A DNA stretch of 50,512 nucleotides, from the NCBI RefSeq assembly GCF_006345805.1, contig NW_021834245.1, positions 1 through 50,512 of the forward strand, in the 5' to 3' direction. Within the stretch, counting starts at the first letter, position 1; each line of letters begins with the position of its first letter. A program made the translations under genes and the position numbers. The notes beneath the pieces are model-generated. The model saw nothing but the letters and a program-made list of their open reading frames with translations. It was not told the DNA's origin and made no database searches. Below are positions 1 to 50,512 of the stretch, one piece after another. This stretch comes from Octopus sinensis. Taxonomy: Eukaryota.

Positions 1-10984: not shown

Positions 10985-11345
10985 TAGCTGTTCAGCAGAA
11001 GAAACTGATAGAATAAGCACCAGGCTTACAGGGAATAAGCCCAGGGGTCAATTTCTTCGACTAAAAGGAGGTTGTTGTTGTTGTTAAGCAACAAGACGGG
11101 TAAGGGTGATTAGGTGATGGTCTAGGGCTTAGGGGCAGGAGACCCCAGACCTTGGAAAAGAAAAAACTTTGGTCATCTTGTTGTAGTTGAGGGCGCTTTG
11201 TTGATGCCCAACACCACTGGGAGGTGGCCCCCGAAGTCGCTGGAAATGGATATCTCCAGCTCCAAATTCTTGAATGGTACTAAAGGGTGGTGCTCCAGCA
11301 TGGCCACTGCCAAATGACTGAAACAAATAAAAGAATAAAGAATAC
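10985..11345 (+). mobile_element. SINE family A 3' part, interrupted by an insert of about 210 bp
   Basis: The tail is split at ACTAAA, which appears on both sides of the insert (11060 and 11278). Confidence 0.75.
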
Positions 11346-11699
11346 CAGAAAAACGTTCTGTACCACTAAACCAAGAAGGTTCTTTGAATATGTATGATGT
11401 ATTCTAAGGTTAAATAGTAATTCCATTCACGTTTGTGTATCTGAGATATTTTGGTTGGATTATAAAGTCATTGGTGTTGCATTACTTTCTGTATTCTATA
11501 AGTGTCACAATATACTTTTCTAGGCCTGAAATTTCTTTTGGGGTGGGGGGCAGTTGATTAGATCGACCCAGTACACAACTGGTACTTAATTTATCGACCC
11601 CCCAGAAGGACGAAAGTCAAAATTGACCTCAACAGAATTTGAACTCAGAATGTAAAGACAGACGGTCATAATATACAAACATTTTTCATGGCACCAGTA

Positions 11700-11995
11700 C
11701 AGTGAATTATTCAAACTCCAAAGAATTCCTCTCGAAACATGGCTACAATGCTCCTCCACTACTTCTGCTCATGATCAGAGATGCACATATCGTCAACCAC
11801 TAAGGACATGCTCAAGTGGTTAAGGTCAAACAACTGACCAGAAAATCTGTGGTATTGAGCAGAATATTTGCTGTAGGCCATCTTTTATACCAAGACAAAA
11901 CAATGTACATGATAACACTTGCAATCAGTTAAGATCAGAAGCCACAAGAGCCACTGCCTGGTACTGCATCAGGGCATTTATTATTATTGTTGTTG
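11700..11995 (+). mobile_element. Retroposon 3' end with (ATT)n tail, copy 1
   Basis: 11772-11975 is an inverted match to 12917-13123. It ends CTGGTACTGCATCAGGGCATTTATTATT. Confidence 0.75.
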
Positions 11996-12015
11996 TTTTC
12001 ATTATTGTTCTTATC

Positions 12016-12352
12016 AAGGCAGTGAGCTGGCAGAATCGTTAGCAGTCAGAGTCAGTAAAATAGATACAATCACTTAATTACATAGAGAAGTTGGAGTCAG
12101 TAAAATAGACCAGAATCACTTAATTACATAGAGGAGTCAGAGTCGAAGGTGCCAATAGTAGAGGAGTCAGAGTCGAGGTTTTTTGTTTTGACTCCACAGC
12201 CCTGGTTCTGAGTTCAAATTCTTCTGAAGTTGGCTTTGCTTTTCATCCTTTCAGGGTTGATAAAATAAAGTACCAGTTGAACACTGGGGTCAATGTCCCT
12301 GACTTGTCCCCCTCCCCTTAAAAATTGTTGGTCTTGTGTCAAAATTAGAAAG
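12016..12352 (+). mobile_element. SINE family C with a nested hAT-like MITE end (12044-12204)
   Basis: Head AAGGCAGTGAGCTGGCAGAATCGTTAGC resumes at GTTCTGAGTTCAAATTC. The insert has GGAGTCAGAGTC repeats and ends GACTCCACAGCCCTG. Confidence 0.7.
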
Positions 12353-12683
12353 AATTTATCTTTAATGGTCAAATAATTAGCTATTTAACCAATTAACTGC
12401 TTGATGAACCCGATTAATTGATTGACTTACAGAGTCATCAAACAATTGGTTAGTTAATCGGTTAAATAATTAACTAAGTTATCTAACAATGGTTTCAAAT
12501 TTTGGCATATGGCCAGCAATTTAGGGGAAGTGGGCAGTCAATTACATCAATCTCTGTCCTCAGCTGGTACTTAATTTATTGACTCTGAAAGGATGAACCC
12601 TAGCAGAATTTGAATTCAGAATGCAAAGATGAATAAAATATCGCTCAGCATTCCACCCAGCATGCTAACAATTCTTAACGATG

Positions 12684-12737
<54 letters not shown>

Positions 12738-12821
12738 TGTCAAAATATTGTTCATTTGATAACAGTCACACTTTTCTTTATTGTTTCTTTACTTTCTGGA
12801 GGAGGAACATCAATCCTATAA

Positions 12822-12846
12822 CTACTACTACTACTACTACTACTAC

Positions 12847-12917
<71 letters not shown>

Positions 12918-13123
12918 CCCTGATGCAGTACCAGGCAGTGGCTCTCGTGGCTTCTGATCTTAACCAATTGGAAGTGTTATCATGTACATTGTTTTGTCTT
13001 GGGCATAAAAGATGGGCTACAGTAAATATTCTGCTCAATACCACAAATTTGCTTGTCAGTTGTTTGACCTTAACCACTTGAGCATGTCCCTTGGTGGCTG
13101 ACGATATGTGCATCTATGATCAC
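12822..13123 (-). mobile_element. Retroposon 3' end with expanded (ATT)n(AGT)n tail, copy 2
   Basis: Reverse complement of 11772-11975 plus the microsatellite at 12822-12916. Confidence 0.75.
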
Positions 13124-13416
13124 AAAACCAAATATATGGCACCCAAGGCATAACACCAACTTCTAACTTGTTGTCTCTTGATGAGATTTGGAGCCAACTT
13201 GTACGAATGCAAAACAAAAGTCAAACATAAAATAATAATAATAATCCTTTCCGCTATTGGCACAAGGTCTGGAATTTGTGGAGAGAGGGTAAGTTGATTA
13301 CATTGGCCCTCAATAGTTGACTTGTACTTAATTTATTGACCCGGAAAGGATGAAAGGCAAAGTTGACCTCAGTGGAATTTGAACTCAGAATGTAGTGGTA
13401 GGCAAAATGCCACAGA

Positions 13417-13660
13417 GAATCTTGGGTTAGTAGCCCATGCTCTTAACCCCAAGATTCCGAGTTTGATTCCAAGCATTGACGTGAACACTAATGATAATAA
13501 TAACATAGAAAAAAAAATATCTTAGGAATGAGAACCCAGGTTTGAAATTTCCCCAAGATACCTTATGAAGGCTGGAGGGTATATCAGACAAAACGTGTTA
13601 ACAACCAACAAGATGAGGACAAATATCTGTCAAATGTAATTAACGTAAATAATGTACATG
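13417..13660 (+). mobile_element. tRNA-headed element with a Penelope-like hammerhead tail, copy 2
   Basis: Homologous to 5288-5741 in the opposite orientation. The 5' end is folded back (AATCTTGGG...CCCAAGATT). Core reads CTTATGA-A-GGCTG..CAGAC-AAAACGT. Confidence 0.7.
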
Positions 13661-13701
13661 CATGCATGTATGTATCTATGTAGGTGTGTGTATGTGTGTA
13701 T

Positions 13702-13739
<38 letters not shown>

Positions 13740-13913
13740 TGTGTGAAGCACCTCATCCACCACCACCACCACCACTAATAACAACAACAGCAGCAACACA
13801 CACTAAAATATTTTCCATTTTCCACTTACCCAACAACAAAAGTATTATTAACATTCATCAGTCAAGTGACATTACAATTATTAAAACAAACATCATCATT
13901 ATGATTATGCTCT

Positions 13914-14484
13914 ATTATTATTATTATTATTATTTTATTATTATTATTATTATTATTTTATTATATTATTATTATTATTATTTATTATTATTATTATTAA
14001 TATTTATTATTATTATTATTTTATTATTATTATTAATATTTATTATTAATTATTATTGTTATTATTATTATTATTATTATCATTTTTATTATATTATTAT
14101 TATTGTTGTTATTATTATTGTTGTTATTATTATTATTATTATTATTATTAATATTTATATTATTGTTGTTATTATTATTATCATTATTATGTTATTATTA
14201 TTATTATTATTATTAATATTTATTATTATTATTATGTTATTATTATTATTATTTTATTATTATTATTAATATTTATTATTATTGTTGTTATTATTATTGT
14301 TGTTATTATTATTATTATTATTATTAATATTATTATTATTGTTGTTATTATTATTATTATTATTATTAATATTATTATTATTATTATTATTATCATTTTT
14401 ATTAATATTATTATTATTATTGTTGTTATTATTATTAATATTTATTATTATTGTTGTTATTATTATTAATATTTATTATTATTG

Positions 14485-14525
<41 letters not shown>

Positions 14526-14539
14526 ATTTATTATTATTG

Positions 14540-14576
<37 letters not shown>

Positions 14577-14591
14577 ATTTATTATTATTAT

Positions 14592-14623
<32 letters not shown>

Positions 14624-14635
14624 TCATTGTTATTA
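13914..14635. repeat. (TTA)n microsatellite, about 720 bp, imperfect
   Basis: Directly visible. Confidence 0.95.
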
Positions 14636-15227
14636 TAAGGACGGCACTCAACGACAACGATGAGAGAAAGAGATGGAAAACGAAGGGGAGTGATAGAAGA
14701 AGGAGTAGGAGGTGGTAGAGGAGGAACAGTAGTAGAAGTAAGAGGTAAGCCTGCTTGACAGAGGCATCAAAGCCAGACATGTTAAACCAATATTATAGAG
14801 AAGTATTAAAACAAAAGCAGCAAATACTATCAGCTTTTGCGTTATTGCGTTATAGTTGTTCACGCTGTCATCTCTCTCTCTCTCTCTTAGTCTTTGTCTT
14901 ATATTATTGATTTACTCAACCGTGTCAGCATAGTTTTTGCGGATCAATTTATCTTGACATATATCTAAGGCTAAATGTCACAGCATTTATGATTATATAC
15001 ACTGGCAAGTCACAGACAAAGACGAGACGTAGATGTTAAAATAATAAAAAAAAAAGAGAAAAGACAGACGTAGCATTGTAGCAATTCGCCTCTTGTGCCT
15101 GTAATTACTACACACACCACACACACACACACACCACACAGACAGACAGACAGACAGAGGCAGCCACTAGTTAGACATGTCCTCACGCCTGTTGAGTCTC
15201 GTGAACAATGCTTGTTAAGTTAATGTC

Positions 15228-15342
15228 TATGTTGGAGGTGTTGGTGGAGATGGTGGTGGTGGTGATGATAGTTGTTGATAGCAATGATGGGGGTGATGAT
15301 GATGATGGTTGTGGCAGTGGGTAGAGATGGTGGCGGTGGTGG

Positions 15343-15373
<31 letters not shown>

Positions 15374-15958
15374 AACGGTGTTACTGATCATATCCATTAG
15401 TGGCGAGATGGTGATGACATTGGTGATGGTGGTGGTGATAGTGGTGGGAATGGTGATGATGGTAAGGGAATTGATGATGATGATGTTGACGATGGTGGCA
15501 ATAATAACGACAACGATGACGATGATGAAAATGGTAGCAATAATAATGACGATAACGATGATGATGATGATGATGATGATGATGAGAATGGTGGCTATAA
15601 TAATGATGACGATAACGATGATGATGATGATGAGAATGGTGGCTATAATAATGATGACGATAACGAGGATGACGATGATGATGATGATATGATGATGATG
15701 ATGATGAGAATGGTGGCTATAATAATGACAACGATGATGACAACGACGACGACGATGATGATGATAATGATGACGACGACGAGTATAATGATGATGATGA
15801 AGATGACAATCGTGGCAACGATGATGATGCTGACAGTCACAATAATTAAGATGATGACCATGATGATGATGGTTACAGAGACGACTATAACAGTGCTGCT
15901 GCTGCTGATGATGATGATGATAATGATGATGGCAATGACGATGATGATAAAGATGAAA
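15228..15958. repeat. (GAT)n/(GGT)n mosaic with a higher-order GAGAATGGTGGCTATAATAATGATGACGATAAC unit
   Basis: Directly visible; the unit recurs about 4 times between 15530 and 15730. Confidence 0.9.
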
Positions 15959-16434
15959 CATTTATAAACAGCAAATACGTTGGGGTTTTTTTCCCCCTCA
16001 GTCCTTATGGCAAAGTCTCAGATACGCCGCTGTGTATCATCACCATCGTTGATGTTGTTGTCGTTGTTGCTGTCATCAGATTAATGATCGCATTTCCCCG
16101 AATGTATGAGTCTGACAGAATTTATCAAGGCACATTTATTTATTATTATTCTTTTTCTTTTTCCAGCCAAAATGCCCTTCCTGTCACCTGCCTCCACCTG
16201 TTTTCAAGCAAAAAAAAAGGCATTCTCTTCCCCCCCGAGGCCAGCCGTGTTTTCACAAAAGATCAGAAATGAAAGAAGCTGCTTGTATGATAGTGGCACT
16301 CATTTTACTGCTGTTGCGCAATGTCAAGACAAGGAGAGAGAGAGACATACGCACACCCACGCATACAAGCAATAAGGTCGCGTTAGCATCGAAAGTGAAA
16401 GTGTGAGACAAACACTCAGATTCATTCGCAATGA

Positions 16435-17030
16435 ATATACACACACACACACAGAGACCCATATACACATATATACACACACATACACAAAATTACACAT
16501 ATATACACGCACATACACACACACACACATATACACTTATATACACATACACAAACTTACAAACACGCCCACAGACACATACACACATATACACACACGC
16601 CCAGACATACACACACACATACACATACACACACATACACAAACTTATACACACGCCCACACACACATACACAAACTTATACACACGCCCACACACACAT
16701 ACACAAACTTATACACACGCCCCCACACACATATACATGTACATACACAAACTTACACACAACCACACACATATACACAAACCTACTTCCACACGCCCAC
16801 ACACACACTCACACATACATACACACATATACATACACATACACGCACATACACAAACTTACATCCACACGCCCACACACATATACATGAACATATACAC
16901 GCACATACACAAACTTACATCTACATGCGCAGACACACACATACACACACACACACATATATATACACACATACATGCACATACACAAACTTACACGGCA
17001 CACTCACCCACACACACACATACACACACA
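16435..17030. repeat. (CA)-rich minisatellite with ACAAACTTA(T/C)ACACACGCCCAC units
   Basis: Directly visible. Confidence 0.9.
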
Positions 17031-17610
17031 TTATCATCACTACAACCCTGCTGCCAACATCCCTCTAGCCTCCCCAACTCGTGCCCCCCTCCTCTTAATG
17101 CTTCCCAATCTTTATATCTGTTGCCTACTTCCCTCCCCTCATACACTCTTGTAACCGCCCCCCACACACACACACTCACTACTAAGCCTCATGCCTGAGG
17201 TACCACCTGGACATCTCATCACCATAACTTATCTCTTTGGAGATACCCCCAATTCATTCTCATTCTCTCTCCTCCATGTGAGTAGCCATGTAGCTCCTCT
17301 CCAACAAAAACCTGCTCTACTATGACCTCTTCTCTCATACCTTAACCCCTTTCTAACAAAAGGATGCAGCAGTCAGCCCTGCCTCGGGTTTTGTAGAGTT
17401 GTGAGTCACACATGGTGACCTCAATAGCACTGGTGACATGAAAAATGCACCCTGTACATGTTGGGAAGTGGTTGGCATTAAGAAGGGCATCCAGCAGACA
17501 CTGGAGCACAATGTGATCCTTGGAGTCATCGGACCCTTGTCAAACGTTCCAAGCCCACAAGCCCATACCAGAATGGAACACAGATGTTAAATGATGACAA
17601 TGATGATGCA

Positions 17611-17794
17611 CAGGCATGGCTGTGTGGTAAGAAGCTTGCTTCCCAACCACGTGGTTTTAAGTTCAGCCCCACTGCGTGGCACCTTGGGCAAGTGTCTTCT
17701 ACTATAGCCTCAGGCTGACCAAAGCCTCGTGAGTGGATTTGGTAGACGGAAACTGAAAAGAAGCTTGTTGCATAGACATATATATGCATGTGTA

Positions 17795-17850
<56 letters not shown>
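17611..17850 (+). mobile_element. SINE family A, 5' half
   Basis: GGCATGGCTGTGTGGTAAGAAGCTTGCTTCCCAACCAC...GGCACCTTGGGCAAGTGTCTTCTACTATAGCC, then (TG)n. Confidence 0.85.
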
Positions 17851-17851
<1 letters not shown>

Positions 17852-18145
17852 AGGCGCAATGGTCCAGTGGTTAGGGCAGCGGACTCGCAGTCGGAGGAAC
17901 ATGGTTTCGAGTCCCAGACCGGGCATTGTGTGTGTTTATTGAGCAAAAACACCTAAAAGCTCCACAAGGCTCCGGCAGGGGGGTTGGGTGGCGACCCCTG
18001 TTGTACTCTTTCACCACAACTTTCTCTCACCCTCTCTTCCTGTTTCTTGAGTAACGCTGTGATGGACTGGCATCCCGTCCAGCTGGGGGGGGGACAGAAA
18101 CTGGGAATCCGGGATCATGAGCCTGGCTAGGCTTCAAAAGGGCGA
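17852..18145 (+). mobile_element. SINE family B (tRNA-derived)
   Basis: A-box TGGTCCAGTGG and B-box GTTTCGAGTCC; the body is shared with 45473-45775. Confidence 0.85.
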
Positions 18146-18629
18146 TGTTTATCGTTATATATCTATATCTATACACACACAAATATATGCACAGGCATGG
18201 CTGTGTGGTTAAGAAGTTCCCTTCCTAACCACAAGGTTTCAGGTTCAGTCCCATCATGTGCATACACATATATATGTGTGTATGTGAGCGTGGGGGCATG
18301 GGGGTGTTTACACTTGTGCATCTCCAACTATTGCAAGCTACAAGTGGTGATCTGCTGGTTTTGTGCCGCCTTTCAAAATATGCGAGATATAAGATCCTTT
18401 ACTTGAAAAACGGTTAAGGGTTAGTGATAGGAAGAGCATCCAGCAGTAAAAACCATCCATAAGTGTTACATTCATCTCACCCAGGGTAGCATTGTAAAAA
18501 AAAAAAGATTAAAAATGGATAAAAAAATTATAGAAACAAATGAATGGGTCATCACAAATGGAATGCCTTTGATCACAGGTCTGTTTAGTTAGGGATGAAC
18601 CAAGGATGAACATTCATCTACGAAGCAAT

Positions 18630-18892
18630 TGCCCCAGCTCCCCTTCAGGGTTGGCGAGAGCGATGTGGTGGACAACGAAAAACCTGGCTGATGACAGTCA
18701 AGGCTGATCTGGAACCCAACCTAGGCCTCCAATAACTACGGCGTTTGCCGCTGGAATAAGGAGTGGTTGGAGATCATGCGGTCATTAGCCTCAAATCGCC
18801 AGGTCTGGTCAGCGTTTGTGAGAGATGCAGCATTGAGGATGAATGAAGCCAGCTCAACCCACCCCGGGTGAATGCTGTCTCAGGACAAGAAG
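18630..18892 (+). mobile_element. RTE-clade LINE 3' end (second RTE family)
   Basis: Translation QGWRERCGGQRKTWLMTVKADLE / YGVCRWNKEWLEIMRSLASNRQVWSAFVRDA...PG* (one frameshift), a typical RTE C-terminus with a very short UTR. Confidence 0.75.
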
Positions 18893-19564
18893 ATTCATAT
18901 GAAAAGTTATGACTAGAGTAATGGGTAAGAAAGAACATTGAGTACATAAATAGAAGAAAGAAGAAAGAAAGAAAGAAAGAAAGAAAGAGAAACAGAAGGA
19001 AGATGTATAATAATGTGAAACCTACCTTTGATGGAAACTATGAAGTTCAGGCGAAATAGCATTTGAGCTCGGTTAAAGGAATATTTCATTTCATTAATTC
19101 TACCTGTAATTACAAAGATACATTAATAAGATCTCGTTATGTTGAAACATTGTTGAACAAATATAGGGACAGGATGAAAGCCACGACAAATACAGATGTA
19201 AGTGACAAAATAAATGCATGATGGTTGCCAGATGTGGTGTTGTGGTTAAGCAGTTCATTTTGGAACCATGAGGTTGCAGGTTCAATCCCACTGCACGGCA
19301 ACTCAGGCAGGTGTCTTCTATCGTAATACTGGTATGACCACATCTTTCAGTTTCCATCTACCAAATCCATCCACAAGAGTTTTGGTCAACAAGGGGGTTA
19401 TAAAAGACAAGTGCATAAGGTGCTGCACTCTGGGATTGAACCAGGAACCATGTGGTTTGGGAAGTGAACTTCTTAACCACACAGCCATACCTGCGTCTAA
19501 TTGTTTAAGAAAATATTTCAGCATTCAGTCCTCATCACTTTCAGATTATGGGCACAAACATGGC

Positions 19565-19768
19565 TTTTTTTTTTTTTCTCTAGTTTCAGCTCAGAGCTGT
19601 GGCCATGCTGATGCATCACCGTTTTGCTACACTGTTATTACTAAGAGCCTCCTCTAATATGTGGCACTTGGTGATAAATGGAGTTTGGTATAGCTATCCT
19701 CATTTGCACCTATTGCCGTGAGGTAGGTTCATCTGGGACTCTCGACAGGAAAAGGTTCAGCTCTTGAC
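19565..19768 (-). mobile_element. CR1-group-like LINE 3' end
   Basis: Minus strand ELNLFLSRVPDEP...IPNSIYHQ resembles the LD.FL..VPDEP...NS C-terminus. The tail reads CAGCATGGCCACAGCTCTGAGCTGAAAC then poly(A). Confidence 0.65.
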
Positions 19769-20164
19769 AGGTTGTGTAGCTTAAGAAGTCTGTTTCACAA
19801 CGATTTGATTTCAGGTTCATATCTTCTGTTTGATATTTTGGACAAGTAACTTTTAGCCATCGCCTTGATGCTGAAATGTTTCAAGCCTAAAAACAGATAA
19901 TTTAAAAAAAAAAAAAAAAAAAACAAAACAAAAGCTGAAAATGTATAATAAATTTTAAAATTCCTACTAAAATGTTAAAAAAAAATTGATATTTTCATAG
20001 GATTGTTAAAAAAACACCTTTTGGAGCTAATCAACAGCAGCATTCATCCTATATTTCTGGACTGCCATATTAGCTTGGTGATAACTATTAATATCCAGTA
20101 CTGCTACCTTAGTCTCCTTTAGACAGACTTAGAAATAATGATATTTCTATTATATATAGATATA

Positions 20165-20322
20165 TGATGGGCTGCTTTCAGTTTCTATCTACTAAATCCA
20201 CTCACAAGGCTTTGGTCAGCCTGTGGCTATAATAGAAGACACTTGCCTAAGGTGCCACACAGTGGGACTGAACCTGGAACCATGTGGTTGGTAAGCAAGC
20301 TGCTTACCACACAGCCACTCCA
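20165..20322 (-). mobile_element. SINE family A, 5' half
   Basis: Reverse complement of the family A head. Similar partial copies lie at 19345-19495, 25330-25545, 25590-25712, 33090-33270 and 48030-48185. Confidence 0.8.
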
Positions 20323-20578
20323 ACACCTTTATGTTCTGAGTTCAAGTTCTGTTGAAGTTGACTTTGCCTTTCATTCTTTTCAGTTTGAAATCATTATTTT
20401 TTTAGGCAACTAGTTAATTAATTAACTAAATGGATTGCTTGGTCAATCATTTGGTCACTCGGTCAGTAGGTTTGTCAGACCTTTTGCAACCTCATCAATA
20501 ATGAACCTTTGTCTGTCGCACTCACAATCTCATTTGTTAATTGGTTAATTAGCTAACTAGTTGATAACTACAACAACA

Positions 20579-20655
<77 letters not shown>

Positions 20656-20763
20656 TTTTCAACTAGCAATAACCAAGCCTCAGATTTACCTCATTGGAGG
20701 CATGGTTATCGCTAGTTGAAAATTATTATTATTATTAGTAGTAGTAGTAGTAGTAGTAGTAGT
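20579..20763. repeat. Fold-back inverted repeat that includes mirrored microsatellites
   Basis: (CTA)n(ATA)n-ATTTTCAACTAGCAATAACCA-A-GCCTC / GAGGC-A-TGGTTATCGCTAGTTGAAAAT-(TAT)n(TAG)n. Confidence 0.85.
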
Positions 20764-21112
20764 GATGATGATAATCCTTACTACTATAGGCACAAGGCCA
20801 GAAATTTTGGTGGGGAGGGGTCTAATCGATTGCATCGACCCCAATGCTCAACTGCATCGAACTTGAAAGGATGAAAGGTAAAGTCAACCTCAGCGGAATT
20901 TGAACTCAGAATATAGCAACAGATGAAATGCCGCTAAGTAAGTATTTTGCCCAGCGTGCTAAGGATTCTGCTTGCTTGCTGGCTTAATCATCATCATCAT
21001 CATCATCATTTAACATCTGCTTTCCATGTATATTCTACCTGTTTTATGTTCAAACTGGCCAGATCCAGCCTCTCACACTAACCCCATAATGTCATTCTAA
21101 AAATAACAAATA

Positions 21113-21730
21113 GGTGTAGGAGTGGCTGTGTGGTAAGTAGCTTGCTTACGAACCACATGGTTCCGGGTTCAGTCCTACTGTGTGGCACCTTGGGCAAGCG
21201 TTTTCTACTATAGCCTTAGGCCGACCAAAGCCTTGTGAGTGGATTTGGTAGACGGAAACTGAAAGAAGCCCATCGTATATATGTATATATATGTATAGTT
21301 AATCCAAACAAGAAAGCACAAAAAAACACAACAACGTGAGGACATGGAACAAATATAGTATTATTGGACACTCAGGAAAGAAGGAAAGAAGGAAGGTTTA
21401 ACGTTTCGAGCGGAGCTCTTCATTGGAAACATAGGAGAAGGAAAGATCCAGAGAAGGGAAGACAGAGGAAAAAAAATCGCCAACGGTACACAGGCAGTCA
21501 CGTTTTGCATATATGCATGTGTGTGTGTATATGTTTGTCACCCCAACATCGCTTCACAACCGATGCTGGTGTGTTTATGTCCCTGTAACTTAGCGGTTCG
21601 GCGAAAGAGTGGGATAGAATAAGCACTAGGCTTACAAAGAATAAGTCCTGGGGTCGATTTGCTCGACTGAAAAAAAGGCGGAGCTCCAGCATGGCCACAG
21701 TCAACTGACTGAAACAAGTAAAAGAGTAAA
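21113..21730 (+). mobile_element. Full-length SINE family A carrying a nested Penelope-like element
   Basis: Head, (TA) spacer interrupted at 21297-21506, complete tail. Confidence 0.9.
21297..21506 (-). mobile_element. About 200-bp Penelope pseudo-LTR-like element, copy 2
   Basis: Matches 3911-4112. The minus strand reads CCAATGA-A-GAGC-TCC-GCTC-GAAACGTTA. Confidence 0.65.
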
Positions 21731-21826
21731 TACCTCATCGAAATTTCAAAGCTCTGAGATACTGTTTGGTTGATTCAGAAATGCGAATAAAGGAGCATTA
21801 CATTTGATGGAATAATCTAAGGGTTC

Positions 21827-22802
21827 AAGGCAGCGAGCTGGCAGAAACGTTAGTATGCGGGGCAAAACGCATAGCCATATTTCGTCTGCCGTTACGTTCT
21901 GAGTTCAAATTCCGCCGACGTCGACTTTGCCTTTCATCCTTTCGGGGGCGATTAAATAAGTACCAGTAAACACACTGGGAGTCGATATAATTGACTTAAT
22001 CCGTTTGTCTGTCCTTATTTGTCCCCTCTGTGTGTAGCCCCTTGTGGGTAGTAAAGAAATAGATATTTCATCTGCCATTACGTTCTGAGTTCAAATTCCG
22101 CCGACGTCGACTTTGTCTTTCATCCTTTCGGGGTCGATTAAATAAGTACCAGTAAACGCACTGGTGTCGATGTAATCGACTTAATCCGTGTGTCTGTCCT
22201 TGTTTGTCCCCTCTGCGTGTAGCCCCTTGTGGGCAGTAAGGAAATAGGTATTTCATCTGCCATTACGTTCTGAGTTCAAATTCTGCCGACGTCGACTTTG
22301 TCTTTCGTCCTTTCAGGGTCGATTAAATAAGTACCAGTAAACGCACTGGGGTCGATATAATCGACTTAATCCGTTTGTCTGTCCTTGTTTGTCCCCTCTG
22401 TCTGTAGCCCCTTGTGGGCAGTAAAGAAATAGGTATTTCATCTGCCATTACGTTCTGAGTTCAAATTCCACCGACATCGACTTTGCCTTTCATCCTTTCG
22501 GGGTCGATTAAATAAGTACCAGTTACGCACTGGGGTCGATATAATCGACTTAATCCGTTTGTCTGTCCTTGTTTGTCCCCTCTGTGTGTAGCCCCTTGTG
22601 GGCAGTAAAGAAATAGGTATTTCATCTGCCATTACGTTCTGAGTTCAAATTCCACCGACATCGACTTTGCCTTTCATCCTTTCGGGGTCGATTAAATAAG
22701 TACCAGTTACGCACTGGTGTCGATATAATTGATTTAATCCATTTGACTGTCCTTGTTTGTCCCCTCTGTGTGTAGCCCCTTGTGGGCAGTAAAGAAATAA
22801 GA
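21827..22802 (+). mobile_element. SINE family C: one head plus five tandem 184-186 bp bodies
   Basis: Units start at TATTTC 21878, 22064, 22249, 22434 and 22618. They are flanked by the direct repeat GAATAATCT(A/G)AGGG(T/C)TCAAGG at 21810-21830 and 22801-22821. Confidence 0.92.
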
Positions 22803-23251
22803 ATAATCTGAGGGCTCAAGGGCAGAACATAGAGAGTTCCTTTTATCTTGAATTTGTTTTTACTCAGAGTATCTGTTGCGTAGGCGAATTACTTTCGCTC
22901 AATTGTACTTTACATGATGTAAACCGCACTCAGTGTTTGTTGCAGCATACATAATCAGATCAAGTGGATTAACAACAACAATAACAAAGTTGACATTCAA
23001 AGAAGTGAACCATCAACATGACTAATAACAGTAAAATTCGGCAAAGCAACAGGCCTTTATGTGGTCACTTAGCTTGCTAGAAATAGCAGCCAGATACCCC
23101 AGAAATGCCACTCTATTGTCTTTAGTAAAATACACATTGGATAACGTGGTCCTGGATTCCTAACATATGGGATAAAGACAAGATGGTCGTGGCTGGAATA
23201 CCTTTGATCACAGTTCAGTTTGGACTTATATTTGAAGATATATAAAGATAT

Positions 23252-23640
23252 AGGTGTAGGAGTGGCTGTGTGGTAAGTAGCTTGCTAACCAACCACATGG
23301 CTGCAGGTTCAGTCCCACTGTGTGGCACCTTGGGCAAGTGTCTTCTACTATAGCCTCAGGTCGGCTAAAACCTTGTGAGTGGATTTGGTAGACGGAAACT
23401 GAAAGAAGCCCGTTGTATATATGTGTATATGTTTCTGTGTCTGTGTTTGTCCCCACCAACACTGCTTGACAACCGATGCTGGTGTGTTTACATCCCCGTA
23501 ACTTAACGGTTCGGCAAAAGAGACTGATAGAATAAGTACTAGGCTTACAAAGAATAAATCCTGGGGTTGATTTGCTCGACTGAAGGCAGTGCTCCAGCAT
23601 GGCCACAGTCAAATGACTGAAACTAGTGAAAGAGAGAGAA
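23252..23640 (+). mobile_element. Full-length SINE family A
   Basis: A-box-like TGGCTGTGTGG, B-box-like GGTTCAGTCC, CORE-like CCTTGGGCAAGTG, microsatellite spacer, stem-loop tail. Confidence 0.9.
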
Positions 23641-23734
23641 CACACTTTTTTTCCCCACAAAATGTCTCAAAGAAAAAAGAAAATCACTCCAGGACTTAAC
23701 TGTGAAGCTGGCCTTCCCATTCAAAATTTGAAGT

Positions 23735-23985
23735 TTAAAGTTTCCTCCTCAGGTCATACTGACTCATAAGGGTCAGTCTCCCAGTTTCAGTGGCATATAT
23801 ATTCCCCACTTGAACAGGATACCAGTCTGTCGCAGGATAACTCATTTTTGCCAGCTGAGTGGACTGGGTTAACATGAAATGAAGTGCTTTGCTCAAGAAC
23901 ACAATGTGTCGCTCGGTCAAGGAATCGAAACCACAATCATACAATCATGAATCCAACACCCTAACCACTAAGCCACGTCCCTCAC
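23735..23985 (-). mobile_element. SINE family E
   Basis: Minus-strand A-box TGGCTTAGTGG, B-box GTTTCGATTCC, and GTGTTCTTGAGCAAAGCACTT as at 3747-3866. Confidence 0.75.
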
Positions 23986-24635
23986 TGGGTCTCCCATTAG
24001 CTCATTTTGTCCTTGATGCTCACTTTTTTCCTGAAATTGGGGTGCATGTAACATTGGCATCGAAATTCGGCACAAGGCCAGGAATTTCAAGATTACAGAA
24101 ACCCCAATGCTCAACAGGTACTTATTTTGCCAACCCCACAGAGATGAAAGGCAAAGTCGACCTTAGCGGAATTTGAACCTGGAACAAGAAGACGGATGAA
24201 ATGCTGTTAATGATTCAGCCAGTATGCTGCCGTAGGGAAAGGGGTGCAGCTAACATTGGTTTACACAATGCCTGGAAAAAAAAACAGGATGGTCATGGAT
24301 GGAACGCCTTTGGTTACAGGTCTGTTCAAACACAACTGACTAGGGACTTACCTGTTGCTTTATTTTATTTTATTTTTTATTTTATATCTTACTTTTCCAT
24401 CTTTCTATACTTATACTCCACTCAGTTGGGAGAAAGGGGATTCTGTCTTGCAAGTACTTGATGACCTCACTAGTGCTCATTTGTTAATTGGTTAATTAGT
24501 TATCTAGTTCAGTTGTAGTAGTAACAACGACGACAATAATAATAATAATAATAATATAATAATAATAATAATAATAATAAGGCAGCCGAAATAGAGTTAT
24601 AATGAAAAGAAACCATACATAATAATAATAATAAT

Positions 24636-25022
24636 TTACTCTTTTACTTGTTTCAGTCATTTGACTGTGGCCATGCTGGAGCACCGCCTTTAGTCGAGCA
24701 AATCGACCCCAGGACTTATTCTTTATAAGCCTAGTACTTATTCTATCGGTCTCTTTTTGCTGAACCACTAAGTTACGGGGACGTAAACACACCAGCATCG
24801 GTTGTCAAGCGATGTTGGGAGGACAAACACAGACACAAACACACATATATATATACATATACATATATGTGATGGGCTTCTTTCAGTTTCCATCTACCAA
24901 ATCCACTCACAAGGCTTTGGTTGGCCCTAGGCTATAGTAGAAGATACTTGCCCAAGGTGCCACGCAGTGGGACTGAACCCGGAACCATGTGGTTGGTAAG
25001 CAAGCTACTAACCACACAGCCA
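24636..25022 (-). mobile_element. Near full-length SINE family A
   Basis: Reverse complement of the 23252-23640 structure. Confidence 0.9.
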
Positions 25023-25052
25023 GTATATTATTATTATTATTATCATTATTAT

Positions 25053-25098
<46 letters not shown>

Positions 25099-25100
<2 letters not shown>

Positions 25101-25320
25101 ACAAACATGCACCACCCAAAAGCAGAGACGTTGATCGTCTGTACCTACCTAGAAGTAGTGGGGGAAGACGAATGATGCAGGTAAAACTTCTGCTAAAGGA
25201 GCTCCACAATAGCAATGTACAGATACTCATCCAGTGCAGAGAACTGGATGCTGCAGCTTGTGTGCAAATACAAAAGCAGCAAAAAAATCACATTCTATTG
25301 TCAAGGAAGCTTGCAAATCC
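25099..25320 (+). mobile_element. R4/Dong-clade LINE ORF fragment next to (AAT)n
   Basis: MHHPKA/DVDRLYLPRSSGGR (2-nt frameshift) matches the R4-type HHPKADVDRLYLPR..GGRG motif; WMLQLV...HSIVKEA follows. It starts right after (AAT)n. Confidence 0.8.
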
Positions 25321-25784
25321 AAGTGGTAATGGAACAAACATAAATACACACAAACAAACAAACATATATACATATATAAGACAGGCTTCCTCACAGTTTC
25401 TGTCTACCAGATGCACTCGCAAGGCATTACTTGGCCTGGGGCTATTGTCAAAGATTTTTACCTAGGTGGCTTTTGCAAAGGAATTGAACCCAAAACCACA
25501 TGGTTTCAAAGCAAACTGCTTAACTCCATAGCCATGCTTACACCTACATATATTAGTTTTCACACCATTTCTGTCAATTAAATTTCATTCACAGGAATAG
25601 GATCAGGACAAGGCTACAGCAGAAGACCCTTGTCCAAGGCAGACCGCGGAGAAATTGAACCCGCAACCACCTGATTGAAGAACCAAATATCTTAACCACA
25701 TTCCTATGCCTGCAAATATTTTGTGCACCGCTCTCTATTAATTTTACCATCTGTCTCCCTGAACAATTACAACAGTAACAGCAA

Positions 25785-25785
25785 C

Positions 25786-25820
<35 letters not shown>

Positions 25821-25869
25821 TAATAATAATAATAAATAATAATAATAATAATAATAATAAATAATAATG

Positions 25870-25907
<38 letters not shown>

Positions 25908-25917
25908 TAATAATAAG

Positions 25918-25948
<31 letters not shown>

Positions 25949-26027
25949 TAATAATAATAATAATAATAAATAATAATAATAATAATAATAATAATGATAA
26001 TAATAATAATAATAAATAATAATAATG

Positions 26028-26063
<36 letters not shown>

Positions 26064-26071
26064 TAATAATA

Positions 26072-26115
<44 letters not shown>

Positions 26116-26158
26116 AATAATAATAATAATAATAATTATAATAATAATAATAATAATA

Positions 26159-26194
<36 letters not shown>

Positions 26195-26260
26195 TAATAA
26201 TAATAAATAATAATAATAATAATAATAATAAATAATAATAATAATAATGATAATAATAAC

Positions 26261-26305
<45 letters not shown>

Positions 26306-26315
26306 TAATAATAAT
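25785..26315. repeat. (AAT)n microsatellite, about 530 bp
   Basis: Directly visible. Confidence 0.95.
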
Positions 26316-27122
26316 AGTCTAACAATAATAAACAAAATAAAGGCCAAGTCTTTAAGAAGCAATTAGTGTTTATGAGATTAATCTAAATGCCACTGTACTT
26401 GTGGAAGATTAATGAAGGTGAGAAAAGCTGACATTCATTAATTGTGTATGTGCACGTGGTGCATATGAGCTGTGTGTGTGTGTGTGTGTGTGTGTGAGTA
26501 CAGTATGTGTTGTGTATGTGTGTGTGTATGTGTGTGTGGGTGTAATGGTAACCATTTCCTCTAGCTTTTATCAAAACTGGTGGTACGGATACTTTAAATA
26601 ATTTTCCACTAATGAGAACACAAACTCTCATACACACACACACACACACACACACCACACACTTGATGGTTGCAACTTGATTTCGAGTTAAGCTATCACT
26701 TAATTATTCTCTTAAACATCAACGACACGGATGTGGATTTTCCAGTCCTGCTCTGGACTTGCCTTCTTTTACAAAAATGCAGCAGTGATGGGCGCCTCTT
26801 ACAGTAGGTGTTACAATAATGGTTTTGGTAAACTTTTATGAGACATTTCAGGCCACTTCCCAATGCACATTCTTTTCTACACCCACTGCAAGTAGAGATG
26901 CCATAGAATGCATAGGTAAAGTCTGTAGTACTTTAGTGGTGAATTGATGATGGTGAGCTTTCTCTATGTATGTACTTTCTCTGATGACAAGACCGAACTC
27001 ATTATTCATGCTTGCAAATTCAAGTGGTAGTTGAATAAACAAAGAAACATATATAAAACAGGCTTCCACACAGTTTCTGTCTGCCAGATTCACTCACAAG
27101 GCATTACTTGGCCTGGGGCTAT

Positions 27123-27485
27123 TACTCTTTTACTCTCTTTTACTTGTTTCAGTCATTTGACTGTGGCCATGCTGGAGCACCGCCTTTAGTCGAGCAAATC
27201 CCAGGACTTATTCTTTGTAAGCCTAGTACTTATTCTATTGGTCTCTTTTGTCAAGCAATGTTGGGGGTGGGGTGGCAAACACAGACACACAAACACATAC
27301 ACACACACACACACACATATACAACGGGCTTCTGTCAGTTTCCGTCTAGCAATTCCACTCACAAGGCTTTGGTCGGCCCAAGGCTATAGTAGAAGACATT
27401 TGCCCAAGGTGCCATGCAGTGGGGCTGAACTCGGAACCATATGGTTGGTAAGCAAGCTTCTTACCGCACAGCCACTCCTATGCCT
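27123..27485 (-). mobile_element. SINE family A with internal deletions, inserted in an older family A copy (27050-27122)
   Basis: Tail TACTCTTTTACTTGTTTCAG through head CAGCCACTCCTATGCCT. Confidence 0.85.
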
Positions 27486-27518
27486 GTCACTGTCACTGTT
27501 TTAAAACAAACTCTACAG

Positions 27519-27680
27519 CAGTGGTTCTCAAGCGGGGTCCATATGGCACTTGGAAGAGGCCCACATAAGATTTTGTCGTTAGAATTTATACTCAATAAAA
27601 TGGGTTATACTTCTACAATGGGCAAAATATTATAACAATTTATTTTTATGCAACTCCTGATATTTAATTATAATAGAATA
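27519..27680. mobile_element. hAT-like MITE left end
   Basis: Begins CAGTGGTTCTCAA, a Charlie/hAT-type TIR. The matching right TIR was not found. Confidence 0.45.
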
Positions 27681-27685
27681 TTTAA

Positions 27686-27925
27686 TGCAGCTTGGAATGT
27701 GTTTATAAGCCATTTAAAAACACACAAAAATCGTTAGATTCACTTCAACATTAAAAGTTAATTTGTCAAAATATTTTGAGAAATTAAAATTAAATGTTGA
27801 CGTGAATCTAACGATTTTTGTGTTTTTAAATAGCTTATAAACACCTTCCATGCTGCAATTGTTTTTGTTTCAGCACACGATCTCAGATCAGGTCACTTGC
27901 TATGCATGTACATCTCTGCAATTCC
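27686..27925. repeat. 172-bp palindrome (27686-27857) plus tail, between 12-bp direct repeats
   Basis: Arms are centred on CAAAAT|ATTTTG (27772/27773). AGAATATTTAAT occurs at 27675-27686 and 27926-27937. Confidence 0.85.
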
Positions 27926-28299
27926 AGAATATTTAATATAATATAATAGGATATTATGCACACACACGCATCCACACAAGACCGGTCGCTATCCAGCTAT
28001 TAGTGTCTCAAGCTAAACATTCATCCCGACCCATGAAGCATTTAACCAACCAGCAAACCTACCAAACAGCCTGTAACACCAACCTGTTTGTTGTGGTAAA
28101 CCTAACATTTGGATAAAGTAACTGGGGTTGGGTTAGGGCTAGGGTTAGCAGGAAGTGTTTCAGCCAGACCGAGAGATAAACTGGCTGTGCAGGGGATGGA
28201 CAGAGAGAGAGAGAGAGCGCTGTGATTGTTTGGTGGTAATGGTGGCATGGACAGTGGTCATGGCAGTTTGAAAGGAGGAGTAAGGAGACAGGGGTAGTG

Positions 28300-29455
28300 A
28301 CAGACAGAGAAAGAGTGCAAAAGGAATAGAGAGAGGAGGGATTGGGAGAAGGACGAGAGAGAAAGGAGAGTGAGGGGAGAGAAAGGAGAGTGTGGGAGAG
28401 AGAGGAAGGAGAGTGAGGAAGAGAGAGAAAGGAGAGTGAGGGAGAGAGAGAGAAAAGAGAGTGAGGGAGAGAGAGAAAGGAGAGTGAGGAAGAGAGAAAA
28501 AGGAGAGTGAGGAAGAGAGAGAAAGGAGAGTGAGGAAGAGAGAGAAAGGAGAGTGAGGAAGAGAGTGTGAAGGAGAGAGAGAGAAAGATAGACAGACAGA
28601 AAAGAGAGACAAACAGAGAATGAGAGGCAGAAAGAATGGGAAAGAGAGAGGAAGAGAGAAGGGGAAAGAGAGAGGAAGAAAGATAGACATAGAAATAGGG
28701 ATATAGAGAAATAAAGATAAATAGATAGAGAAAGAGAGAGACAATGATGAAGAGAGAAAAACAGAGGGAGGCAAAAACAAGGAGAAAAAAGATAGAAAGC
28801 AAATGAGAGAGAGAGAGAGAGATAAGAAGAAAGAGAGAAAAATAAAGATAAGAAACAAGTGAGAAAGGAGAAGAAGCTGGGAGATAAAGAGAGGGAGAGA
28901 GAGAGGGAAAGAAAGAGAACATGAGAGATAGAAAGAAAGAGAGAAAGAGGAAAAGAAAGGAAGAGAACATGAGAGGTAGAGAAAGATGAAAAGAAAGAGA
29001 ACATGAGAGAGAGGAAAAAAAAGAGAACATGAGAGAGAGAGAGGAAAAGAAAGAAAGATAGGTAGAGAGGAAGAAAGAGAGAGAGACGAAAAGAAAGGAA
29101 GAGAACATGAGAGGTAGAGAAAGAGGAAAAGAAAGAGAACATGAGAGAGAGAGAGAGGAAAAAAAAGAGAACATGAGAGAGAGAGAGGAAAAGAAAGAAA
29201 GATAGGTAGAGAGGAAGAAAGAGAGAGAGACGAAAAGAAAGGAAGAGAACATGAGAGATAGAAAGAAAAAGAGAAAGAAGAAAAGAAAGAAAGAGAACAT
29301 GAGAGGTAGAGAGAGAGAAAGAGAGAGAGGGAGAATAAATGAAAAAAGGAAATCGGAAATATGGCAAAAGTAACAAGAAACAATAAATTCTGCCAGGAAA
29401 AGAAGAGAAAAAAGAAAATGCAACAAAAAAAAATAGAAGTTTTTAAAAAAAAACA
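28300..29455. repeat. Polypurine (GA-rich) tract of about 1.1 kb with 21-bp and about 140-bp sub-repeats
   Basis: GAGAGAAAGGAGAGTGAGGAA units at 28355-28565 and GAGAACATGAGAG units at 28915-29305. Confidence 0.9.
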
Positions 29456-29644
29456 TCTAGCAAGAACATAACTAAAAATCAAAACCAATGTTTTTCCGTC
29501 GGCCAACTTCCCACAACCCGTATCAATTAGGGGGAAACTGATTGGGAAGTTTTTTCCTCCAATCAACACACAAACTGATAACCAATCAATGCCTTGTTTG
29601 GCCACAGATCAAAACTTATTGTTTTATGTAGTTTGTTGTTTTGT

Positions 29645-30005
29645 TTTTACTCTCTTTTACTTGTTTCAGTCATTCGACTGCGGCCATGCTGGAGCACCAC
29701 CTTTTAGTACTTATTCTATCGGTCTCTTTTTGCCGAACCGCTAAGTGACGGGGACCTAAACACACCAGCATCGGTTGTCAAGCAATGCTAGGGGGACAAA
29801 CACAGACACACAAACACACACACATATACATATATATACATATATACGACAGGCTTCTTTCAGTTTCCGTCTACCAAATCCACTCACAAGGCATTGGTCG
29901 GCCCGGGGCTATAGCAGAAGACACTTGCCCAAGATGCCACGCAGTGGGACTGAACCCGAACCGTGTGGTTGGTAGGCAAGCCACTTACCACACAGCCACT
30001 CCTGC
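29645..30005 (-). mobile_element. SINE family A
   Basis: Tail to head, with an internal deletion. Confidence 0.9.
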
Positions 30006-30308
30006 GTTTTGTTTTGTTTTTGTTTTTTTTTGTTTTTTTTTGGTTCTAAAAAATATTTTTGTTGTTCGTTTAGTTTTATGGCCTTTGTATTTCATGTCTT
30101 GTTTCGTGATCAATAAATAACACAGTTGGTTACAGGTTTTTTGGAAGGGCCAATAACTGGTTCGCTGCATTTTTTATGGTGAGAGTCATGAGGGATTGTC
30201 TAACTTGGCAAAAACAAACACAACGCAGCATGCTTTGTGTTCAATAGTACCGGGTTTTCTGTTTCCTTTGGTTTTTTTTTTTCTTTTTCTTTTTCTCACC
30301 AAGTTTGC

Positions 30309-31520
30309 AGGCATGGCTGTGTGGTTAAGGAGGCTTGCATTGCAAAGCCATGCCGTTTCAGTTTCAATCCTACTGCATGGCACATTGGGCAAGTGTCTTC
30401 TACTATATATTTCATTACTACCCGCAAGGGGCTAAATACGGAGGGGACAAACAAGGACAGACAAACGGATTATGTCGATTATATCATCCCCAGTGCACAA
30501 CTGGTACTTAATTTATCAACCCCGAAAGGATGAAAGGCAAAGTCAACCTCAGCGGAATTTGAACTCAGAATGTAGCAGCAGACGAAATACCTATTTCTTT
30601 ACTACCCACAAGGGGCTAAACACAGAGGGGACAAACAAAGATAGACAAGCGGATTAAGTCGATTACATCGACCCCAGTGCACAACTGGTACTTATTATTT
30701 AATCGACCCTGAAAGGATGAAAGGCAAAGTCGACCTCGGCGGAATTTGAACTCAGAACGTAGTGGCAGACGAAATACCTATTTCTTTACTACTCACAAGG
30801 GGCTAAACACAGAGGGGACAAACAAGGACAGACAAACGGATTAAGACGATTACATCGACCCCAGTGCACAACTGGTACTTAATTTATCAACCCTGAAAGG
30901 ATGAAAGGCAAAGTCGACCTCGGCGGAATTTGATCCCAGAACGTAACGGCTGACGAAATACGGCTATGCATTTCACCCGGCATGCTAACGTTTCTGCCAG
31001 CTCGTCGCCTATGTATCTTCTACTATAGCCCCAGGGTCAATCAACACCTCGTGAGTAAATTTGCTAGTTGGAAATTGTACAGAAACCCATCACATGCTTG
31101 TGTGCACGCATGTGCATGTGTGCGTGTGTGTGCATGCACGTGTGTGCATACTTGCACTCATGTGTTTGTGTCTGTGTTTATTACCCTACCCCCCCTCCAG
31201 TGCTTGACAATCTATGTTGGTTTGTTTATGTCCTCATAACTTAGTTGGGTAGCAAAAGACATGGATGGAATAAGCACCAGGCTTGAAAAAACCTAACAAA
31301 TTTTCTAGGGTAGATTTGTTGGCGTTAGGAAGGGCATCCAGCTGTAGAAACTCTGCCAGATCAGATTGGAGTCTGGTTTGCCAGGCCTCAGTCAAATCGT
31401 CCAACCCATGCTAGCATGGAAAGCAGACGTTAAATGATGATGACGATGATGATGATAATGATGATGAAAACCCTTCAAGGCAGTGCCCAACCACAGTCCC
31501 ATGACTGAAGCAAATAAAAT
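30309..31520 (+). mobile_element. SINE family A hosting a family C trimer and an RTE tail (31318-31467)
   Basis: Head 30309-30407, resumes at 31013, final tail AAGGCAGTGCCC...ATGACTGAA at 31478-31520. Confidence 0.8.
30408..31010 (-). mobile_element. SINE family C: one head plus three tandem bodies
   Basis: Junctions GAAATAC|CTATTTC at 30590/30591 and 30777/30778. Flanking duplication GT(G/A)TCTTCTACTATA at 30393-30407 and 31013-31027. Confidence 0.92.
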
Positions 31521-32194
31521 ATTATATTTACATCTTTCCCTAATATACATTGGCAAAAGATATACTCTTTTACTTGTTTCAGTCATTTGACTGCGGCCTT
31601 GATCTATAAGATCGCTCGATCACAACCTGCTAGAAATAGCAACCAAATCTCCCTCGAATCAAACTTAGGAAAGAAAAGACATGTTGTATACTGTGTTCTT
31701 TAATGCAATGTCTGAAAAATAAAAGATAAAAAAGACAGGATTGTCATAAATGGAATGTCTTCCATCAAAGAATAAGGGATAAACAACAAAAGTACCCTTC
31801 ATTTCATGTCTTCTGTGGATACATTTTGAGTTAGCTACAGGGAAAAATAACTTTACTTGGTCACAATATAATTTGCAAGACAAAACAGCACCCCTTCTGG
31901 GAAGAAGATGGCATTGTGTTGTGTGTTGAGAAGTTAAAGCATCATAGAGGGATAAGAAATGGTTTTGCTGCTATAGAAGAAATACATGGCTACCCTACGT
32001 TATCTAAGGGTGGGTTGGAGTAACTGAGATGGAGCTAGAACAGGAGATAAAAGTGGTGGAGAGGAAGTGTCAGAGCATACTTTCAAGGTATAAAAAGGTG
32101 AATTGGAGAGAGTTTGGCAGATGGAAGGGCATCTAGCCATAGAAAATCCATCGACAAAATTCCACCCAATCTAAGTAAGTGTGGAAAAGCAGCA

Positions 32195-32387
32195 TGTAAA
32201 AGCACCCACTACACTCTTGGAGTGGTTGGCATTAGGAAGGGCCTCCAGCCGTAGAAACTCTGCCAGATCAGATTGGAGCCTGGTGCAGCCATCTGGTTTG
32301 CCAGTCCTCAGTCAAATCGTCCAACCCATGCTAGCATGGAAAGCGCATGTTAAACGGTGATGATGATAATGATGATGATGATGATGG
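32195..32387 (+). mobile_element. RTE 3' tail with (GAT)n
   Basis: Reverse complement of 4119-4315. Related tails lie at 17405-17610, 38250-38410, 39735-39940, 44165-44220 and 47795-48020. Confidence 0.85.
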
Positions 32388-32729
32388 TGCAGCAAAATTG
32401 AAAGAAATTGTTCTTTAAAGGGAAAAAAGGTCTGTCATATCTTAAAGAATATAGGGAAAATGAAATGAAACTCAGCCACACATCATCATCATCATCATCA
32501 TTGTCATCCTCATCATCATCACTTCTCATGTCTACTTTTTTTTCTATGCAAGCATGGGTTGAATGAGACTTGTTGAGGTGGTATTCCGATGCCATCCATT
32601 ACACTTGTTTCCAAGTAAAGCATTTTATATTCTGCTGGTTTTTGCATAATGAACCACTGAGCTGTGGGACGTGCGTAAACATCACAGCTGCTCAAATGAT
32701 CTGAATGTGACGACATACAAACACACATC

Positions 32730-32861
32730 TATGCTTCCCAACTACACGGTTCCAGGTTCAGTCCCACTGTTTGGCACCTTGGGCAAGTGTCTTCTACTAT
32801 AGACCTAGGCTGACTGAAGTCTGTGAGTGGATTTGGTAGACGGAAACTGAAAGAAGCCCAA

Positions 32862-32892
<31 letters not shown>

Positions 32893-33085
32893 GCGTGTGT
32901 GTCCTACCACTGCTTGACAACCAGTGTTGGTTTGTTTACATCTATGTAACCTGCAGTTTGGCAAAAGAGACCAATAGAGTAAGTACCAGGCTTTAAAAAA
33001 AAAATTAATTGTATCGATTTGTTTGACTAAACTCTTCAAAACTCTGACATGGTTGCAATCCAATAACTGCACCAACTAAAAAAAA
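32730..33085 (+). mobile_element. SINE family A (diverged, 5'-truncated)
   Basis: GGTTCAGTCCCACTG...GGATTTGGTAGACGGAAACTGAAAGAAGCCC, (TG)n, tail. Confidence 0.8.
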
Positions 33086-33406
33086 AGATAAACACACACA
33101 CACACACGCACACACACAATGCTTCTGTACACTTTCATTCTACCAAATTCACTCACAAAACAAAGGTCAATTTGAGACTATAGAAGACACTTGCCCAAGG
33201 TACCACACAGTGAAACTGAACCCTAAACCCATGTGACCACAAAACAAACATCTTACCCAGATAGCCAAACTTATGCTTACTTTAACATACTTTAATAATA
33301 AATCAGTGAGGGAGTCTCAACATTAGCGGTTCACAAGCATTTTTTTACCATGGACCCCTTTTATTACTATTTTATTCTGGTAGACCCCACCATAGGCATT
33401 CAATGT

Positions 33407-33635
33407 TTAATCCTTTAGCATTTAAACTGACTATATCTGGCCAAAACATCCTACCTGATTTAGGTACAAACCAACCTGATCTGGCCTCTCACTCCTACCC
33501 TACAATGTCATTCTAACAATAAACAATCACATCATCAAAAATCTCAAAGCTATGAGATAATTCATGAGTAATTGAAAACAATTTGAATAAATAAGCATTA
33601 CGTTTAATGGAATAATTTGAATGCCAAAGAGTTAA
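33407..33635. mobile_element. TTAA-flanked piggyBac-like MITE
   Basis: TTAA-TCCTTTAGCATT ... AATGCCAAAGAG-TTAA. The related copy at 40850-41707 is in the opposite orientation. Confidence 0.65.
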
Positions 33636-33692
33636 AAACTGGTTTTATAAATACATCTTTCAAAATCCCTATTTTGTTTTTCACATATTCAC

Positions 33693-33923
33693 TTTGATTT
33701 TGATTTTGATTTTTCCAGTTTCAGCTAATGAGCTGTGGCCATGCTGGGGCACCGCCATTTTGGTGAAAGAGTACAGCAGGGATCACCATCCCCTGCCGGA
33801 GCCTCGTAGAGCTTTTAGGTGTTTTCGCTCAGTAAACACACACAACGCCCAGTCTGGGAATCGAAACCGCGATCCTGCGACCGCGAGTCCGCTGCCCTAA
33901 CCACTTGGCCATTGCGCCTCCAC
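33693..33923 (-). mobile_element. SINE with a family B head and a CR1-like tail
   Basis: Head as at 17852. Minus-strand tail GGCGGTGCCCCAGCATGGCCACAGCTCATTAGCTGAAAC followed by (AAAATC)n. Confidence 0.8.
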
Positions 33924-34062
33924 TTGTGTAGGTTTGCAACAGAACTCTCTGAGAGAACATGTTTCAGTGGCTAGAAGCATGTATAAACTATGTAAAATGT
34001 TTCAAAAAGAAACCTAGCTGTTTCTTGTAATACATCATCATCATCATCATCATTTAACATCT

Positions 34063-34468
34063 GGTGCAGGAGTGGCTGTGTGGTAAGTAGCTTGCTTACC
34101 AACCACATGGTTCCGGGTTCAGTCCCACTGCATGGCACCTTGGACAAGTGTCTTCTACTATAGCCTCGGGTCAACCAAAGCCTTGTGAGTGGATTTGGTA
34201 GACAGAAACTGAAAGAAGCCTGTCGTATATGTATATATATATGTGTGTGTATGTGTGTTTGTATGTCTGTGTTTGTTCCCCCAACATCACTTGACAACTG
34301 ATGCTGGTGTGTTTATGTCCCTGTAACTTATCGGTTCGACAAAAGATACCGACAGAATAAGTACTAGGCTTACAAAGAAGAAGTCCTGGAGTCGATTTGC
34401 TCGACTAAAGGCAGTGCTCCAGCATGGCCGCAGTCAAATGACTGAAACAAGTTAAAAAGTAAAGAGTA
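34063..34468 (+). mobile_element. Full-length SINE family A
   Basis: Complete head, spacer and tail. Confidence 0.9.
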
Positions 34469-34469
34469 T

Positions 34470-34740
34470 CTGTTGTACATACTGGCATGGGTTGGATGGT
34501 TTGACCAGGGTTGGCAAAGCTGGAAGGCTGCATCAGACTCCAGTCCAATTCGCAATGATTTTCTATGGTTGGATGCCCTTCCTAACACCAACCACTCCAA
34601 GAGTGTAATGGGTGCTTTTACATGCCACTGGCAATGGTGCCACGACTGCGATTTTGCTCGGCTTGATGGGTCTTCTTCTCAAGCACAACATAATGCCAAA
34701 GATCTCAGCTACTTTGCCTCTGTGAGGCCCAACATTCGAA
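34470..34740 (-). mobile_element. RTE 3' fragment
   Basis: Matches 4150-4320 and 4710-4800 of the RTE. Confidence 0.8.
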
Positions 34741-46589: not shown

Positions 46590-47599
46590 TTAACCCTTTC
46601 GTTACTGTTTTCCTATGGCGGTTTTGTTTATTCTACCTTAAGCTTTTTCTTAGGTTATGTTATTTTATTTAGCTTTTTTCTGAGTAAGGGAGAATATAAT
46701 GATTCAACGTCACTTATACTTAAGTGTTATCATTATACCTAAAACCCTAACTACAGTTATAACGTCATAGAGACATATACGCATGAAACGCTATGAATAT
46801 TAATGACATGTATGTTGAATATTTTCTTCGTATCCTTTAAACCGCTATAAGAAAACATAAATTAAGGATTACAGAAATGCATACTTATTTATGCTCAGTT
46901 GAAAAACAAACGTGAAGAGAAACATTTTCTTTTAATTAGTTTTATTATATAAATATAACATTTTATATTATTTACAGTAAGAAAGAAAGATAACTTTGTC
47001 ATGTAGAAGAATGACTATAAATTCATTAACTAATTTCTTAATTCTAACTAATACATTAACCAACAAATCAAAATAGACTCGTGATTAACTTTAGACATGG
47101 CATGAAAATTACCGATGTCTCAAAAGAGTGAGTGTCGTGGAGTTCAGTGACATCCAACAAACACTGAAATTTTTCCCAAAATCCAGGGTTTTTATAACTG
47201 CTCAACTTGACTTAAAAGAATCGAAATCCATGACAAATATTCTTTACAAAACTTTTAGAATCTTTATATGAGCAGTTATATTAACCAATGGAAAAAAACG
47301 AAAATGATAATTCTTCGGCAAAGACATTACGTCATATTGCCAATTCACGCCACATTTCAAAATGGCTAATATGGTTATTGCAACACTGTATCTATTTTGA
47401 GATGCTCTGTGTTTCTTTCAATTATTTAAAAATATGACAAAGAATTTAGTAAAATAACTTAGTTATCATTCAGCTGGTTTTAGGAACATAAATTGTGACT
47501 TAGGTATGGTGGAAGATTTTAATTCAAAACTTATGAAAACAAGACATTTGTACTCAGAGCCAGAGCCAGTTTCAGCTGGGTTGGTATCAAAAGGGTTAA
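46590..47599 (+). mobile_element. Long (about 1 kb) non-autonomous piggyBac-like element
   Basis: TTAA-CCCTTTCGTTAC ... GTATCAAAAGGG-TTAA, with no transposase ORF. Confidence 0.75.
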
Positions 47600-48247
47600 C
47601 ATGACAGCAGTTATAATAGCAATTGATATAGTAATTAGAAATATACACCAATATTAATGTTTGTATATAGCTGTAGGTTAAACAGACTTGCATATCTGAA
47701 CAACTCTAACTATATTACCATATAAAGCATTATTGACGTTATATTAGATCAGTATAGATATGATGTGTAGCAACGGTGACATCAAATAGTGGCTGTGGCA
47801 TCATCACCATCTAACCTCCATTTTTCCATACTTGCAAGAGTCAGATGCAATTTATTGTTTATTTGAGGCAGGTTTTCTATGGTTGGATGCCCCAACTATT
47901 TCCATGTGAGGTAATGTTTCCCATGGTCAAACATGTTTTTCACTGAAGACTGGGAATCGCCAACATTACTTGTATGATGAAGGACTCGCTTACAACCATC
48001 ACATGATGTCAAGACAAAAATGTACACACACACACACACACATACATACACATCTGATGGGCTTATTTCAGTTTCTGTCTACCAAATTCACAGAAGATAT
48101 ATGCCCACAATGCCATGTGGTGAGTCTGAAATCCAGAGTACATGATTGTGAAGCAAGCTTCTCAGCCACACACTCATGCCTGTACCTAAAAACATTATAT
48201 ACATATATATGTAAGGAGAGAGAAAGGGAGAAAGAGAAGTATGTATG

Positions 48248-48278
<31 letters not shown>

Positions 48279-48292
48279 ATATATATATGTAC

Positions 48293-48324
<32 letters not shown>

Positions 48325-48480
48325 AAGGAAAAAAGTCAAGGTAGAAAATGCTAAAATAATTTTATCATAAAAAACACTTTAGTACCGGTTTCAGTCTTTG
48401 AGACTTTTCCAACACTAAGTAAGGAACATAATTAAATTTTGGAAAATTAAATGAAAAGTTTTTTTTAAAAGAATATTTGC
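48325..48480 (-). mobile_element. Penelope-like terminal fragment with a hammerhead-like variant
   Basis: Minus strand TTGGAAA-AGTC-TCAAA-GACT-GAAACCGGTA (48382-48412), adjacent to (TA)n. Confidence 0.4.
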
Positions 48481-48959
48481 ATAGTATTCAAATACAAGGG
48501 CCATTTTCCTTGTTTCTGCCTGTCTCTGTCTGTCTTGTTTATTCTTGTGGGTTTGAGGTTGTTGTGAATTCTTGGCAGGGAGAAGGAAGAAGAAGAAGTA
48601 GAAGAAGAAGAAAAAGAAGAAGAAGAAGAAGAGGAGGAGTAAGACGAGGAGGAGGAGGAGAATTCATGAGTGGTATGATGGTAGTAGGATGTTAAATGGT
48701 CAAGTGCCCTGAAAGTGACAAGTGGATATTATATATATATATATATATATAGCAATAGATAGATAGATAGATAGATAATGTGTGTATGTATGTATAAGAG
48801 ATAGAGAGAGAGAGATGAGAAAGAGAAAGGGGAGTAACCCTCACCTGTTTTGTAACTAAGGAGTCTTGTATTCCTAATGTCAGCAGATAATTTGTCAACA
48901 GTAGGAAACTGACAACAATATCACTGCTTGTAGCACAGTGACTTTCAACAAAGTACAAA

Positions 48960-49092
48960 TGTAAACAAATACACAGACACACATTCACATACATATACAC
49001 ACATGCGTTATATATATGTATATATATATATATATATATATTATATTATATATATATATAAACACATTATATATATATATATACACACAATC

Positions 49093-49130
<38 letters not shown>

Positions 49131-49272
49131 TACAAATATATACGTATATACACACACATACGTACACACATACGTAACACACACATACGTACACACATAC
49201 GTACACACACATACGTACACACACATACATGCACACACATACATACATACACACACACATACACACATACAT
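48960..49272. repeat. (TA)n/(CA)n/(CACACATACGTA)n microsatellite block
   Basis: Directly visible. Confidence 0.9.
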
Positions 49273-49308
49273 CTGTAACAATACACACAAAGTAGGCTTT
49301 TAATATCT

Positions 49309-49505
49309 CAGTGGTGTATGGTGGTTTTTGTACTGGGTGTGCTACCACACTCAGCGCCACCGAATTTCAAGCAGGAGTATAACAAAAGTTTTCCATGAAG
49401 ATTTGTGATTAAATTAATGAGTAAGGTTAATATTCATAATGAATTTGCCATTTTCAGTGGGTGTGCAGCACCCAGAATACAGCACACCCAGAATATATGC
49501 CCCTG
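49309..49505. mobile_element. Possible hAT-like MITE
   Basis: Imperfect TIRs CAGTGGTGTAT / ATATGCCCCTG and subterminal CTGGGTGTGCT / AGCACACCCAG. No clear TSD. Confidence 0.45.
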
Positions 49506-49610
49506 ATGTACATATGTGAGCATATGTATACTCCACCATCAACAGTACTCAGTCTTATCCAGCTTTAGAAATCTCTAAAGTAAATATAATCCCATGATGT
49601 ATTGATGTTT

Positions 49611-49966
49611 AACATGGTTCCGGGTTCAGTCCCACTGCGTGGCACCTTGGGCAAGTGTCTTCTACTATAGCCTCGGGTCGACCAAAGCCTTGTGTGTGGA
49701 TTTGGTAGATAGAAACTGAAAGAAGCCCATTGTATATATGTATATGTATATATATGTGTGTGTCTGTGTTTGTCCCCCCAACATCGCTCGACAACCGATG
49801 CTGGTGTGTTTATGTCCCCATAACTTAGCAGTTTGGCAAAAGAGACCGATAGAATAAGTACTAGGCTTACAAAGAATAAGTCCTGGGGTCGATTTGCTTG
49901 ACTAAAGGTGGTGCTCCAGCATGGCCGCAGTCAAATGACTGAAACAAATAAAAGAGTAAAAGAGTA
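49611..49966 (+). mobile_element. SINE family A (5'-truncated, young-looking)
   Basis: ACATGGTTCCGGGTTCAGTCCC through GACTGAAACAAATAAAAGAGTAAAAGAG. Confidence 0.9.
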
Positions 49967-50413
49967 ACATTGATCTTAAAACACATTTGACAAATTTCTG
50001 TTGGTCCAACCCAGAATGTTAATTTACTTGGAATTATTGCAGCCACAAAATTCCTTTTATGGAAAATATGAGAGAAAGTAAAATAGCCTATGACGAGGAT
50101 GTATAATTGAGGTGTTCAACTGGTTTAATTGTCTGAGGTTCCAGAGAGATAAGGAAGAGAAAACTAGGAATATGAATGTCTGAGAGGCCTCTCCTGCCAC
50201 ACACACAGAAAAAAAAATTGAAATAGAAATAAAAGAAAAATATCAGCCCTCACCATCACCACCTTAAGGTCCCCAGGAAAAAGTCAATATTCCACTTTGT
50301 AAGATTTCTCTATGAGGTTCTGCTGATAGATAACATTCATTGAAAATGAAAGGGAAGGTCTATGGGAGTTGTGTGATAGTTGCAATACTGTATGGGAGTG
50401 AGACATAGTGTTT

Positions 50414-50444
<31 letters not shown>

Positions 50445-50512
50445 TGAGGAGTGAGAGAGCAATGGTGAGTGAAATTTGTGGCATAGGGCTCTTTGATAAG
50501 AGGAGGACTGAG

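What the first reader, a model, noticed from the sequence alone, without database searches (positions are those of the whole stretch)
21810..22821. SINE inserted as head + five head-to-tail 185-bp bodies inside one target-site duplication
Seen: one family C head, five bodies joined at GAAATAG|(G/A)TATTTC, and a 21-bp direct repeat (2 mismatches) around the whole array. The head can form a hairpin (GGCGAAAT..loop..ATTTCGTC), and the junction lies at the loop/3'-arm boundary, between the A and B boxes. Inference: the SINE RNA has a defined processed or stall point there. Multimers would then arise during reverse transcription, either by template jumping between processed RNAs or by rolling around a circularised 185-nt RNA. 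That would resemble retrozymes, but I see no hammerhead in the unit. Variants shared by units 2-3 and by units 4-5 suggest some later local duplication as well.
Basis: partly seen in the sequence, partly recalled or inferred. Interest (0 to 1): 0.78.

Follow-up and report, generated by a model that had tools for sequence, protein, structure and literature searches.

The report
SINE that inserts into older self-copies
This five-unit array is one of tens of thousands in the genome where a short jumping element is joined to itself at one fixed internal point, likely because young copies insert into older resident copies guided by sequence matching and the longer arrays then likely grow by local duplication, not by rolling around a circular RNA.

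Summary
The array is real: one head, five 184-186-bp bodies, one 21-bp target-site duplication (TSD) with 2 mismatches. The same junction occurs at least 30,733 times genome-wide; 93 of 100 listed have identical spacing. Units of dimers differ as much as units of unrelated loci, so no rolling circle. The junction reads GG although this locus's own head reads CA there. Last units and TSDs are old, first units young (49 of 57 arrays ending in an older subfamily). Full-length copies sit inside older copies at the same point with host bases duplicated (15 of 24). A second tail variant joins at a second point (2,767), each matching that variant's ordinary genomic target. The sense site is used 48 times more than an antisense site with the same four bases. 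Best reading: homology-guided retrotransposition into resident copies with seamless joining (inferred), then local duplication; unit 4 here is a hybrid of units 5 and 3. Partner LINE not found. New variant of a known kind; interest 0.66.

The parts
21810..21830 (+). left copy of the target-site duplication (last 3 bases overlap the SINE 5' end)
21828..21875 (+). SINE head, positions 1-48, decayed 'C-type' head with an A-box-like motif (box label recalled, not from a call)
21876..22061 (+). body unit 1 (position 49 to tail end), B-box-like motif, central domain, T-type tail
22062..22246 (+). body unit 2, junction GAAATA-GA-TATTTC in front
22247..22431 (+). body unit 3
22432..22615 (+). body unit 4: 5' half identical to unit 5, 3' half 1 base from unit 3 (product of local duplication)
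22616..22799 (+). body unit 5, last unit, C-type tail followed by AGAA, the usual target start of that tail type
22801..22821 (+). right copy of the target-site duplication
30408..31010 (-). second array of the same family in the window: head plus three bodies, same GG junction, own TSD starting TATAGTAGAAGA

Best explanation
The array is one member of a family-wide class in which a young SINE is joined at position 49 to another family copy inside one TSD, likely because young SINE RNA is reverse-transcribed into older resident copies at that point and likely joined by homology at both ends, after which arrays such as this one likely lengthen by local duplication. Steps: (1) shown: the family picks targets that match what follows its tail: T-type tails start TSDs with GGTA, C-type tails with AGAA, C-type heads with TATA. 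(2) shown: the SINE's own head holds GGTAT at position 49 and AGAAA at position 16, and full-length copies are found inserted at position 49 with host bases duplicated. (3) inferred: bodies have no Pol III stop, so transcripts of a junction-bearing locus run on into the next unit and carry a long 3' extension that pairs with any resident copy; priming then happens at or inside the shared region and the junction is copied, not re-made, which explains its invariance and the 48-fold excess over the antisense site. (4) inferred: the 5' end of the cDNA anneals to the host head (or a duplicated head collapses later), leaving one mixed head and no new TSD. (5) shown for unit 4, inferred for the rest: slippage or unequal exchange adds units and homogenises long arrays.
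For: Age asymmetry: in 57 arrays ending in the older B1 subfamily the first unit diverges 0.047 (young monomers 0.043, n=104) and the last 0.086 (B1 monomers 0.088, n=72); last older in 49, younger in 5. Same for arrays ending in the older C-type tail (0.037 vs 0.054; 30 vs 11 of 44; order T-then-C in 34 of 63 dimers, reverse in 1). TSD age follows the last unit: 1.14 mismatches per 11 nt for arrays ending in B1 (28 called of 45), 0.69 ending in C-type (16 of 36), 0.20 ending in T-type (15 of 24); T-type monomers 0.47 (30 of 53). Last B1 units are as unrelated to each other as B1 monomers (median nearest neighbour 0.098 both), so they are independent hosts, not copies of a few dimer masters. 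Direct intermediates: 122 matches of host head fragment plus new full head against 12 at a control site; in 15 of 24 loci the fragment recurs after an inserted tail, in 10 with a non-consensus host base. Exchange at both ends: host base T64 kept in the first unit in 11 of 58 against 2 of 67 (p=0.006); donor base C62 in the last unit in 24 of 58 against 6 of 58 (p=0.0002); heads intermediate in age. All 231 non-terminal units carry the young tail; 0 of 221 older tails run into a body. Tail variant predicts junction: C-type in 3 of 100 at position 49 and 87 of 100 at position 16 (read from the listings). Sense site 23,627 vs antisense GGTAC site 492 with patterns of equal length; 5 of 10 antisense loci show a TSD. 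No run of four T in the unit.
Against: The TSD clock is coarse: B1 monomers (0.64) do not differ significantly from T-type copies (p=0.16), and arrays ending in B1 score higher than B1 monomers (p=0.03), which I cannot explain. Only 2 of 126 headed arrays keep a visible host head plus new head (3 flagged, 1 a chance match), so the seamless route is inferred from ages and mixed bases, not seen. Head age did not correlate with either unit's age across loci (rho 0.11). Arrays ending in a T-type tail show no age gap (0.043 vs 0.045, n=29) and may be whole-multimer insertions. At this locus all five units share one rare base, so the array no longer shows an old host and young inserts; 8 of 63 dimers also share 2 or more rare variants (null 0.6%). 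The 48-fold figure includes junctions made by local duplication and whole-multimer copying. The partner LINE was not found. Loci come almost all from contig C1 and were picked by pattern, not at random.
Confidence: 0.6

Rival explanations
1. Reverse transcriptase starts on the RNA of an older copy at a new site and switches by homology to a junction-bearing young RNA, so each mixed array is made in one event.
For: Explains young or mixed heads, variable crossover points and old last units (decayed source loci). R2 reverse transcriptase jumps templates (PMC13586686, passages seen).
Against: Predicts young TSDs; they are not young (1.14 vs 0.20-0.47 per 11 nt, p=6e-5). Needs many decayed older loci to be mobilised late. 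Does not explain host head plus TSD plus full new copy, host base T64 in first units, or heads older than those of young monomers.
Confidence: 0.15
2. A few multimer source loci are transcribed through all units and retrotransposed whole; unit number then varies by unequal exchange.
For: A head plus three bodies inserted as one piece with a TSD (L178). No Pol III stop in the unit. T/T dimers show no age gap. For the window array in particular (all units share a rare base) a homogenised source array is possible, about 0.3 in my judgement.
Against: Last B1 units are mutually unrelated and old; last units come from at least five tail classes; the rare base of the window array is in 0 of 27 loci of its own subfamily.
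Confidence: 0.1
3. Junctions spread by DNA-level ectopic gene conversion: a break in a resident copy is repaired on a multimer elsewhere, copying one junction and body in, with no reverse transcription.
For: Gives old host, old TSD, mixed heads, invariant junction and sense-only excess, as seen.
Against: Does not make the full-length inserts with TSD at the same point. Donors should be of any age, yet inserted units are as young as young monomers. The rise of the position-49 junction goes with the young subfamily across related organisms.
Confidence: 0.1
4. A processed 185-nt RNA is circularised and reverse transcriptase rolls around it (retrozyme-like).
For: Fixed junction at a loop edge; tail end is complementary to the 3' arm so the junction can fold as a small hairpin; long arrays are homogeneous.
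Against: Dimer units differ by 0.087 and 0.114 against 0.099 and 0.122 between loci (n=56); mixed subfamilies in one array; nested, position-dependent variants in the window array; GG at junctions under a CG-type head; every array starts with a head a circle would lack; no ribozyme.
Confidence: 0.03

Closest known systems
SINE-derived satellites of squamates (Vassetzky et al. 2023, PMC10702118; abstract, part of Results and the Discussion read)
   Same: Tandems of part of a SINE with a longer terminal unit; homogeneity rises with array length; unit 115-185 bp.
   Different: There, unit boundaries vary, arrays lean to subtelomeres and origin is ascribed to duplication by unequal recombination, with insertion into the same locus only mentioned. 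Here one junction is dispersed over at least 30,733 places, arrays are short and TSD-bound, and units are of different ages.
Tandem multimers of full-length SINEs (Dip/B1 in jerboa) and dimeric SINEs such as Alu (as summarised in the Discussion of PMC10702118)
   Same: A large share of copies is multimeric.
   Different: Units here lack the head; the last unit is an older, unrelated copy, not a fixed partner.
3'-microhomology-guided target choice of RTE, L2 and CR1 retroposons (Nishiyama and Ohshima 2018, PMC6007223; abstract and one Discussion section read)
   Same: The RNA 3' end overlaps the start of the TSD and tail variants go with different TSD starts.
   Different: There one to several bases from a microsatellite tail; here the preferred start (GGTA) is the element's own internal sequence, and the T stretch ten bases upstream was not seen.
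R2 retargeting by RNA homology arms (STITCHR, as reviewed in PMC13586686; passages seen)
   Same: Template RNA homology steers where a non-LTR reverse transcriptase inserts.
   Different: Engineered, autonomous element; here a natural non-autonomous element whose extension matches its own family (inferred).
Non-LTR retrozymes (Cervera and de la Pena 2020, PMC7229834; abstract and outline seen)
   Same: Short tandem units of 170-400 nt.
   Different: No hammerhead, Pol III-type head present, units not clonal.
Gene conversion of older Alu copies by younger subfamilies (recalled, no call)
   Same: A resident copy is partly overwritten by a younger one, flanks unchanged.
   Different: Here a whole extra body is added at a fixed point.

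Membership tests
tRNA-derived SINE | short, interspersed, over 100 copies | tested here: met
   84,161 exact tails; 61,275 exact head sites
tRNA-derived SINE | TSDs around copies | tested here: met
   38 of 81 monomers, 42 of 83 multimers, 6 of 492 shuffled
tRNA-derived SINE | head derived from a tRNA with A and B boxes | tested here: inconclusive
   box-like motifs seen by eye (consensus recalled); ARAGORN and Rfam found no tRNA
tRNA-derived SINE | 3' tail shared with a partner LINE | tested here: inconclusive
   no shared tail in 50 reverse-transcriptase loci of 150 listed
tRNA-derived SINE | transcription by Pol III | not testable with these tools
   reads lie equally on both strands
Named octopus SINEs (OK, OR1, OR2) or a named central-domain superfamily (CORE, Meta) | sequence match to the published consensus | not testable with these tools
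   consensus files could not be read; the guess of an octopus host is recalled
Non-LTR retrozyme | hammerhead ribozyme in the unit | tested here: not met
Non-LTR retrozyme | circular monomer RNA | not testable with these tools
   no RNase R or small-RNA run offered
Non-LTR retrozyme | clonal units from rolling-circle copying | tested here: not met
SINE-derived satellite | tandem of part of a SINE with extended terminal unit | tested here: met
SINE-derived satellite | homogenisation rising with length | tested here: met
   adjacent units of arrays of 4 or more share 2.42 private variants vs 0.20 (40 pairs)
SINE-derived satellite | long arrays, subtelomeric bias | not tested
   longest of 472 arrays had 9 units; position not analysed
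Dimeric SINE family (fixed master) | position-specific units of equal age from few masters | tested here: not met

The most novel reading that the evidence does not exclude
A natural RNA-guided homing system among SINEs: read-through transcripts carry their downstream flank as a 3' guide, so target choice is inherited with the flank (GGTA, TATA, AGAA lineages); once the flank became the element's own sequence, the family gained a long guide to hundreds of thousands of resident copies and writes one extra body into them without a scar, seeding satellites.
Probability: 0.4. Interest if true: 0.82.

Novelty: new variant of a known kind. Interest (0 to 1): 0.66.

Why it matters
About 4 in 10 young tails (12 of 30 picked by tail alone) and about a quarter of one older subfamily (20 of 72) are in such junctions, so self-targeting is a main route of this family, not an accident. 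It gives a testable path from dispersed SINE to tandem repeat, warns that copy ages and subfamily calls are mixed within one TSD, and points to a LINE reverse transcriptase that may accept RNA homology for scarless insertion, a property sought in genome writing.

Tried and rejected
Ribozyme or known RNA: nothing above chance in Rfam; no tRNA gene; head plus unit 1 folds no better than shuffles (z -0.62). Partner LINE: 30 top reverse-transcriptase loci and 20 chromosomal ones (CR1-like and RTE-like by my reading) share no tail. RTE upstream T stretch not seen in 68 targets. Head-to-unit age correlation uninformative. RNA: no RNA holder listed by index; three raw RNA-seq runs from organism G showed no pile-up of starts or ends, equal strands, and almost none of the C-type head, with 49-56 reads at the position-49 joint against 543-1,069 at position 16; these libraries cannot test a short processed or circular RNA. 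Literature: ten searches listed no paper on this family's multimers or on a SINE targeting a fixed site in its own copies; the library lacks most subscription papers, the octopus genome paper was not held, and supplements with consensus sequences could not be read or gave no hit, so the family may be named and the tandems noted elsewhere. Earlier scan notes: nothing shown. Rows dropped: hits under 46 model positions or with a poor B-box anchor (538 to 505), arrays near locus edges (311 to 301), 6 of 30 loci and 3 of 30 as neighbours within one array, low-complexity flanks in the TSD clock.

Full report
Observation. The window holds, at 21810-22821, one SINE head (21828-21875), five bodies ending at 22061, 22246, 22431, 22615 and 22799, and a 21-bp direct repeat with 2 mismatches. 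Positions below count the A at 21828 as 1; each body restarts at position 49. A second array (head plus three bodies, own TSD) lies at 30408-31010 on the minus strand. No ribozyme or tRNA was found.

The junction is a family trait. A tail-gap-B-box pattern matches 30,733 places; of 100 listed, 93 have identical spacing, 4 a 1-nt indel and 3 one extra tail repeat, and none joins elsewhere in the range covered, about positions 41-71. Exact tails number 84,161; of the first 30, 12 run into position 49, 2 into position 16 and 16 are terminal. In 1.25 Mb of fetched, pattern-picked sequence I built 472 arrays: 306 monomers, 126 dimers, 29 trimers, 11 longer. TSDs enclose whole arrays as often as monomers (42 of 83, 38 of 81; null 6 of 492).

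Arrays are mosaics of different ages. The family has a young tail class (C, with T-type and older C-type variants) and older classes B1, B2, B3. All 231 non-terminal units carry the C tail, last units are C 83, B1 58, B2 11, B3 2, other 12, and none of 221 B tails runs into a body. Units of a dimer differ nearly as much as units of different loci, which excludes rolling on one circle. In 57 arrays ending in B1 the first unit is as young as C monomers and the last as old as B1 monomers (0.047 and 0.086 against 0.043 and 0.088). The last B1 units are mutually unrelated, so they are not copies of a few dimer masters. TSD decay follows the last unit (1.14, 0.69 and 0.20 mismatches per 11 nt for B1, C-type and T-type endings), although this clock is coarse and does not separate B1 from T-type monomers. 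Of 72 B1 copies picked by tail alone, 20 carry a C unit in front.

The junction point is a DNA target. In ordinary DNA, 33 of 89 terminal T-type tails are followed by GGTA and 0 of 54 C-type tails; C-type tails are followed by AGAA in 18 of 54. With TSDs validated, B-type heads with T tails start at GGTA in 7 of 10, C-type heads at TATA in 9 of 15 and GGTA in 1. The SINE head itself holds GGTAT at 49 and AGAAA at 16, and a second junction class at 16 has 2,767 matches, 87 of 100 listed with C-type tails, against 3 of 100 at position 49. A host head fragment followed by a new full head matches 122 times against 12 at a control site; in 15 of 24 loci the fragment recurs after an inserted tail, in 10 with a host-specific base, 3 of these of the CpG kind that can recur by chance. 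T-type copies also enter the family's antisense GGTAC site, with a TSD in 5 of 10 loci. This is the 3'-overlap behaviour described for RTE, L2 and CR1 elements (PMC6007223), here aimed at the element's own sequence.

Why so many, and why seamless. The sense site is used 23,627 times against 492 for the antisense site, and only 2 of 126 headed arrays keep two heads. Four shared bases cannot give that excess. The unit has no run of four T, so a junction-bearing locus should be read through, and one whole trimer insertion shows such RNAs are used (L178). In arrays ending in B1, donor bases appear past the junction (C62 in 24 of 58 last units against 6 of 58 monomers), host bases persist in the first unit (T64 in 11 of 58 against 2 of 67), and heads are intermediate in age with the young head type in 10 of 46 against 1 of 39. 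I infer priming on the host strand within the homologous extension and homologous joining at the head; the junction is then inherited, which fits GG in 178 of 199 junctions and CG in 1, also under heads that read CG. Tandems of the 65-nt head piece (L157-L165) look like the reciprocal product of exchange between duplicated heads. RNA-level switching and DNA-level conversion remain rivals; whole-multimer copying contributes.

This locus. All five units carry a base found in 6 of 409 other units and in 0 of 27 loci of the same subfamily, with nested sharing (2-5, 1-3, 2-3, 4-5). Unit 4 is identical to unit 5 over positions 51-141 and differs from unit 3 by one base over 142-232, the mark of a tandem duplication out of register. 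So the array was homogenised and lengthened locally, as long arrays generally are; how its first GG junction arrived can no longer be read here, and a homogenised source array is possible.

Other organisms. Contigs of organisms C and D hold the young head marker (14%) and mostly the position-49 joint; those of E and F nearly lack the marker (0.1% or less) and favour position 16, with position 49 present but rarer; the tool did not count all joints. RNA reads of organism G behave like E and F. The position-49 burst thus goes with the young subfamily and older copies were there first.

Known kin and verdict. Closest are squamate SINE-derived satellites and multimeric SINEs (PMC10702118), microhomology-guided insertion (PMC6007223), homology-steered R2 (PMC13586686) and retrozymes (PMC7229834), which it is not. 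My ten searches listed no report of a SINE homing to a fixed site in its own older copies, within a library that lacks most subscription papers. The family name, its tRNA source and its partner LINE are not established; an octopus host is my recalled guess. New variant of a known kind; interest 0.66; most novel reading (inherited RNA guide, scarless self-homing) probability 0.4, interest 0.82.

Noticed in passing
L157-L165 (G000:C1, about 194.2-195.6 Mb) and further rows: Tandem repeats of a 65-67-nt piece made of the head plus the first bases of the body, up to five or more copies, in front of a full element; 99-nt versions in L182-L188.
   Followed up: partly
genome-wide: Second junction class at position 16 (2,767 exact matches), used by the older C-type tail and dominant in organisms E, F and G.
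   Followed up: yes
L365-L374: Antisense insertions of the family into its own central domain at GGTAC, with TSD.
   Followed up: partly
window:30408-31010: Trimer whose three units share two uncommon bases, under a C-type head and a TATA target.
   Followed up: partly
window:41789-41972: Headless body starting just before position 49 on the minus strand, next to an unrelated 84-bp two-copy repeat at 41982-42143.
   Followed up: no
junctions: 12 of 199 junctions have decayed to a run of four T right after the tail, which would end a Pol III transcript with a 7-nt match to the position-49 target.
   Followed up: no
L316-L333: A young CR1-like LINE family (89-99% protein identity among copies) ending in a stem-loop and (ATT)n; older SINE classes B2 and B3 also end in (ATT)n but share no tail sequence with it in this comparison.
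   Followed up: partly
L285-L314: The best reverse-transcriptase hits cluster on small unplaced contigs and differ from the chromosomal LINEs; one lies next to rDNA-like sequence (L289). They may come from another organism in the assembly.
   Followed up: no
window:8778-9461 and 34704-35112: Minisatellites with 43-bp (16 copies) and 42-bp (9.7 copies) units.
   Followed up: no
window:2496-49960 (families D18, D19): Another dispersed repeat family, 6-8 copies of about 200-230 bp, one at 21498-21725 just upstream of the array.
   Followed up: no

Follow-up and report, generated by a model that had tools for sequence, protein, structure and literature searches.

How does a dispersed SINE come to stand in tandem, with a single head ahead of three bodies? 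The question is raised by a locus in the window, by which we mean the whole 50,512-nt stretch of Octopus sinensis contig NW_021834245.1 that was analysed. At 30408–31009 on the (−) strand, one 47-nt head is followed by three bodies of 184–187 nt, for which TRF gave a period of 187 and 3.0 copies, and the array lies inside another abundant SINE. It is enclosed by a single target site duplication (TSD) of 15 bp with 1 mismatch (GTGTCTTCTACTATA at 30393–30407, GTATCTTCTACTATA at 31013–31027), with a 3-nt filler at 31010–31012, likely untemplated, between TSD and head. Both flanks align by BLAST, in one register, to other window copies of the host SINE. A preliminary description had proposed a head and three bodies on this strand, with their own TSD, inside a SINE that it called family A, and the coordinates, TRF, TSD and flanks agree with it. 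The parts of the locus, and two further copies of the same family in the window, are as follows.

30307 (approximate) to 30392, (+) strand: 5′ part of the host SINE (family A), split by the insertion; from BLAST against other window copies.
30393–30407, no strand: TSD copy downstream of the trimer; TATAGTAGAAGACAC on the element's strand.
30408–30591, (−) strand: trimer body 3, the terminal unit, ending GAAATA; the most diverged of the three.
30592–30778, (−) strand: trimer body 2; GAAATA/GGTATTTC joint to body 3 between 30592 and 30591.
30779–30962, (−) strand: trimer body 1; joint to body 2 between 30779 and 30778.
30963–31009, (−) strand: trimer head, single, 47 nt, unrepeated in the array.
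31010–31012, (−) strand: filler ATA, 3 nt, between TSD and head.
31013–31027, no strand: TSD copy upstream of the head, 1 mismatch to its partner, with GGC before it.
31028 to 31284 (approximate), (+) strand: 3′ part of the host SINE; from BLAST against other window copies.
21809–22819, (+) strand: independent pentamer of the same family, head from 21829 and bodies to 22799; its five units form one supported clade.
40120–40350, (−) strand: monomer of the same family, with its own TSD and the natural 3′ end GAAATA.

The trimer head contains TGGCAGAAACGTTAG, which we take to be A-box-like, and body 1 contains GATCAAATTC, presumably a B-box-like sequence; neither ARAGORN nor Rfam identified a tRNA gene or a tRNA-like head. 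The pentamer has a 20 bp TSD of its own (21809–21828 and 22800–22819). It had been suggested from diagnostic bases that the trimer is not a copy of the pentamer locus, and we found this to be correct: G94 and T95 are present in all three trimer units and in no pentamer unit, units of the two arrays differ at 16–29 per 184 sites, and the 1-kb flanks have in common only pieces of dispersed repeats, with no collinear flank. The non-collinear flanks and differing units rule out a segmental duplicate. To look for copy-number polymorphism, contigs, and reads from 4 of 24 listed runs, were compared with the trimer locus, the small shares in runs X18–X20 being left out; all signal came from other family copies, with no record spanning the array. 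Elsewhere in the window are a body-only copy that starts just upstream of the GGTATTTC site, within an 84-bp two-copy repeat (41789–41972, (−) strand), and minisatellites of period 43 (8778–9461), 42 (34704–35112) and 17 (37568–37718).

Monomers of the family are 231 nt long and end in GAAATA, with the TSD beginning at the next base; the joint between units is therefore GAAATA/GGTATTTC. The preliminary description had recognised a common joint here, and its position shifts by one base. Because GGTATTTC is the sequence after the head in every full copy, the joint consists of the monomer's 3′ end and a site in the element's own head, and internal array units end at GAAATA just as monomers do. 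Genome-wide, the exact joint occurs 28,163 times as against 0 for a reversed control (one pattern), and thus it does not reflect chance. GGTATTTC is next after 31,490 of 104,717 exact 3′ ends (~30%, locally expanded units included), and a second joint, AGAAAYGTTAG, which corresponds to head position 15, accounts for 1,758 exact occurrences among the same 104,717 ends. When 80 exact-head elements of the trimer's body type were sampled, 47 had one body, 25 had two and 8 had three. Both the genome-wide share and these 33 multimers in 80 support the earlier view that multimer formation recurs in this subfamily, and the trimer is an ordinary member of the chain class. TSDs were found in 42 of 59 usable monomers (median 13–16 bp), compared with 0 in shuffled pairings. 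Arrays built on the head-position-15 joint (L037, L068, L072 and L144) have a period of about 217 and belong to a subfamily with C at body position 172 (C172), some of them mixing both joint types, and at L173 an extra GGGAAATA stands between units at both joints.

For the comparisons below, 291 loci were fetched. Parsing of 279 of them and the window, 917 kb in all, gave 533 chains, and removal of duplicates and of chains cut by an edge left 468. Pattern matches served to choose the loci, in most cases those that came first in the list for the largest contigs. The sample contains two body types with their first 118 nt in common: B, the type of the trimer, and C, which is older and has a different tail. 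Since 60 loci combining B and C were picked by start type, start-type frequencies in this sample differ from those of the genome and were taken from whole-genome counts instead.

If the joint is the family's ordinary insertion site, monomers should reveal it. For B monomers with T at body position 172 (T172), the next two bases are GG in 30 of 55; target position 3 is T in 50 of the 55, and position 4 is A in 47. The corresponding count of GG for C172 monomers is 0 of 16, and 8 of these 16 have AGA there instead (T172 versus C172, p=3e-5). The left TSD copy also begins GGT in 17 of 19, so this motif predates insertion. Within arrays, the unit preceding the GGTATTTC site is T172 in 257 of 269 cases and the unit preceding the head-position-15 AGAAACG site is C172 in 16 of 17. 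Monomer sites and array joints thus match by subfamily, and each subfamily's ordinary insertion motif is present in its own family's head. In L056 and L058, T172 monomers have entered other family copies at antisense-strand GGTA sites.

The three bases upstream of T172 insertions are biased as well (R in 37/43, R in 31/43, Y in 36/43). Both head sites agree with RRY (TAGC/GGTA and TGGC/AGAA), as do both window arrays, and the GGC ahead of the trimer's upstream TSD copy fits this bias. Because a tail cannot read bases upstream of the insertion, this pattern points to a borrowed LINE nuclease that would prefer RRY ahead of the insertion point. The downstream match may come from an RNA tail or from two subfamily-specific partner enzymes; among 16 TSD pairs whose copies differ, read by eye, about 6 favour a templated tail and 4 the opposite, which weakly suggests that the RNA itself carries the tail. 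We found no partner LINE: 3 of 278 tails lacked the SINE core, the sole long candidate among them being a single-copy insert inside a unit, and no LINE end was present at the GGTATTTC site in the loci examined. That candidate (L275/L290) was rejected as a partner. At L290 it is approximately 800 bp of single-copy sequence, with a stop-free stretch, at about 330–1120 on the (−) strand, in the unit-1 tail of a dimer with head, B body and C body (H-B-C), with no Pfam match, and to our eye it resembles a LINE C-terminus. The genome has 99,926 exact family sites. From motif and copy number, the predicted rate at which the family hits itself is 0.5–31%, depending on motif length and the assumed number of sites. 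Since a short motif reaches 30% only under generous assumptions, part of the observed 30% is probably due to longer pairing, to a genuine specificity of the nuclease or to local expansion.

Copies caught inside older relatives are visible directly. The order old head, short start of a body, new head has 67 exact pattern matches genome-wide, and we examined 30 such loci, 24 of them independent. A duplicated stretch with at least two non-consensus bases was present in 11 of the 24; in 7 of these 11 most of the non-consensus bases recur downstream, in 6 cases ahead of an old family-C body. This downstream recurrence of variants identifies these duplicated stretches as TSDs that arose when an already resident copy was hit. 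At the GGTATTTC site, elements have therefore inserted into older genomic copies, a route overlooked by the either/or of the preliminary description (rolling circle or local expansion against template jumping), and it is the best supported one. Old heads at these loci are off at 8–17 of 32 sites, with new heads 89–100% identical to the consensus, which fits a target that would have been too diverged to anneal, both heads thus being kept. At L163–L169 and L188–L189 (G000 C1, about 194.2 and 195.4 Mb; C7, about 15.3 Mb) 3–6 nearly identical heads precede a body, each with 16–17 nt of body start plus AA, in a period of 65–66, and the same head-to-head joint recurs at unlinked loci.

Seamless arrays have a polarity. 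B is followed by C 119 times, and C by another body 0 times. All 42 arrays made only of B bodies open with a T172 unit, and 26 of them close with a C172 unit. The last unit is also more diverged than the first at non-CpG sites (0.074 versus 0.040, n=63, p=1e-5; in a second set 0.041 versus 0.021, n=42, p=5e-4). The outer TSDs are old: mismatches number 31/688 in arrays (17/344 and 14/344) compared with 10/621 in monomers, and perfect TSDs of at least 12 bp bound 7 of 46 B+C arrays compared with 24 of 59 monomers. Pooled, TSD age agrees with the age of the terminal unit (p=0.61) and departs from that of unit 1 (p=0.017); for B+C arrays alone the test is not significant (p=0.085). B boxes are decayed in terminal C units (30/441) as in free C copies (19/301), and more so than in unit 1 (14/441; p=0.019), and so there is no sign that terminal C units had to be transcribed.

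Non-consensus bases common to unit 1 and the terminal C unit exceed permutation at positions 13–60 and not at 61–90, and C-type starts are twofold commoner in H-B-C dimers (75/654 versus 718/11,310), the remaining 579 of 654 having a B-type start. Head non-CpG divergence is 0.066 in seamless B+C arrays, 0.049 in B monomers and 0.118 in C monomers (C-type allele T19 in the head, 12/63 versus 11/19), and head divergence correlates significantly with neither unit 1 nor the terminal unit. The surviving head of an array is thus mostly young and tracks unit 1 rather than the old unit. As array heads are mostly young, self-insertion needs near-complete head replacement. Either the cDNA anneals over the full length of the old head and takes its place, or many arrays result from a jump between RNA templates.

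Together, these results suggest, with a probability of roughly 0.6, that multimers arise by sequential self-targeted insertion with a homology-guided 5′ join, the longer chains also expanding locally. Dispersed copies settle at GGTA-type sites, and because the head itself contains such a site, older copies would become targets. A new copy would likely enter an older one by target-primed reverse transcription, a GGUA(U) RNA tail or a subfamily-specific partner enzyme setting the downstream match, and its 5′ end would likely be joined through pairing to the old head, so that the product has a single head and one body more. In most cases the cDNA head would replace the old one, and long chains would gain further units through local duplication or conversion.

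Polarity and mixed subfamilies fit self-insertion and template jumping alike. In the latter, a single event would suffice: once the reverse transcriptase has reached the internal site, the end of the cDNA anneals to a GGUAU tail, on a second RNA or on the one just copied, copying continues, and the last template gives the head. Jumping readily accommodates young heads linked to unit 1, and the identical tandem heads at L163–L169 and L188–L189 would be repeated copying or slippage. However, the TSDs of two-head copies prove entry into genomic DNA at the GGTATTTC site, the TSDs of arrays are older, the B boxes of terminal C units have decayed, and 5′ variants are common to unit 1 and the terminal unit. 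What tips the balance towards self-insertion is the age of the TSDs, the decay of the B boxes and the existence of two-head copies; we consider template jumping an unlikely source of the arrays, if one to be taken seriously. A history in which a few multimeric master genes were transcribed through and their whole RNA retrotransposed finds encouragement in the trimer's sense strand, which is free of any run of four T, and in L179, where a head and three bodies lie within one TSD in an old C copy. Such masters should have left clustered copies, yet terminal C units are unclustered, with nearest neighbours at least 7.9% different, so they are not copies of a few masters; TSD age, moreover, tracks the terminal unit. 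We give this history little credence. Still less credible is rolling-circle copying of a circular RNA made by a ribozyme. Retrozymes carry a self-cleaving ribozyme in each tandem unit, and tandem units with a fixed boundary and a nearly palindromic joint are what such copying might leave. Nevertheless, no Rfam family reached its gathering score in the window, and nothing meaningful appeared on the trimer at E up to 10; the units thus gave no match to an Rfam ribozyme, though a divergent one might escape this search. Moreover, a circle yields neither a head nor mixed subfamilies. Pairing of the tail with the internal site, visible by eye, is absent from the predicted monomer fold, which is unremarkable (z=-1.6) and leaves tail and joint site unpaired.

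The remaining alternative is that unequal crossover, slippage or conversion expanded one unit or a seed dimer locally to make the trimer and most multimers. In its favour, all three trimer units carry G94, an allele that only 5 of 280 elements possess, and units 1 and 2, with 7 differing sites, are nearer to each other than 99.9% of outside units are. In a tree of 136 units from 36 arrays (bootstrap values rough) the pentamer units form one clade (99/88), and several long arrays are likewise clades, and adjacent pairs fall in the closest 5% in 34 of 74 cases in arrays of at least four bodies and in 6 of 32 in trimers. On the other hand, dimer pairs are that close in only 5 of 32 cases, the trimer units form no supported clade in this tree, and local expansion can explain neither B+C chimeras nor the constancy of the joint nor its match to the target motif of monomers. 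As the general origin we hold it to be improbable, more so than template jumping. The tree, which the preliminary description had proposed as the deciding test, required 76 label changes (minimum 35, shuffled mean 118): clustering by locus is the tendency of long arrays and mostly not that of short ones, so that both predicted patterns occur. Arrays of 7–10 bodies at L133, L152 and L027–L030 are largely homogenised and are candidates for nascent satellites.

For the trimer itself, units 1, 2 and 3 carry 6, 5 and 13 changes from their inferred common form, an inequality of age that is not significant (p=0.09). On the favoured reading its joint type comes from the self-insertion route, while its three units may derive from one local source: self-insertion would have created the joint, and local expansion or conversion may then have shaped the array.

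Octopus tRNA-derived SINEs, likely the same taxon and kind of element, were reportedly described by Ohshima and Okada in 1994. In the main texts searched, largely from open-access journals, we found no account of octopus SINE multimers or self-targeting, and the excerpts of PMC13282606, PMC4758252, PMC9115989 and PMC3747384 contain nothing on the trimer's SINE family. By the definition excerpted from SINEBase, a SINE is short, interspersed, present in at least 100 copies and has a head at least 60% identical to a tRNA (PMC3531059); the octopus element has the size and copy number (a 231-nt monomer and 104,717 exact 3′ ends), and the variable-length TSDs of a SINE mobilised by a LINE. Its architecture has precedents in a blood clam, in squamates and in the SINEU elements of crocodilians; what is added here is the evidence on scale and polarity. 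In another mollusc, the blood clam S. broughtonii, about 3% of SINEs are multimers of the form TSD1-(SINE)n-TSD1, with one TSD pair, a full tRNA head on the first unit only and later units truncated at the head; the octopus arrays likewise have one TSD pair, and a full head on their first unit only. The available text tentatively ascribes them to unequal recombination (PMC11481361). Whereas the internal units there are 3′-truncated, here they keep full 3′ ends, ~30% of ends are involved and the joint is the insertion motif.

The closest logic is that of crocodilian SINEU-3, which, with Tx1-Mar LINEs, has a preferred site in an unrelated Mariner repeat and forms tandems by sequential insertion, according to the passages available (PMC4494074). 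The preferred site in a repeat and sequential insertion are features of both, but SINEU-3 keeps a TSD between whole copies, whereas the octopus element has its own head as target, a seamless join and most copies off-target. For SINEU-type elements the same passages require that a single target repeat flank over 20% of copies; here GGTATTTC follows 31,490 of 104,717 ends, locally expanded units included. R2 is autonomous, targets 28S rDNA and makes one insertion per site, and for its 5′ junctions the excerpted account postulates the same two outcomes that we consider (PMC3774820). SINE-derived satellites of squamates resemble our arrays in that tandem units are shorter than the SINE and longer arrays more uniform; in the excerpts, they are attributed to unequal recombination, same-locus insertion is only mentioned, and their location is likely subtelomeric (PMC10702118). 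Unlike them, the octopus arrays are dispersed, are mostly of 2–3 units and have a TSD each. Such satellites (sSat) have at least four fairly uniform middle units; the trimer has three units in all, and few sampled loci reach 7–10.

How interspersed SINEs turn tandem has been explained in published accounts, as far as the excerpts go, by unequal recombination without a test. In octopus the element's own insertion motif predicts the joint, and with tens of thousands of loci available, intermediates, polarity and ages lend themselves to counting. We tentatively propose, as a possibility rather than the expected outcome, a feedback loop: a copy that landed in its own head would have gained a matching read-through tail, by which its progeny home to kin, a fresh promoter replacing the resident head and one body being added per event. 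Operating in two subfamilies at two head sites, this loop could account for dispersed arrays in the tens of thousands, from which SINE-derived satellites would start and in which one could read when each subfamily was active relative to the other. If head replacement is true, it would represent homology-guided retro-conversion at genome scale, would give old copies renewed promoters and would bias both the counting and the dating of repeats in the octopus genome.
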